The notes under the pieces: generated by a model | Database searches by the model: none | The model's input: the letters and a program-made list of their open reading frames with translations, nothing else | Told to the model about the DNA's origin: nothing | DNA from: a virus | Lineage: Duplodnaviria > Heunggongvirae > Uroviricota > Caudoviricetes | IMG/VR virus record: IMGVR_UViG_2711768010_000006 | DNA: 13,511 nucleotides | Strand: one strand, 5' to 3' | Shown here: positions 1-13,511 of the stretch, piece by piece | Position numbering within the stretch: the first letter of the stretch is position 1 | How the letters are laid out: the number at the start of each line of letters is the position of its first letter | Made by a program: the position numbers and the translations under genes

Positions 1-2397
1 CAGAAAGCGGGGATTTCCGTCGGGCAGTATAAAGCCGCCATGCGTATGCTGCCTGCACAGTTCACCGACGTGGCCACGCAGCTTGCAGGGGGGCAGAATC
101 CCTGGCTGATCCTGCTGCAACAGGGTGGTCAGGTTAAGGACTCCTTCGGCGGGATGATCCCCATGTTCAGGGGGCTTGCCGGCGCGATCACCCTGCCGAT
201 GGTGGGGGCCACCTCGCTGGCGGTGGCGACCGGTGCGCTGGCGTATGCCTGGTATCAGGGCAACTCAACCCTGTCCGATTTCAACAAAACGCTGGTCCTT
301 TCCGGCAATCAGGCGGGACTGACGGCAGATCGTATGCTGGTCCTGTCCAGAGCCGGGCAGGCGGCAGGGCTGACGTTTAACCAGACCAGCGAGTCACTCA
401 GCGCACTGGTTAAGGCGGGGGTAAGCGGTGAGGCTCAGATTGCGTCCATCAGCCAGAGTGTGGCGCGTTTCTCCTATGCATCCGGCGTGGAGGTGGACAA
501 GGTCGCTGAAGCCTTCGGGAAGCTGACCACAGACCCGACGTCGGGGCTGACGGCGATGGCACGCCAGTTCCATAACGTGACGGCGGAGCAGATTGCGTAT
601 GTTGCTCAGTTGCAGCGTTCCGGCGATGAAGCCGGGGCATTGCAGGCGGCGAACGAGGCCGCAACGAAAGGGTTTGATGACCAGACCCGCCGCCTGAAAG
701 AGAACATGGGCACGCTGGAGACCTGGGCAGACAGGACAGCGCGGGCATTCAAATCCATGTGGGATGCGGTGCTGGATATTGGTCGTCCTGATACCGCGCA
801 GGAGATGCTGATTAAGGCAGAGGCTGCGTTTAAGAAAGCAGACGACATCTGGAATCTGCGCAAGGATGATTATTTCGTTAACGATGAAGCACGGGCGCGT
901 TACTGGGATGATCGTGAAAAAAAACGCCTGGAGCGGGATGCAGCCCAAAAGAGGGTAGATCAACAGCGTCAACAGGACAAAAATGCGCAGCAGCAGAGCG
1001 ATACCGAAGCGTCACGGCTGAAATATACCGAAGAGGCGCAGAAGGCTTACGAACGGCTGCAGACGCCGCTGGAGAAATATACCGCCCGTCAGGAAGAACT
1101 GAACAAGGCACTGAAAGACGGGAAAATCCTGCAGGCGGATTACAACACGCTGATGGCGGCGGCGAAAAAGGATTATGAAGCGACGCTGAAAAAGCCGAAA
1201 CAGTCCGGCGTGAAGGTGTATGCGGGCGATCGTCAGGAAGACAGTGCTCATGCGGCCCTGCTGACGCTTCAGGCAGAACTCCGGACGCTGGAGAAGCATG
1301 CCGGAGCGAATGAGAAAATCAGCCAGCAGCGCCGGGATTTGTGGAAGGCAGAAAGTCAGTTCGCGGTACTGGAGGAGGCGGCACAACGTCGCCAGCTGTC
1401 CGCACAGGAGAAATCCCTGCTGGCGCATAAAGACGAGACGCTGGAGTACAAACGCCAGCTGGCTGCACTTGGTGACAAGGTTACGTATCAGGAGCACCTG
1501 AATGCGCTGGCGCAGCAGGCGGATAAATTCGCACAGCAGCAACGGGCAAAACGGGCAGCCATTGATGCGAAAAACCGGGGGCTGACTGACCGGCAGGCAG
1601 CGCGGGAAGCCACGGAACAGCGCCTGAAGGAACAGTATGGCGATAATCCTCTGGCGCTGAATAACGTCATGTCAGAGCAGAAAAAGACCTGGGCGGCTGA
1701 AGACCAGCTTCGCGGGAGCTGGATGGCAGGCCTGAAGTCCGGCTGGAGTGAGTGGGAAGAGAGCGCCACGGACAGTATGTCACAGGTTAAAAGTGCAGCC
1801 ACGCAGACCTTTGATGGTATTGCACAGAATATGGCGGCGATGCTGACCGGCAGTGAACAGAACTGGCGCAGCTTCACCCGCTCCGTGCTGTCCATGATGA
1901 CAGAAATTCTGCTTAAGCAGGCAATGGTGGGGATTGTCGGGAGTATCGGCAGCGCCATTGGCGGGGCTGTTGGTGGCGGCGCATCCGCGTCAGGTGGTAC
2001 AGCCATTCAGGCCGCTGCGGTGAAATTCCATTTTGCAACCGGGGGATTTACGGGAACCGGCGGCAAATATGAGCCAGCGGGGATTGTTCACCGTGGTGAA
2101 TTTGTCTTCACGAAGGAGGCAACCAGCCGGATTGGCGTGGGGAATCTCTACCGGCTGATGCGCGGCTATGCGGAAGGTGGTTATGTGGGCGGTGCCGGAA
2201 GTCCGGCGCAGATGCGGCGGGCTGAAGGCATTAATTTTAATCAGAACAATCACGTGGTGATTCAGAACGACGGTACGAATGGTCTGCCAGGTCCACAGAT
2301 GATGAAGGCCGTGTATGACATGGCCCGCAAGGGTGCCCGTGATGAAATTCAGACACAGATGCGTGATGGTGGCCTGTTCTCCGGAGGTGGACGATGA
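1..2397 (+). CDS. H: Tail tape measure protein (lambda gpH-like), 5'-truncated by the window edge
   Basis: The frame is open from base 1 with no stop, so the ATG at 40 is internal and the gene starts upstream of the window. The translation has the coiled, Q/A/K/E-rich middle and Gly-rich C-terminus (GIVGSIGSAIGGAVGGGASASGG) typical of tape measure proteins. Its stop overlaps the M start in an ATGA junction, as in lambda. Confidence 0.9.
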   Translation, partial: QKAGISVGQYKAAMRMLPAQFTDVATQLAGGQNPWLILLQQGGQVKDSFGGMIPMFRGLAGAITLPMVGATSLAVATGALAYAWYQGNSTLSDFNKTLVLSGNQAGLTADRMLVLSRAGQAAGLTFNQTSESLSALVKAGVSGEAQIASISQSVARFSYASGVEVDKVAEAFGKLTTDPTSGLTAMARQFHNVTAEQIAYVAQLQRSGDEAGALQAANEAATKGFDDQTRRLKENMGTLETWADRTARAFKSMWDAVLDIGRPDTAQEMLIKAEAAFKKADDIWNLRKDDYFVNDEARARYWDDREKKRLERDAAQKRVDQQRQQDKNAQQQSDTEASRLKYTEEAQKAYERLQTPLEKYTARQEELNKALKDGKILQADYNTLMAAAKKDYEATLKKPKQSGVKVYAGDRQEDSAHAALLTLQAELRTLEKHAGANEKISQQRRDLWKAESQFAVLEEAAQRRQLSAQEKSLLAHKDETLEYKRQLAALGDKVTYQEHLNALAQQADKFAQQQRAKRAAIDAKNRGLTDRQAAREATEQRLKEQYGDNPLALNNVMSEQKKTWAAEDQLRGSWMAGLKSGWSEWEESATDSMSQVKSAATQTFDGIAQNMAAMLTGSEQNWRSFTRSVLSMMTEILLKQAMVGIVGSIGSAIGGAVGGGASASGGTAIQAAAVKFHFATGGFTGTGGKYEPAGIVHRGEFVFTKEATSRIGVGNLYRLMRGYAEGGYVGGAGSPAQMRRAEGINFNQNNHVVIQNDGTNGLPGPQMMKAVYDMARKGARDEIQTQMRDGGLFSGGGR

Positions 2398-2723
2398 AAA
2401 CCTTCCGCTGGAAAGTGAAACCCGGTATGGATGTGGCTTCGGCCCCTTCTGTAAGAAAGGTGCGCTTTGGTGATGGCTATTCCCAGCGAGCGCCTGCCGG
2501 GCTGAATGCCAACCTGAAAACGTACAGCGTGACGCTTTCTGTCCCCCGTGAGGAGGCCATGGTACTGGAGTCGTTTCTGGAAGAGCACGGGGGCTGGAAA
2601 GCCTTTCTGTGGACGCCGCCTTATGAGTGGCGGCAGATAAAGGTGACCTGCGCAAAATGGTCGTCGCGGGTCAGTATGCTGCGTGTTGAGTTCAGCGCAG
2701 AGTTTGAACAGGTGGTGAACTGA
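2394..2723 (+). CDS. M: Minor tail protein M (lambda gpM-like)
   Basis: 109-aa ORF beginning MKTFRWKVKPGMDVASAPSVRKVRFGDGYSQRAP, the same length as lambda gpM and in the same position. It overlaps the H stop by 4 bp and shares 1 bp with the L start (TGATG). Confidence 0.9.
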   Translation: MKTFRWKVKPGMDVASAPSVRKVRFGDGYSQRAPAGLNANLKTYSVTLSVPREEAMVLESFLEEHGGWKAFLWTPPYEWRQIKVTCAKWSSRVSMLRVEFSAEFEQVVN

Positions 2724-3421
2724 TGCAGGATATCCGGCAGGAAACACTGAATGAATGCACCCGTGCGGAGCAGTCGGCCAGCGTGGTGCTCTGGGAAATC
2801 GATCTGACAGAGGTCGGTGGAGAACGTTATTTTTTCTGTAATGAGCAGAACGAAAAAGGTGAGCCGGTCACCTGGCAGGGGCGACAGTATCAGCCGTATC
2901 CCATTCAGGGGAGTGGTTTTGAACTGAATGGCAAAGGCACCAGTACGCGCCCCACGCTGATGGTTTCTAACCTGTACGGTATGGTCACCGGGATGGCGGA
3001 AGATATGCAGAGTCTGGTCGGCGGAACGGTGGTCCGGCGTAAGGTTTACGCCCGTTTTCTGGATGCGGTGAACTTCGTCAACGGAAACAGTGACGCCGAT
3101 CCGGAGCAGGAGGTGATCAGCCGCTGGCGCATTGAGCAGTGCAGCGAACTGAGCGCGGTGAGTGCCTCCTTTGTACTGTCCACGCCGACGGAAACGGATG
3201 GCGCTGTTTTTCCGGGGCGCATCATGCTGGCCAACACCTGCACCTGGACCTATCGCGGCGATGAGTGCGGTTATCACGGTCCGGCGGTCGCGGATGAATA
3301 TGACCAGCCAACGTCCGACATCACGAAGGATAAATGCAGCAAATGCCTGAGTGGCTGTAAGTTTCGCAATAACGTCGGCAACTTTGGCGGCTTCCTTTCC
3401 ATTAACAAACTTTCGCAGTAA
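2723..3421 (+). CDS. L: Minor tail tip protein L (lambda gpL-like)
   Basis: 232-aa ORF, the same length as lambda gpL, with a Cys-rich C-terminus (CTWTYRGDECGYHG...CSKCLSGCKF). Syntenic between M and K. Confidence 0.9.
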   Translation: MQDIRQETLNECTRAEQSASVVLWEIDLTEVGGERYFFCNEQNEKGEPVTWQGRQYQPYPIQGSGFELNGKGTSTRPTLMVSNLYGMVTGMAEDMQSLVGGTVVRRKVYARFLDAVNFVNGNSDADPEQEVISRWRIEQCSELSAVSASFVLSTPTETDGAVFPGRIMLANTCTWTYRGDECGYHGPAVADEYDQPTSDITKDKCSKCLSGCKFRNNVGNFGGFLSINKLSQ

Positions 3422-3426
3422 ATCCC

Positions 3427-4170
3427 ATGACAGAGACAGAATCAGCGATTCTGGCGCACGCCCGGCGATGTGCTCCAGCGGAGTCGTGCGGCTTCGTGGT
3501 AAGAACGCCGGAGGGGGAAAGATATTTCCCCTGCGTGAATATCTCCGGTGAGCCGGAGGCGTATTTCCGTATGTCGCCGGAAGACTGGCTGCAGGCAGAG
3601 ATGCAGGGTGAGATTGTGGCACTGGTCCACAGCCACCCCGGTGGTCTGCCCTGGCTGAGTGAGGCCGACCGGCGGCTGCAGGTGCAGAGTGATTTGCCGT
3701 GGTGGCTGGTCTGCCGGGGGGCGATTCACAAGTTCCGCTGTGTGCCACATCTTACCGGGCGGCGCTTTGAGCACGGGGTGACGGACTGTTACACGCTGTT
3801 CCGGGATGCTTACCATCTGGCGGGGATTGAGATGCCGGATTTTCATCGTGAGGATGACTGGTGGCGTCACGGTCAGAATCTCTATCTGGATAATCTGGAG
3901 GCCACAGGGCTGTATCAGGTGCCGTTGTCAGCGGCGCAGCCGGGCGATGTGCTGCTGTGCTGTTTTGGTTCATCGGTGCCGAATCATGCCGCCATTTACT
4001 GTGGTGACGGCGAGCTGCTGCACCATATTCCTGAACAACTGAGCAAACGAGAGAGGTATACCGACAAATGGCAGCGACGCACACACTCCCTCTGGCGTCA
4101 CCGGGCATGGCACGCATCTGCCTTTACGGGGATTTGCAACGATTTGGCCGCCGCATCGACCTTCGTGTGA
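3427..4170 (+). CDS. K: Tail tip assembly protein K (lambda gpK-like; MPN/JAMM plus NlpC/P60 domains)
   Basis: 247-aa ORF starting 6 bp after the L stop. It carries an exact JAMM-type motif H-x-H-x7-S-x2-D (HSHPGGLPWLSEAD) and a downstream Cys/His set (GVTDCYTLF...NHAAIY) consistent with an NlpC/P60 fold. An internal ATG at 3571 with a GGAGG upstream would give the 199-aa form; the longer form keeps the whole MPN domain. The 3' end overlaps I by 103 bp. Confidence 0.88.
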   Translation: MTETESAILAHARRCAPAESCGFVVRTPEGERYFPCVNISGEPEAYFRMSPEDWLQAEMQGEIVALVHSHPGGLPWLSEADRRLQVQSDLPWWLVCRGAIHKFRCVPHLTGRRFEHGVTDCYTLFRDAYHLAGIEMPDFHREDDWWRHGQNLYLDNLEATGLYQVPLSAAQPGDVLLCCFGSSVPNHAAIYCGDGELLHHIPEQLSKRERYTDKWQRRTHSLWRHRAWHASAFTGICNDLAAASTFV

Positions 4171-4739
4171 AAACGGGTGCCGAAGCCATCCGGGCGATGG
4201 CCACACAGCTCCCTGCGTTTCGTCAGAAGCTGAGCGACGGCTGGTATCAGGTGCGTATTGCCGGGCAGGATGTTAGCACGTCCGGATTAACGGCACAGTT
4301 ACATGAGGCTCTGCCTGACGGCGCTGTGATTCATATTGTTCCCAGAGTCGCCGGGGCCAAGTCAGGTGGTGTATTCCAGATTGTCCTGGGAGCAGCCGCC
4401 ATTGCCGGATCATTCTTTACCGCCGGAGCCACCCTTGCAGCATGGGGGGCTGCCATTGGTGCCGGTGGTATGACCGGCATTCTGTTTTCTCTCGGTGCCA
4501 GTATGGTGCTCGGCGGTGTGGCTCAGATGCTGGCACCGAAAGCCAGAACTCCCCGCACACAGACAACGGATAACGGTAAGCAGAACACCTATTTCTCCTC
4601 ACTGGATAACATGGTTGCCCAGGGCAATGTTATGCCTGTTCTGTATGGTGAAATGCGCGTGGGGTCACGTGTGGTATCTCAGGAGATCAGCACGGCAGAC
4701 GAAGGGGACGGTGGTCAGGTTGTGGTGATTGGTCGCTGA
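4068..4739 (+). CDS. I: Tail tip assembly protein I (lambda gpI-like)
   Basis: 223-aa ORF, the same length as lambda gpI, overlapping the 3' end of K. It has an N-terminal soluble domain followed by a long Gly/Ala-rich hydrophobic segment (GGVFQIVLGAAAIAGSFFTAGATLAAWGAAIGAGGMTGILFSLGASMVLGG). Confidence 0.88.
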   Translation: MAATHTLPLASPGMARICLYGDLQRFGRRIDLRVKTGAEAIRAMATQLPAFRQKLSDGWYQVRIAGQDVSTSGLTAQLHEALPDGAVIHIVPRVAGAKSGGVFQIVLGAAAIAGSFFTAGATLAAWGAAIGAGGMTGILFSLGASMVLGGVAQMLAPKARTPRTQTTDNGKQNTYFSSLDNMVAQGNVMPVLYGEMRVGSRVVSQEISTADEGDGGQVVVIGR

Positions 4740-4799
4740 TGCAAAATGTTTTATGTGAAATCGCCTCCGGGCGGTTTTATCGTTTATGGAGCATGACGA

Positions 4800-7700
4800 A
4801 TGGGTAAAGGCAGCAGTAAGGGGCATACCCCGCGCGAAGCGAAGGACAACCTGAAGTCCACGCAGCTGCTGAGTGTGATCGATGCCATCAGCGAAGGGCC
4901 GGTTGAAGGTCCGGTGGATGGATTAAAAAGCGTGCTGCTGAACAGTACGCCGGTGCTGGACAGTGAGGGGAATACCAACATCTCCGGCGTCACGGTGGTG
5001 TTCCGGGCAGGTGAGCAGGAGCAGTCACCGCCGGAGGGATTTGAATCCTCCGGCTCCGAGACGGTGCTGGGTACGGAAGTGAAATATGACACGCCGATCA
5101 CCCGGACCATCACGTCGGCAAACATTGACCGACTGCGTTTTACCTTCGGTGTACAGGCACTGGTGGAAACCACCTCAAAGGGAGACAGGAATCCGTCTGA
5201 AGTTCGCCTGCTGGTTCAGATACAGCGTAACGGTGGCTGGGTGACGGAAAAAGACATCACCATTAAGGGCAAAACCACCTCGCAGTATCTGGCCTCGGTG
5301 GTGGTGGATAACCTGCCGCCGCGCCCGTTTAATATCCGGATGCGCAGGATGACGCCAGACAGCACCACAGACCAGCTGCAGAACAAAACGCTCTGGTCGT
5401 CATACACCGAAATCATCGATGTGAAACAGTGCTACCCGAACACGGCACTGGTCGGCGTACAGGTGGATTCGGAGCAGTTCGGCAGCCAGCAGGTGAGCCG
5501 TAATTATCATCTTCGCGGGCGCATTCTGCAGGTGCCGTCGAACTATAATCCGCAGACGCGGCAATACAGCGGTATCTGGGACGGAACGTTAAAACCGGCA
5601 TACAGCAACAACATGGCCTGGTGTCTGTGGGATATGCTGACCCATCCGCGCTATGGCATGGGGAAACGTCTTGGTGCGGCAGATGTGGATAAATGGGCGC
5701 TGTATGTCATCGGCCAGTACTGTGACCAGTCGGTGCCGGACGGCTTTGGCAGCACGGAGCCGCGCATCACCTGTAATGCCTGGCTGACCACACAGCGCAA
5801 GGCGTGGGATGTGCTCAGTGATTTCTGCTCGGCGATGCGCTGTATGCCGGTATGGAACGGGCAGACGCTGACGTTCGTGCAGGACCGACAGTCGGATAAG
5901 GTGTGGGCCTATAACCGCAGTAATGTGGTGATGCCGGATGATGGCGCGCCGTTCCGCTACAGTTTCAGCGCCCTGAAAGACCGCCATAATGCCGTTGAGG
6001 TGAACTGGATTGACCCGGATAACGGCTGGGAGACGGCGACAGAGCTTGTGGAGGATACGCAGGCCATTGTCCGTTACGGTCGTAACGTCACGAAGATGGA
6101 TGCCTTTGGCTGTACCAGCCGGGGGCAGGCACACCGCGCCGGGCTGTGGCTGATTAAAACGGAACTGCTGGAGACGCAGACCGTGGATTTCAGCGTGGGT
6201 GCTGAAGGGCTTCGTCATGTACCGGGCGATGTCATTGAAATCTGCGATGATGACTATGCCGGTATCCGCACCGGCGGGCGCGTGCTGGCGGTGAACAGCC
6301 AGACCCGGACGCTGACGCTCGACCGTGAAATCACGCTGCCATCCTCCGGCACCACGCTGATAAGCCTGGTTGACGGGCAGGGGAATCCGGTCAGCGTGGA
6401 GGTCCAGTCCGTCACCGACGGCGTGAAGGTAAAAGTGAGCCGTGTTCCTGACGGTGTTGCTGAATACAGCGTGTGGGGGCTGAAGCTGCCGACGCTGCAC
6501 CAGCGATTGTTCCGCTGCGTGAGTATCCGTGAGAACGACGACGGCACGTATGCCATCACCGCCGTGCAGCATGTGCCGGAAAAAGAAGCCATCGTGGATA
6601 ACGGGGCGCACTTTGACGGCGACCAGAGCGGCACGGTAAATGGTGTCACGCCGCCAGCGGTGCAGCACCTGACCGCAGAAGTCACCGCAGACAGCGGGGA
6701 ATACCAGGTGCTGGCCCGCTGGGACACGCCGAAGGTGGTGAAGGGCGTGAGCTTCCTGCTTCGCCTGACCGTGGCAGCGGATGACGGCCGTGAGCGGCTG
6801 GTCAGCACGGCCCGGACGACGGAAACCACTTACCGCTTCACACAACTGGCGCTGGGGAACTACAGGCTGACAGTCCGGGCAGTAAATGCGTGGGGGCAGC
6901 AGGGCGATCCGGCGTCGGTATCGTTCCGGATTGCCGCACCGGCAGCGCTGTCGCGGATTGAGCTGACGCCGGGCTATTTTCAGATAACCGCCACGCCGCA
7001 TCTTGCGGTTTATGATCCGACGGTACAGTTTGAGTTCTGGTTCTCGGAAAAGCGGATTGCGGATATCAGGCAGGTTGAAACCACAGCACGCTATCTTGGC
7101 ACGGCGCTGTACTGGATAGCCGCCAGTATCAATATCAAACCGGGCCATGATTATTACTTTTATATCCGCAGTGTGAACACCGTTGGCAAATCGGCATTCG
7201 TGGAGGCTGTTGGTCAGCCGAGTGATGATGCATCCGGTTATCTGGATTTTTTCAAAGGCGAGATAGGGAAAACCCATCTGGCTCAGGAGCTGTGGACGCA
7301 GATTGATAACGGTCAGCTTGCGCCTGACCTGGCTGAAATCAGGACGTCCATTACGGATGTCAGCAATGAAATCACGCAGACCGTCAATAAGAAACTGGAA
7401 GACCAGAGTGCGGCAATTCAGCAGATACAGAAGGTTCAGGTTGATACAAATAATAACCTGAACAGCATGTGGGCTGTGAAGCTGCAGCAGATGCAGGACG
7501 GACGCCTTTATATCGCGGGTATTGGTGCCGGTATTGAGAACACCCCTGACGGCATGCAGAGTCAGGTGCTGCTGGCGGCGGACAGGATTGCGATGGTTAA
7601 TCCTGCGAATGGCAACACAAAACCGATGTTTGTTGGTCAGGGCGATCAGATATTCATGAACGACGTGTTCCTGAAACGCCTGACGGCCCCCACCATTACC

Positions 7701-8297
7701 AGCGGTGGAAATCCATCGGCATTTTCCCTGACTCCGGACGGAAAGCTGACCGCTAAAAATGCGGATATCAGTGGCAGTGTGAATGCGAACGCCGGGACGC
7801 TCAACAATGTCACGGTAAATGAAAACTGTACGATTAAGGGCATGCTGGAGGCGACTCAGGTCAGAGGTGACTTCGTTAAAGCTGTATCCAAATCATTTCC
7901 GAAACAGGCTGGTACGTGGGGTAACACGGAAACACCAAACGGGACGGTTACAGTCACCATAAGCGATGATCATAACTTTGACCGCCAGATTATTATTCCG
8001 CCCATTATTTTTAACGGTATAGCGTATGACGATCCGGGGAGCGGAAATAACCCAGGAGGCACGCGATACACGGGTTATGGTTTTGAAGTTCGCAAAAACG
8101 GCGTATTAATCGCATCCAGAGAAACTAAAGGTGCCATTCCCGGTAGTTACAGTGCAGTTATTGATATGCCTAGTGGTGGTGGTAGCGTCACTCTGGAGTT
8201 TAAGATTTTCCAGAAAGGCAATCAGGGGGCAGGCAATATCACCGACTGTACGGTGATTGTGACCAAAAAAGCGGCTTCCGGCATCAGTATTCGTTGA
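4800..8297 (+). CDS. J: Host specificity / central tail fibre protein J (lambda gpJ-like)
   Basis: 1165-aa ORF with a GGAG 8 nt upstream of the ATG. The N-terminal ~800 aa match my recollection of lambda gpJ closely ([34 protein letters not shown]...). A central block and the last ~150 aa look different from lambda, and the protein is 33 aa longer than lambda's 1132. Confidence 0.92.
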
Positions 8298-8319
8298 AAT
8301 ATTTATAACCCCAATAAAT

Positions 8320-8346
8320 GGCGTCAGGAATGACGCCTTTTTTATT
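8320..8346 (+). terminator. Rho-independent terminator downstream of J
   Basis: Perfect 7-bp stem GGCGTCA / TGACGCC with a GGAA loop, followed directly by TTTTTTATT, starting 23 bp after the J stop. Confidence 0.6.
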
Positions 8347-8367
8347 GCAGAAAAGCGAGAGGTAATT

Positions 8368-8967
8368 ATGCGTAAAGTTTGTGCAGCCATTTTGTCCGCA
8401 GCCATTTGCCTGGCCGTATCCGGTGCGCCTGCATGGGCGTCTGAACATCAGTCCACGCTGAGCGCGGGGTATCTTCATGCCCGGACCAACGTTCCCGGCA
8501 GTGATGATCTGAACGGGATTAACGTGAAATACCGTTATGAGTTTACGGATACGCTGGGGCTGGTGACGTCATTCAGCTATGCAGGAGACAAGAATCGCCA
8601 GCTGACCCGTTACAGCGATACCCGCTGGCATGAAGATTCCGTTCGTAACCGCTGGTTCAGCGTAATGGCGGGGCCGTCTGTGCGCGTGAATGAATGGTTC
8701 AGCGCGTATGCGATGGCGGGTGTGGCTTACAGCCGTGTGTCGACTTTTTCCGGGGATTATATCCGCGTAACTGACAATAAGGGGAAAACGCACGATGTGC
8801 TGACCGGAAGTGATGACGGTCGCCACAGCAACACGTCTCTGGCGTGGGGAGCTGGCGTGCAGTTTAACCCGACCGAATCCGTGGCCATTGATATTGCTTA
8901 TGAAGGCTCCGGCAGTGGCGACTGGCGCACTGACGGTTTCATCGTGGGTGTCGGTTATAAATTCTGA
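8368..8967 (+). CDS. lom: Lom outer membrane protein (Ail/Lom/PagC/Rck family beta-barrel)
   Basis: 199-aa ORF with a signal peptide (MRKVCAAILSAAICLAVSGAPAWA) and a C-terminal aromatic beta-barrel end (FIVGVGYKF). It matches lambda Lom in position, between J and stf. Confidence 0.9.
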   Translation: MRKVCAAILSAAICLAVSGAPAWASEHQSTLSAGYLHARTNVPGSDDLNGINVKYRYEFTDTLGLVTSFSYAGDKNRQLTRYSDTRWHEDSVRNRWFSVMAGPSVRVNEWFSAYAMAGVAYSRVSTFSGDYIRVTDNKGKTHDVLTGSDDGRHSNTSLAWGAGVQFNPTESVAIDIAYEGSGSGDWRTDGFIVGVGYKF

Positions 8968-8993
8968 TTAGCCAGGTAACACAGTATTATGAC

Positions 8994-9020
8994 AGCCCGC
9001 CGGTTCAGGCGGGCTTTTTT
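8994..9020 (+). terminator. Rho-independent terminator downstream of lom
   Basis: Stem GCCCGCC / GGCGGGC with a GGTTCA loop, followed by TTTTTT, 27 bp after the lom stop and just before the stf start. Confidence 0.6.
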
Positions 9021-9031
9021 GTGGGGTGAAT

Positions 9032-12000
9032 ATGGCAGTAAAGATTTCAGGTGTACTGAAAGACGGCACAGGAAAACCGGTACAGAACTGCACAATCCAG
9101 CTGAAAGCAAAACGTAACAGCACCACGGTGGTGGTGAACACGCTGGCCTCAGAAAATCCGGATGAAGCCGGGCGTTACAGCATGGACGTTGAGTACGGNN
9201 NNNNNNNNNNNNNNNNNNNNNNNNNNNNNNNNNNNNNNNNNNNNNNNNNNNNNNNNNNNNNNNNNNNNNNNNNNNNNNNNNNNNNNNNNNNNNNNNNNNN
9301 NNNNNNNNNNNNNNNNNNNNNNNNNNNNNNNNNNNNNNNNNNNNNNNNNNNNNNNNNNNNNNNNNNNNNNNNNNNNNNNNNNNNNNNNNNNNNNNNNNNN
9401 NNNNNNNNNNNNNNNNNNNNNNNNNNNNNNGGATTCCCGCCGTCACATGCCGGGACCATCACCGTGTATGAAGATTCCCGACCCGGTACGCTGAATGATT
9501 TTCTCGGTGCCATGACGGAGGATGATGCCCGTCCGGAGGCTCTGCGCCGTTTTGAGCTGATGGTGGAAGAGGTGGCGCGTAACGCGTCCGCAGTGGCACA
9601 GAACACGGCAGCCGCGAAGAAATCAGCCAGCGATGCCAGCACATCAGCCCGTGAGGCGGCAACCCATGCGACTGATGCTGCAGATTCAGCACGTGCAGCC
9701 AGCACGTCAGCCGGACAGGCCGCTTCGTCGGCTCAGTCAGCGTCTTCCAGCGCAGGAACGGCATCAACAAAGGCCACTGAAGCCTCAAAAAGTGCTGCCG
9801 CTGCAGAGTCCTCAAAAAGCGCGGCGGCTACCAGTGCCGGTGCGGCGAAAACGTTAGAAACGAATGCGGCAGCGTCACAACAATCAGCAGCCACTTCTGC
9901 ATCCACCGCGACCACGAAAGCGTCAGAAGCTGCCACCTCAGCCCGGGATGCGTCGGCTTCAAAAGAGGCGGCAAAATCATCAGAAACGAACGCATCATCA
10001 AGCGCCAGTAGCGCAGCTTCCTCGGCGACGGCGGCTGCAAATTCTGCGAAGGCGGCCAAAACGTCCGAGACGAACGCCAGGTCTTCTGAAACGGCAGCGG
10101 GACAGAGTGCCTCAGCTGCGGCAGGCTCAAAAACAGCGGCTGCGTCGTCTGCCAGCGCCGCGTCAACAAGTGCCGGGCAGGCCTCAGCCAGTGCCACCGC
10201 CGCCGGAAAATCGGCAGAAAGCGCCGCATCATCCGCTTCAACAGCCACAACGAAGGCTGGCGAAGCCACTGAGCAGGCCACGGCAGCAGCGAGGTCAGCT
10301 TCCGCAGCGAAGACATCCGAAACGAACGCGAAAGCGTCGGAAACCCGTGCAGAATCCTCAAAAACGGCTGCCGCATCGTCCGCCAGTTCGGCGGCGTCAT
10401 CGGCATCATCGGCGTCTGCTTCAAAAGATGAGGCGACCAGACAGGCGTCAGCAGCGAAGGGCAGCGCCACGACGGCATCCACGAAGGCGACAGAGGCTGC
10501 TGGTAGTGCGACGGCAGCAGCTCAGAGCAAAAGTACGGCGGAATCTGCAGCAACGCGCGCTGAGACAGCGGCAAAACGGGCAGAGGATATTGCATCCGCC
10601 GTGGCGCTTGAGGATGCGAGCACGACGAAAAAGGGGATAGTACAGCTCAGTAGTGCGACTAACAGCACTTCCGAGTCACTGGCGGCAACACCAAAAGCCG
10701 TTAAGGCCGCGTATGACCTGGCTAACGGGAAATACACCGCACAGGATGCAACGNNNNNNNNNNNNNNNNNNNNNGTGGCTGGATTCTCAGGGAGCATTTA
10801 ACCATCCATACTGGATGTGCAAGGGTTCCTGGTCTTATGGCAATAATAAAATCATTACTGATACTGGCTGCGGTAATATTCATCTCGCCGGAGCTGTCAT
10901 TGAAGTAATGGGGATAAAGTCAGCGATGACGATCCGCATTACCACTCCGACCACATCCAGCGGTGGCGGAACAACCAACGCCCAGTTTACCTATATTAAT
11001 CACGGAACAGATTATTCACCTGGCTGGCGAAGGGACTATAACTCCAGAAATAAGCCAACGGCATCAGAGATCGGGGCGCTACCGTCAGGTGGAACAGCAG
11101 TATCATCAGTTAATCTGGCTTCAAAAGGTCGGGTAGCCGCGCTGACAGACAATACGCAGGGGGCAGCAGGTCTTGAGTTATACGAGGTGTATAACAACGG
11201 ATATCCAACAGCGTATGGAAATATCATTCACCTGAAAGGGATGACAGCCGTTGGCGAAGGTGAGTTACTCATCGGCTGGAGTGGTACAAGCGGTGCTCAT
11301 GCTCCGGCATTTATTCGTTCACGACGGGATACGACCGACGCAAACTGGTCGCCGTGGGCGCAGCTTTACACCTCGGCTCATCCTCCTGCAGAGTTTTATC
11401 CAGTCGGTGCACCAATCCCGTGGCCATCAGATACCGTTCCGTCTGGTTATGCCCTGATGCAGGGGCAGACTTTTGACAAATCTGCTTACCCGAAACTTGC
11501 AGCCGCTTATCCGTCAGGCGTGATCCCTGATATGCGTGGCTGGACGATTAAGGGCAAGCCCGCCAGTGGTCGTGCCGTATTGTCTCAGGAACAGGATGGC
11601 ATTAAATCGCACACCCACAGCGCCAGCGCATCCAGTACGGATTTGGGGACGAAAACCACATCGTCGTTTGATTACGGCACTAAATCCACGAATAACACCG
11701 GGGCGCATACGCACAGTCTGAGCGGCTCTACAAGTTCAGCTGGGGCCCACCAACATAGTCAGACTGGGCCCAGAACGAATAGCGGGAGTCAACCTACTGG
11801 AATGTTTCCGGCAGGGAGTACTCAAGTTAGCGGGACTAATCAGGTTGGTATCAGTGGCTCATTAACCAGTGGCACCTCCCAATGGGTAGGTAAATCATCT
11901 TCAGAAGGAAACCATACACACTCACTGTCCGGCACAGCAGCATCTGCGGGTGCACACGCGCATACTGTCGGTATTGGTGCTCATACGCACTCTGTTGCGA

Positions 12001-12098
12001 TTGGTTCACATGGACACACCATCACCGTTAACGCTGCTGGTAACGCGGAAAACACCGTCAAAAACATCGCATTTAACTATATTGTGAGGCTCGCATAA
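9032..12098 (+). CDS. stf: Side tail fibre protein Stf, interrupted by two runs of N with a frame change across the second
   Basis: The N-terminus from the ATG at 9032 ([33 protein letters not shown]) matches lambda Stf; the GTG at 9026 in the ORF track is a less likely start. The middle is an Ala/Ser/Thr-rich repeat, followed by a tail fibre repeat motif ([41 protein letters not shown]). The C-terminal part (ORF 10653..12098, frame 0) ends with the His-rich segment and ...[22 protein letters not shown], as in lambda Stf. The two ORFs are one gene split by the N runs. Confidence 0.75.
9199..9430. other. Run of 232 N (assembly gap or masked sequence) inside stf
   Basis: Directly visible in the sequence. 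The flanking coding frame is preserved across it. Confidence 0.99.
9598..10620 (+). repeat. Coding tandem repeat region in the stf shaft (Ala/Ser/Thr-rich, recurring K-T/S-S-E-T-N-A units)
   Basis: Motifs such as [28 protein letters not shown] and [37 protein letters not shown] recur at irregular spacing of roughly 30-80 aa. The low-complexity GC-rich DNA also opens spurious ORFs in other frames and on the minus strand (9733..10482, 9828..10595, 9864..10640). Boundaries are approximate. Confidence 0.6.
10754..10774. other. Run of 21 N inside stf, with a reading-frame change across it
   Basis: Directly visible. The upstream stf frame ends at a stop at 10799-10801, while the downstream stf frame is the one opened by ORF 10653..12098. 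Confidence 0.99.
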
Positions 12099-12679
12099 TG
12101 GCATTCAGAATGAGTGAACAAGCACGGACCATAAAAATTTATAACCTGCTGGCCGGAACTAATGAATTTATTGGTGAAGGTGACGCATATATTCCGCCTC
12201 ATACAGGTCTGCCTGCAAACAGTACCGATATTGCACCGCCAGATATTCCGGCTGGTTTCGTGGCTGTTTTCAACAGTGATGAGTCATCGTGGCATCTCGT
12301 TGAAGATCATCGGGGTAAAACGGTTTATGACGTGGCTTCCGGCGACGCGTTATTTATTTCTGAACTCGGCTCATTACCGGAAAATGTCACCTGGTTATCC
12401 CCGGAAGGGGAGTTTCAGAAGTGGAACGGCACAGCCTGGGTGAAGGATACGGAAGCAGAAAAACTGTTCCGGATCCGGGAGGCGGAAGAAACAAAAAACA
12501 GCCTGATGCAGGTAGCCAGTGAGCATATAGCGCCGCTTCAGGATGCTGTGGATCTGGAGATCGCAACGGAGAAAGAAACCTTGTTGCTGGAAGCTTGGAA
12601 AAAGTATCGGGTGTTGCTGAACCGTGTTGATACATCAACTGCACCGGATATTGAATGGCCAGTAGCACCTATAGGGTAA
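12098..12679 (+). CDS. tfa: Tail fibre assembly protein Tfa (chaperone)
   Basis: 193-aa ORF beginning [54 protein letters not shown], matching lambda Tfa. Its start shares 1 bp with the stf stop (TAATG). Confidence 0.9.
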
Positions 12680-12759
12680 ATTCGTAATGATTACCTAAAT
12701 ACGTTATTCTTTTGTTAAAAAAGTGATTTTGCTATAGGTAGGGAGTATGTTCTTGGATT

Positions 12760-12795
12760 AAGAATAAAAAATCGCCATGAAAGAGCTTCATGGCG
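12760..12795 (-). terminator. Rho-independent terminator reading on the minus strand
   Basis: Perfect 9-bp inverted repeat CGCCATGAA / TTCATGGCG (12773-12781 and 12787-12795) with a 5-nt loop. On the minus strand the hairpin is followed by ATTTTTTATTCTT (reverse complement of 12760-12772). Confidence 0.55.
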
Positions 12796-13428
12796 AGTAC
12801 ATAAACGTACAAAATGTGATGAAAGTAGAGTGGCGTAAGCCACTATATTAAGATATGACAATAGCGAAGAAAAGTAAATAACATTTTATGGACGTTTAAT
12901 TGTTAATTATAAAAACTAGAGTGCCCGATATTGTTTATCTTGCTTTAAAATAATGTACTCAAACCAAATTTTTGAGCTAAAAGCTCAAATAATATAAATG
13001 CAATAATAATGTTTAATAAGACAATTAGCTTGCTTTGTATTTTCATTTCGGAATACTGTTAAGTAACTTTGATGACCCTAACAATAGATCGGAATTTTCT
13101 TAGAGTCAATGGTCACTGTTTTTGCTTGCAAAGCAAATGTTTTGGTGGTTATAAGTCGTCTTAATATAGTCACGCATGCAACTTGTTCCATGCGGAGATT
13201 AAAGATTGGAATATAACGCGAAGATGGAATTAAATTACATTTGCAATAATTAATTTATTATTACTCAATAATTACCGATATTATTATTGTAAATTAATCA
13301 TTAGAATGCAAAAAGAAATGTAACGGCAAAATAAGAGGACGATAGCTGAGAAAAAAGCGTGCTTTCCCAATCTGGGGCAAATCACGTCTGAATGACACCT
13401 GAAAACAGGTGGTAGCCTCAAGAAGGCT

Positions 13429-13511
13429 GGTGATGCTGCCAACTTACTGATTTAGTGTATGATGGTGTTTTTGAGGTGCTCCAGTGGCTTCTGTTTCTAT
13501 CAGCTGTCCCT
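13429..13511 (+). mobile_element. IS1 insertion sequence, left end only (continues beyond the window)
   Basis: The sequence GGTGATGCTGCCAACTTACTGATTTAGTGTATGATGGTGTTTTTGAGGTGCTCCAGTGGCTTCTGTTTCTATCAGCTGTCCCT matches, as far as I can recall it, the IS1 left terminal inverted repeat and the start of insA. Confidence 0.9.
13484..13511 (+). CDS. insA: IS1 InsA, first 9 codons only (GTG start; truncated by the window edge)
   Basis: GTG GCT TCT GTT TCT ATC AGC TGT CCC translates to MASVSISCP, the InsA N-terminus, at the expected distance from the IS1 inverted repeat. Confidence 0.7.

What the first reader, a model, noticed from the sequence alone, without database searches (positions are those of the whole stretch)
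3427..4170. K retains an intact JAMM metalloprotease motif, and start-site choice decides whether the MPN domain is complete
The motif HSHPGGLPWLSEAD fits H-x-H-x7-S-x2-D exactly, and a candidate upstream Glu lies in PAESCGFVV, which is only present if translation starts at 3427. Starting at the internal ATG at 3571 would remove the N-terminal half of the MPN domain. The C-terminal half has Cys/His residues consistent with an NlpC/P60 peptidase. Paired with the ubiquitin-like gpI next door, this matches the MPN plus NlpC/P60 architecture described for lambda gpK in comparative analyses.
Basis: partly seen in the sequence, partly recalled or inferred. Interest (0 to 1): 0.35.

Follow-up and report, generated by a model that had tools for sequence, protein, structure and literature searches.

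The report
Lambda-type tail protein K, full-length
This is the ordinary tail-tip assembly gene K of a lambda-like phage, a 247-residue protein with two protease domains whose first domain is complete only from the upstream start; the shorter 199-residue textbook version traces to one missing base in the 1982 lambda reference sequence.

Summary
ORF 3427-4170 (+) encodes a 247-aa lambda gpK orthologue (about 97% identical). Pfam finds Prok-JAB at residues 4-98 and NlpC/P60 at residues 111-224. The JAMM residues are E19, H68, H70, S78 and D81. The cysteine-peptidase triad is C121, H187 and H199.

Starting at ATG 3571 removes E19 and the first helix and two strands, and the JAB score falls below Pfam's threshold. 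Comparative evidence favours ATG 3427:
- The first 48 codons are under purifying selection.
- E19 is nearly invariant across more than 100 distant clusters, whereas Met49 is usually Ile.
- K homologues in distant phages start right after L.

The 199-aa form has a mundane origin. The lambda reference (J02459/NC_001416) lacks one G, equivalent to window position 3561, and this breaks the long ORF. Other sequenced lambda derivatives and every complete E. coli genome searched carry the G.

The architecture was published in 2006. [quoted passage not shown] This is already known biology plus an annotation correction, so interest is low. Still open are whether a minor 199-aa isoform exists (the internal start has a strong Shine-Dalgarno sequence) and what the NlpC/P60 domain cuts.

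The parts
2723..3421 (+). Gene L (tail tip/hub protein). Its TAA stop at 3419-3421 lies 5 nt before the K start.
   Evidence: Pfam Phage_tail_L 5e-101. Stop and spacer read directly from the sequence.
3427..4170 (+). Gene K, 247 codons plus TGA: tail tip assembly protein with JAB/MPN+ and NlpC/P60 domains.
   Evidence: PHROG 30 'minor tail protein' 6e-164. 96-97% DNA identity to the 434 and lambda-group K region. AF2 pLDDT 97.3, pTM 0.91.
3427..3429 (+). Start codon ATG of the full-length form. It has no Shine-Dalgarno sequence (anti-SD duplex +0.7 kcal/mol) and probably depends on coupling to termination of L.
   Evidence: for SD energies. K homologues start 0-8 nt from the L stop in five of the six distant phages fetched (Mannheimia, HK75, Sazh, Snook, Vibrio H8; mEp021 is annotated about 20 nt downstream).
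3436..3720 (+). JAB/MPN+ (JAMM) metalloprotease domain, residues 4-98.
   Evidence: Pfam PF14464 at 52.6 bits. PDB sequence hit 2kks, 2e-5. Foldseek to P. furiosus JAMM1 5ld9/5lda (TM 0.66-0.68, rmsd 2.6), Rpn11, CSN5 and AMSH.
3481..3483 (+). E19, the JAMM Glu (role of general base taken from the family). It is lost in the 199-aa form.
   Evidence: Conserved in 101 of 107 sequences (this protein plus 106 distant representatives) and in 54 of 54 close relatives. Aligned to the Glu of 2kks.
3555..3573 (+). Internal SD-like GGAGG (3555-3559), the G at 3561 that the lambda reference lacks, and the internal ATG 3571 (Met49), which is the historical 199-aa start.
   Evidence: SD duplex -9.5 kcal/mol. 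Met49 occurs in only 15 of 107 distant sequences and 26 of 54 close ones; Ile is common. One-base difference from J02459.
3628..3669 (+). JAMM core H68-S-H70-x7-S78-x2-D81 (zinc ligands by family analogy).
   Evidence: H68 103/107, H70 102/107, S78 97/107 (plus 7 Thr), D81 103/107.
3757..4098 (+). NlpC/P60 (C40, papain-like) peptidase domain, residues 111-224. Triad C121 (3787-3789), H187 (3985-3987), H199 (4021-4023).
   Evidence: Pfam PF00877 at 49.2 bits. C121 101/107, H187 103/107, H199 103/107. Foldseek to MepS/Spr (8xup, 2k1g), Acd33800 (9ubf) and 7v6s.
4068..4739 (+). Gene I (223 aa), overlapping K by 103 nt in the -1 frame. N-terminal ubiquitin-like domain at about residues 14-97 (4107-4358), ending VPRVAG96A..G100G101. 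Hydrophobic helices and the C-terminal plug domain follow.
   Evidence: Pfam Lambda_tail_I 3e-27 over residues 14-97. G96 and G101 nearly invariant. Low-confidence AF2 model (pLDDT 44) whose listed Foldseek hits are essentially all beta-grasp Ubls (MoaD, SAMP1, SUMO, ubiquitin).

Best explanation
Window 3427-4170 is the full-length gene K of a lambda-like (mEp460/434/lambda-group) phage or prophage. It is translated from ATG 3427, probably by coupling to termination of gene L 5 nt upstream. The product is a 247-residue, non-virion assembly enzyme with two intact peptidase domains. The N-terminal JAMM/MPN+ zinc metalloprotease (E19, H68, H70, S78, D81) acts as a deubiquitinase-like enzyme. It cuts the ubiquitin-like N-terminal domain off the neighbouring tail-tip protein gpI, near the conserved Gly96-Gly101 stretch, once gpI is built into the J-I-L tip complex. 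This licenses the next assembly step and leaves only the C-terminal plug part of gpI in the virion. The C-terminal NlpC/P60 cysteine peptidase (C121, H187, H199) is equally conserved and presumably also catalytic, but its substrate is not known. The 199-aa 'K' of the lambda reference is an annotation legacy of a one-base gap in J02459, not a separate biological form. Shown here: domain identity, motif integrity, conservation, coding constraint on codons 2-48, synteny, and the reference-sequence discrepancy. Taken from the literature: gpK cleaves gpI, and gpK is absent from virions. Inferred: translational coupling, the exact cleavage site, and catalytic competence of the NlpC/P60 domain.
For: Domains and motif:
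- Pfam JAB and NlpC/P60 both score above their gathering cut-offs.
- The AF2 model has pLDDT 97.3. Foldseek matches the N half to JAMM1, Rpn11, CSN5 and AMSH, and the C half to MepS/Spr.
- Catalytic residues are nearly invariant in 106 representatives of different 50%-identity clusters and in 54 close relatives.

Start site:
- dN/dS for codons 2-48 is 0.085, 0.22 and 0.25, against 0.090, 0.21 and 0.15 for codons 49-213 (Citrobacter, Salmonella and Stx-phage 2851 comparisons).
- tblastn covers at least 80% of the 247 aa in 1722 of 1760 phage records. In the sampled rows the match begins at residues 1-8 even at 27% identity.
- Distant full-length representatives align from query residues 2-15.
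- K starts 0-8 nt after L in five of the six distant phages fetched: Mannheimia, HK75, T1-like Sazh, Klebsiella Snook and Vibrio H8.
- Met49 is Ile in 65 of 107 sequences, and in relatives as close as 94% identity.

Reference artefact:
- J02459/NC_001416 reads GGAGGC-TATTTCC where the window reads GGAGGCGTATTTCC. So do Lambda_AGU, DE3, KT232076, PV340536 and lambda imm21. 434 reads GGAGGAGTATTTCC, the same length.
- No complete E. coli genome (5,426 genomes, 7,745 places) matches the reference version at 100%.
- The exact 247-aa lambda gpK is indexed in 21,118 blocks, against 403 for the 199-aa call. All 10 contigs inspected with the 199-aa call still carry the extra base.

Function:
- Iyer et al. 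2006 predicted that the JAB releases the Ubl of TAPI (PMC1779556).
- A Davidson lab talk reports that gpK cleaves the Ubl of gpI and that this orders assembly (PMC12908700).
- gpK was absent from virions by mass spectrometry (PMC10721106).
- In cryo-EM structures of lambda, gpI is resolved only from residue 101 (isolated tails) or about 134-135 (virions) (PMC11101478; PMC10721106; PMC12617516).
- In F-pyocin, the N terminus of the gpI homologue is removed on maturation, and deleting the gpK homologue gives tip-less tubes (bioRxiv 10.64898/2026.02.24.707460).
Against: - ATG 3427 has no Shine-Dalgarno sequence (+0.7 kcal/mol), whereas the internal ATG 3571 has a strong one (GGAGG, -9.5 kcal/mol, 11-nt spacing). 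On signals alone the internal start looks better, and some gene callers choose it (199-aa clusters P0059-P0061 and P0070).
- No N-terminal sequencing, ribosome profiling or mass spectrometry of gpK was available to me.
- The gpK-cleaves-gpI result is known to me only from a meeting report, not from a paper with data.
- OR974322 carries Sam7 and shares the reference one-base gap. I cannot exclude that the sequenced cI857 Sam7 stock really has the deletion.
- The gpI Ubl model is of low confidence.
Confidence: 0.88

Rival explanations
1. Two products from one gene. Besides the 247-aa enzyme, the internal SD plus ATG 3571 drives synthesis of a 199-aa NlpC/P60-only isoform with a role of its own, in the manner of lambda C/Nu3 nested genes.
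For: The internal SD is strong (-9.5 kcal/mol) and lies 11 nt before ATG 3571. The pair is kept in lambda, 434 and a Citrobacter relative. Iyer et al. 2006 note phages whose TAPK has only the NlpC/P60 domain.
Against: Met49 is Ile, Leu or Val in 28 of 54 close relatives, including ones at 94% and 91% identity, and is Met in only 15 of 107 distant sequences. The Salmonella relative has ATT and no SD, and the Edwardsiella relative has ATG but no SD. GGAGG here is constrained as the codons for P-E-A. About 11% of positions in K reach -7 kcal/mol or better. The 199-aa product would carry a half JAB domain (H68-D81 without E19 and the first helix and two strands), which is unlikely to fold cleanly.
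Confidence: 0.1
2. Only the 199-aa protein is needed. The JAB half is a decaying relic in the lambda group, as the reference lambda sequence, with its broken long ORF, would imply if that sequence is correct for a viable stock.
For: J02459/NC_001416 has the ORF split. OR974322, which carries the Sam7 mutation and so derives from real lambda Sam7 DNA, shows the same state.
Against: Codons 2-48 show the same purifying selection as the rest of the gene. E19 is kept in 54 of 54 close relatives. The other lambda derivatives sequenced have the intact ORF, and no complete E. coli genome matches the reference stretch exactly. OR974322 lacks cI857 and ind1, has clustered substitutions and an A-run at its end, so it looks reference-guided or low quality. 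OR474059 is identical to the reference over positions 1-24513 and is flagged UNVERIFIED. The 76-aa frameshift ORF is absent from about 15 billion predicted proteins.
Confidence: 0.03
3. The JAB domain is mainly a counter-defence deubiquitinase. It would strip ubiquitin-like tags that Bil-type bacterial systems attach to the central tail fibre gpJ, rather than act as an assembly protease.
For: Hör et al. (bioRxiv 10.1101/2023.09.04.556158) show that Bil conjugates a Ubl to the central tail fibre. They speculate that DUB domains in siphophage tail assembly proteins are anti-Bil measures. K is encoded next to I and J.
Against: K is always paired with its own Ubl-bearing partner I, in phages of many hosts. 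K is an essential tail gene according to the structural literature. The gpI N terminus is missing from mature particles. The Davidson talk assigns gpI as the substrate. The two roles are not mutually exclusive.
Confidence: 0.07

Closest known systems
Bacteriophage lambda gpK (tail tip assembly protein K; TAPK of Iyer, Burroughs and Aravind 2006)
   Same: About 97% protein identity. Same H-M-L-K-I-J-lom gene order, same 103-nt K/I overlap, and same JAB plus NlpC/P60 architecture.
   Different: The RefSeq and UniProt lambda entry is 199 aa because the reference sequence lacks one G. The window, like re-sequenced lambda derivatives, has the intact 247-codon ORF.
Archaeal JAMM1 / HvJAMM1 desampylases and eukaryotic Rpn11, CSN5 and AMSH (MPN+ isopeptidases)
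   Same: Same E...HxH...S..D motif. Best structural matches are 5ld9/5lda, the latter being JAMM1 bound to the Ubl SAMP2. NCBIfam 'desampylase' gives a weak hit at 6.8e-7. These enzymes also act on a beta-grasp Ubl that ends in Gly.
   Different: The hit is far below the NCBIfam equivalog cut-off (29 bits against 130). According to the literature the substrate is a linear Ubl-fusion within a phage structural protein, not an isopeptide conjugate. The domain is fused to a second peptidase.
NlpC/P60 (C40) peptidases such as E. coli MepS/Spr
   Same: Cys-His-His triad with the same 12-residue His-His spacing (the Spr spacing is recalled from memory, not checked here). Papain-like fold with TM 0.55-0.68 to 8xup, 2k1g, 9ubf and 7v6s. 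Pfam scores above its cut-off.
   Different: K is not found in virions and the literature treats it as an assembly factor, so a peptidoglycan substrate looks unlikely. Scores to the named cell-wall hydrolase models are far below their cut-offs.
F-type pyocin PA0639/PA0640 (PyoF8 and the tip plug protein)
   Same: gpK and gpI homologues in the same gene order. The gpK homologue is absent from mature particles and is needed for tip formation. The N terminus of the plug protein is removed during maturation.
   Different: This is a tailocin rather than a phage, and the protease responsible has not yet been assigned experimentally in that preprint.

Membership tests
JAMM/MPN+ metalloproteases (Pfam Prok-JAB PF14464) | Profile match above the curated cut-off | tested here: met
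   52.6 bits against a cut-off of 25, residues 4-98, profile positions 4-103 of 114. The 199-aa form gives 22.9 bits, below the cut-off.
JAMM/MPN+ metalloproteases (Pfam Prok-JAB PF14464) | Complete E-x(n)-H-S/T-H-x7-S-x2-D motif | tested here: met
   E19, H68, S69, H70, S78 and D81 are present. Each is conserved in 97-103 of 107 distant sequences.
JAMM/MPN+ metalloproteases (Pfam Prok-JAB PF14464) | MPN fold | tested here: met
   AF2 pLDDT 97.3. Foldseek probability 1.00 to JAMM1 (5ld9/5lda), Rpn11, CSN5 and AMSH. This rests on a predicted structure, not a solved one.
JAMM/MPN+ metalloproteases (Pfam Prok-JAB PF14464) | Zinc binding and (iso)peptidase activity on a Ubl C-terminal Gly | not testable with these tools
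   Known only from a meeting report that gpK cleaves the Ubl of gpI (PMC12908700).
NlpC/P60 (C40) cysteine peptidases (Pfam PF00877) | Profile match above the curated cut-off | tested here: met
   49.2 bits against a cut-off of 23, residues 111-224, full profile 1-105.
NlpC/P60 (C40) cysteine peptidases (Pfam PF00877) | Catalytic Cys-His-(His/polar) triad in a papain-like fold | tested here: met
   C121, H187 and H199 are conserved in 101-103 of 107 sequences. Foldseek matches MepS/Spr, Acd33800 and 7v6s.
NlpC/P60 (C40) cysteine peptidases (Pfam PF00877) | Cell-wall (gamma-D-Glu-mDAP type) endopeptidase activity | not testable with these tools
Matches to the named wall hydrolase models are far below cut-off, and gpK is absent from virions.
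Lambda gpK / TAPK tail-tip assembly protein | Orthology and L-K-I-J synteny | tested here: met
   96-97% DNA identity to the 434 and lambda-group K region. Flanking genes match Pfam Phage_tail_L and Lambda_tail_I. The same gene order is seen in the relatives from E. coli, Citrobacter, Edwardsiella, Salmonella and Klebsiella, and in HK75 and T1-like Sazh, with extra small genes inserted in some. Vibrio H8 lacks I directly downstream.
Lambda gpI / TAPI ubiquitin-like partner | N-terminal beta-grasp Ubl ending in a conserved Gly, followed by a linker and a structural domain | tested here: inconclusive
   Pfam Lambda_tail_I 3e-27 over residues 14-97. G96 and G101 are nearly invariant. The AF2 model is poor (pLDDT 44), yet the listed Foldseek hits are essentially all Ubls (MoaD 1fm0_D, E = 3e-3, TM 0.62; SAMP1; SUMO; ubiquitin). 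A sequence profile search against the PDB finds no ThiS or MoaD.

The most novel reading that the evidence does not exclude
The NlpC/P60 half of K is conserved as strictly as the JAMM half but has no assigned substrate. It may carry out a second, still unattributed proteolytic step in tail maturation. One candidate is the gpH to gpH* cleavage, whose protease is stated to be unknown (PMC12617516). Another is a second cut in gpI. In addition, or instead, the JAB half may double as an anti-Bil deubiquitinase that protects gpJ.
Probability: 0.15. Interest if true: 0.55.

Novelty: already known. Interest (0 to 1): 0.2.

Why it matters
The biology is established, with the architecture published in 2006 and a function reported in 2025, so the finding adds nothing new about how tails assemble.

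Its practical value concerns annotation. The most-used lambda records (J02459, NC_001416, UniProt TIPK_LAMBD) still show a 199-aa gpK that lacks the catalytic Glu and half of the MPN domain. That annotation has been copied onto genomes whose ORF is intact, such as DE3 and lambda imm21. It has also misled analyses: a 2020 review saw only a peptidase domain in a '199-residue' gpK and described gpI as 190 residues.

Anyone who clones, models or mutates gpK from the reference record would be working with a truncated enzyme.

Tried and rejected
- **Programmed frameshift across the lambda-reference gap, or from K into I.** I found no X-XXY-YYZ slippery site by eye at either place. K-I fusion proteins in the databases are mostly singleton clusters and are probably assembly errors. 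I did not pursue this further.
- **Alternative gpI start at ATG 4107.** Met14 is not conserved within the lambda clade, whereas ATG 4068 is. Rejected.
- **Antisense and nested ORFs** (2621-3748 on the - strand, 3442-3870 -, 3752-4117 -, 3806-4042 +). No Pfam match.
- **RNA families and promoters.** No Rfam family and no sigma-70-like promoter in 3000-5000. The terminator-like hits are at the level seen in shuffles.
- **Literature record of the missing base.** Searches on coordinates and on 'sequencing error' found nothing. The lambda ribosome-profiling paper (Liu et al. 2013) is not held.
- **OR974322 and OR474059 as independent confirmation of the reference state.** Both look reference-derived or low quality.
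- **K-I complex.** Only single chains can be predicted here.

Full report
**What is there**

The window is the tail-tip part of a lambda-like phage late operon. The genes are H (40-2397), M (2394-2723), L (2723-3421), K (3427-4170), I (4068-4739) and J (4800-8297), followed by lom-like and side-fibre genes. The whole window is 95-96% identical to phages ev099, mEp332 and the PhiR series. The K region is 96-97% identical to the 434 and lambda-group K region. The K protein is 99.2% identical to that of mEp460. K reads as 247 codons from ATG 3427.

**Check of the observation**

- HSHPGGLPWLSEAD is at residues 68-81, and the upstream Glu is E19 in PAESCGF.
- Pfam gives Prok-JAB at 5e-14 (52.6 bits, cut-off 25) over residues 4-98. 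It gives NLPC_P60 at 5.8e-13 (49.2 bits, cut-off 23) over residues 111-224.
- The same ORF translated from ATG 3571 keeps the NlpC/P60 match. Its JAB score falls to 22.9 bits, below the cut-off, and covers only the last third of the profile.
- The core motif alone appears in 0.25% of shuffles of this His-rich protein. The profile matches and conservation carry the weight, not the regular expression.
- A PDB sequence search finds the JAB-family protein 2kks, with the Glu and the HxH aligned.
- An AlphaFold2 model built on 85 diverse homologues is very confident (pLDDT 97.3, pTM 0.91).
- In Foldseek the N half of the model matches Pyrococcus JAMM1 (5ld9; 5lda, bound to the ubiquitin-like SAMP2), Rpn11, CSN5 and AMSH. 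The C half matches MepS/Spr and other NlpC/P60 enzymes.
- No solved structure of gpK itself turned up in the PDB sequence or fold searches.

**Conservation**

I aligned 106 full-length representatives, each from a different 50%-identity cluster, with the window protein. Counts are out of 107.

| Residue | Conserved in |
|---|---|
| E19 | 101 |
| H68 | 103 |
| H70 | 102 |
| S78 | 97 (plus 7 Thr) |
| D81 | 103 |
| C121 | 101 |
| H187 | 103 |
| H199 | 103 |
| H200 | 99 |

Both active sites are therefore under strong constraint across the family.

**Which start**

On signals alone the internal start looks better. ATG 3571 is preceded by GGAGG at an 11-nt spacing (-9.5 kcal/mol against the anti-SD), whereas ATG 3427 has no SD (+0.7). 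All comparative evidence points the other way.

1. ATG 3427 is the first start in the frame and the only one upstream of E19.
2. Codons 2-48 show the same purifying selection as codons 49-213. dN/dS is 0.085 against 0.090 (Citrobacter relative), 0.22 against 0.21 (Salmonella) and 0.25 against 0.15 (Stx phage 2851).
3. tblastn of the 247-aa protein covers at least 80% of it in 1722 of 1760 phage records. In the sampled rows the match begins at residues 1-8 even at 27% identity. The distant representatives likewise align from residues 2-15.
4. In five of the six distant phages fetched (Mannheimia, HK75, T1-like Sazh, Klebsiella Snook, Vibrio H8) the K homologue starts 0-8 nt from the L stop, as here (TAA 3419-3421, ATG 3427). 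This fits translational coupling. mEp021 is annotated about 20 nt downstream. Where a moron separates K from the upstream genes (phage 2851), K has its own AGGAG.
5. Met49 is not conserved. It is Ile in 65 of 107 distant sequences. Among 54 close relatives, 28 have Ile, Leu or Val, including proteins 94% and 91% identical. A Salmonella relative has ATT and no SD there.

I conclude that the 247-aa protein is the functional product. A minor internal isoform in the lambda subgroup cannot be excluded, but nothing selects for it.

**Where the 199-aa form comes from**

- The lambda RefSeq record annotates K as 14276..14875, 199 aa. Phage 434 and a recent lambda record (PV340536) annotate 247 aa.
- Alignment shows that the reference lacks one base. 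Lambda reads GGAGGC-TATTTCCGTATG where the window reads GGAGGCGTATTTCCGTATG (the G at window position 3561).
- In J02459 the long frame therefore ends after 76 codons, and only the 199-codon frame is open.
- The G is present in Lambda_AGU (LC730321), DE3, KT232076, PV340536 and lambda imm21. Lambda imm434, h434 imm21, HK629 and HK630 match the 121-nt reference stretch over 122 nt, one base longer.
- Among 5,426 complete E. coli genomes, with 7,745 matching places, none matches the reference stretch at 100%. The best matches are 99.2% over 122 nt.
- The 76-aa frameshift ORF is absent from about 15 billion predicted proteins. The exact lambda 247-aa protein is indexed in 21,118 blocks, against 403 for the 199-aa call. 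All 10 contigs I inspected with the 199-aa call still carry the extra base.
- Only two other records share the reference state. OR474059 is flagged UNVERIFIED and has no differences from the reference over positions 1-24513. OR974322 has Sam7 but lacks cI857 and ind1, and has odd clustered substitutions and an A-run at its end. Neither is convincing independent evidence.
- The most likely explanation is a base missed in the 1982 sequence, perhaps through a GC compression (my inference). A private mutation of the sequenced stock is not strictly excluded.
- The short annotation has been copied onto DE3 and lambda imm21, although their long ORF is open. UniProt's TIPK_LAMBD is the 199-aa form.

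**Mechanism**

- Iyer, Burroughs and Aravind (2006) described TAPK as JAB plus NlpC/P60, next to the ubiquitin-like TAPI. They predicted that the JAB releases the Ubl at its C-terminal Gly (PMC1779556).
[quoted passage not shown] The cleavage occurs only after gpI has joined the tip complex, which enforces stepwise assembly (PMC12908700).
- gpK was not detected in virions by mass spectrometry (PMC10721106).
- Cryo-EM of lambda resolves gpI only from residue 101 (isolated tails, PMC11101478) or about 134-135 (virions).
- In F-type pyocin the N terminus of the gpI homologue PA0640 is present in stalled precursors and absent from mature particles. Deleting the gpK homologue PA0639 gives tip-less tubes.
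- In the window, Pfam's Lambda_tail_I domain covers gpI residues 14-97. It ends in VPRVAG96AKSG100G101, with G96 and G101 nearly invariant.
- My AF2 model of gpI is poor (pLDDT 44). Even so, its listed Foldseek matches are essentially all beta-grasp ubiquitin-like proteins, led by MoaD and SAMP1. I count this as weak support only.
- The role of the NlpC/P60 domain is not known from any source I could read.

**Rivals**

- A nested 199-aa isoform: about 0.1.
- JAB dispensable, 199-aa form sufficient: about 0.03.
- A primarily anti-Bil deubiquitinase role, as speculated by Hör et al.: about 0.07, and not exclusive of the assembly role.

**Other checks**

Antisense and nested ORFs have no family matches. 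There is no Rfam family or promoter in the region, and terminator-like hits are at the level seen in shuffles.

**Verdict**

The observation and the interpretation are both correct, but the feature is already known. The only added value is the evidence favouring ATG 3427 and the origin of the 199-aa annotation. Novelty: already known. Interest: 0.2.

Noticed in passing
window 3561 (equivalent to between 14266 and 14267 of J02459/NC_001416; locus L002 about 1267): The lambda reference sequence lacks this G, which splits the K ORF and explains the 199-aa annotation in RefSeq and UniProt. Other lambda derivatives and every complete E. coli genome searched have the G.
   Followed up: yes
window 4068-4170 and GTG 4167: Gene callers disagree on the gpI start too: 223 aa from ATG 4068, 210 aa, or 190 aa from GTG 4167 (a GTGA overlap with the K stop). 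The 190-aa form, used in a 2020 review, would clip the conserved first strand of the ubiquitin-like domain, where G21 and L23 are invariant. K's C-terminal residues after about 227 are not conserved in the family and lie in the overlap.
   Followed up: partly
database proteins P0015, P0032, P0086, P0304, P0309, P0320 and others; phrog_28576: K-I fusion proteins of 316-428 aa (NlpC/P60, with or without JAB, plus Lambda_tail_I) occur mostly as singleton clusters. They are probably -1 frameshift assembly errors across the 103-nt overlap. I saw no slippery heptamer in the overlap by eye.
   Followed up: partly
L009 (phage 2851, NC_049943) 1-1192: In this Stx phage an Arc-like repressor and Ant anti-repressor moron lies immediately upstream of K. 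There K has its own AGGAG Shine-Dalgarno sequence instead of relying on L.
   Followed up: no
L021 (LC730321 Lambda_AGU) against L022 (J02459): Lambda_AGU differs from the reference at 15 sites. One is an extra C at 20836, which I take (from memory) to be the Ur-lambda-type intact stf. It is therefore not the same stock as the 1982 sequence.
   Followed up: partly
window 40-2397 (gene H) and K residues 111-224: The protease that converts gpH to gpH* is stated to be unknown (PMC12617516). K's strictly conserved NlpC/P60 domain has no assigned substrate. A link between the two is pure speculation.
   Followed up: no

What the first reader, a model, noticed from the sequence alone, without database searches (positions are those of the whole stretch)
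7250..8297. J has a lambda-like body but a divergent central block and C-terminal receptor-binding region
The first ~800 residues agree with lambda gpJ as I recall it. From about ...[44 protein letters not shown] the sequence departs from lambda, and the final ~150 residues (...[74 protein letters not shown]...[16 protein letters not shown]) also look different. In lambda the C-terminal ~150 aa determine binding to LamB, so this phage may use a different receptor. The protein is also 33 aa longer than lambda J.
Basis: partly seen in the sequence, partly recalled or inferred. Interest (0 to 1): 0.5.

Follow-up and report, generated by a model that had tools for sequence, protein, structure and literature searches.

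The report
Lambda-like tail tip, 434-type receptor domain
The tail-tip protein J of this Shigella sonnei prophage is an ordinary, already-catalogued mosaic: a lambda-like body, the longer shaft segment also found in phage 21, and the receptor-binding tip of phage 434, which predicts the porin OmpC rather than LamB as receptor.

Summary
J (window 4800-8297, 1165 aa) is 96.9% identical to lambda J over aa 1-805. It drops to 39% over aa 806-940 with 28 extra residues, returns to 91% over aa 941-1005, and drops to 37% over aa 1006-1165.

Neither divergent block is new. The central block is 97% identical to phage 21 J. It covers the alpha-helical shaft and the top of the beta-prism fibre. The last 160 residues are 94.4% identical, without gaps, to the receptor-binding domain of phage 434, whose receptor is OmpC according to the literature. 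This is inferred by homology and was not tested.

The central block does not determine the receptor. Phage 21 carries it and uses LamB, and the block assorts freely with tip types in databases. The long shaft is the majority form and probably the ancestral one; lambda and 434 carry a 28-aa deletion.

The same full-length architecture is published in phages cdtI, Ayreon, phi458 and ev099 (about 96% nt identity). The 434-type tip DNA occurs in 39% of complete E. coli genomes. Verdict: real, explained, already known, low interest.

The parts
4800..8297 (+). Gene J, the central tail fibre / tip attachment protein: 1165 aa plus stop codon.
   Evidence: ORF, translation. NCBIfam lambda_TipJ NF049904 scores 2313 bits against a cut-off of 1950, covering 1-1165 of the protein and 1-1163 of the 1163-position profile. 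Six Pfam gpJ domains are present. The gene order H-M-L-K-I-J-lom-stf-tfa is intact.
4800..7214 (+). J body, aa 1-805: hub domains plus FNIII-1 and FNIII-2. Lambda-like.
   Evidence: 96.9% aa identity to lambda, 97.5% to 434 and 97.3% to phage 21, with no gaps. Pfam FNIII-A_GpJ 86-207, Phage-tail_3 330-498, Ig_J 610-714, Ig_J_second 718-818.
7215..7619 (+). Central block, aa 806-940: alpha-helical shaft (AHS) plus the top of the beta-prism fibre (CSF). Phage 21-type 'long' allele.
   Evidence: 97.0% identity to phage 21 J with no gaps; 39-40% identity to lambda and 434 with 28 gaps. The DNA joints lie at about 7200-7260 and about 7620. The AlphaFold2 monomer model predicts helices at aa 811-823, 826-836 and 841-888 (pLDDT 55-72). 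Pfam leaves aa 819-871 uncovered. Domain names follow PMC11101478.
7305..7397 (+). Segment absent from lambda and 434 J: aa 836-866, i.e. 21 + 7 gap columns, 28 residues net, inside the predicted long helix and the preceding NGQLAP break.
   Evidence: Gap positions. A distant homologue (P0208, 40% identity) aligns through this segment with only a 3-aa gap but needs 26 gaps against lambda. The segment therefore looks ancestral and lambda looks deleted.
7620..7814 (+). Conserved lower CSF linker, aa 941-1005, shared by all lambda-like J alleles. Probable homologous-recombination anchor between the two variable cassettes.
   Evidence: 87.7-90.8% aa identity to lambda, 434 and 21 over aa 941-1005. 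DNA identity is 0.85-0.98 to both lambda and 434. Most invariant columns of the 41-sequence alignment fall in this stretch and just beyond it.
7815..8294 (+). Receptor-binding domain (RBD), aa 1006-1165. Phage 434-type allele; predicted OmpC binder.
   Evidence: 94.4% identity to 434 J with no gaps, 40% to phage 21, 37% to lambda. Pfam Ig_GpJ_C covers 1029-1164. The model has pLDDT 74-92 for aa about 1024-1159. The best structural matches are gpJ central-fibre structures 9wca, 8xck, 8xcj and 9wcb. RBD classes are discrete in phages: 74 records at 90% identity or more, 169 below 60%, none between.
8320..8345 (+). Terminator-like hairpin plus T-run after J.
   Evidence: A terminator is annotated at the equivalent place in phage 434.

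Best explanation
J is a recombinational mosaic built from three known cassettes of the lambda-like tip attachment protein family.

1. A lambda-like hub and FNIII body (aa 1-805).
2. The 'long' central cassette, as in phage 21 (aa 806-940: alpha-helical shaft plus upper beta-prism). It has 28 residues that lambda and 434 lack.
3. The phage 434 (h434) receptor-binding domain (aa 1006-1165).

A conserved 65-aa lower-fibre segment (aa 941-1005) joins cassettes 2 and 3. It probably serves as the crossover site.

Proposed mechanism, by analogy with the solved lambda and A8 gpJ structures. The trimeric C-terminal Ig-like domains dock their loops into a trimeric porin, here predicted to be OmpC rather than LamB. 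Binding spreads the tips of the domains. The twist travels up the beta-prism, the helical shaft flips, the FNIII strings release and the tail tip opens.

What is shown: the sequence mosaic, the placement of the joints, the cassette identities, the domain family and fold, and the independent assortment of the cassettes.

What is inferred: OmpC as receptor (homology to 434), the trimer mechanism (analogy), and a shaft up to about 4 nm longer (28 residues x 1.5 A, if all are helical).
For: - Cassette identities: central block 97% to phage 21 against 39% to lambda and 434. RBD 94.4% to 434 with no gaps, against 37-41% to lambda and 21. Body about 97% to all three.
- Lambda, 434, 21 and this J show all four combinations of two central types and the RBD types. 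That requires recombination.
- DNA identity changes abruptly at about 7200-7260, about 7620 and about 7800.
- Among database homologues, long and short central blocks combine with 434-type and 21-like RBDs in every combination.
- 434 uses OmpC, and the 434 tail-fibre gene transfers OmpC use to lambda (PMC3509688, PMC11101478, PMC12502783). Phage 21, which has the long central block, natively uses LamB (PMC11336670).
- Family membership: NCBIfam lambda_TipJ at 2313 bits and the full Pfam gpJ domain set.
- Fold: the RBD is modelled at pLDDT 74-92 and hits gpJ fibre structures, including A8 gpJ bound to OmpC.
- RBD indels relative to lambda lie at lambda aa 1011, 1043, 1078, 1099 and 1109-1114. 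These are the loop and indel hot spots 1012/1048/1077/1107 described in PMC6646904.
- The identical architecture is present in cdtI, Ayreon, phi458, ev099 and others at about 96% nt identity.
Against: - No adsorption data exist for this allele. It differs from 434 at 9 positions within aa 1006-1165 (I1006V, Q1008E, A1032S, K1036Q, V1037A, D1047N, V1136I, H1138Q, R1143G).
- Single J substitutions can add receptors in phage 21 (PMC11336670), so the exact porin or OmpC-variant range is not proven.
- No 434-type RBD structure has been solved. The nearest is A8, at about 48-53% identity.
- The monomer model is poor for the trimeric beta-prism (pLDDT below 50 for aa 883-1024), so shaft geometry is not established.
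- The host is a Shigella sonnei draft contig that ends in IS1 and has assembly gaps in stf. Whether the prophage is functional is unknown.
Confidence: 0.88

Rival explanations
1. Despite its similarity to 434, the tip binds a receptor other than OmpC, or an extended set (LamB, OmpF, or only particular OmpC variants such as that of Shigella).
For: There are nine substitutions relative to 434 in aa 1006-1165. In phage 21 one J mutation adds OmpC use and a few more add OmpF (PMC11336670). Engineered gpJ tips A8 and 1A2 discriminate between natural OmpC variants (PMC11338833).
Against: The RBD is 94.4% identical to 434 with no indels, and aa 1051-1110 are 100% identical. The allele belongs to a tight, discrete cluster: 74 phage records at 90% or more and none between 60 and 90%. 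It is only 37% identical to lambda's LamB-binding tip, with indels at the loop hot spots described in PMC6646904.
Confidence: 0.1
2. The central block is itself a host-range or co-receptor determinant, so the two divergent blocks act together.
For: It lies in the fibre. It is one of the most variable parts of J outside the tip. Earlier authors noted nested indels in a region of J outside the specificity region and could not explain them (PMC6646904); those indels may correspond to this block.
Against: The same block (97% identity) is in phage 21, which uses LamB (PMC11336670). 434 uses OmpC with the short block. Long and short blocks combine freely with RBD types. In the lambda structures this region is the helical shaft and upper prism, far from the receptor (PMC11101478).
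Confidence: 0.05
3. The divergence from lambda arose by gradual in-place mutation, not by cassette exchange.
For: Within nt 7440-7620 the DNA is still 58-70% identical to lambda, so the block is homologous rather than foreign.
Against: The flanks are 95-100% identical and the transitions are sharp. Each block has a near-identical donor type in a different phage (21 and 434) whose other block differs. All combinations exist. PMC6646904 reports strongly incongruent trees for whole J and for its specificity region.
Confidence: 0.03
4. The gene sits in a decaying, non-inducible prophage, so its receptor specificity has no present function. This reading does not exclude the best explanation.
For: The window is a 13.5-kb contig of a Shigella sonnei draft assembly that ends inside IS1. 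The stf gene contains runs of N, so its integrity cannot be judged.
Against: The ORFs from M through J, lom and tfa are complete, and H is open to the contig's 5' edge. J has no frameshift or premature stop and matches the full-length family profile end to end.
Confidence: 0.25

Closest known systems
Phage 434 J (central tail fibre, UMO75286.1, OL657226; the classical h434 host-range allele)
   Same: The body is 97.5% identical. The receptor-binding domain (window aa 1006-1165) is 94.4% identical with no gaps. The receptor reported for 434 is OmpC (PMC3509688, PMC11101478).
   Different: 434 has the short lambda-type central block (40% identity, 28 gaps; 1137 aa in total). There are nine substitutions in the RBD.
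Phage 21 J (UMO75436.1, OL657228)
   Same: The body is 97.3% identical. The central block aa 806-940 is 97.0% identical with no gaps, i.e. the same long shaft.
   Different: The RBD is only 40% identical with 17 gaps. The native receptor of phage 21 is LamB (PMC11336670).
Lambda J (NP_040600.1; structures 8IYK, 8XCK, 8XCJ, 8XCI)
   Same: Same family, same domain order (hub domains, FNIII-1, FNIII-2, AHS, CSF, RBD) and same gene neighbourhood. The body is 96.9% identical and the lower CSF 91%.
   Different: Lambda lacks 28 residues of the shaft. Its RBD is 37% identical, with indels at the loop hot spots described in PMC6646904. It binds LamB.
J of phages cdtI, Ayreon, phi458, ev099, ev243, PhiR42_1, mEp332, Kati, phiSTEC1575-Stx2k
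   Same: Same full-length 3498-nt gene with the same cassette combination, at 95.3-96.1% nt identity over 100% of the gene. phi458 is 100% identical over nt 7230-7630.
   Different: Allelic differences only. I found no receptor experiments for these phages in the searchable literature.
A8 gpJ chimera (PDB 9WCA closed state; 9WCB bound to OmpC of E. coli EDL933)
   Same: A lambda-type J carrying a natural non-lambda tip that uses OmpC (PMC11338833). It is the best PDB sequence hit (E = 1.3e-128) and the best fold hit.
   Different: It is a different RBD allele, about 48-53% identical over the aligned fibre and RBD, and it has the short lambda shaft.

Membership tests
Lambda-type tip attachment protein J (NCBIfam NF049904 lambda_TipJ) | Full-length match to the curated family profile above its cut-off | tested here: met
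   2313.4 bits against a cut-off of 1950, covering protein 1-1165 and profile 1-1163 of 1163.
Lambda-type tip attachment protein J (NCBIfam NF049904 lambda_TipJ) | Domain order FNIII-A, Phage-tail_3 hub, Ig_J, Ig_J_second, Phage_Tail_Tip, Ig_GpJ_C | tested here: met
   All six Pfam domains are above their cut-offs and in the expected order.
Lambda-type tip attachment protein J (NCBIfam NF049904 lambda_TipJ) | Position in the tail gene cluster H-M-L-K-I-J, followed by lom, stf and tfa | tested here: met
   Called genes and their Pfam families on the contig. Same order as in lambda and 434.
Lambda-type tip attachment protein J (NCBIfam NF049904 lambda_TipJ) | Forms the trimeric tail tip and central fibre of a siphovirus virion | not testable with these tools
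   Only a monomer could be modelled. The trimeric prism region has pLDDT below 50.
434-type (h434) receptor-binding domain | Near-identity to the 434 J C-terminal domain without indels | tested here: met
   94.4% identity over 160 aa with no gaps.
434-type (h434) receptor-binding domain | Belongs to a discrete sequence cluster separate from the other J tips | tested here: met
   tblastn against phages: 74 records at 90% or more, 169 below 60%, none in between.
434-type (h434) receptor-binding domain | Infection or adsorption depends on OmpC | not testable with these tools
   Known for 434 and for lambda h434 from the literature (PMC3509688, PMC11101478). No data for this allele.
Lambda-type LamB-binding receptor-binding domain | Sequence identity to lambda J aa 978-1132, including loop lengths | tested here: not met
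   36.7% identity and 17 gap columns, at lambda positions 1011, 1043, 1078, 1099 and 1109-1114.
Long (phage 21-type) central shaft cassette | Collinear near-identity to phage 21 J aa 806-940, including the 28 residues missing in lambda | tested here: met
   97.0% identity with no gaps. 65 phage records carry it at 90% nt identity or more.

The most novel reading that the evidence does not exclude
The shaft-length difference is a functional tuning element that acts independently of the receptor-binding tip. The long shaft has 28 more residues than lambda, the size of four heptads, which would add up to about 4 nm if all are helical. It could set how far the tip reaches through O-antigen or capsule, or set the threshold or speed of the helix-flip trigger that opens the tail. 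On this reading lambda and 434 are derived short-shaft variants, and the variability of this site has a selective basis: distant J relatives have 200-500 extra residues between the segments that match the shaft and the prism. No experiment I could find has addressed this. PMC6646904 reports unexplained nested indels outside the specificity region of J that may correspond to this block.
Probability: 0.15. Interest if true: 0.45.

Novelty: already known. Interest (0 to 1): 0.12.

Why it matters
The practical value is limited but real. It allows a sequence-based receptor call (OmpC, not LamB) for a Shigella sonnei prophage. It also shows that lambda J is a poor length reference for its own family. 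The 1163-position family profile, about two thirds of J genes in sequenced phages, and distant relatives all carry the longer shaft. The result reinforces the established picture that lambda-like J evolves by swapping a shaft cassette and a tip cassette across conserved linkers. That modularity is already exploited to retarget lambda particles to OmpC for DNA delivery in the gut (PMC11338833). The only open question touched is what the shaft-length difference does.

Tried and rejected
- **Low-GC dip.** One search showed a dip to 28.6% GC at 9001-9500. I suspected a foreign insert downstream of J. It is a run of 232 N in the draft assembly, so it is an artefact.
- **Receptor experiments for same-architecture phages.** I searched the literature for phi458, Ayreon, mEp332, the PhiR phages, ev099 and phiSTEC1575-Stx2k. 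No receptor data were found. The Ayreon and phi458 papers do not address J.
- **Identity of the 1A2 tip.** I tried to find out whether the OmpC-targeting 1A2 tip of PMC11338833 is the 434 type by searching that paper's supplements for peptides from this RBD. No gpJ sequences are held there, so the question is unresolved.
- **Monomer AlphaFold2 model of aa 800-1165.** It is usable for the RBD and for helix boundaries only. The trimeric beta-prism (aa 883-1024) is below pLDDT 50, and I drew no geometric conclusions from it.
- **Simple heptad scoring of the shaft.** It gives only a moderate signal (5-6 of 8 a/d positions hydrophobic, with register shifts). 'Four heptads' is therefore a statement about size, not a demonstrated coiled-coil register.
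- **Antisense ORFs.** ORFs opposite J (5589..7277, 7646..7843 and 8106..8405 on the minus strand) were considered. I dismissed them as shadow ORFs of a GC-rich coding strand; nothing is annotated there in lambda, 434 or 21.
- **Locus L003 (phi458).** It was fetched but never became readable by scripts, so the phi458 comparisons rest on BLAST output only.
Full report
**What is in the window.** The window is the complete 13,511-bp contig CWVQ01000118.1 of assembly GCA_001250875.1. A 100%-identical protein fragment is recorded from Shigella sonnei, in a cluster of 158 members (P0002). The contig carries a lambda-type tail gene cluster: the 3' part of H, then M, L, K, I, J (4800..8297, + strand, 1165 aa), lom, a side tail fibre gene interrupted by assembly gaps, and tfa. 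J matches the curated NCBIfam model lambda_TipJ end to end (2313 bits against a cut-off of 1950; profile 1-1163 of 1163) and has all six Pfam gpJ domains in order.

**Check of the observation.** I fetched lambda J (1132 aa) and aligned it globally.
- aa 1-805: 96.9% identical, no gaps.
- aa 806-940: 39.3% identical, 28 gap columns (window aa 836-856 and 860-866 have no lambda counterpart).
- aa 941-1005: 90.8% identical.
- aa 1006-1165: 36.7% identical, with indels of +2, +6, +1, +2 and -6.

At the DNA level the transitions are sharp. Identity is at least 0.92 up to about 7200, falls to 0.38 by 7260, recovers to 0.87-0.98 at 7620-7770, and falls again after 7800. The one refinement is that there are two separate divergent blocks with a conserved linker between them.

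**What the two blocks are.** Both have near-identical counterparts in classical lambdoid phages, but in different phages.
- The central block (aa 806-940) is 97.0% identical, without gaps, to phage 21 J. It is only 39-40% identical to lambda and 434.
- The C-terminal 160 aa are 94.4% identical, without gaps, to phage 434 J. They are only 40% identical to phage 21 and 37% to lambda.
- 434 J itself is essentially lambda J up to about aa 975 and differs only in the tip.

Lambda has the short block with the lambda tip. 434 has the short block with the 434 tip. Phage 21 has the long block with the 21 tip. This protein has the long block with the 434 tip. That pattern requires recombination between the blocks.

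A module survey of 120 database homologues found every combination of central-block type (long, close or diverged; short) with 434-type or 21-like tips. Maddamsetti et al. had already reported strongly incongruent trees for whole J and for its specificity region (PMC6646904).

The 65-aa segment between the blocks (aa 941-1005) is 88-91% identical in all three reference phages. Most invariant columns of a 41-sequence alignment lie in that segment and just beyond it. It is the obvious crossover anchor, though that is an inference.

- Here Pfam Ig_J_second (FNIII-2) ends at aa 818, Phage_Tail_Tip covers 872-1000 and Ig_GpJ_C covers 1029-1164.
- An AlphaFold2 monomer model of aa 800-1165, built on 41 homologues, predicts helices at aa 811-823, 826-836 and 841-888 (pLDDT 55-72). 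The RBD is confidently modelled (aa about 1024-1159, pLDDT 74-92). The trimeric prism is unreliable (pLDDT below 50).
- The central block is therefore the AHS plus about the first 50 residues of the CSF. The 28 extra residues lie around a short NGQLAP break and in the long helix.
- The model's best fold matches are the solved gpJ fibres 9WCA, 8XCK, 8XCJ and 9WCB. By sequence, the best PDB hit is 'A8 gpJ 713' (E = 1.3e-128), followed by lambda gpJ.
- No 434-type tip has been solved.
- The indels that distinguish this RBD from lambda's sit at lambda aa 1011, 1043, 1078, 1099 and 1109-1114. These coincide with the four indel hot spots (1012, 1048, 1077, 1107) that PMC6646904 proposed as specificity loops.

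**Receptor inference.** Replacing lambda J by the 434 tail-fibre gene makes lambda bind OmpC, the receptor of 434 (PMC3509688; PMC11101478; also PMC12502783). The original identification of the 434 receptor as porin protein Ib (OmpC) by Hantke in 1978 is from my own knowledge. The sequenced lambda h434 imm21 hybrid (PMC9119081) matches the window's J 3' end (hit H26).

J tips fall into discrete classes. Of 243 phage records with a match to this RBD, 74 are at least 90% identical and 169 are below 60%, with none in between. This allele sits inside the 434 class, so OmpC is the best-supported receptor.

This is still an inference. The allele differs from 434 at nine positions within aa 1006-1165. 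Phage 21 can gain OmpC use through one J mutation (PMC11336670). Engineered OmpC-binding tips discriminate between natural OmpC variants (PMC11338833).

**The central block is not a receptor determinant, and lambda is the odd one out.**
- Phage 21 carries the same long block and natively uses LamB (PMC11336670). 434 uses OmpC with the short block.
- Among phage records, about 156 carry the long form: 65 at 90% nt identity or more, and 96 at 60-80% identity over the same length. Only 85 carry the lambda-type short form.
- The NCBIfam family profile has 1163 positions.
- Homologues at 66-71% identity (P0133, P0136, P0146) are collinear with the long form, with no gaps, but need 28 gaps against lambda.
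- A 40%-identical relative (P0208) aligns through the 'extra' segment with only a 3-aa gap but needs 26 gaps against lambda.
- The long shaft is therefore most likely ancestral, and lambda and 434 carry a 28-aa deletion.
- In still more distant relatives, the segments that match the shaft and the prism are separated by about 200-500 additional residues. This junction is a general length-variable site of the family.
- PMC6646904 noted nested indels outside the specificity region and could not explain them. They may correspond to this block. That is the only loose end.

**How common it is.**
- The same 3498-nt gene with the same cassette combination is in phages ev099, phi458, Ayreon, cdtI, PhiR42_1, ev243, phiSTEC1575-Stx2k, Kati, mEp332 and others at 95.3-96.1% nt identity.
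- 25 phage records cover at least 80% of nt 7250-8297, and more than 100 others share only the 434-type 3' part.
- The 434-type RBD DNA (nt 7810-8297) is present at 90% identity or more in 2113 of 5426 complete E. coli genomes.
- The exact protein is already in public databases.

**Mechanism.** The following is by analogy; the steps are inferred for this protein. The trimeric Ig-like tips insert their loops into the trimeric porin. The bottoms of the tips spread. New hydrogen bonds compact and twist the beta-prism. The twist is amplified upward and the helical shaft flips and partly refolds into strands. The FNIII strings dissociate and the hub opens for gpI and gpH exit and DNA ejection (PMC11101478). 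A shaft longer by 28 residues would add up to about 4 nm to the closed fibre if it is fully helical. I could not test that, and it is the basis of the 'novel case'.

**Verdict.** The feature is an ordinary, previously sequenced mosaic of known cassettes. Novelty: already known. Interest: low.

Noticed in passing
window 9199-9430 and 10754-10774: Runs of N (232 and 21 bases) lie inside the side tail fibre gene downstream of lom. The apparent drop to 28.6% GC at 9001-9500 is an artefact of these assembly gaps. The integrity of stf cannot be judged.
   Followed up: yes
window 13429-13511: The contig ends inside an IS1 element; the left inverted repeat GGTGATGCTGCCAACTTACTGAT starts at 13429. The same order tfa, AT-rich spacer, IS1A is annotated in E. 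coli MLI023K1 (locus L006).
   Followed up: yes
window 12680-13428: An AT-rich stretch (31-37% GC) of about 750 bp between tfa and IS1 has no ORF of 60 aa or more. It contains a 33-aa strongly hydrophobic ORF on the minus strand (12945..13046, MKIQSKLIVLLNIIIAFILFELLAQKFGLSTLF). This could be a small membrane peptide or a moron gene.
   Followed up: no
window 12441-12639 (+): There is an Rfam match to IS009 (RF02111) at 218 bits against a gathering score of 117, covering the full-length model. It lies inside the 3' part of the tail fibre assembly gene tfa (12098..12679).
   Followed up: no
window 5589-7277 (-): A 562-aa open reading frame runs antisense to the GC-rich body of J. Nothing is annotated at the equivalent place in lambda, 434 or 21. 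It is most likely a shadow ORF of the coding strand.
   Followed up: partly
window 8320-8337 and 8994-9015 (+): Terminator-like hairpins with T-runs follow J directly and follow lom. They match the terminators annotated at the same places in phage 434, so lom appears to sit between two terminators as a separate unit.
   Followed up: partly
database proteins P0003, P0006, P0011, P0013, P0015, P0085, P0091, P0093: Several database 'proteins' join unrelated N-terminal domains to a J C-terminus 73-98% identical to this one over the query. The N-terminal domains include a YmfL-type regulator, an ABC ATPase, a tape measure and a portal. They look like assembly or annotation chimeras, or recombination scars, at the J 3' end.
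   Followed up: no
distant J homologues P0208, P0230, P0243, P0247, P0255, P0257, P0265: In J relatives of 30-40% identity, the segments homologous to FNIII-2 plus the shaft and to the beta-prism are separated by about 200-500 extra residues. The shaft-prism junction is therefore a general insertion site in the wider family.
   Followed up: partly

What the first reader, a model, noticed from the sequence alone, without database searches (positions are those of the whole stretch)
8320..9020. lom is an insulated moron cassette bracketed by two terminators
The ORF is bracketed by two clean hairpin-plus-T-tract terminators, at 8320-8346 and 8994-9020. This layout fits an independently expressed lysogenic-conversion gene placed inside the late tail operon. 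Lom and its Ail/PagC/Rck relatives are linked to adhesion and serum resistance, so this prophage likely changes the host cell surface.
Basis: partly seen in the sequence, partly recalled or inferred. Interest (0 to 1): 0.4.

Follow-up and report, generated by a model that had tools for sequence, protein, structure and literature searches.

The report
lom gene between two terminators

Summary
Both hairpin-plus-T-tract terminators exist where stated (8320-8343 and 8994-9020). They fill the only two sizeable intergenic gaps of the tail operon. The ORF between them (8368-8967) is a full-length Ail/Lom protein. GenBank records of close relatives (mEp460, 434, Ayreon) already annotate both terminators, and this J-lom-stf junction occurs in 3859 of 5426 complete E. 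coli genomes.

Comparison with four lambdoid phages that lack lom changes the interpretation. They keep the upstream hairpin and T-tract directly before the stf ribosome-binding site. That terminator is therefore a backbone (J-distal) element, not part of a lom cassette.

The extra DNA is window 8347-9020 (674 bp): 21 nt with a Shine-Dalgarno site, lom, and its own terminator. It has no room for a promoter, and no conserved sigma-70 promoter lies upstream. lom GC content equals the window average.

Published lambda array data show lom rising with J and orf-401 after induction. One study did not detect it in lysogens; another did. So lom is extra DNA with its own terminator, but independent "insulated moron" expression is not supported by the sequence.

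Already known; low interest.

The parts
4800..8297 (+). Tail tip / host-specificity gene J (1165 aa); its stop codon is 22 nt before the upstream hairpin
   Evidence: Pfam domains Phage-tail_3, FNIII-A_GpJ, Ig_J, Phage_Tail_Tip and Ig_GpJ_C. ORF list.
8161..8188 (+). Best sigma-70-like site on the + strand of the window (TTGATA, 16 nt, TGgTAGCGT), inside J and 132 nt upstream of terminator 1. A weak, unconserved candidate, probably a by-product of the I-D-M and G-S-V codons.
   Evidence: PWM score 10.2, the top + strand score. In the commonest relatives the -10 is AAGCGT (score 5.6), and the site is absent from other J alleles.
8303..8311 (+). Conserved spacer motif TTATAACCC between the J stop and the hairpin. 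It is present in both lom+ and lom-less phages but not in lambda. Function unknown.
   Evidence: Variant lists and alignments.
8320..8346 (+). Upstream (J-distal) intrinsic terminator: 7-bp stem, GGAA loop, T6 then ATT. It is a backbone element also found in lom-less phages.
   Evidence: structure and energy. (covariation). (present without lom). Annotated as a terminator in JQ182728, OL657226 and MF807953.
8347..9020 (+). The 674-bp stretch that is present here and absent from lom-less relatives: a 21-nt leader with a Shine-Dalgarno site, lom, a 3' spacer and its own terminator
   Evidence: Alignment A5 against PhiR11_1 and ev017. Junction sequences.
8357..8362 (+). Shine-Dalgarno site GAGAGG, 5 nt before the lom ATG
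   Evidence: Read from the sequence. Invariant in relatives. Annotated as an RBS in phage 434.
8368..8967 (+). lom, 199 aa, Ail/Lom family 8-stranded outer-membrane beta-barrel precursor. The N-terminus MRKVCAAILSAAICLAVSGAPAWA has the hydrophobic stretch and A-x-A motif of a Sec signal peptide, and the protein ends in ...GYKF.
   Evidence: Pfam PF06316, E = 2.4e-122, 1-199 of 199. 48% identical to lambda Lom. The signal peptide and the C-terminal F were read by eye from the translation; no prediction tool was run.
8994..9020 (+). Downstream intrinsic terminator belonging to the lom unit: 8-bp stem with 7 G-C pairs, 6-nt loop, T6
   Evidence: Nearly identical in lambda and relatives. Annotated as a terminator in relatives.
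9032..9198 (+). Start of the side tail fibre gene stf. The true start is ATG 9032 (MAVKISG...), not the GTG at 9026 given by the ORF list. The sequence is masked by N from 9199.
   Evidence: Pfam phage_tail_N. Alignment to the lambda orf-401 start. N runs.

Best explanation
This is the standard J-lom-stf junction of lambda-like prophages.

**Shown**
- Two intrinsic terminators flank an intact Ail/Lom outer-membrane protein gene.
- The upstream terminator is the backbone terminator that follows J in lambdoid phages whether or not lom is present.
- The variable unit is a 674-bp promoterless module made of a Shine-Dalgarno site, lom and its own terminator. It is joined at the T-tracts, so the 'terminator then stf ribosome-binding site' arrangement is recreated downstream of lom.

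**Inferred**
- lom lies in the orientation of the late operon and has its own ribosome-binding site. It is therefore transcribed mainly as part of the Q-antiterminated late transcript, which ignores both hairpins.
- In the repressed prophage the two terminators stop any RNA polymerase that is not antiterminated. Terminator 1 keeps stray transcription from the tail genes out of lom. Terminator 2 keeps it out of stf.
- Any lysogenic expression of lom must start upstream of, or within, terminator 1. It is therefore expected to be weak or conditional.
- When made, Lom is exported by its signal peptide and inserted in the outer membrane.
For: - Anatomy.
- Family.
- The upstream hairpin shows compensatory changes across 9 variants, and lambda carries a different-sequence hairpin at the same place.
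- Lom-less phages retain the hairpin and T6ATT directly before TGTGGAGTGA-ATG(stf). Alignment A5 places the indel at 8347-9020.
- Three lom alleles that share only 45-48% protein identity with the window's Lom (window, lambda, L100) have the same junction and a 21-23 nt leader.
- A variant cassette in E. albertii has a different but strong downstream terminator.
- 933W lom, in another genomic context, has only a downstream terminator.
- There is no promoter in 8200-8367.
- Lambda lom log2 ratios after induction are -0.72, 1.54 and 6.01. The last value compares with 5.43 for J and 5.27 for orf-401.
- lom was not detected in lysogens in that study.
- Read-through of downstream terminators by Q-modified polymerase is established lambda biology and is stated.
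Against: - Several papers state that lambda lom is expressed in lysogens, so a promoter must exist somewhere for at least that allele.
- Sequence scans detect only consensus sigma-70 promoters. Activator-dependent or alternative-sigma promoters would be missed.
- The direction of the event, insertion of lom or deletion of it, is not resolved.
- The window does not include Q or pR', so Q-type antitermination is assumed from homology to lambda-like tail operons.
Confidence: 0.7

Rival explanations
1. lom is a self-contained moron with its own promoter in the J 3' end or the J-lom spacer. It is expressed constitutively from the repressed prophage and is insulated on both sides by terminators that belong to the cassette.
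For: - Reviews and array work describe lambda lom as expressed in lysogens.
- The 933W record notes 'expressed in lysogenic state'.
- lom is extra DNA with a downstream terminator.
- The best + strand sigma-70-like site of the window lies 180 nt upstream of lom, at 8161-8188.
Against: - The upstream terminator is present without lom.
- The inserted DNA has only 21 nt before the ATG.
- The 8161-8188 site lies upstream of terminator 1, so its transcripts would meet the terminator.
- Its -10 is degraded in the commonest relatives, and it is absent from other J alleles that carry the same lom.
- There is no promoter in 8200-8367.
- GC content is not deviant.
- lom was not detected in lysogens in one study, whose authors say little is known about the lom promoter.
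Confidence: 0.2
2. The J-distal hairpin acts as a regulated attenuator for lom. A weak promoter inside the J 3' end fires in lysogens, and partial or conditional read-through of the 7-bp hairpin sets a low, tunable Lom level.
For: - The geometry fits: a candidate promoter at 8161-8188, then the terminator, then 24 nt to the ATG.
- The upstream hairpin is the weaker of the two, -11.4 against -17.6 kcal/mol.
- Reports on lysogenic expression are mixed.
Against: - No conserved alternative (antiterminator) structure was found. Only the terminator stem covaries.
- There is no Rfam leader or riboswitch match above threshold.
- The candidate promoter is not conserved.
- The same hairpin precedes stf in lom-less phages, so it did not evolve for lom.
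Confidence: 0.07
3. The hairpins matter chiefly as RNA 3'-end stabilisers or processing barriers, or as recombination joints for swapping modules. Transcription termination would then be secondary.
For: - The indel junctions fall exactly in the T-tracts.
- Other cargo (espO) replaces the lom 3' part at this site in PPompW_699.
- Chen et al. mention strong terminators flanking the lambda E gene inside the late operon, and the idea that terminators add an extra layer of control.
Against: - Both elements have the full canonical terminator form: a GC-rich stem immediately followed by T6.
- Mosaic breakpoints also occur inside lom. The last ~30 codons are near-identical between alleles that are 48% identical overall, so recombination is not confined to the hairpins.
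- No direct data bear on this.
Confidence: 0.03

Closest known systems
Bacteriophage lambda lom (J02459 / NC_001416, 18965-19585) and its J-lom-orf401 junction
   Same: - Same gene order.
- A hairpin followed by a T run sits between J and lom, and a near-identical hairpin plus T6 sits between lom and stf.
- The leader is of the same length and has the same GAGAGG ribosome-binding site.
- lom rises with the late genes after induction.
   Different: - The Lom protein is only 48% identical. It is a different allele, with mosaic identity confined to the last ~30 codons.
- The upstream hairpin has a different sequence, CGTCCG/CGGGCG.
- The J C-terminal region differs.
- From memory only, not verified here: Luk and Szybalski (1983) mapped tandem terminators distal to J in the lambda late operon. 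That paper is not in the library.
Phages mEp460 (JQ182728), 434 (OL657226) and Ayreon (MF807953)
   Same: About 96% nucleotide identity over 8200-9178. The same lom allele. Both hairpins are already annotated as rho-independent terminators in the GenBank records.
   Different: Only point differences. These include compensatory stem changes in phage 434, GGCACCA/TGGTGCC.
Morons as defined for HK97 and HK022 (for example HK97 gene 15)
   Same: Extra DNA in a late or tail operon relative to related phages, with a downstream terminator and a product that acts in the host envelope.
   Different: The definition quoted includes an own promoter and deviant GC content. Here the extra DNA has no room for a promoter, and its GC matches the surroundings.
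Lom of short-tailed Stx phage 933W (NC_000924, 44693-45427)
   Same: An Ail/Lom family gene (about 40% identity) in the late region, followed by an intrinsic terminator.
   Different: A different neighbourhood that does not follow J. Upstream is a 90-nt AT-rich gap without a hairpin, so it is not bracketed.
Lom-less J-stf junctions (PhiR11_1, HannyBb, ev017, 4A7)
   Same: The same J 3' end, the same TTATAACCC spacer, the same hairpin and T6ATT, and the same stf start.
   Different: They lack the 674-bp lom unit, so they have one terminator instead of two.

Membership tests
Ail/Lom outer-membrane protein family (Pfam PF06316) | Full-length match to the family profile above the curated cut-off | tested here: met
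   E = 2.4e-122, 406.5 bits against a cut-off of 23, residues 1-199 on profile 1-199. NCBIfam equivalogs for Rck-type complement resistance (117.9 bits, cut-off 258) and OmpX (98.8 bits, cut-off 176) are not reached. It is therefore a family member but not an Rck or OmpX equivalog.
Ail/Lom outer-membrane protein family (Pfam PF06316) | Signal peptide and a C-terminal aromatic residue, as expected for an exported beta-barrel | tested here: met
   The N-terminus MRKVCAAILSAAICLAVSGAPAWA-SEHQ and the C-terminus ...VGVGYKF were read from the translation. No signal-peptide predictor was run.
Ail/Lom outer-membrane protein family (Pfam PF06316) | Adhesion or serum-resistance phenotype | not testable with these tools
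   In the papers read, only buccal-cell adhesion is reported for lambda Lom. That allele is 48% identical to this one.
Moron (extra, independently transcribed unit in a phage genome) | Extra DNA compared with related phages at the same map position | tested here: met
   8347-9020 is absent from PhiR11_1, HannyBb, ev017 and 4A7.
Moron (extra, independently transcribed unit in a phage genome) | Own promoter within or at the 5' edge of the extra DNA | tested here: not met
   Only 21 nt separate the junction from the ATG. No sigma-70-like site was found in 8200-8367. The nearest candidate, at 8161-8188, is in backbone DNA upstream of a terminator and is not conserved. Promoters that depart from the consensus cannot be excluded.
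Moron (extra, independently transcribed unit in a phage genome) | Own factor-independent terminator downstream | tested here: met
   The hairpin at 8994-9015 plus T6 lies inside the extra DNA. A variant cassette has a different terminator.
Moron (extra, independently transcribed unit in a phage genome) | Nucleotide composition different from neighbouring genes | tested here: not met
   lom GC is 0.555 and GC3 is 0.60. The window GC is 0.547 and the tail genes range from 0.56 to 0.60.
Moron (extra, independently transcribed unit in a phage genome) | Expression from the repressed prophage | not testable with these tools
   The literature on lambda lom is mixed. It is stated as expressed, and was not detected.
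Intrinsic (rho-independent) terminator | GC-rich stem-loop immediately followed by a run of T | tested here: met
   Both sites meet this.
Intrinsic (rho-independent) terminator | Structure maintained by selection (compensatory changes) | tested here: met
   For the upstream hairpin, 3 of 7 pairs carry double changes and 100% of cells are paired. The downstream hairpin is almost invariant, so it is inconclusive on this criterion.
Intrinsic (rho-independent) terminator | Termination of transcription measured in vitro or in vivo | not testable with these tools
   No assay or Term-seq data were available.

The most novel reading that the evidence does not exclude
lom at this site is a promoterless late-operon module rather than a lysogenic-conversion moron. 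Lom would then be made essentially only during lytic growth, by Q-driven read-through, and any signal in lysogens would come from the spontaneously induced fraction of cells. That points to a phage-centred role, for example altering the outer membrane around the time of lysis. The paired terminators would simply mark a recombination slot where cargo such as lom alleles or espO is swapped.
Probability: 0.2. Interest if true: 0.4.

Novelty: already known. Interest (0 to 1): 0.15.

Why it matters
It matters little as a discovery. lom is a textbook lambdoid accessory gene. Its two flanking terminators are already annotated in close relatives, and the junction is present in about 70% of complete E. 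coli genomes.

The useful correction concerns what counts as the cassette. The upstream terminator is a backbone element, and the variable unit carries no promoter. Calling every lom a lysogenically expressed virulence moron therefore rests on old lambda data rather than on sequence features.

That point is worth remembering when prophage lom copies are counted as virulence factors. The lom promoter question also remains open and could be settled by a simple transcription-start-site experiment.

Tried and rejected
- **Consensus promoter scan and my own PWM scan.** Nothing was found in 8200-8367. The 8161-8188 site was rejected as a conserved promoter because its -10 degrades in the commonest relatives and it is missing from other J alleles.
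- **Rfam search of 8000-9178 at E <= 1.** Only sub-threshold chance hits appeared (STnc40, Trp leader, a human lncRNA).
- **Consensus folding of 9 diverse upstream regions, looking for an antiterminator or a structure that sequesters the ribosome-binding site.** Only the terminator stem covaries. A 3-bp ACC/GGU contact with the Shine-Dalgarno site is invariant and unconvincing.
- **The phi24B small RNA 24B_1, described as lying 'in the lom region'.** It lies downstream of lom in short-tailed Stx phages, which is a different context, and its authors report that it is absent from lambda. It is not relevant here.
- **Compositional test for foreign origin.** lom is not deviant.
- **Literature on terminators distal to J, and the lambda ribosome-profiling paper and review.** None are held in the library.
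- **Link between the lom allele and the J receptor-binding allele.** The same lom allele sits behind at least three J C-terminal alleles, so there is no evident link.

Full report
**What the window is.** The window is a lambda-like tail region, all on the + strand. It contains H (40-2397), M, L, K, I, J (4800-8297), a 199-aa ORF (8368-8967), the side tail fibre gene stf, and a tail fibre assembly gene (12098-12679). stf starts at ATG 9032, and part of it is masked by N at 9199-9430 and 10754-10774. The 199-aa ORF matches Pfam Ail_Lom over the whole profile (E = 2.4e-122). It does not reach the NCBIfam equivalog cut-offs for Rck-type complement resistance or OmpX. It is 48% identical to lambda Lom.

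**The observation.**
- Upstream: stem GGCGTCA/TGACGCC with loop GGAA at 8320-8337, then T6 at 8338-8343. The stem folds at -11.4 kcal/mol.
- Downstream: an 8-bp stem with 7 G-C pairs at 8994-9015, then T's to 9020. It folds at -17.6 kcal/mol.
- In their 41-nt contexts both fold better than all 200 dinucleotide shuffles, with z = -4.7 and -4.0.
- The window as a whole is not enriched in terminator-like sites (18 against 12.8 +/- 3.9).
- These two are the best + strand sites by stem pairs or G-C content combined with a clean run of T. They occupy the only two sizeable gaps between + strand genes, 70 nt between J and lom and 64 nt between lom and stf.

I extracted the hairpin from 82 viral-contig loci, further genome loci and reference phages. 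Eleven hairpin variants emerged, of which 9 distinct stem-and-loop versions were aligned. In these, 100% of cells pair and 3 of 7 pairs carry compensatory double changes, for example G-C/T-A to A-T/C-G in phage 434. None of 500 shuffles reaches the observed covariation score. Lambda has a hairpin of different sequence at the same place. The downstream hairpin is nearly invariant, with mostly wobble-compatible changes.

**It is already annotated and very common.** The 979-bp junction matches 242 phage records at megablast level. GenBank entries for mEp460, 434 and Ayreon annotate both hairpins as terminators. In complete E. coli genomes, 3859 of 5426 have a copy covering at least 80% of the junction. 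The median is two places per genome among genomes with any match.

**What the cassette really is.** Four lambdoid phages lack lom: PhiR11_1, HannyBb, ev017 and 4A7. Their J-stf junction reads as follows:
- J stop, the same spacer with TTATAACCC, then the same hairpin (GGCGCCAGnAATGGCGCC) and TTTTTTATT
- then directly TGTGGAGTGAnTATG, which is the stf ribosome-binding site and start codon.

Alignment A5 places the difference at window 8347-9020. The upstream terminator is therefore a backbone element that follows J whether or not lom is present. The variable unit is 674 bp and consists of:
- a 21-nt leader with GAGAGG
- lom
- a 26-nt spacer
- its own terminator, whose T-tract recreates the 'T-tract then GTGGRGTGA-ATG(stf)' junction.

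The same junction and a 21-23 nt leader are seen for three lom alleles (window, lambda, L100). Lambda Lom and the L100 Lom are each only 45-48% identical to the window's Lom. A variant in E. albertii carries a different, stronger downstream terminator. In 933W, where lom sits in another context, there is an AT-rich upstream gap without a hairpin and a single downstream terminator. In short, lom brings one terminator with it and the site supplies the other. Whether the historical event was an insertion or a deletion is not resolved.

**Promoter question.**
- The consensus scan finds no + strand promoter near lom.
- A PWM scan gives a best score of 3.7 within 8200-8367, which is unremarkable for this window.
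- The top + strand score of the whole window (10.2) is at 8161-8188 inside J. That site is upstream of terminator 1 and arises from I-D-M and G-S-V codons.
- It has a weakened -10 (AAGCGT, score 5.6) in the commonest relatives and is absent from other J alleles that carry the same lom.
- The extra DNA has only 21 nt before the ATG, so it cannot hold a promoter.
- Nothing in Rfam matches, and consensus folding shows no conserved alternative to the terminator stem.
- lom GC content (0.555, GC3 0.60) equals the window average of 0.547.

Measured against the moron definition quoted, extra DNA and an own terminator are met. Own promoter and deviant composition are not.

**Expression data from the literature (lambda allele).** Reviews and Chen et al. 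state that lom is transcribed in lysogens. Osterhout et al. did not detect it in lysogens and wrote that little is known about the lom promoter. Their supplementary table gives lom log2 ratios of -0.72, 1.54 and 6.01 after induction. The final values for J and orf-401 are 5.43 and 5.27. lom therefore behaves as a late gene, which fits read-through of both hairpins by Q-modified polymerase. That read-through is established lambda biology. Chen et al. also recall that strong terminators flank the E gene inside the late operon, so internal terminators are not specific to morons.

**Mechanism proposed.**
- Shown: the anatomy, conservation of both terminators (with covariation for the upstream one), the backbone origin of terminator 1, and the promoterless nature of the variable unit.
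- Inferred: lom is expressed chiefly within the antiterminated late transcript. In the repressed prophage both terminators stop unmodified polymerase, so any lysogenic expression must originate upstream of or within terminator 1 and should be weak or conditional. Lom is then exported to the outer membrane.
- Rivals: a true independent moron with an unrecognised promoter (0.2), an attenuator model (0.07), and a stabiliser or recombination-joint role (0.03).

**Comparison and verdict.** The locus is a member of the known J-lom-stf arrangement of lambda and its relatives. The protein is an Ail/Lom family member. The moron label is only partly earned on sequence criteria. Nothing here is new in kind. 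The only added value is the clarification that the upstream terminator is not part of the lom unit and that the unit lacks a promoter. Interest is low (0.15) and the novelty rating is 'already known'.

My recollection that Luk and Szybalski (1983) mapped tandem terminators distal to J in lambda could not be checked in the library. It is offered only as a lead.

Noticed in passing
window 13428-13511: The window ends in the terminal inverted repeat and first bases of an IS1 element (GGTGATGCTGCCAACTTACTGATTTAGTGTATGATGG...). E. coli genomes with the same tfa-to-IS1 arrangement annotate an IS1A family transposase there.
   Followed up: partly
window 12680-13427: A 750-bp AT-rich stretch (GC 0.316, against 0.547 for the window) lies after the tail fibre assembly gene. 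On the - strand it holds a 33-aa hydrophobic ORF (12945-13046, MKIQSKLIVLLNIIIAFILFELLAQKFGLSTLF) with a sub-threshold match to the small stress-response membrane protein YncL (E = 1.3e-5, 25 bits, cut-off 35). It also has promoter-like sites and an 11-bp-stem terminator at 12796-12772. On sequence criteria this looks more like a classical moron than lom does.
   Followed up: partly
window 9199-9430 and 10754-10774: Two runs of N (232 and 21 bases) mask parts of the side tail fibre gene. As a result the ORF list splits stf and gives a wrong GTG start at 9026. The real start is ATG 9032.
   Followed up: yes
L090 (LC567826, phage PPompW_699) 1500-3120: This locus has the same J end, hairpin and lom 5' end, but lom is truncated to 327 bp and is followed by the type III effector gene espO on the opposite strand. 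The J-distal slot seems to be a hot spot for different cargo.
   Followed up: no
L101-L112 (genome-contig hits): Lambda-type lom hits (45-46% identical to the window's Lom) turn up in assemblies of unrelated organisms such as Neobacillus, Kitasatospora, Leeuwenhoekiella, Shewanella and Pseudomonas. Several are on contigs of about 48.4 kb, and where the contig names give coverage it is often low. This looks like lambda DNA contamination of those assemblies.
   Followed up: no
window 8368-8967 versus lambda (L003 466-1086): The lom allele here is only 48% identical in protein to lambda Lom, yet the last ~30 codons and the downstream terminator are nearly identical. A mosaic breakpoint therefore lies inside the gene.
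   Followed up: partly
window 8779-9178 versus E. coli K-12 (NZ_CP014272, 1532965-1533364): The 3' part of lom, the downstream terminator and the stf start are 99% identical to the lomR-stfR junction of K-12 strains (query 580-979).
   Followed up: no
window 8303-8311: The motif TTATAACCC between the J stop and the hairpin is conserved in all non-lambda variants, with or without lom. It contains a TATAAC hexamer, preceded by TG in the 434-type variant. Its function is unknown.
   Followed up: partly

Follow-up and report, generated by a model that had tools for sequence, protein, structure and literature searches.

Is the side tail fibre gene at this locus broken, or has an intact gene been badly written down? 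The window, by which we mean the whole 13,511-nt stretch of viral DNA that was analysed, carries an stf gene with its ATG at 9032 (MAVKISGVL...) and its TAA at 12096-12098, the latter overlapping the tfa ATG at 12098. A regular-expression scan of the window finds exactly two runs of N, and they are the two that the sequence-only reading had reported: 232 N at 9199-9430 and 21 N at 10754-10774. The list of open reading frames likewise agrees with its description of the frame, which is kept over run 1 and goes from 2 to 0 over run 2. The frame-2 ORF (9026..10801) reads through the first run and ends 8 codons past the second, and the frame-0 ORF (10653..12098) provides the remainder of stf. Counted at face value the gene comes to 3067 nt, or 1022.3 codons, which matches the earlier estimate of about 1020 amino acids. 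In the recorded gene calls stf appears as three fragments together with an antisense ORF that is probably spurious.

Our answer, which we hold with high confidence, is that this is an ordinary lambda-like prophage stf, and that its split and its broken frame reflect two mis-sized scaffold gaps and not phage biology. The features on which the argument turns are these (L numbers denote related loci):

4800-8297: J.

8368-8967: lom.

9032-12098, plus strand: stf, directly 3' of J and lom and 5' of tfa.

9032-9198, plus strand: 5' piece of stf, codons 1-55 and two bases of codon 56, from the Stf N-terminal (collar) domain (ATG and translation; the called gene 9026-9198 matches PF08400; no indels relative to L001 and L112).

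9199-9430, no strand: scaffold gap 1, 232 N that probably stand for about 28 nt (the rest of codon 56 and QYSVILLVE), judging from the spacing in relatives, PF08400 and PDB 9e7m.

9431-10753, plus strand: middle piece of stf, which completes the N-terminal domain and contains the Ala/Ser/Thr-rich shaft as well as the first Phage_fiber_2 motif (read in the frame of the 5' piece; aligns to L112; PF03406 in an intact relative).

10754-10774, no strand: scaffold gap 2, 21 N that probably stand for about 242 nt (the second Phage_fiber_2 motif and the first part of the Mu S'-like domain), judging from the spacing in relatives, with the hidden sequence taken from L112, L049, L014 and L120.

10775-12098, plus strand: 3' piece of stf, with the Mu S'-like middle domain, the Collar domain, the His-rich T4 gp37/lambda-type tip and the stop codon (frame-0 ORF; L112 identity; PDB 8ju3 and 2xgf; Pfam Collar).

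12098-12679, plus strand: tfa, the tail fibre assembly chaperone gene (PF02413 Caudo_TAP, E 4.6e-44), which overlaps the stf stop (TAATG).

The window is the whole of WGS record CWVQ01000118.1 (draft assembly GCA_001250875.1, 13,511 nt), N runs included. Because the public record itself carries the same runs, these are scaffold gaps and not masks that were added later. When scaffolding pipelines link contigs through read pairs, they write N between them, and the size of such a gap is either estimated or unknown (PMC5320598). The first letters of the record lie within the tape-measure gene and its last 82 nt belong to an IS1 terminal repeat (IS1 from 13430); such ends are as expected for a short-read contig that stops at repeats. 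The gene order H-M-L-K-I-J-lom-stf-tfa matches that of lambda, and Tfa shares 92.7% identity with lambda Tfa (orf-194). On the 3' side of tfa the window has an AT-rich segment followed by the IS1 end; no invertase gene is present in the window.

We measured the spacing at each gap site in 123 related loci, drawn from complete E. coli genomes and IMG/VR contigs, with 30-nt anchors placed to the left and right of every N run and at most 3 mismatches allowed. The result is uniform. Both gap-1 anchors are present in 84 loci, always with 28 nt between them (84/84), and both gap-2 anchors in 66 loci, always with 242 nt between them (66/66). The earlier deduction that the sequence hidden by run 2 is not 21 nt long was therefore right. 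The lengths 28 and 232 both leave a remainder of 1 when divided by three, so that frame retention over run 1 is a coincidence with a chance of one in three. At gap 2 the difference between 242 and 21 is 221 nt, which leaves a remainder of 2; this fully explains, in window coordinates, the shift from frame 2 to frame 0.

The sequence-only reading had taken the retained frame at run 1 as a sign of masking or of a sized gap. That suggestion does not survive the 28-nt spacing, nor does it agree with the domain itself, which has no insertion when set against PF08400 or 9e7m. In an intact, near-identical relative PF08400 is matched over 1-134 of its 134 profile positions (E 1.4e-71), and the N-terminal 94 residues align without gaps to PDB 9e7m, the solved structure of Ur-lambda Stf residues 1-94. 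A scan of genome contigs for gap-1 flanks 217-247 nt apart found none. A true stretch of 232 nt at gap 1, which would place 68 extra residues in the collar domain, is on these alignments very unlikely. We also tried, and rejected, a reading of both runs as one-for-one masks: the public record carries them, and no relative shows a spacing of 232 or 21 nt there.

The two errors have opposite signs. Between the left and the right piece the record counts 1576 nt at face value, and the relatives have 1593 nt, a difference of 17 nt. As far as sequence comparison can place the pieces, the scaffold is correct overall and its sole misplaced part is the middle 1323-nt piece, which appears to sit some 204-221 nt too far to the right. 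The face-value length of about 1022 amino acids comes close to the true 1027 because the errors of +204 and -221 nt nearly cancel. We observe in passing that the run lengths resemble the true ones exchanged (232 versus 242, and 21 versus 28).

This geometry bears directly on the reading in which the N runs are faithful in length. The N-terminal domain would then have gained 204 nt in frame, the Phage_fiber_2 region would have lost 221 nt and with them the frame, and the gene would be a pseudogene like that of lambda PaPa. Such a reading can draw on the frame kept across the 232 N, on the precedent of a real stf frameshift in lambda (orf-401/orf-314; PMC12617516), and on the degraded state of the prophage 3' of tfa, where IS1 stands in the place at which relatives have a pin-type recombinase. 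Nevertheless, we consider it extremely improbable. Not one of the 84 loci departs from 28 nt and not one of the 66 from 242 nt, and the scanned genome contigs hold no gap-1 spacing of 217-247 nt. The near-cancelling of +204 and -221 fits a misplaced middle contig and not two independent mutations; moreover, the N would need to be centred exactly on both lesions, and the record is a draft scaffold.

A narrower alternative, raised by the sequence-only reading itself, was a real frameshift beside run 2. It fails on the visible flanks, which have no indels relative to intact genes. A programmed or real frameshift of the PaPa kind next to gap 2 was rejected on the same ground, the difference between 242 and 21 nt accounting for the shift.

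Filling the gaps from a relative gives an intact gene. Locus L112 (IMGVR_UViG_2700989234_000002) is a contig without N. The middle piece aligns to it over 1323/1323 nt with 2 mismatches, both synonymous, and 0 gaps; the 3' side is 100% identical over 1906 nt, and 831 nt downstream is likewise free of differences. Across the visible stf DNA, comparison with intact genes yields zero indels. When both runs are replaced by the 28 and 242 nt of L112, the result is a single 3084-nt ORF with one terminal stop, encoding 1027 amino acids, and this rebuilt product has 0 amino-acid differences from the L112 protein at the visible residues. An intact relative of 1008 amino acids is annotated in the complete E. 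coli genome RM14723. The original proposal of one stf gene, cut by assembly gaps and probably intact, is thus upheld: the record is a draft WGS record, and filling its gaps restores the 1027-residue ORF. The hidden bases of this particular strain are presumably those of its relatives.

Could the three pieces instead come from the stf genes of different co-resident prophages, misjoined by read pairs into a chimeric scaffold? Segments of stf are multi-copy in most E. coli genomes, greedy scaffolders can misjoin (PMC5320598), and the gap sizes are badly off. We nonetheless regard a chimera as highly improbable, for the same three pieces are contiguous and free of N in the independent assemblies L112, L014 and L120, at 99.6-100% identity. 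In addition, the order and orientation of the pieces are colinear with all relatives, and the overall span is right to within 17 nt.

The identity of the sequence at gap 2 raises a further question, which is whether an intact gene might hold there a number of 132-nt Phage_fiber_2 units other than that of the 242-nt form. Unit number does vary in some related loci (L041, L024, L063, L087 and L100), which have 2-4 tandem 132-nt copies. However, these multi-copy loci have another downstream module, and every locus with the right flank of the window (66/66) has 242 nt. The same 242 nt stand at gap 2 in L112, L049, L014 and L120, all of them near-identical across the middle piece. A different unit number in this strain is hardly credible. 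Taking together the ways in which the N runs could hide a real strain difference, namely an inactivating lesion (the 204-nt collar insertion, a deletion at the Phage_fiber_2 junction that breaks the frame, or both) or another number of 132-nt repeats, we leave them a small chance.

We next consider why the assembly broke at these places. The sequence-only reading had put both gaps in or beside the repeat region and had blamed assembly collapse in the repeats. The first part fails for gap 1, which covers codons 56-66, inside the conserved N-terminal PF08400 domain and about 55 codons ahead of the Ala/Ser-rich shaft. Gap 2 begins directly 3' of the first Phage_fiber_2 motif, and hides a diverged second copy and the start of the next domain. 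The second part, collapse in intragenic repeats, is not supported at either gap. The 'repeat shaft' is a degenerate repeat at the protein level; Tandem Repeats Finder reports two tiny DNA arrays only; the two Phage_fiber_2 copies share 77% DNA identity; and there are no exact words of at least 12 nt common to the hidden pieces and the remaining L112 locus.

Copies elsewhere in the genome are a better candidate. In E. coli genomes, a 5' stf query finds a median of 2 places per genome and at most 14, and a gap-2 query at most 8. It is likely, from the genomes of relatives, that stf paralogues in co-resident prophages caused the breaks. Among related draft contigs 18 of 149 contig ends fall inside stf, at many different places, 2 of them in the stretch hidden at gap 2 and 0 at gap 1. 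This scatter supports a general fragility of stf and not a site-specific cause.

The sequence of events that we propose is a simple one. A short-read draft scaffold would have left two stretches of stf unassembled and written them as N runs of the wrong length, with 232 N in place of about 28 nt and 21 N in place of about 242 nt. The frame break would then be a coordinate artefact, produced by 221 missing nucleotides.

Known invertible fibre segments (Mu Gin/G, P1 Cin/C and e14 Pin/P) have 26-bp crossover sites of the gix/cix/pix type in inverted orientation, an alternative fibre C-terminus and a Din-family invertase. We looked for such a system and rejected the idea of an invertible segment with a crossover site under the 21 N, there being no such site in gap-free relatives and no invertase in the window. 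Specifically, no gixL/hixL match within 8 substitutions and no AAACCNNGGTTT core was found in the stf of the window, L001, L112 or L127, and no inverted fibre segment was found in the relatives, though pinR is present 3' of tfa.

The true gene would be one 3084-nt ORF encoding a 1027-residue trimeric fibre, whose N-terminal collar domain would attach it to the tail. Beyond the collar, the predicted order begins with an Ala/Ser-rich shaft, continues with two Phage_fiber_2 motifs and then a Mu S'-like domain, and ends in a His-rich tip that would bind the receptor and is probably folded with the help of Tfa. Several matches underlie this order. Residues 490-568 correspond to the last portion of the constant part of Mu S, residues 539-723 match the Mu S' variable part (PDB 8ju3, E 1e-85), and residues 794-1027 match the His-rich needle tip of T4 gp37 (PDB 2xgf, E 1e-81). 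In an intact relative PF03406 (Phage_fiber_2) is found twice, together with PF07484 (Collar). By its N-terminal domain, its gene position and its Phage_fiber_2 motifs and His-rich tip, stf is identifiable as the gene of a lambda-type side tail fibre.

The side fibres of lambda bind OmpC and make adsorption faster (PMC12617516). If it works like that of Ur-lambda, the mosaic fibre encoded here should attach reversibly to a receptor on the cell surface and likewise hasten adsorption.

The result matters for annotation hygiene only, and we see no new biology in the split of stf or in its frame break. A face-value reading would call stf a pseudogene. The lengths of N runs in draft scaffolds are untrustworthy even where the frame is kept; here both are about 200 nt off, in opposite directions.

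How does this fibre compare with known ones? Its product is an already known and common mosaic, which hundreds of E. coli genomes, as well as isolated phages, carry intact. Among the closest known counterparts is that of the isolated Escherichia phage PhiR68_2 (PV340576), whose Stf has 1025 amino acids against 1027 here, with 95% identity end to end, and in which the spacing at the two gap sites is likewise 28 and 242 nt. Many E. coli genomes encode a protein of the same kind, annotated as 'prophage tail fiber N-terminal domain-containing protein' (for example WP_024262868.1 in RM14723). PhiR68_2 and the E. coli relatives share the J - lom - stf - tfa order of the window and differ from it in two respects. 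Where the window has N runs they have sequence, and 3' of tfa they have a serine recombinase of the PinQ/PinR type, whereas the window has its AT-rich segment and IS1 end.

The lambda reference records stf as two parts, orf-401 and orf-314; the N-terminal ~400 residues of the protein described here are 73% identical to orf-401, and the C-terminal ~233 residues are 70% identical to orf-314. The split in lambda PaPa is a real frameshift mutation (PMC12617516). The two splits thus differ in kind, that of PaPa being a true mutation and that of the window, in our reading, an artefact of gap size. Ur-lambda Stf has 774 amino acids, and the protein of the window is about 250 residues longer. Its shaft is longer than that of lambda, it contains two Phage_fiber_2 motifs, and it has as an insertion a Mu S'-like domain that is absent from lambda.

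Phage Mu differs from the window in its switching apparatus: the window is without a gix/hix-like crossover site, an inverted alternative fibre segment or an invertase. The modules themselves are familiar ones. Those of Mu S/S' (PDB 8ju3 and 5yvq) and of the T4 gp37 tip (PDB 2xgf) appear here fused in one lambda-type side fibre.

The two runs of N in the side tail fibre gene stf (9032-12098, plus strand) look as though their sizes had been exchanged. Their lengths, 232 at 9199-9430 and 21 at 10754-10774, approximate the true lengths of 242 and 28 nt, but exchanged; the runs sum to 253 nt and the true lengths to 270 nt, a difference of 17 nt. The pattern suggests that the middle contig was set about 210 nt out of place, or that the gap sizes were swapped in scaffolding.

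A frame change is seen in a near-identical draft contig (L014, IMGVR_UViG_2660238240_000004), where the stf frame shifts some 125 codons short of the gene's usual end. Alignment of the 3' part of this gene with the window shows one gap, near the contig end. Either an error in the sequencing or a genuine frameshift of the strain may account for the change.

The Ala/Ser-rich shaft of stf is crossed by long antisense ORFs of 249 and 255 aa (9733-10595, minus strand), and a gene has been recorded there:

9733-10470, minus strand: recorded gene call, 245-aa protein, no Pfam match

The lambda reference carries an equivalent antisense ORF, 'orf206b', opposite orf-401, the N-terminal part of its split stf. 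The antisense ORFs in the shaft are probably composition artefacts. The Rfam family IS009 (RF02111) is matched full-length at 12441-12639 on the plus strand (218 bits, against a gathering score of 117), entirely within the 3' portion of the coding sequence of tfa, the assembly chaperone gene, and the family model may just represent conserved tfa sequence.

Downstream of tfa (12680-13511) lies an AT-rich segment of about 750 nt with 28-33% GC and no long ORF. It does contain one small, strongly hydrophobic ORF:

12945-13046, minus strand: 33-aa ORF MKIQSKLIVLLNIIIAFILFELLAQKFGLSTLF

Its NCBIfam match to YncL, a small stress-response membrane protein, scores 25 bits, below the cut-off of 35. After the segment, at 13430, an IS1 terminal repeat begins, and 82 nt of IS1 run to the record end. 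Two close relatives, E. coli RM14723 and phage PhiR68_2, have a PinQ/PinR-type serine recombinase directly 3' of tfa, whereas the window has the AT-rich segment and IS1 instead, an arrangement common to the window, the related locus L002 and the near-identical gap-free contig L112.

Tail fibre genes of five related loci (L024, L063, L100, L087 and L041) carry a tandem Phage_fiber_2 unit of 132 nt (44 aa), in 2-4 copies with an exact 132-nt period; the modules downstream of these units are unlike those of the window. The stf of the window is a mosaic of lambda, Mu and T4 modules. Positions 10400-11200, which span the junction into the Mu S'-like domain, are covered to at least 80% in 647 complete E. 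coli genomes. For the 242-nt stretch hidden at the second gap the match is to the end of the constant part of Mu S, and this lambda-type fibre has a middle domain (aa 539-723; window 10775-11200 together with the 242 hidden nt that precede it) that closely resembles the phage Mu S' variable part (PDB 8ju3).

Follow-up and report, generated by a model that had tools for sequence, protein, structure and literature searches.

The window, the whole 13,511-nucleotide stretch of viral DNA analysed here, carries ORFs in the order H-M-L-K-I-J-lom-stf-tfa, and the same order was found in relatives. Neighbouring genes matched the Pfam families Ail_Lom (E 2e-122) and Caudo_TAP (E 5e-44). At its 3' end the window runs into IS1. 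The repetitive stretch at 9598-10620 had been placed within the shaft of the side tail fibre gene stf, and this placement was borne out by the order lom - stf - tfa and by the PF08400 collar domain directly upstream. The features of the locus are as follows.

9026..9532, plus strand: Stf N-terminal collar domain and short linker, with GTG at 9026 and ATG at 9032; interrupted by the N-run at 9199-9430
9199..9430, no strand: N-run of 232 bases, within the collar-domain coding sequence; the corresponding length is 28 nt in each of five relatives
9533..10624, plus strand: proximal rod, very probably a coiled coil, 52 heptads, ORF aa 170-533 (from the heptad table, statistics, AF2 and lambda homology)
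9533-9574, plus strand: two N-terminal cap heptads with a hydrophobic core, PEALRRF and ELMVEEV, preceding 50 x-x-S-A-x-x-A heptads
9733..10482, minus strand (frame -1): antisense ORF of 249 aa, by-product of the GCN/TCN/ACN-rich frame; counterpart of lambda orf206b
9828..10595, minus strand (frame -2): antisense ORF of 255 aa, by-product
9848..9868, plus strand: KTLETNA heptad, motif copy 1, with Glu at core position a
9864..10640, plus strand (frame +1): ORF of 258 aa, by-product
9974..9994, plus strand: KSSETNA heptad, copy 2, at one edge of a 16-heptad block absent in 33-heptad relatives
10058..10078, plus strand: KTSETNA heptad, copy 3
10144..10458, plus strand: segment absent from lambda stf by global DNA alignment, its boundaries ambiguous by a few bases
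10310..10330, plus strand: KTSETNA heptad, copy 4, bordering on its other side the 16-heptad block absent in 33-heptad relatives
10625..10753, plus strand: first copy of a 44-aa (132-nt) Phage_fiber_2-type unit, the true copy-number-variable tandem repeat of stf
10754..10774, no strand: N-run of 21 bases, starting exactly where the first 132-nt unit ends
10776..12098, plus strand: distal Stf, Collar domain (PF07484, E 2.6e-12) and His-rich gp37-like tip (PF03335, E 8.7e-5)
12098..12679, plus strand: tfa, tail fibre assembly chaperone (PF02413, E 4.6e-44)

The PF08400 'prophage tail fibre N-terminal' profile matched in two parts, profile positions 1-55 before the first N-run (E 1e-27) and 66-134 after it (E 3.6e-32), and the collar also matched residues 1-94 of the solved Ur-lambda Stf (PDB 9e7m, E 3.6e-10). 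The distal part matched the phrog_295 tail fibre family (E 2e-151) and is collinear with the intact 1023-1029-aa Stf proteins of relatives L001, L003 and L004. The reading frame changes across the N-run at 10754-10774, which splits stf into ORFs 9026..10801 and 10653..12098. Because close relatives have 242-248 nt at this site and stf is intact in the relatives aligned across it, the length of this N-run is unreliable, and the apparent frameshift was probably created by it. We rejected the split as a real frameshift as unproven, both N-runs disagreeing in length with every relative aligned across them.

Read in the frame of ORF 9026..10801, positions 9598-10620 encode 342 residues, of which 73.7% are Ala, Ser or Thr (129, 81 and 42 residues), so that the A/S/T-rich composition and the coordinates given in the preliminary description were right. 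The slightly larger segment 9575-10624, which begins at aa 184, consists of 50 successive 7-residue units of the form x-x-S-A-x-x-A with zero phase breaks. Alanine occupies position 7 in 47 and position 4 in 35 of these 50 units, and serine occupies position 3 in 36. The spectral power of alanine at period 3.5 was 10.1, compared with a mean of 0.23 and a maximum of 1.89 among 2000 shuffles (z=43), and that at period 7 also stood above shuffles (z=17). Residue self-identity peaked solely at lags of 7, 14, 21, 28 and 35 (0.38-0.42 versus 0.22, z 8-10), and in-phase 35-aa blocks shared 14.6/35 residues as opposed to 6.8/35 out of phase. Hence, the self-periodicity check that had been proposed for 9598-10620 gave true repetition beyond compositional bias, with a single phase over the 50 heptads. 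Units of the form K-T/S-S-E-T-N-A had been described as the recurring element. Four copies of K[TS][SL]ETNA are indeed present (at nt 9848, 9974, 10058 and 10310), but with spacings of 6, 4 and 12 heptads: what repeats is the 7-aa heptad, and K-T-S-E-T-N-A is one heptad variant with non-adjacent copies. There was no supra-heptad period in the rod. Identity was flat (0.29-0.45) across heptad lags 1 to 39, and the best 35-aa block pairs (23/35 identical residues) had DNA identities of at most 58%, which means that no recent block duplication has taken place.

At the DNA level, the low-complexity tandem repeats that had been claimed were not recovered. Tandem Repeats Finder (TRF; minimum score 30) reported no 21-nt array in 9575-10624, just two trivial matches with scores of 37-43, and in-phase 105-nt blocks were at most 58% identical. 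DNA copies are 61-77% identical, the longest exact internal repeat in the rod DNA is 11 nt, and lag-21 DNA identity was 0.453 compared with 0.372+/-0.013 for codon shuffles (z=6.2). We compared the rod across related prophages, as had been suggested, and found that unit number does differ. The relatives fell into length classes of 33, 34, 35, 42 and 49 heptads, calculated to be about 34-51 nm for the Ala-heptad part, and differed from one another by single block deletions of 7, 14, 15 or 16 heptads with junctions at similar heptads; the in-phase block deletions are of at least five kinds. Ur-lambda Stf belongs to the 34-heptad class, and phages such as PhiR68_2 and mEp460 have a 49-heptad Stf. 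Heptad phase was kept in 118 of 121 proteins. The other three, all singletons, have off-phase deletions of 18, 29 and 145 aa, and either phase breaks are tolerated in these proteins or the genes are defective or misassembled. All five of the full-length relatives examined (94% to 98% nt identity, K-12 stfR included) keep the 49-heptad spacing.

A hypervariable DNA tandem repeat of the VNTR or contingency type, altered in one-unit steps by replication slippage, would account for the short 21-nt unit arranged head to tail, for the variation in unit number and for the lag-21 identity above that of codon shuffles. We consider it very unlikely. Apart from the two trivial matches the rod contains no array, its DNA copies are too diverged (identities and longest exact repeat given above), every traced length difference is one block of 7-16 heptads and never a single unit, and the 49-heptad spacing is constant in all of the full-length relatives checked. 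This explanation is already largely refuted. The preliminary description had allowed for length change by slippage or recombination, and of these slippage is unsupported, given the lack of a TRF array and the 11-nt limit on exact repeats, whereas the change in unit number is real and proceeds via block deletions. We infer that rod length shifts through rare unequal recombination between similar heptads, in which whole heptad blocks would be lost or gained with phase usually intact. The slippage-type tandem repeat of stf is instead the 132-nt unit that begins at 10625 and is separate from the heptad rod. One copy of this unit is found in K-12 StfR and in relative L005, two in L001 and L004 and three in L009, for which TRF returned a period of 132 with 2.3 copies and 90% matches; the copy number in the window is masked by the N-run. 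The Mu tail fibre S protein (PDB 5yvq, 8ju3) aligns to the 44-aa unit.

The stretch had also been said to be longer than its counterpart in lambda Stf, and this was confirmed by global DNA alignment: lambda lacks 10144-10458, a segment of 315 nt encoding 105 aa or 15 heptads. Alignment at the heptad level placed the lambda deletion at heptads 28-42. The two fibres share the lom-stf-tfa gene position, the PF08400 collar and the x-x-S-A-x-x-A heptads, and in lambda and relative L004 alike the rod starts with ARNAS at aa 114. Nucleotide identity to lambda is 85-87% over 713+248 nt. The 15 additional heptads of the window correspond to a calculated 15.5 nm or so of extra rod, and the distal half differs and is mosaic. 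The rod is 94-98% identical in nucleotide sequence, without indels, to the E. coli K-12 Rac stfR and equivalent prophage fibres among many lambdoid phages and prophages. StfR has an identical rod length (343 aa, or 49 heptads, between two 10-residue anchors) and differs in its single 132-nt unit and in its distal module. Near-full-length matches were present in 3,571 of 5,426 complete E. coli genomes. Complete E. coli genomes contain 15,129 matching places in all. The rod of the window has the length usual in E. coli, and it is (laboratory) lambda that is the short variant.

Long spurious ORFs in other frames had been anticipated, and three other frames across the rod are nearly free of stops. 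Gene annotations already exist for such frames, namely lambda orf206b, two hypothetical CDS in the RefSeq phage ev099 (gp23/gp24), phrog_560 and phrog_3324. The frame -1 ORF is 86% identical to lambda orf206b over 118 aa and matched phrog_560 over its full length (E 4e-122), the first 77 aa of the frame -2 ORF matched phrog_3324, and the frame +1 ORF had no match in PHROG. A real antisense gene, either orf206b/phrog_560 or the frame -2 ORF/phrog_3324, that partly shapes the rod sequence would fit two minus-strand ORFs of 249 and 255 aa that recur in relatives and are annotated in lambda, ev099 and PHROGs. It would also fit the single stop in frame -2, where 9.3 are expected under synonymous-codon permutation (P=0.0002). 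We nevertheless judge such a gene highly improbable. The openness of frames +1 and -1 equals the codon-shuffle expectation: the frame +1 open run of 255 aa compares with a shuffle mean of 252 aa, and the longest frame -1 run of 262 aa compares with a mean of 229 aa and is reached by 31% of shuffles. The frame -2 stop deficit arises from an avoidance of CT|A codon junctions that every gene of the window shows (in the other genes, 10 observed versus 31 expected). Applied to the rod, this ratio predicts about 3 stops in frame -2 versus the 1 observed, and relatives of 94-98% identity have 0 to 3. Hence, the P value in support of the antisense-gene hypothesis is accounted for by junction avoidance. 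No product or function is known for such a gene, and CRISPRi knock-down of orf206b in lambda gave no phenotype, the region being dispensable anyway (PMC10695390).

Sequence periodicity, structure prediction and the lambda literature very probably make the rod an alpha-helical coiled coil of the lambdoid side tail fibre Stf, most likely parallel and three-chain. The check by structure prediction that had been recommended gave helix. The AF2 monomer model (mean pLDDT 64.5) has helix at segment residues 34-205 and 220-397 (ORF aa 169-340 and 355-532), with means of 70-87 for 10-residue blocks over segment residues 41-170 and a low-confidence break at 206-219. A 2025 cryo-EM/ET and AlphaFold3 study assigns residues 102-393 of Ur-lambda Stf to the proximal coiled coil in a fibre of three chains; in that study the rod model consists of AlphaFold3 segments fitted to tomograms and the proximal rod is extended and rigid (PMC12617516). 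The trimeric state and extended conformation given here are those of the lambda literature, our own prediction being of the monomer only. Lambda Stf already appeared in a 2005 list of long coiled-coil proteins (PMC1322226). A sequence search of the PDB found no solved structure that spans the rod and, for lambda, nothing atomic past residue 94, and no Pfam family covers the rod.

An intrinsically disordered, compositionally biased linker without a defined repeat would suit the 73.7% Ala/Ser/Thr content and the position of the rod outside every Pfam family, but is scarcely credible and is refuted by the positive periodicity test, that is, by 350 aa kept strictly in one 7-residue phase (period 3.5, z=43), as well as by the in-phase block sharing, the helix predicted throughout the rod and the extended rigid rod of the Ur-lambda tomograms (PMC12617516). 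A non-helical fold of the fibre, for instance a triple beta-helix or beta-spiral, has in its favour the beta-structure of many tail fibre shafts and the gp37-like distal Stf, but is hardly tenable given the coiled-coil signature of the rod (a 3.5/7 periodicity in which small apolar residues occupy a and d), the helix predicted by AF2 and the coiled coil given by lambda tomography and AF3 (PMC12617516).

The Stf rod thus read as a coiled coil has alanine at core positions a (heptad position 4) and d (heptad position 7), and the L, F, V and V residues of the two cap heptads fall on these same positions. The core would be nearly all alanine, flanked by serine or alanine. An all-Ala core is unusual. 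E. coli Lpp-56 is an alanine-zipper parallel trimer with Ala at its core positions, and Lpp itself has a short Ala-zipper segment within a mixed core; the Stf rod, which has no sequence relationship to Lpp-56, has about 48 successive Ala-core heptads. Tail fibres of the Stx-phage type (e.g. BP-4795 ORF75) have the same collar domain and helix start followed by xxSAxxA heptads, and their nucleotide match stops at window position 9585, exactly at the onset of the Ala heptads. Their coil is much shorter and more charged, has one phase shift and is followed by collagen-like G-X-Y repeats. Collagen is always a parallel trimer, and this variant, with its collagen repeats after the heptads, lends indirect support to the three-chain state. 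The T5 pb1 L-shaped fibre (PDB 8hqz) and T7 gp17 (PDB 7boz) gave weak rod matches (E 0.06-0.2) with no demonstrable homology. In their shafts, as here, Ala/Ser-rich helical segments adjoin the virion attachment domain. The coiled-coil segments of these two proteins are shorter and have conventional hydrophobic cores.

In function the rod would be a rigid spacer that sets the receptor-binding tip at a distance from the tail collar, its calculated length being about 54 nm (364 aa, about 52 heptads, 0.148 nm per residue) versus some 38 nm for lambda. The chain register would probably be set by twelve core layers of Glu or Lys, sparsely distributed and including the KTSETNA heptads, together with short hydrophobic caps at both ends. 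We infer that these irregularly placed layers could act as register marks that stop three near-identical Ala-zipper chains from pairing out of register. The 7-residue periodicity would be maintained by structural selection on the protein rather than by recent DNA duplication. In-phase deletions are no proof of selection, however, since recombination between similar, phase-locked heptads would also yield them. A more elaborate proposal is a heptad-quantised spacer, reset by recombination and with putative Glu/Lys register marks, whose length classes would be fitted by selection to how thick the host O-antigen or capsule layer is. We put this forward tentatively, as rather unlikely; the length classes could equally be the neutral outcome of rare unequal recombination.

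The stretch is the well-known Stf rod in its common E. coli form; it is ordinary and already known, and the main value of its analysis lies in annotation and quality control. We recommend a single plus-strand stf annotation for the rod, the minus-strand 'hypothetical proteins' being best seen as shadows of the Ala/Ser/Thr-rich frame. The apparent stf frameshift should not be taken as a lambda-PaPa-like pseudogene, as its position is that of an N-run within a true 132-nt tandem repeat. For phage engineering, the relatives suggest that blocks of 7-16 heptads can be taken out whole and in phase, a natural means of adjusting the length of the fibre.

The window is a lambda-like prophage tail module with the following ORFs:

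40-2397, H
between H and J, in that order: M, L, K and I
4800-8297, J
8368-8967, lom, 5' of stf
start at 9026 or 9032, stf, which contains 9598-10620
12098-12679, tfa, 3' of stf

The stretch 9598-10620 is directly preceded by the PF08400 collar domain and followed by the distal Collar/gp37-like part, and its placement in the stf shaft by the preliminary description is correct. Past tfa (12680-13511) the window is AT-rich (GC 0.28-0.33) and long ORFs are absent. Its last part is 99.5% identical to a sequence annotated as an IS1A-family element, and genomes that match this IS1A-like end at all do so at a median of 10 places; the end of the window is probably an assembly break within IS1. In some close relatives, for example E. 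coli A20 (NZ_CP028755.1; locus L003, 4651-5553), a gene encoding a macro domain-containing protein lies between stf and tfa. This insertion, which the window does not have, was also found among further database matches and may be moron or anti-defence cargo. A PinQ/PinR-type serine recombinase gene just 3' of tfa in some relatives (L001, 6050-6323; L005, 5182-5772) may indicate that these prophages carry an invertible tail-fibre segment; none was seen in the window.

In the stf frame 9598-10620 encodes 342 residues, 73.7% of which are Ala, Ser or Thr. When the sequence was set in rows of seven, 50 heptads ran in unbroken phase from residue 184 (nt 9575), with Ala at position 7 (core position d) in 47, Ala at position 4 (core position a) in 35, and Ser at position 3 in 36. 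The power of the Ala indicator at period 3.5 was 10.1 (z=43), whereas 2000 shuffles averaged 0.23 and did not exceed 1.89. At period 7 z was 17, and residue self-identity peaked only at lags 7, 14, 21, 28 and 35 (z 8-10). Self-comparison had been proposed to distinguish true periodicity from mere composition, and the period-3.5 signal and the multiples of lag 7 bear out the former. The recurring K-T/S-S-E-T-N-A units reported in an Ala/Ser/Thr-rich segment are also present, as four copies of K[TS][SL]ETNA, but these are spaced 6, 4 and 12 heptads apart and thus are not in tandem; KTSETNA is one heptad variant, having Glu at core position a. In PEALRRF and ELMVEEV, the two heptads that precede the 50, these core positions are occupied by L, F, V and V. 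The helix therefore has a conventional hydrophobic cap at its start near residue 170 (nt 9533) and comprises 52 heptads to nt 10624.

An AlphaFold2 monomer model based on a 26-sequence alignment gave a helix from ORF residue 169 to 532 with one low-confidence break, as is typical when long rods are modelled as monomers. PDB coverage of Stf is limited to residues 1-94 (9e7m, 9mgh), the source paper of which describes Ur-lambda Stf as three chains and reports residues 102-393 as its proximal coiled coil (PMC12617516), and lambda Stf was counted among long bacterial coiled-coil proteins as early as 2005 (PMC1322226). ORF75 of Stx-phage BP-4795 (L008, 2300-3619) retains the collar and helix start but continues with a shorter, more charged xxSAxxA coil and then collagen G-X-Y repeats. 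In Stx-converting phages the match to the query is confined to its first 155 nt (collar end plus helix start), the mosaic joint sitting exactly at the start of the Ala heptads. The collagen-bearing variant would agree with a parallel trimer.

At the DNA level, Tandem Repeats Finder (TRF) detected no array in the rod. The direct-repeat families of the rod are 61-77% identical at spacings that are mostly multiples of 21 nt, and DNA identity at lag 21 was 0.453 versus 0.372 in codon shuffles (z=6.2). Exact internal repeats reach 11 nt at most. Comparison of 35-residue blocks gave no supra-heptad period in the rod: blocks shared a mean of 14.6 of 35 residues in phase versus 6.8 of 35 out of phase, and the best pairs shared 23 of 35 with DNA identity of at most 58%. 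Hence, the heptad periodicity is a signature of protein structure, not of recent DNA duplication. The rod is poorly suited to replication slippage, and length change by this route, as had been suggested, is not supported given the lack of an array, the short exact repeats and the low identity between blocks. The region 9500-10700 has a strong AT skew of +0.30 to +0.40 and a GC content of 0.60-0.64, and only 1% of second codon positions in the rod are T; both features arise because hydrophobic residues are nearly absent.

The real tandem repeat of stf is a 44-residue (132-nt) unit, distinct from the rod heptads, that starts at 10625 immediately 3' of the rod. It is present once in StfR, the side tail fibre of the E. 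coli K-12 Rac prophage, twice in PhiR68_2 and ST70, and three times in YZ_2_1, where TRF reported period 132 with 90% matches (L009, 3399-3702). At least one complete copy (10625-10753) and the beginning of a second are present in the window, the true number being masked by the second of two runs of N:

9199-9430, 232 bases, in the collar domain of stf
10754-10774, 21 bases, its start coinciding exactly with the end of the first 132-nt copy

Each of the five relatives examined has 28 nt in place of the first run, and at the second close relatives carry 242-248 nt; the run lengths are therefore unreliable and do not represent real distances. Across the second run stf appears frameshifted and falls into two ORFs, 9026..10801 and 10653..12098; this split is most simply an assembly-gap artefact rather than a frameshift like that of lambda PaPa.

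Three other reading frames of the rod are largely open, with one stop in frame +1, two in frame -1 and one in frame -2, giving ORFs of 258, 249 and 255 residues, respectively. Codon shuffles reproduced the openness of frames +1 and -1; that of frame -2 exceeds the prediction from codon shuffling or synonymous permutation (P=0.0002). The stops missing from frame -2 are all CT|A codon junctions (codon positions 2-3, then position 1), which are strongly depleted in every gene in the window (10 observed versus 31 expected outside the rod). The window-wide ratio predicts about 3 frame -2 stops in the rod versus 1 observed, and close relatives have 0 to 3. CTA and CTAG are generally avoided in enterobacteria, and the depletion is probably this general avoidance. 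Such shadow ORFs have entered public annotation, so the warning that they could be mistaken for genes was correct. In the lambda GenBank record the minus strand of the rod carries orf206b, to which window 9733..10482(-) is 86% identical over 118 residues, and RefSeq phage ev099 has two minus-strand hypothetical proteins annotated at the stf shaft. The same ORF, 9733..10482(-), matches phrog_560 over its full length (E 4e-122) and 9828..10595(-) matches phrog_3324. Both PHROG families are listed as of 'unknown function' and were probably built from mis-annotated antisense ORFs. Knock-down of lambda orf206b gave no phenotype (PMC10695390).

The rod of lambda Stf starts at the same residue and is 85-87% identical in nucleotide sequence to that of the window, which is longer, as had been noted, by 105 residues: 10144-10458 (315 nt, 15 heptads) is absent from lambda. 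At 0.148 nm per residue the calculated rod lengths are ~54 nm in the window and ~38 nm in lambda. The distance between the anchors that flank the rod was measured in 121 proteins (116 homologues from a protein search, four relatives taken from publicly available genomes, plus lambda and the window) and was a multiple of seven in 118, with values of 231 (n=39), 238 (n=33), 245 (n=2), 294 (n=1) and 343 residues (n=43); the off-phase distances were three singletons of 198, 314 and 325 residues. In a heptad-level alignment at least five distinct blocks proved to be deleted in phase, namely heptads 4-17, 4-18, about 14-28, 20-35 and, as in lambda, 28-42; one more deletion, of 7 heptads, was seen in a single protein. 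The junctions lie at similar heptads (K[ST]SETNA, TSAREA/TSARDA and ASSAS[ST]A). These deletions support the proposed length change by recombination, in the form of block recombination, and are consistent with rare unequal recombination, which would pair phase-locked similar heptads and remove blocks in phase; by themselves they are no proof of selection for phase. The form found in the window is not unusual: K-12 StfR has exactly equal anchor spacing (343 residues), and among 5,426 complete E. coli genomes 3,571 have a match over at least 80% of window 9431-10700. The element is an ordinary one that is already known: the coiled-coil rod of the side tail fibre of lambdoid phages, at the length most common in E. 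coli.

Follow-up and report, generated by a model that had tools for sequence, protein, structure and literature searches.

A predicted metal-binding needle tip of the T4 gp37 kind, with an exchangeable head cassette, in the side tail fibre of a lambda-type prophage

Does the His-rich C-terminal end of a lambda-type side tail fibre form a metal-bound needle comparable to the tip of T4 gp37, and which part of the fibre carries the differences that would set receptor specificity? We addressed these questions for the stf gene in a 13,511-nucleotide stretch of caudoviricete DNA (IMG/VR record IMGVR_UViG_2711768010_000006), analyzed as a whole and referred to below as the window. Pfam searches on the ORFs upstream of stf showed that the window is a lambda-type tail module with the order H-M-L-K-I-J-lom-stf-tfa (Table 1). 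The gene context was directly observed: stf comes after J and lom and before tfa, which is the position of a lambda-type Stf, and the annotations of Escherichia coli SCU-111, E. coli RM14723, and lambda give the same gene order (gpJ, Ail/Lom, "prophage tail fiber N-terminal domain-containing protein," "tail fiber assembly protein"). The stf product contains the prophage tail fibre N-terminal domain (PF08400, E = 3e-58 in Pfam), and intact orthologues of 983 and 1008 aa are found in E. coli SCU-111 and RM14723. The ATG of tfa and the stop codon of stf overlap by one base. The Tfa sequence has 93% identity with lambda Tfa and 31% with the T4 gp38 chaperone (E = 3e-20); a dedicated chaperone gene of the gp38/Tfa family (PF02413) thus adjoins the fibre gene, as expected for a gp37-type tip. 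An IS1 element at 13430-13511 flanks the prophage.

A first-pass annotation of the window had quoted several His-motif strings from the distal part of stf and had described clustered HxH motifs near the C terminus, at 11600-12030. All of the strings were reproduced by translating 10653-12098 on the + strand, and the cluster consists of seven HxH motifs, every one of them within that interval. In the last 171 residues of Stf, 14/14 His residues sit in HxH motifs. Shuffling these 171 residues yielded at least seven HxH motifs in 2 of 100,000 shuffles, and on this result chance or low complexity was rejected as the origin of the motifs. HxH 1, 5, 6, and 7 form invariant columns in a 24-sequence alignment of homologues, and exactly seven motifs are present in 107 of the 120 best homologues. 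Pfam also placed PF03335, a phage tail fibre repeat of 14 residues, over HxH 2 (residues 306 to 319). Searches for tandem and direct DNA repeats over 11400-12100 revealed no array and no extended direct repeat; the repetition therefore exists only at the protein level and does not derive from recent DNA duplications. A limited literature search found no paper using the term "His box." Tetart et al. reportedly discussed, in 1996, conserved His motifs flanking a duplicated domain of gp37.

Table 1. Features of the window, with positions counted from its first nucleotide and the basis of each assignment or the T4 gp37 residues with which a motif aligns.
Feature	Position	Strand	Basis or T4 counterpart
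Tape measure H	40-2397		Pfam
M, L, K, I	between H and J		Pfam
Tip protein J	4800-8297		Pfam
Lom	8368-8967		Pfam
stf, side tail fibre gene	9032-12098	+	Start ATG giving MAVKISG; translations, PF08400, intact orthologues
Second N-run in stf, 232 N	9199-9430
21-N run, source of the apparent stf frameshift	10754-10774	.	Flank-identical records and frame restoration
Module A, shaft or knob, homologous to phage Mu tail fibre S/S' domain	10776-11081	+	phmmer vs PDB; PHROG
Module B, tail-fibre domain (approximate boundaries)	11090-11396	+	PHROG 3299, 22609, 37852 at residues ~105-205
Collar domain and linker (Pfam Collar core 11406-11549)	11397-11609	+	PF07484
HxH 1 (SHTHS), ascending needle strand	11610-11618	+	Aligns with T4 H883/H885
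HxH 2 (AHTHS), left edge of exchanged cassette	11706-11714	+	Aligns with T4 H915/H917
HxH 3 (AHQHS)	11748-11756	+	Aligns with T4 H929/H931
Head (distal tip) domain, 52 aa, hypervariable cassette, presumed receptor contact	11757-11912	+	Homologue comparison
HxH 4 (NHTHS), descending strand	11913-11921	+	Aligns with T4 H966/H968
HxH 5 (AHAHT), right edge of exchanged cassette	11955-11963	+	Aligns with T4 H980/H982
HxH 6 (AHTHS)	11982-11990	+	Aligns with T4 H989/H991
HxH 7 (SHGHT)	12009-12017	+	Aligns with T4 H998/H1000
Conserved C-terminal end of fibre	12018-12095	+	Nearly identical in T4, lambda, E. coli prophages
tfa, tail fibre assembly chaperone	12098-12679	+	PF02413 Caudo_TAP, E = 4.6e-44

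We looked for the counterpart of this region among known fibre structures. The last 233 residues of Stf (nt 11397-12095) match PDB entry 2XGF, the crystallized receptor-binding tip of T4 gp37, end to end (E = 6.5e-84; query residues 1 to 233 on chain residues 29 to 242). The collar is recognized by PF07484 (E = 2.6e-12; 46.9 bits, cutoff 24) and is 83% identical to that of T4 gp37 and 90% identical to that of lambda Stf. The ascending and descending strands of the needle are 82% and 77% identical to those of T4, respectively, and the head is 9% identical. The motif register was read from a four-way alignment of the window tip, T4, lambda orf-314, and RM14723, in which the seven HxH motifs correspond one to one with the seven of T4, arranged 3 + 4 around the head domain. 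Their spacing equals that of T4, with 32 and 14 residues before the head and 14, 9, and 9 after it, and the distance from HxH 3 to HxH 4 across the head is 55 here versus 37 in T4. In T4, seven iron ions are coordinated along the needle (PMC6957217; PMC11705849, citing Bartual 2010). The irons are held by the paired His residues of the HxH motifs in octahedral coordination, and HxH motifs are reported to be conserved in coliphage lambda (PMC11705849). H929 and H931 of T4 form one iron site and are essential, as are residues of the T4 tip, and those just after H929/H931 bind LPS and OmpC (PMC6957217). The proposal of the first-pass annotation, a metal-binding needle tip like that of T4 gp37, is strongly supported by this homology, through both the 2XGF match and the motif register, and the metal-binding-needle reading of the stf tip is right when judged by homology only. 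We conclude that nt 11397-12095 very probably encode the distal, receptor-binding, metal-bound needle tip of a lambda-type Stf, of the T4 gp37 kind, a reading that no observation speaks against. An AlphaFold2 monomer model of the tip, built on the 24-sequence alignment, was unusable (mean pLDDT of 42.6, pTM of 0.18); low confidence in a monomer is unsurprising, as the fibres of T4 and lambda are trimers of intertwined chains.

From the homology we infer the trimer geometry, the metal binding, the identity of the metal, and the receptor of the stf tip, as follows. Three chains would intertwine, each of them descending the needle through HxH 1 to 3, forming a small head at the far end, and returning up the needle through HxH 4 to 7. 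At seven levels, six His residues (two per motif from each of three chains) would jointly coordinate a single metal ion on the axis of the trimer, presumably iron as in T4, and the row of ions would act as staples along the thin needle. The head domain would contact the cell-surface receptor, which is OmpC and/or LPS for T4 and Ur-lambda. In this fibre the head is an exchangeable cassette with its borders in conserved His-motif codons, and the downstream Tfa would act as the chaperone needed for folding of the trimer.

We evaluated where the fibre varies by comparing the 120 best homologues in blocks of 10 residues. Receptor-specificity differences had been expected between the repeat shaft and the tip, at 10775-11400; this expectation was not borne out, as the region is 89 to 100% conserved among these homologues. 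The region does vary as a shuffled module among distant fibres, yet T4 points to another part of the fibre as the receptor contact. Identity drops, to 0.12 to 0.39, only at nt ~11766-11915. This diverged head cassette is situated between the two His clusters, inside the very interval (11600-12030) that the first-pass annotation had singled out for its His motifs. We observed at least 10 unrelated head cassettes in the same scaffold, with 32 to 57 residues between HxH 3 and HxH 4, and most cassette variants still have seven HxH motifs. At the DNA level, comparison with E. coli RM14723 delimited a diverged block at 11705-11945 with ~100% identity on both sides, and its breakpoints are sharp and fall at the codons of HxH 2 and HxH 5. 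Within a scaffold that is conserved elsewhere, only the head is hypervariable, and its T4 equivalent contacts LPS and OmpC (PMC6957217). On such indirect support the head is presumed to be the receptor-binding, specificity-determining part of the fibre. This particular cassette is rare in E. coli, with 25 occurrences among 5426 complete genomes; a cluster of 743 sequences, headed by an identical protein, carries the label Shigella sonnei in one source. On a wider scale, an HMMER scan of 1.84 billion representatives retrieved 1783 clusters at E ≤ 0.001, of which 264 reach E ≤ 1e-30, and the 3 + 4 arrangement of HxH motifs is the commonest among the best 150 clusters of that scan.

Two other explanations question whether the motifs are in use, or in use as iron sites. 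Read directly from the window, stf falls into two ORFs (9026-10801 and 10653-12098) that overlap and use different frames; together with the flanking IS1, this would fit a dead remnant, frameshifted like the stf of the laboratory strain lambda PaPa, with motifs that are no longer used. We regard this as improbable, since the frame break falls exactly within the 21-N run, where 100%-identical genomes carry 242 nt that restore the frame. Several hundred E. coli genomes are 99 to 100% identical on both flanks of this run, and the flanks together span 572 nt in the 100%-identical records versus 351 nt in the window; with the 242 nt of RM14723 put in place of the 21 N, stf becomes a single continuous ORF. 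Likewise, the 232-N run stands for only ~28 nt in relatives. The lengths of the N-runs are therefore not the true ones, and the apparent frameshift is, as judged from these related sequences, a masking artefact. On this basis a true frameshift as in lambda PaPa was rejected, and all tail genes of the window other than stf are intact; the intactness of stf in this genome rests on its identical relatives. The motifs might also be conserved for a reason other than iron, as Zn or Ni sites, as a metal-free His ladder, or as recombination "boxes." The coincidence of the cassette breakpoints with His-motif codons suits the last of these, and the motifs do serve as homology anchors for exchange. Nonetheless, the needle is 77 to 82% identical to that of T4, whose seven HxH motifs each hold an iron ion in the crystal structure (PMC6957217; PMC11705849), and the HxH spacing is kept residue for residue relative to T4. 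The motifs are, moreover, not DNA repeats of each other, which places the conservation on the protein, and we consider a noniron role highly improbable.

With a needle of the T4 kind as the preferred reading of the tip, specificity could still be set mainly upstream, by 10775-11400 (from the Ala/Ser-rich shaft to the collar), the His-rich tip being only a structural end-piece. This region is modular. Module A matches PDB entry 8JU3, the phage Mu fibre S/S', over residues 229 to 362 (E = 1.8e-51 by phmmer), with the close match confined to the first ~100 residues of the region, i.e., 8JU3 residues 229 to 329, and it also matches the tail fibre families PHROG 6722 and 26292. In other fibres, module B also occurs in combinations that do not depend on module A. 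Among 74 representative proteins, defined as those having the tip plus at least 200 upstream residues, both modules are present in 2 and any part of the region in 14. Mu is a phage with LPS-binding fibres (PMC11915804), and given the S/S'-like match a second, lateral site is possible; the Mu-S'-like module at 10776-11081 may add a second, LPS-directed binding site. We nevertheless find it unlikely that the main determinant lies there. Fibres that are 89 to 100% identical in this region carry at least 10 unrelated head cassettes, which indicates that selection for diversity acts on the head and not on the upstream region, and the contacts that T4 makes with its receptor lie in the head domain (PMC6957217). 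An AlphaFold2 model of 10776-11399 was unusable (mean pLDDT of 30.1), and no binding fold was recognized in it. As far as these sequence comparisons go, 10775-11400 is shuffled between distant fibres and is not the variable part among close relatives.

We compared the predicted needle tip and its head with those of other known fibres. T4 gp37 shares the same collar-needle-head architecture, seven HxH motifs at the same spacing, and an identical C-terminal end, and in both systems the gene after that of the fibre encodes a gp38/Tfa-family chaperone. The differences from T4 are the head, which is unrelated here (9% identity) and 18 residues longer (52 versus 34 aa), the rest of the protein, which is that of a lambda-type Stf and not of a T-even distal half-fibre, and the carrier, which is a temperate siphovirus prophage. 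According to Trojet et al., the C terminus of T4 g37 and g38 derived from a lambda-like phage (PMC3157838).

The fibre of Ur-lambda (Stf, orf-401 plus orf-314, with Tfa) has the same locus order, J-lom-stf-tfa, and the two proteins have in common PF08400 at the N terminus and a shaft rich in Ala and Ser. Identity is 90% in the collar, 75 to 80% in the needle, and 93% for Tfa. Lambda Stf differs in having eight HxH motifs, with an extra 10-aa unit on the way down and an extra 9-aa HxH unit on the way back, in its head, to which the head described here is at best marginally similar, and in the stretch preceding the collar, where a different segment takes the place of the Mu-S'-like module and the second module. 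The distal part of Ur-lambda Stf is described as structurally homologous to gp37 and as binding OmpC, with a receptor-binding domain predicted to fit OmpC (PMC12617516, 2025). The likeness to phage Mu S/S' (8JU3) concerns one internal module only, the product of 10776-11081, and a PDB search returned no 8JU3 match for the tip (nt 11397-12095). The tips of T2/T6/S16-type fibres likewise recognize the receptor at the distal end of a trimeric fibre, but specificity there comes from a separate gp38 adhesin (PMC3157838), whereas here, as in T4, the C terminus of the fibre itself would be the adhesin and the downstream gene encodes a Tfa-family chaperone.

The only phage head clearly homologous to ours is that of Tequatrovirus slur03-type gp37 (slur03/slur14, mar005P1, and relatives), which is also the closest one, with 29/53 identical residues and a score reached by 0 of 2000 shuffles. 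It is carried on the same HxH scaffold, with the difference that eight HxH motifs are present there, in the long tail fibre of a virulent myovirus. The slur03-type heads are only ~55% identical to this head, and the receptor need not match. Similarity to the lambda head is marginal at best, the score being reached by 104 of 2000 shuffles, and a shuffle-scored comparison with the T4 head found no significant similarity. With a head unlike that of T4 and only marginally like that of lambda, the receptor cannot be transferred from either, and we rejected its assignment from T4 or lambda.

The feature as such is already known, having been published for T4 and for lambda Stf. Knowledge of the kinship of lambda Stf/Tfa with T4 gp37/gp38 goes back to the 1980s-90s, and that of the iron-binding HxH needle to the crystal structure of 2010, going by the papers cited in PMC3157838, PMC6957217, PMC11705849, and PMC12617516. 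The practical value of the present analysis is in annotation and engineering, through a domain map of the collar, the seven predicted metal sites, the head cassette, and the chaperone. For annotation, it carries the warning that an apparent frameshift in stf can be, as it is here on the evidence of related genomes, a masking artefact. For engineering, the presumed specificity cassette at 11705-11945, with natural exchange borders in His-motif codons, offers a cut site for retargeting fibres; retargeting of phage-based delivery has been done with lambda Stf chimeras (PMC11338833). As for the biology of these phages, we tentatively suggest, as a possibility that is rather doubtful at this stage, that the 52-residue head cassette specifies a receptor other than the ones that T4 and lambda use and that cassettes are exchanged between temperate and virulent phages via the His-motif codons. 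If this is true, the distribution of this cassette, rare in E. coli yet present in the cluster labeled Shigella sonnei, and with slur03-type T-even heads as its only clear phage kin, would show such exchange in progress.

We found a match to the needle scaffold region of the stf fibre tip in 5186 of the 5426 complete E. coli genomes in the collection, and the window's own head cassette, the variable head domain carried by that scaffold, was present in only 25 of them. An identical protein is also the representative of a 743-sequence cluster, labelled Shigella sonnei by a source. In the representative protein library, a protein of 938 aa (P0121) is identical to the fibre of the window until midway through the head cassette (...GTSQWV), where it passes into a different tail-fibre segment; after this comes another whole collar-needle-head tip, whose head is of a different type. 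P0121 is either a recombinant with its junction within the head or an assembly chimera.

Positions in the window of the features described
Feature	Position (nt)
N-run 1, in stf	9199-9430
N-run 2, in stf	10754-10774
Mu-like module of stf	10776-11081
Head cassette, compared stretch	11715-11945
TAATG at the stf-tfa junction	12096-12100
IS1 left end	13430-13511

We compared the two N-runs within stf with related E. coli sequences, and neither run has its true length. Where the first has 232 N, E. coli SCU-111 has ∼28 nt; in place of the 21 N of the second, identical relatives, E. coli RM14723 among them, carry 242 nt. The second run produces a false frameshift in stf, which resembles the stf defect of the laboratory phage lambda PaPa.

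Downstream, the stop codon of stf (TAA) and the start codon of the chaperone gene tfa (ATG) share one base, which suggests translational coupling of fibre and chaperone. Likewise, the annotated end of orf-314 and start of orf-194 in lambda (NC_001416) have one base in common (21973). The left end of IS1 (GGTGATGCTGCCAACTTACTGATTTAGTG...) starts ∼750 nt 3' of tfa and reaches the window end, which probably falls inside an IS1 copy; an IS1A transposase is annotated at the corresponding place in E. coli relatives.

Finally, the tail fibre S/S' of phage Mu (PDB 8JU3) has in its residues 229 to 329 a close match to an internal module of stf (E = 1.8e-51). This close match identifies the module as a mosaic piece that a lambdoid prophage fibre has in common with a Mu-type myovirus fibre.

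Follow-up and report, generated by a model that had tools for sequence, protein, structure and literature searches.

A YncL-like small ORF within a probable moron located 3' of tfa in a lambda-like prophage

The link between the small protein YncL and membrane depolarisation and stress-induced metabolic silencing is a recent one. YncL localises to the inner membrane, its synthesis is induced by stress, and it has depolarising activity (PMC12542507, PMC10470546). Production of the protein partly depolarises the membrane, sets off the phage-shock response and reduces viability (PMC12542507), and in vivo it is degraded by RseP (PMC10470546). Phage morons, another described class with which the present locus can be compared, each consist of an ORF with its own promoter and terminator, inserted as an independent unit between conserved phage genes (PMC3594210). 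Here, the AT-rich DNA between the tail-fibre genes and an IS1 element, at positions 12680 to 13428 of the window (the whole stretch of DNA analysed, 13,511 nucleotides in length), was examined. The first 578 bp of this DNA, designated block A, are probably a phage moron, comprising a leftward unit, convergent with tfa, that has a predicted promoter, a 33-codon YncL-like ORF (ORF33) and a terminator-bearing 3' UTR. The assignment is made because the promoter, small ORF, terminator, deviant GC content and patchy distribution fit the moron definition (PMC3594210). In common with morons, block A has its own terminator, a predicted promoter and a GC content (29%) that deviates from that of the tail genes (55%); its location is between the tail-fibre module and the att end, some related phages have it and others do not, and its neighbours vary. 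Conversely, morons such as lom or bor are far larger than ORF33, which has hence been missed by annotation. The absence of annotation is therefore ascribed to the gene being too small for annotation pipelines, as opposed to its being functionless. The ORF33 cassette belongs, as an unannotated member, to known kinds of system and does not represent a new one.

The GC content of 12680-13428 is 0.315 (0.294 for 12680-13343) compared with 0.551 for positions 1-12679, and a sliding GC profile drops from ∼0.5 to 0.27-0.34 immediately 3' of 12680, in agreement with the abrupt change in composition after the tail genes that had been described in the original prediction. As was also stated there, ORFs of 60 aa or more are absent from both strands of 12680-13428, the longest being of 52 aa (minus strand, 13284-13442, extending into IS1) and 48 aa. 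The several perfect inverted repeats and the minus-strand terminator that had been noted were recovered likewise. A perfect 10-bp inverted repeat, TCGCCATGAA/TTCATGGCGA, is present at 12772-12796, and further repeats read off the sequence are AGTGGC/GCCACT at 12829-12844, TTTGAGCT/AGCTCAAA at 12971-12989, and CACCTG/CAGGTG inside 13344-13428. Scanning for terminators yielded two candidate sites, where shuffled sequences gave 0.5 ± 0.7; both are on the minus strand, and the stronger site, at 12796-12772, has a T6 tail. Covariance models of Rfam 15 gave no match at E ≤ 1 in the region of relative L001 that is equivalent to 12680-13428, the sole Rfam matches being to IS009 in the 3' end of tfa and to a tRNA-like sequence on a serU fossil outside the window. 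The identification of the upstream gene as tfa was upheld by its annotation in near-identical relatives. For the stf region, an exact match was not found among complete E. coli genomes, the best having 96.6% identity over 91%. However, the view of the AT-rich DNA as a single island had to be abandoned, since megablast against 5426 complete E. coli genomes resolved it into three modules with different distributions. The features of this part of the window are as follows.

12098-12679, plus strand: tfa, encoding the tail fibre assembly protein of 193 aa (from the ORF list and from annotation in relatives of >99% identity).
12680-13257, no strand assigned: block A, a 578-bp AT-rich portable module, probably a moron (from its distribution among genomes and its differing cargo).
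13258-13343, no strand assigned: lineage-specific AT-rich filler between block A and block B (from its limited distribution).
13344-13428, no strand assigned: block B, cut by IS1 and comprising the first 85 bp of an apparent relic arm, attR-proximal, from a lambdoid prophage that integrated at serU.
13429-13511, plus strand: left end of IS1, IS1A family (from annotation in relatives).

The stretch is therefore a mosaic, produced by one exchange of cargo after another at the tail-fibre end of a lambda-like prophage, and not one regulatory island.

Block A was detected in 831 of the 5426 complete E. coli genomes (∼15%), 822 of them at ≥80% coverage, and in 4 of 50,697 phage records; the phages mEp332, PhiR70_1 and ev099 carry it. 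Among the matches listed, from ∼830 carrier genomes, no annotated feature underlies the block, PGAP annotation included. In the annotated contexts examined it is always situated 3' of a tfa 3' end, and the gene that follows varies. Its neighbour in attLambda prophages and in mEp332, PhiR70_1 and ev099 is a YdeO-like AraC regulator; other copies occur at the ydfJ junction of a decayed prophage (95.7% identity), beside sitABCD (93% identity), and, at ∼80% identity, beside Bcr/CflA or sit. Most carriers, in the ydfJ, sit and Bcr contexts, are without the AraC gene. More generally, the position after tfa is occupied in relatives by an AraC regulator, sitABCD, a Bcr/CflA transporter, a diguanylate cyclase or DUF1076 (NleG-like) proteins, which accords with the proposal that this site is a slot for acquired cargo. 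These comparisons show that, in its movement between prophages, the block A cassette travels along with the tfa 3' end. In a decayed prophage in which the neighbouring tail genes are all pseudogenes, the ORF33 peptide is unchanged. For analysis of sequence conservation, 37 distinct variants of block A from E. coli genomes and IMG/VR prophages were aligned, the diversity of which is shallow, amounting to four or five lineages that all belong to E. coli-type lambdoid prophages. Indels within block A are all located outside ORF33, and one variant, L043, is a chimera formed by recombination inside the block.

The elements of the minus-strand unit within block A are listed below.

12945-13046, minus strand: ORF33, 33 codons, encoding a predicted YncL-like single-pass membrane peptide, MKIQSKLIVLLNIIIAFILFELLAQKFGLSTLF (from frame conservation and the YncL match).
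13081-13109, minus strand: predicted sigma-70 promoter of ORF33, with the -35 box TTGACT (13109-13104), a 17-nt spacer and the -10 box TATTGT (13086-13081).
12763-12848, minus strand: conserved 3'-UTR element, made up of the stem-loop AGUGGC-UUAC-GCCACU, an 18-nt single strand, a short hairpin and the terminator.
12763-12796, minus strand: intrinsic terminator of the unit, with a 10-bp stem (TCGCCATGAA/TTCATGGCGA), a 5-nt loop and a U6 tail.

The start, stop and length of ORF33 are identical in all 37 block A variants. In the L007 lineage, in which block A is ∼80% identical to that of the window, 18 of the 102 bases of ORF33 differ and the frame is intact; there are 11 synonymous differences for 19.7 sites and 7 non-synonymous ones for 79.3 sites, giving values for pS of 0.56 and pN of 0.088, and hence a pN/pS ratio of ∼0.16. 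Comparison of the window with L012 revealed five synonymous differences and one non-synonymous difference, and variable columns across the alignment are distributed over the three codon positions as 8/2/13. When substitutions were permuted with their type preserved, an intact ORF33 with five or fewer amino-acid changes was recovered in 0 of 20,000 permutations, the selection test being based on ∼24 substitutions. The other small ORFs of the block (22-48 aa) are each broken in some lineage, with two short exceptions, one of which is located within the ultra-conserved hairpin region and the other of which has a TTG start, such that their preservation is little informative. The substitution pattern thus shows the predicted product of ORF33 to be under purifying selection at the protein level. 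The suggestion that the stretch may encode small peptides or RNAs is in this way given substance, in the form of a conserved 33-aa ORF on the minus strand with its own terminator.

Exceptions to the intact frame are one metagenomic copy, in which the ATG is changed to ATA, and one database variant with a frameshift. No Shine-Dalgarno sequence precedes the ATG (UUCCGAAAUG), there being no GGAG-like motif within 15 nt upstream in any lineage. Among ∼15 billion predicted proteins the ORF33 peptide is represented by two unnamed entries plus one frameshifted variant, and a search of a library of 1.84 billion representatives returned only the peptide itself and the frameshift variant. A tblastn search of phages with the peptide gave no match, possibly because of the BLAST low-complexity filter acting on a hydrophobic query. 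Two scans of genome contigs revealed no homologues of the peptide, scans of viral and metagenome data recovered the same four or five lineages only, and the peptide string was not found in published papers.

The relationship of ORF33 to YncL was established by profile and pairwise comparison. Peptides of two ORF33 lineages matched the NCBIfam YncL model (NF000537) with E-values of 1.3e-5 and 3.7e-5 in an alignment spanning residues 1-28 of the 30 model positions. The respective scores of 25.0 and 23.5 bits are below the curated cut-off of 35 bits, and the peptide is therefore not a YncL equivalog by the NCBI rule. BLASTP alignment with YncL of E. coli K-12 (b4598) showed 11 of 28 residues to be identical (39%) and 18 of 28 positive, the residues held in common being M1, S5, V9, L10, N12, A16, L19, F20, L22, F27 and G28. 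The top match of a tblastn search of a 25-kb K-12 locus with ORF33 was yncL, and ten shuffled or reversed ORF33 controls gave no match at E ≤ 10. Both proteins have one predicted transmembrane helix and a short basic N-terminus; in ORF33 the layout, as read off the sequence, is MKIQSK, then a hydrophobic stretch of 18 residues, then QKFGLSTLF. At 33 aa the ORF33 peptide exceeds YncL (31 aa) by two C-terminal residues. Whereas yncL is chromosomal, being located between patD and ortT, and has the Shine-Dalgarno sequence GGUGG in K-12, ORF33 is prophage-borne beside tfa and has no such sequence; the UTRs of the two genes share no similarity at the DNA level. On sequence grounds, ORF33 is a distant paralogue of YncL as opposed to an equivalog. 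Frame conservation and the YncL match together show ORF33 to be a conserved small ORF, predicted to be coding and homologous to YncL.

The predicted promoter of ORF33, identified by scanning, matches the consensus at 9 of 12 positions and implies a 5' UTR of ∼28 nt. Its -35 box, together with the flanking CTTAGAGTCAAT, is invariant across lineages, and the -10 box retains T1, A2 and T6; promoter-like sites in this AT-rich DNA are not enriched over shuffles. At the other end of the unit, a 3' UTR of ∼180 nt terminates in the best-conserved part of block A, i.e. the last 85 nt. The number of variable columns per base is 0.14 in this 3' element, the lowest value in the block, compared with 0.225 in ORF33, 0.29 in the 5' UTR and promoter, and 0.43-0.48 in the flanks. 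In the most divergent lineage the 3' element is 90-95% identical, whereas flanking bins are 53-65% identical, although recombination inside block A, as seen in the L043 chimera, could inflate its apparent conservation. The terminator stem is invariant in the 37 variants except at its terminal pair. The fold of the 3' element has a predicted free energy of -27.1 kcal/mol (z = -5.7), and the hairpin stems never vary across variants, hence they are without covariation support. Inspection of the alignment for conserved hexamers that could represent an independent promoter for the 3' element, or indicate a leaderless mRNA, revealed none that was convincing. The minus-strand terminator belongs to a unit located wholly inside the stretch, and the proposal that it marks the end of a gene beyond IS1 was consequently discarded.

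The remaining modules have a separate history. The filler at 13258-13343 occurs only in attLambda-type prophages and in the phages mEp332, PhiR70_1 and ev099, whereas the block B module is found also at the chromosome-adjacent right ends of other lambdoid prophages (L005, L006). In intact relatives, block B is followed by 62 nt of the serU 3' end and then by 278 bp of K-12 chromosome from downstream of serU, at 97% identity. The block B arm is, by all appearances, the fossil attR of a serU-integrated ancestor that now resides inside attLambda-integrating phages, and this fossil att site documents the refilling of the cargo slot after tfa. IS1 starts at 13429 (GGTGATGCTGCCAACTTACTG...), and the element was identified from its terminal inverted repeat and from continuity with annotated IS1 transposase at identical junctions. 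A junction-spanning query was covered to ≥80% in 79 complete E. coli genomes, and in 15 listed of these 79 the IS1 side is annotated as an IS1A-family transposase, which agrees with the initial reading that the stretch runs directly into IS1.

In intact relatives, a region of 1.5 kb with a GC content of 34.6% and without an annotated ORF, which takes in the filler and block B, separates tfa from the AraC-family gene; the record of phage ev099 has a 55-aa hypothetical protein in the 1.5-kb region. The regulator (247 aa) is encoded on the plus strand, 757 bp past the IS1 insertion point, is YdeO-like according to NCBIfam and is 28% identical to AppY. The original prediction, that the stretch could be the regulatory and 3' flank of a cargo gene situated past IS1 on the minus strand, is at odds with the plus-strand orientation of this next gene. 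The window ends inside IS1, and the regulator lies outside it. IS1 has cut the region upstream of the AraC regulator at 13429 without touching the ORF33 cassette. Two genomes that share the IS1 junction were examined, of which L009 has a 550-bp deletion beside IS1, which leaves 206 bp before the AraC start, and in L010 IS1 is joined to htrE as part of a larger rearrangement. The arrangement in relatives is analogous to that in DLP12 of K-12, in which tfaX is followed by a 620-bp spacer with a GC content of 27.6% and then by appY. Both loci have a tail-fibre assembly gene, a long AT-rich region devoid of ORFs and a plus-strand gene for an AraC regulator of ∼250 aa. However, the DLP12 spacer contains neither block A nor a yncL-like ORF. 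Prophage AraC regulators include AppY, PatE and Psr. Regulators of the AppY type encoded by prophages have been described (PMC10057817, PMC10877973).

On the moron reading, leftward transcription of the cassette in the prophage would not depend on the late operon, and the ORF33 peptide would insert into the inner membrane. As YncL does, the peptide may partly dissipate the membrane potential, trigger envelope or stress responses and shift the membrane or stress state of the lysogen; the benefit could be stress tolerance of the lysogen or exclusion of other phages. ORF33 could in this manner link the carriage of a prophage with membrane energetics, with tolerance or with the exclusion of phages. 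Carried by about one complete E. coli genome in seven and by no fewer than three temperate phages of known sequence, it would represent a gene unannotated in the records examined, and a phage-borne YncL paralogue would constitute a second, mobile member of the family. AT-rich and seemingly 'empty' DNA 3' of tfa should accordingly be searched for very small ORFs before it is taken to be regulatory.

Other explanations of the stretch were weighed against the moron reading. It is very improbable that the DNA is an ordinary, functionless AT-rich spacer, probably silenced by H-NS, between tfa and the next cargo, with ORF33 as a chance frame. The absence of an annotated gene among the listed matches from ∼830 genomes, the lack of an Rfam match, the missing Shine-Dalgarno sequence and the occurrence of promoter-like sites no more commonly than in shuffles are each compatible with such a spacer, and 13258-13428 does resemble filler plus a relic att arm. 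However, frame-specific substitution (pN/pS ∼0.16; 0 of 20,000 permutations), an ORF intact in 37 of 37 variants when other small ORFs (22-48 aa) are disrupted in one lineage or another, a specific match to YncL that shuffled controls did not reproduce, and conservation that peaks at ORF33 and the terminator all argue against a chance frame. The possibility of a normal non-coding spacer between tfa and the next gene had been raised from the outset; its literal part, recurrence of the sequence in ∼830 genomes with no feature in the listed matches, stands, but the idea of ordinary, functionless DNA is very improbable. It is also quite unlikely that the stretch is mainly an upstream regulatory or silencing region of the plus-strand YdeO/AppY-like AraC gene, which IS1 has severed with an alteration of expression. 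The 1.5-kb, 34.6% GC region that precedes the AraC gene in intact relatives, the analogous tfaX-spacer-appY arrangement in DLP12, the deletion in L009 that brings IS1 to within 206 bp of the AraC start, and the precedent of AppY-type prophage regulators (PMC10057817, PMC10877973) are in keeping with that role. Conversely, most carriers of block A have no AraC gene, block A is located 750-1500 bp from the AraC start with the fossil att site and chromosomal DNA in between, and coding-type conservation on the opposite strand would be left unexplained.

A second pair of alternatives concerns the nature of the product and not its existence. Block A may be thought of as a type I toxin-antitoxin module, in which ORF33 encodes a membrane-depolarising toxin and an antisense or divergent sRNA from the same block serves as antitoxin. 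YncL is not known to have an antitoxin, and this counts against such a module, as does the failure to find a conserved plus-strand terminator or a defined antisense RNA in the block, where the hairpin at 13120-13136 is not conserved; nor did ORF33 match the toxin families of Pfam. Resemblances are nevertheless evident, since the peptide is of 33 aa, hydrophobic and single-pass, as are the short depolarising peptides Hok, TisB, ZorO and YohP, although ORF33 has no sequence similarity to these families and no antitoxin RNA was found. When the homologue YncL is produced, the membrane is depolarised and viability falls (PMC12542507). Furthermore, the ORF33 mRNA lacks a Shine-Dalgarno sequence and has predicted secondary structure (z = -3.2), and a weak promoter-like site on the plus strand (12855-12884), both hexamers of which are roughly retained in the divergent lineage, would drive an RNA antisense to ORF33. 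On balance a toxin-antitoxin module appears improbable. Somewhat less doubtful, but still unlikely, is that the main product is a trans-acting sRNA that derives from the 3' element (minus strand, 12848-12763), whether by processing of the ORF33 mRNA or by separate transcription, and that acts on host or phage mRNAs. The element is the best-conserved segment of block A, and its 5' stem-loop, 18-nt AU-rich single strand and U6-tailed terminator (z = -5.7) are typical of Hfq-binding sRNAs; yet it has no Rfam match, its stems are invariant and lack covariation support, no convincing conserved promoter lies directly upstream, and terminator function together with recombination (the L043 chimera) could account for the high conservation. 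The sRNA explanation is compatible with the coding explanation, and neither a type I toxin-like role nor an sRNA released from the 3' UTR is mutually exclusive with the moron reading. A dual-function module that combines a controlled, YncL-like depolarising effector, acting as a type I toxin does or as a factor in abortive infection or superinfection exclusion, with an ultra-conserved 3' UTR released as a trans-acting Hfq-type sRNA, is a speculative and rather unlikely extension; if true, it would explain the intact retention of the cassette in decayed prophages and its shuffling with the 3' end of tfa.

Several further candidates were considered and rejected. The remains of a degraded larger gene were discounted, distant blastn searches of E. 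coli genomes and phages having returned unannotated copies only; the disruption of the other small ORFs in one lineage or another is a further point against this. A second tfa fragment is present 3' of block A in L004, L007 and L011. An invertible tail-fibre segment was rejected, both tfa pieces being in direct orientation and no invertase being present, as was a diversity-generating retroelement, with the tfa 3' end as variable repeat and a template repeat after block A, for which no reverse transcriptase was found nearby. Indeed, L007 and L011 have an upstream tfa end of a different type, hence these are distinct tfa pieces as opposed to repeats.

Block A, the AT-rich cassette that follows tfa in the window (12680-13257), is directly followed in the decayed ydfJ-type prophage (L004) and in the divergent lineage (L007 and L011, ~80% identical to the window across block A) by a second tfa 3′ fragment, which is N-terminally truncated and lies in the same orientation:

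L004, 4580-4680: second tfa 3′ fragment, ydfJ-type prophage
L007, 4546-4645: second tfa 3′ fragment, divergent lineage
L011, 3587-3686: second tfa 3′ fragment, divergent lineage

With a tfa 3′ fragment on its far side, the cassette is therefore bracketed by tfa 3′ ends in these lineages, an arrangement suggesting that it spreads via recombination within tfa. The variability of the cargo slot among prophages is illustrated by two other lambdoid prophages, in which the position after the tail fibre holds three DUF1076 (NleG-like) genes (O26 strain; L005, 1803-3803) or a sensor diguanylate cyclase (E. coli PS_131_S11; L006, 2274-3605).

The tfa 3′ end itself (window ~12580-12640, equivalent to 4900-4960 in L001, an intact relative of the window without the IS1 cut) resembles the 3′ part of IS009, a candidate-sRNA family in Rfam. 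The match, which was cut short by the start of the query, reached 56 bits, whereas the family's gathering score is 117. IS009 evidently overlaps tfa-derived sequence.

A second strongly conserved non-coding patch was located within block A, upstream of the predicted sigma-70 promoter of the minus-strand 33-codon ORF (ORF33):

Window 13160-13215: conserved patch, GTTATAAGT..TCTTAATATAGTCAC..ATGCAACTTGTTCC..GGAGATTAAAG

Identity to the divergent lineage is 93% over this patch, which contains the -10-like hexamers TATAGT (plus strand) and TATATT (minus strand), and it could be bound by a regulator or else serve as a second promoter for ORF33, in which case the 5′ UTR would be ~110 nt long.

Beyond the window, just past the point of IS1 insertion, a further segment was recognised in the intact relative by sequence match:

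L001, 5860-6199: serU-derived segment

This comprises the 3′ end of the serU tRNA (62 nt) plus 278 bp of downstream E. coli chromosome, with 97% identity to K-12, and is carried inside phages and prophages of the mEp332, ev099 and PhiR70_1 type, all of which integrate at attLambda. The segment is a fossil attR with transduced host flank, left by an ancestor that was integrated at serU.

The right-hand side of the IS1 junction seen in the window differs between two of the E. coli genomes that share it:

L009, 7178-7945: 550-bp deletion adjoining IS1, with 206 bp left between IS1 and an AraC gene
L010, 7178 onward: IS1 joined to htrE

The AraC gene in the former is YdeO/AppY-like, and its expression may be altered by IS1 and the adjoining deletion. 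The IS1-htrE junction in the latter is a large rearrangement.

Within the window, the side tail fibre gene stf appears as two ORFs, of 591 aa (9026-10801) and 481 aa (10653-12098), and contains two runs of N:

Window 9199-9430: N run, 232 bases
Window 10754-10774: N run, 21 bases

Since these runs lie inside the gene, a frameshift was rejected and the apparent split attributed to a masking artefact.

Follow-up and report, generated by a model that had tools for sequence, protein, structure and literature searches.

Gene content and setting

The window (the whole 13,511-nt stretch of viral DNA analysed here, IMGVR_UViG_2711768010_000006) covers the late tail-gene end of a lambdoid prophage, which in near-identical copies from complete genomes sits at the lambda attachment site, beside ybhB and bioA. 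J (4800-8297) and lom (8368-8967) are followed by the side tail fibre ORFs (9026-12098, plus strand) and by the tail fibre assembly gene tfa (12098-12679, plus strand). Beyond tfa lies about 750 bp of AT-rich DNA, with a GC content of 27-34% as against about 50% in the tail genes. Its right-hand limit in the window is the left end of an IS1 (13429-13511, plus strand), identical to the annotated IS1A copy in the related sequence L001.

Two features of the tail genes themselves deserve mention. The side tail fibre gene is divided between two ORFs that overlap in different frames (9026-10801 and 10653-12098, plus strand), whereas in close relatives it is one ORF of about 1,133 codons (L001 1038-4439); the split gene in the window may be a frameshifted or recombinant allele. 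A full-length match to the Rfam model IS009 (12441-12639, plus strand; 218 bits, gathering score 117) lies wholly within the tfa coding sequence, so the model seems to describe tfa-derived sequence here rather than a free-standing RNA.

A predicted terminator between tfa and IS1

The AT-rich DNA contains a minus-strand stem-loop at 12772..12796, with 10 Watson-Crick pairs, one G-U pair and a loop of 3-5 nt. Read on the minus strand from 12796 to 12772, it is TCGCCATGAAG-CTC-TTTCATGGCGA; a perfect 9-bp core (CGCCATGAA/TTCATGGCG) is extended to 10-11 pairs by a flanking U-A and the G-U at the top, and five of the pairs in the stem are G-C. Directly 3' of the stem is a U-tract (12762..12771, minus strand; TTTTTTATTC). 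The plus strand has AATAAAAAAT before the stem and GTACATAAAC after it, so the U-tract is confined to the minus strand, where the run right after the stem is UUUUUUAUUC (six U) as against GUACAUAAAC on the plus strand. A preliminary description of this DNA had reported a perfect 9-bp hairpin with a T-tract on the minus strand alone, and our reading of the sequence agrees. When folded, the minus-strand RNA gave -15.2 kcal/mol (z = -4.7 against 200 shuffles), which also suits the terminator proposed there.

As a class, terminator-like patterns are not rare in this DNA (18 in the window, compared with 12.8 +/- 3.9 in shuffled sequences), and the hairpin at 12796..12772 has the longest stem among the 18. 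Of 85 related copies, 82 retain it with an unchanged 9-bp core and a T-rich tail, and these include members of a lineage that is only about 78% identical. Relatives vary in the U-tract, which reads TTTTTATTC or (A/C)TTTCTTATTC and in some of them is weaker (CUUUCUUAUU), and at the top of the stem, where the G-U becomes A-U and pairing is retained. The hairpin thus combines the features of an intrinsic terminator: a stable G+C-containing stem, an adjacent U-run and, as described below, a putative transcription unit upstream on the same strand. It is best read as a strand-specific intrinsic (Rho-independent) terminator that is predicted to stop leftward transcription. As a device such a terminator is ordinary. 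Its base lies 92 nt from the tfa stop codon, and the 3' end of tfa is found less than 400 nt away and converging in 78 of the 83 copies that could be evaluated.

A conserved 33-codon ORF upstream of the predicted terminator

No minus-strand ORF of 60 aa or more had been noted between the hairpin and IS1 in the preliminary description, and our ORF listing gave the same result. The largest there are one of 52 aa, which we set aside as it starts inside IS1, and one of 48 aa, which overlaps the hairpin. A shorter ORF of 33 codons (12945..13046, minus strand, stop codon included) would encode a YncL-like small membrane protein, MKIQSKLIVLLNIIIAFILFELLAQKFGLSTLF. An in-frame TAA stands five codons upstream of its ATG, and no Shine-Dalgarno motif was found in the 20 nt before the ATG, either in the window or in the divergent lineage.

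We collected 60 and then 85 copies of this DNA, comprising 36 distinct sequences. The ORF was intact in 36/36 of the distinct variants and in 83/85 copies, the two exceptions being frameshifted short-read contigs. Between the window and the lineage of about 78% identity (L057/L058) there are 18 nucleotide differences in the 102 nt of the ORF, distributed 7:1:10 over the three codon positions and amounting to 7 synonymous and 5 non-synonymous codons. When 18 substitutions were placed at random 200,000 times, the frame survived in 14% of placements, and an intact frame with no more than five residue changes was obtained in only 1e-5 of them. The other two reading frames contain several stops. 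The pattern points to purifying selection at the protein level, and we therefore read the ORF as a protein-coding gene whose translation is predicted.

Other small ORFs in the region did not behave in this way. Changes in a plus-strand ORF of 24 aa (12777-12851) are mostly non-synonymous, and a minus-strand ORF of 37 aa (13191..13078), annotated in phage PhiR70_1 (L064 1899-2012), has lost its ATG in L005 and L057. A minus-strand ORF of 55 aa annotated in phage ev099 (L004 4615-4782) lies outside the part that is common to all lineages.

A minus-strand promoter between 12800 and 13428 would be expected if the transcript begins there, and a search found a predicted one. This sigma-70-like site, P1 (13081..13109, minus strand; TTGACT-17-TATTGT), has its -35 hexamer TTGACT at 13109..13104 and its -10 hexamer TATTGT at 13086..13081, separated by a 17-nt spacer. 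P1 matches 9/12 consensus positions, and shuffled sequence yields matches of this class at least as often. The -10 hexamer ends 34 nt before the ATG, and from its position we placed the start site so as to give a predicted A/U-rich 5' UTR of about 27 nt (13047..13074, minus strand). The site is present in 84/85 copies, the gene retains it in every context described below, and in the divergent lineage the orthologous TTGACT-17-TATCGT is the sole promoter-like site in 800 bp.

Upstream of P1, a block at 13150..13215 (minus strand) is 85-91% identical in all lineages, and the adjoining 13112-13149 is 52% identical in L058. The block, in which we found no conserved ORF, could serve as a regulator site or as a second promoter.

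On the downstream side, the terminator hairpin begins 148-149 nt after the stop codon of the ORF, with spacing that is identical in 79 of the 85 copies. A second minus-strand terminator-like hairpin (12989..12971) was treated as a chance occurrence, being located within the ORF and having a stem that the divergent lineage does not preserve; apart from it, no minus-strand terminator-like site was found between the ORF and the hairpin.

The predicted peptide is distantly related to YncL

An NCBIfam search with four variants of the peptide gave a sole match, to NF000537 ("stress response membrane protein YncL"), with E values of 3e-6 to 7e-5 (1e-5 for the peptide of the window) and scores of 22.5-27.1 bits. 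NF000537 is an equivalog model with a curated cut-off of 35 bits, and YncL of Escherichia coli K-12 itself scores 68.6. Because its score falls below the cut-off, the peptide does not count as a YncL equivalog, and we class it as no more than a distant relative or paralogue. Aligned directly with K-12 YncL (MNVSSRTVVLINFFAAVGLFTLISMRFGWFI, from NC_000913.3), it matches without gaps over 28 residues with a BLOSUM62 local score of 60, which none of 100,000 composition-preserving shuffles reached; a panel of other small membrane peptides scores at most 28. Judged by these comparisons, the peptide is statistically related to YncL beyond a shared hydrophobic composition. A three-way alignment has ten invariant positions (M1, S5, L10, N12, A16, L19, F20, L22, F27 and G28).

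The peptide has a hydrophobic stretch from L7 to L23, flanked by K2/K6 and K26, and is predicted to be a single-pass small membrane protein. Searches of Pfam, PHROGs, PADLOC and PDB sequences with it gave no matches, and an exhaustive phmmer search of 1.84 billion representatives returned just the peptide itself and one frameshifted copy. A tblastn search of phage records gave no match even though mEp332 encodes the peptide, presumably because of low-complexity filtering or the shortness of the query. It is similar in length to K-12 YncL (b4598; 33 and 31 aa, respectively) and about 35% identical to it, and the two share a basic N-terminus, a single hydrophobic helix and, close to the C-terminus, a basic residue with FG after it. 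The genes differ in their surroundings. The peptide is encoded on prophage cargo DNA with a GC content of 27-34%, whereas K-12 yncL occupies the patD-ortT chromosomal locus; K-12 yncL has a Shine-Dalgarno sequence (AAGGUGG) that the prophage ORF lacks; and the prophage ORF is followed by a long conserved 3' UTR with a predicted intrinsic terminator, whereas the hairpin at K-12 yncL has no T-tract after it.

YncL is a 31-aa inner-membrane protein that is induced by heat shock and in minimal medium, and according to a recent report its overproduction depolarises the membrane and condenses the nucleoid (PMC12542507). In two of three in-vivo assays YncL behaved as a substrate of the RseP protease, but no cleavage by purified RseP was detected in vitro (PMC10470546). 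The gene described here appears to be a prophage-borne relative of this stress-induced protein, and it would provide YncL with its first known paralogue for comparative work.

Distribution and contexts of the cassette

A 749-bp region that includes the ORF recurs at 99% identity in phages mEp332, PhiR70_1 and ev099. Its first 578 bp are found at about 96% identity after tfaQ in Qin-type prophages, and the region as a whole is about 91-94% identical beside sitABCD and about 78% identical in Rac-like remnants. Promoter, ORF and terminator occur together in about 82-84 of the 85 copies, across att-lambda-type, Qin-type, sit-linked and Rac-like prophages, a distribution which suggests that the cassette moves between prophage contexts as one unit.

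Among 5,426 complete E. coli genomes, 828 (about 15%) carry the core of the cassette (12740-13110), always on the chromosome and with no annotated feature under it. One carrier strain is E. coli IAI1 (NC_011741.1:852974-853722). Among some 15 billion predicted proteins the peptide has been called as a gene on 2 contigs alone. We found no more divergent copies in GTDB species representatives, using either a peptide pattern or a 26-base DNA pattern, so that the covariation evidence is thin; metagenome and viral contigs likewise held the same three lineages and nothing more divergent. With essentially three sequence lineages, all of them within E. coli, comparative events are few. A literature search on the peptide string, and on small RNAs near tfa or sit, gave nothing relevant.

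In the sit-linked copies (L007 4001-4781; L059; L060) the cassette has the same orientation as sitD, a gene of the sitABCD iron/manganese transporter, and follows it at a distance of 235 bp; the sit locus of CFT073 is without it. No other intrinsic terminator is predicted over the roughly 700 bp that follow sitD in this lineage, and the hairpin may for that reason also catch sit read-through there, a role that would not apply to the window.

Morons are extra genes with their own promoter and terminator that are inserted between phage genes, dispensable for phage growth and unlike their neighbours in base composition; lambdoid examples include lom and bor of lambda, gp15 of HK97, and cor downstream of tail genes. 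The cassette resembles them in being an apparent promoter-gene-terminator unit of foreign base composition at the end of the tail-fibre cluster, with a product that is likewise predicted to be a membrane protein. It has a conserved promoter-like site, a predicted terminator and a low GC content, and it is absent from most lambdoid prophages. It differs from the classic morons in being much smaller, antisense to the late operon, and unannotated in the records that we examined. A second unit of this kind may be seen elsewhere in the window, where lom is flanked by strong hairpin terminators: one at 8320-8337 has T-runs on both strands and looks bidirectional, and one at 8994-9015 is G+C-rich and followed by TTTTT. 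This bracketing is the same promoter-gene-terminator moron layout as that proposed for the minus-strand cassette.

Proposed function of the locus

Comparative evidence supports the earlier suggestion that a leftward transcript ends at the hairpin. Among the possible sources proposed for it, a small-peptide mRNA from within 12796-13428 agrees best with what we found, since a conserved promoter-like site, an ORF under selection and a terminator form a cassette there. In the reading that we favour, with a probability of roughly three in four, the hairpin terminates a self-contained minus-strand moron cassette that encodes a YncL-like protein and lies downstream of, and convergent with, tfa. RNA polymerase would start at the sigma-70-type promoter at 13109..13081; transcribe a leader of about 27 nt, the 33-codon gene for a membrane protein distantly related to YncL, and a 148-nt 3' UTR; and stop at the stem-loop and U-tract (12796..12762), to give an mRNA of about 310 nt. 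Promoter use, start site, termination, translation and protein function are all predictions from sequence. The terminator would also keep transcription of the cassette from going antisense into tfa and the late operon; such a block to antisense read-through into tfa, already proposed in the preliminary description, is plausible as a side effect. By analogy with YncL, the product may be an inner-membrane protein, expressed from the lysogen, that modulates or depolarises the membrane.

On this reading, the terminator has led to a conserved and unannotated candidate small-protein gene that is carried by about 15% of complete E. coli genomes and by at least three isolated lambdoid phages. If lysogens express it, the gene would offer a compact, tractable example in which a small membrane protein carried by a phage could influence the host's stress physiology or superinfection. 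The analysis also reveals the seemingly empty AT-rich DNA after tfa to be a structured cassette, one that annotation pipelines overlook systematically.

The 3' UTR and a possible small RNA

The part of the cassette between the ORF and the terminator is unevenly conserved. The proximal 3' UTR (12851..12944, minus strand) is poorly conserved, with 65% identity and indels in L058. The distal block (12797..12850, minus strand) consists of hairpin 1 (12844..12829, GUGGC-UUAC-GCCAC), an unpaired stretch (CUCUACUUUCAUCAYAUUUU) and the short hairpin 2 (12810..12797). Together with the terminator, this block makes up 89 nt (12850..12762) that are 92-94% identical to the lineage of about 78% overall identity and are the most conserved part of the cassette; the corresponding figures are 80% for the ORF, 65% for the proximal 3' UTR and 63% for the DNA beyond the terminator. 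The predicted fold of the 89 nt (z = -6.3) begins with a 5' hairpin and, after an unpaired run, continues with a short hairpin and the terminator. That the distal 3' UTR is conserved above the level of the ORF hints at an additional or alternative function.

Because 12850..12762 is the most conserved stretch, a small RNA derived from the 3' UTR has to be considered, and we regard as possible, though unlikely, a reading in which the product of importance is a regulatory RNA of about 85-90 nt (12850..12765). Such an RNA would arise either by processing of the mRNA's 3' UTR or from a weak internal promoter, and would regulate in trans via the unpaired stretch, probably together with Hfq; a dual-function mRNA would reconcile it with the moron cassette. 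The layout of a 5' hairpin, a single-stranded region that could serve as a conserved seed, and a terminator hairpin with a U-tail is typical of Hfq-type small RNAs. Moreover, three kinds of one-sided stem change (U-A to U-G, C-G to U-G and G-U to A-U) keep pairing in the minus-strand RNA only, but three wobble-compatible events of this kind would be expected by chance about 1 time in 8, and no compensatory double change was seen. A TTTACT-17-TATCTT motif that ends near 12857 could be the internal promoter, but its -10 is not conserved, being CATCTT in L008 and L039 and TAAGTT in L057. An Rfam scan of 12000-13511 at E <= 1 gave nothing on the hairpin or 3' UTR, its only match being IS009 in tfa, and complementarity to the translation start regions of the cassette's own gene or of K-12 yncL was no better than in shuffled controls. 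Nor does the block occur apart from the ORF cassette (827 versus 828 genomes).

The high identity could also be due to recombination. L059 is a mosaic with its breakpoint at the terminator (window equivalent 12762-12772), where sequence to the right is window-like and sequence to the left L057-like, which suggests recombination at a conserved boundary. With a breakpoint at this position, part of the apparent conservation of the 3' UTR may reflect mosaic exchange at the edge of a module.

3'-UTR-derived, Hfq-dependent small RNAs are familiar from CpxQ, cut from cpxP, and SroC, from gltI. Like these, the distal 3' UTR shares the terminator hairpin and U-tail of its mRNA and has an unpaired stretch upstream; unlike them, it is a candidate put forward from conservation alone. 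A combined reading, in which the mRNA encodes the YncL-like peptide and 12850..12765 is released as a chaperone-bound small RNA, seems to us rather improbable. We give the same low credence to its corollary, that this RNA regulates genes of the host or of competing phages in trans and that the hairpin serves both as terminator and as chaperone-binding module. Should the conserved 3' UTR prove to be a small RNA, the interest of the locus could rise.

Toxin-antitoxin and DNA-level readings

We also considered that the cassette could be a type I toxin-antitoxin system, with the peptide as a membrane-depolarising toxin that is repressed by a plus-strand antisense RNA and whose mRNA ends at the hairpin. 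The peptide is small and hydrophobic and is predicted to span the membrane once; its relative YncL, when overproduced, causes depolarisation of the membrane (PMC12542507); and the missing Shine-Dalgarno motif would fit tightly restrained translation. Like the type I toxins Hok, TisB, ShoB, Ibs and Ldr, it is a small hydrophobic peptide, predicted to be membrane-bound, on mobile DNA, but it has no sequence similarity to them, and we found no antisense RNA gene that is conserved with the cassette. Transcription from a plus-strand promoter-like site at 12855..12884 would run antisense to the ORF, but the site is degraded and goes undetected in the divergent lineage, and no plus-strand terminator is conserved, the sole candidate region (13112-13149) being the poorly conserved segment next to the upstream block. 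PADLOC and Pfam gave no toxin-family match, and the predicted mRNA fold has no conserved long-range 5'-3' pairing. We find this reading improbable.

Still more doubtful is the idea that the perfect palindrome acts at the level of DNA, by binding a protein or as a conserved module boundary that promotes recombination between prophages, rather than as a working terminator. It and its flanks exceed the coding sequence in conservation, the cassette stands at the boundary between tail genes and variable cargo, and a mosaic junction falls here in L059. However, the asymmetric U-tract is on exactly the strand that has the conserved ORF and promoter upstream, the variants at the top of the stem and in hairpin 1 are mismatches in DNA or plus-strand RNA and pairs in minus-strand RNA, and the distance from stop codon to hairpin is the same in 79 copies.

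IS1 and the DNA to its right

The preliminary description had offered, as another source of the transcript, the 3' UTR of a gene that once lay to the right and is now separated or disrupted by IS1. We rejected this, because the IS1-free phages mEp332, ev099 and PhiR70_1 carry the same 749 bp and have no such minus-strand gene to the right. In these relatives the 749 bp give way to a further 750 bp or so, where minus-strand ORFs do not exceed 55 aa and the sole annotated gene is the 55-aa ORF of ev099, at the junction; the next gene to the right, on the plus strand, encodes an AraC-family regulator. Relative to mEp332, IS1 replaces about 550 bp, with junctions at positions 3749 and 4300 of the mEp332 locus. 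The broader proposal that the hairpin ends a longer leftward transcript from the right, from a gene cut by IS1 here or from the sitABCD operon elsewhere, draws on the sit-linked copies, with their same-strand sitD 235 bp away and no other predicted terminator within about 700 bp, but it is hardly credible given the plus-strand neighbour in the three phages, the lack of a minus-strand ORF above 55 aa in the replaced 550 bp, and the promoter that the cassette keeps in every context.

Two minor observations concern the DNA around IS1. The mEp332 stretch that IS1 replaces (L003 3750-4299) contains sequence like the 3' half of a tRNA (...GGTTCAAATCCCCCTCTCTCCGCCA); ARAGORN found no complete tRNA in this stretch, and the sequence may be the remnant of an old attachment site. 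The last 85 bp before IS1 in the window (13344-13428; L063 2501-2586) contain two short hairpins and have copies of 94-100% identity in several hundred further E. coli genomes, with O55:H7 and O111 strains among the matches listed; in the O55:H7 strain DEC5B, the segment lies between cargo genes for NleG-family effectors and an integrase gene.

Follow-up and report, generated by a model that had tools for sequence, protein, structure and literature searches.

An IS1 copy among the cargo of a lambda-like prophage, with one-sided loss of adjoining DNA in its relatives

The window, by which we mean the whole 13,511-bp stretch of DNA analysed here, corresponds to an entire draft scaffold (CWVQ01000118.1, assembly GCA_001250875.1) that stops 83 bases into an IS1 element. 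The features around this junction, and two assembly gaps further left, are:

12098..12679, + strand: tfa, tail fibre assembly protein (ORF; Pfam Caudo_TAP_N and Caudo_TAP)
12680..13428, no strand assigned: AT-rich cargo spacer from tfa to IS1, 27–37% G+C
13420..13428, + strand: 9 bp of phage DNA abutting IS1, candidate original target, AAGAAGGCT
13429..13511, + strand: first 83 bases of the IS1 element, 83/83 identity to IS1, cut by the scaffold end
13429..13451, + strand: IS1 left terminal inverted repeat, 23 bp, GGTGATGCTGCCAACTTACTGAT, identical to annotated IS1 copies
13436..13463, + strand: promoter-like site in the left inverted repeat region, consensus match CTGCCA-16-TATGAT
13484..13511, + strand: start of insA, GTG, 9 codons plus 1 base, translation VASVSISCP, identical to insA
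9199-9430: run of 232 Ns inside stf
10754-10774: run of 21 Ns inside stf

The tfa stop codon ends at 12679 and leaves a gap of 749 bp before the first base of IS1. An earlier note on this DNA had placed an IS1 about 750 bp downstream of tfa in the prophage cargo region, and both the gap and the 83/83 match agree with it. The spacer (12680..13428) is 98.5–99.2% identical to phages mEp332, PhiR70_1 and ev099. Like the lambda b-region and other moron cargo, the region follows lom-stf-tfa, is low in G+C and contains small accessory genes and IS remnants, and the module is shared with the isolated phages ev099, mEp332 and PhiR70_1. The cargo genes found here, which are not those of lambda, comprise a small ORF resembling YncL and a regulator of YdeO/GadX type. 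The small ORF, 33 codons long and hydrophobic, lies on the minus strand at 12945-13046 (MKIQSKLIVLLNIIIAFILFELLAQKFGLSTLF) and is also kept in phage ev099. Its product resembles YncL, a small stress-response membrane protein, with an NCBIfam score of 25 bits against a cutoff of 35 (E 1.3e-5). Nearby, positions 13109-13081 resemble a promoter, and a strong terminator hairpin on the minus strand lies at 12796-12772. Further left, Rfam IS009 (RF02111) gave a full-length match on the plus strand at 12441-12639, scoring 218 bits where the gathering score is 117. This match falls wholly within the tfa coding sequence, in its 3′ half, and the "RNA family" thus coincides with a conserved protein-coding stretch.

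The bases from 13429 to 13511 read GGTGATGCTGCCAACTTACTGATTTAGTGTATGATGG... and begin with GGTGATGCTGCCAACTTACTGAT; the left inverted repeat opens with the G at 13429, which fixes the start of the element to the base. When the 83 bases were compared with the plasmid collection by megablast, at least 5,000 records matched, each at 100% identity over the full length, and the matches sit under features annotated as "IS1 family transposase". The same 83 bases open the complete IS1 copies, each 768 bp long, of E. coli 20Ec-P-124 (L001) and S. sonnei (L006). The 83/83 match is far beyond chance, and 83 bases are too few to assign an IS1 isoform. The insA start lies 55 bases from the beginning of IS1, an offset equal to that of the annotated transposase coding sequence in 20Ec-P-124, and the full-length insA product in S. 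sonnei loci with the identical junction contains the Pfam domains Zn_ribbon_InsA and HTH_Tnp_IS1. The left inverted repeat at 13429-13451 and the GTG at 13484 with its translation VASVSISCP therefore match IS1, in agreement with the earlier note. From its position and from general knowledge of IS1, we take the promoter-like site at 13436..13463 to be the putative insA promoter.

Elements of the IS1 family (IS1A/IS1B/IS1R type) are 768 bp long, carry insA-insB′ with a −1 frameshift and are usually flanked by a 9-bp target duplication. The copy described here resembles them in its 23-bp terminal repeat and insA start, both in the window, and in the 768-bp length and frameshifted transposase seen in relatives. 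Wherever the sequence continues past the junction, the element is a full 768-bp IS1. In these complete copies the left inverted repeat pairs at 18/23 positions with the reverse complement of the right end, and in junction-sharing relatives the transposase is annotated with a programmed frameshift. By extension from these relatives, the genome behind the window would also carry the full IS1 right end and the transposase. This copy departs from the usual IS1 picture in that the window holds 83 bases only and in that the 9-bp duplication is missing in every complete relative.

The record stops at 13511 because the draft assembly broke within the repeated IS1, and the right end of IS1 is absent from the record because the scaffold stops 83 bases into the element. 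An E. coli genome contains about 10 places that match IS1 (median), and the scaffold break is the usual collapse of such a multicopy repeat in short-read assembly. A sister draft, CWUT01000060.1, which we reached via the exact Lom protein, is identical to the window over its last 1,500 bp and has the same end base. The junction between flank and IS1 left end was also present in 13 IMG/VR contigs, 9 of which terminate 19-98 bases inside IS1. The warning in the earlier note that IS1 marks likely assembly trouble is thus well founded, as the window, the sister draft and most IMG/VR junction contigs all break within this range. In practical terms, this explains where the record ends and warns that DNA to the right of the prophage is unreadable from CWVQ01000118.1, the only contig on record with the exact J protein of the window. 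Two other irregularities of the scaffold were observed. The stf gene is seemingly split into overlapping ORFs (9026-10801 and 10653-12098); this split is a scaffolding artefact caused by an assembly gap and not a frameshift. The window begins part-way through the tape-measure gene; repeated sequence among lambdoid prophages probably interrupted the assembly there as well.

Closed S. sonnei chromosomes, reached via the exact Tfa protein, matched the window at 100% identity from 10775 to 13511 (2,737 bp), with the same junction base. One of them, CP019689 (L009), is that of S. sonnei 75/02, in which the locus lies inside the lambda-like prophage region 75/02pp2 (PMC5447701). The J and lom genes of the window differ from those of the S. 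sonnei loci by 12 mismatches in 2,813 bp, and judging from these differences we regard the source lineage of the window as distinct from all compared genomes.

The different configurations were counted among 5,426 complete E. coli genomes. A 120-base query centred on the left junction (flank plus IS1) was covered by at least 80% in 79 genomes, and the intact left site without IS1 was found in 828. The E. coli-type right junction was present in 120 genomes and the whole unit of left flank, IS1 and right flank in 73, so that in about 47 genomes the right junction occurs unaccompanied by the left. The left side of this IS1 copy is therefore not invariably fixed, and inversions of the kind described below for STEC409 probably account for part of this excess of right junctions over whole units. 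A larger figure of 280 carrier genomes was rejected, as the 749-bp flank alone gives more than 80% coverage; the junction-centred query gave the count of 79. A scan of species-representative genomes did not find the left junction. One carrier, E. coli D10 (L029 2344-2353), has a left junction in which AAGAAGGC is followed by GGTGATG, one T shorter than in other carriers, which may be genuine variation or an error of sequencing.

The E. coli-type unit is present in prophages adjoining ybhB-bioA, the lambda attachment region, and also in a prophage bounded by intS and the tRNA-Arg(CCT) gene argW and adjoining yfdC. The S. sonnei version is located at the intS-argW-yfdC site. Because one junction occurs at two integration sites, and in both E. 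coli and Shigella, the insertion predates the spread of the cargo module.

We then compared the two flanks of IS1. The 9 bp to the left of 13429 are AAGAAGGCT (13420-13428) and not CAAGAAGGC, as given in the earlier note. This left flank is identical in the loci L001, L005-L012, L019 and L030, whereas the right flanks differ. In E. coli 20Ec-P-124 the order is AAGAAGGCT, IS1, CTTATTGGC; in the S. sonnei loci and the IMG/VR contig L019 it is AAGAAGGCT, IS1, AATTGGGTGG. Across the relatives, we found CTTATTGGC, AATTGGGTG, ACGGTGCTG or CATTCCATG on the right against AAGAAGGCT on the left, and no complete relative with the left junction has a 9-bp target-site duplication around IS1. The duplication that the earlier note had proposed as a check was therefore absent from them all, and these copies are not simple insertions.

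In IS-free phages, the target site AAGAAGGCT continues directly into TGGAATATTC. Phages ev099, mEp332 and PhiR70_1 contain both flanks at 98.5–99.4% identity and no IS1, with 550 bp between the break points, and E. coli STEC313 has an equal IS-free spacing, with 1,505 bp from tfa to an AraC-family gene. The comparison with prophages lacking the insertion, also suggested in the earlier note, thus identified a 550-bp segment, positions 3750-4299 of the ev099 locus (L002), that is missing from E. coli-type carriers. In S. sonnei the break point lies 191 bp further right, and 741 bp are missing. The left junction is fixed, and the three right end points (E. coli type, S. sonnei type and the usher gene in L010) lie in one direction. 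No S. sonnei-type right junction was found in E. coli among the matches listed; the E. coli matches to this junction were discarded as two-piece matches, being E. coli-type junctions with 191 bp in between.

The third end point comes from S. sonnei LR213458 (L010 8100-8641), in which the left junction again leads into a full IS1. Immediately beyond the element come the final 172 codons of a fimbrial usher gene, with a StfD-like chaperone gene and then fimbrial subunit genes further on. The gene order and orientation would fit a much larger IS1-adjacent deletion in the same direction, and this points to loss of the AraC-family gene, intS and argW. The deletion presumably extends past intS, argW and yfdC, a size estimate based on the K-12 map. 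The expectation that IS1 may delete neighbouring prophage DNA is hence borne out by relatives, with 550 or 741 bp missing and far more in this one S. sonnei strain.

A different rearrangement was seen in E. coli STEC409, where the prophage is in two halves 2.25 Mb apart. The left half (L030), with the tail genes, the left junction and IS1, lies at 1.41 Mb and runs into a truncated htrE. The right half (L031), at 3.66 Mb and on the other strand, consists of IS1, the E. coli-type right junction, the AraC-family gene, intS, argW and yfdC, and adjoins the other piece of htrE, the usher gene of the yad fimbria. This indicates an IS1-bounded chromosomal inversion that split the prophage, in line with the remark in the earlier note that IS1 can drive inversions. 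A former simple IS1 insertion in htrE was rejected, as the junction 9-mers differ (GAGCCATTT vs CATTCCATG). Since the htrE junctions share no 9-bp repeat, more DNA was lost in STEC409 too, and part of htrE appears to be missing.

The reading that we favour, at a probability of about 0.85, is that this IS1 is an old passenger of a lambda-like prophage cargo module and that IS1-associated deletions then occurred on its right side. The AT-rich cargo region would first have received IS1 at or close to AAGAAGGCT. DNA adjoining its right end would subsequently have been lost, most likely via IS1-promoted adjacent deletion, i.e. intramolecular transposition from one IS end, with two small deletion end points that would give the 550-bp form (E. 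coli type) and the 741-bp form (S. sonnei type). As an adjacent deletion keeps the element and one junction and erases the duplication, it would account for the missing target duplication, the single feature in which the anatomy of this copy differs from that of its family. This order of events and the deletion mechanism are suggested by natural variants, and established knowledge of IS1 together with the one-sided pattern of end points supports adjacent deletion. The genome of the window probably carries the 741-bp form, because the final 2.7 kb of the window do not differ from the S. sonnei version; the right junction of this genome is read from these relatives.

IS1-promoted adjacent deletions are classically described beside IS1 in the gal region of E. 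coli. The locus resembles them in that the IS is retained at the junction, one side is constant, several end points exist and there is no duplication. It differs from the classical cases in that the mechanism is deduced here from natural variants and that an identical sequence would result if two IS1 copies had recombined.

In this second explanation, two IS1 elements would have inserted independently in direct orientation, one per break point, and homologous recombination would have deleted the interval and one IS1. The end product equals what is observed (one IS1, no duplication, missing DNA), IS1 is multicopy at the median of about 10 places per E. coli genome given above, and IS1-by-IS1 exchange is evident at this very copy in STEC409. 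However, a separate second insertion in the same orientation would be needed for each of the three right end points, and an IS1 with a duplicated target was found neither at the left break point in E. coli genomes, IMG/VR and metagenomes nor at the right one in IMG/VR. Recombination between two IS1 copies is less economical than adjacent deletion, and we think it possible but rather unlikely. The ancestral forms searched for were an IS1 with duplication and without deletion, not found in the E. coli genomes, IMG/VR or metagenomes, and the mirror form with IS1 and duplication at the right break point, not found in IMG/VR.

The remaining two explanations concern the genome of the window itself. 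It could contain a simple IS1 insertion with a 9-bp duplication of AAGAAGGCT, its right end joined to AAGAAGGCTTGGAATATTC, at an insertion hot spot and independent of the relatives. IS1 prefers AT-rich DNA, the target region has a G+C content of 27–37%, and the right side of IS1 lies outside the window record. The signature of such an insertion, the IS1 right end (GAGTCATTACC) followed by AAGAAGGCT and intact phage DNA, was nevertheless found in none of the 5,426 E. coli genomes and in no contig of IMG/VR or the metagenomes, and the flank shows no difference (100% identity over 2,737 bp) from S. sonnei genomes that have the same junction base and the deletion. We consider an independent insertion very improbable. 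Slightly less credible still is an assembly chimera or truncated IS1 stub, in which case the source genome would have no complete IS1 beside the prophage. The draft quality of the scaffold, its two N runs and its end inside a repeat speak for this, but the same junction is present in the independent sister draft CWUT01000060.1, and closed S. sonnei and E. coli genomes show it followed by the full 768-bp IS1.

Adjacent deletion at an old IS1 copy thus remains our preferred account, and the lost DNA can be described from the IS-free phages. The 550 bp hold no annotated gene in the phage records except for an overlap with one hypothetical ORF. Inside this segment, at about 3860-3922 of the ev099 locus (L002), lies a 3′ fragment of tRNA-Ser(CGA) of roughly 62 nt, with the anticodon arm, long variable arm, T arm and CCA and without the 5′ half. 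The Rfam signal for it is indirect, and ARAGORN called no tRNA on the 550-bp segment. The fragment looks like an attachment-site remnant of some tRNA-integrating element in the phage cargo.

In S. sonnei, the further loss of 191 bp affects the upstream region of the AraC-family gene, which lies to the right of IS1:

L001 10724-11467: AraC-family regulator, 247 residues
L006 8115-8857: AraC-family regulator, the corresponding S. sonnei copy

The best NCBIfam matches of this regulator are YdeO and GadX, both below their cutoffs. The gene is intact in E. coli 20Ec-P-124 and in the IMG/VR contig L019 and has a one-base frameshift in the S. sonnei loci, where the right end of IS1 is 15 bases before its ATG. 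It is conceivable, though we give the idea little credence, that IS1 with its stepwise right-side deletions silenced or rewired this phage-borne YdeO/GadX-like regulator before its decay, in the course of a long travel through E. coli and Shigella prophages at two att sites. If true, IS1 would have altered a phage-encoded regulator of host physiology.

The inversion in STEC409 and the frameshifted regulator in S. sonnei resemble the IS-bounded inversions and IS-driven decay known from Shigella and E. coli, a likeness shown by the relatives and without trace in the window itself. The behaviour of IS1 at this locus is of a kind already known, and so is this kind of prophage cargo region. The locus is a natural example of textbook IS1 behaviour, with a 0.55-kb, a 0.74-kb and a larger deletion and a 2.25-Mb inversion from one left junction, and this left junction could serve as a lineage marker for the prophage cargo module. 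A further prophage (L032 15329) contains the intact target site, AAGAAGGCT followed by TGGAATATTC, about 3 kb past tfa, with Mn-catalase, DUF892 and KGG genes between tfa and the target site. From this arrangement it follows that the DNA to the left of the target site is itself mosaic.
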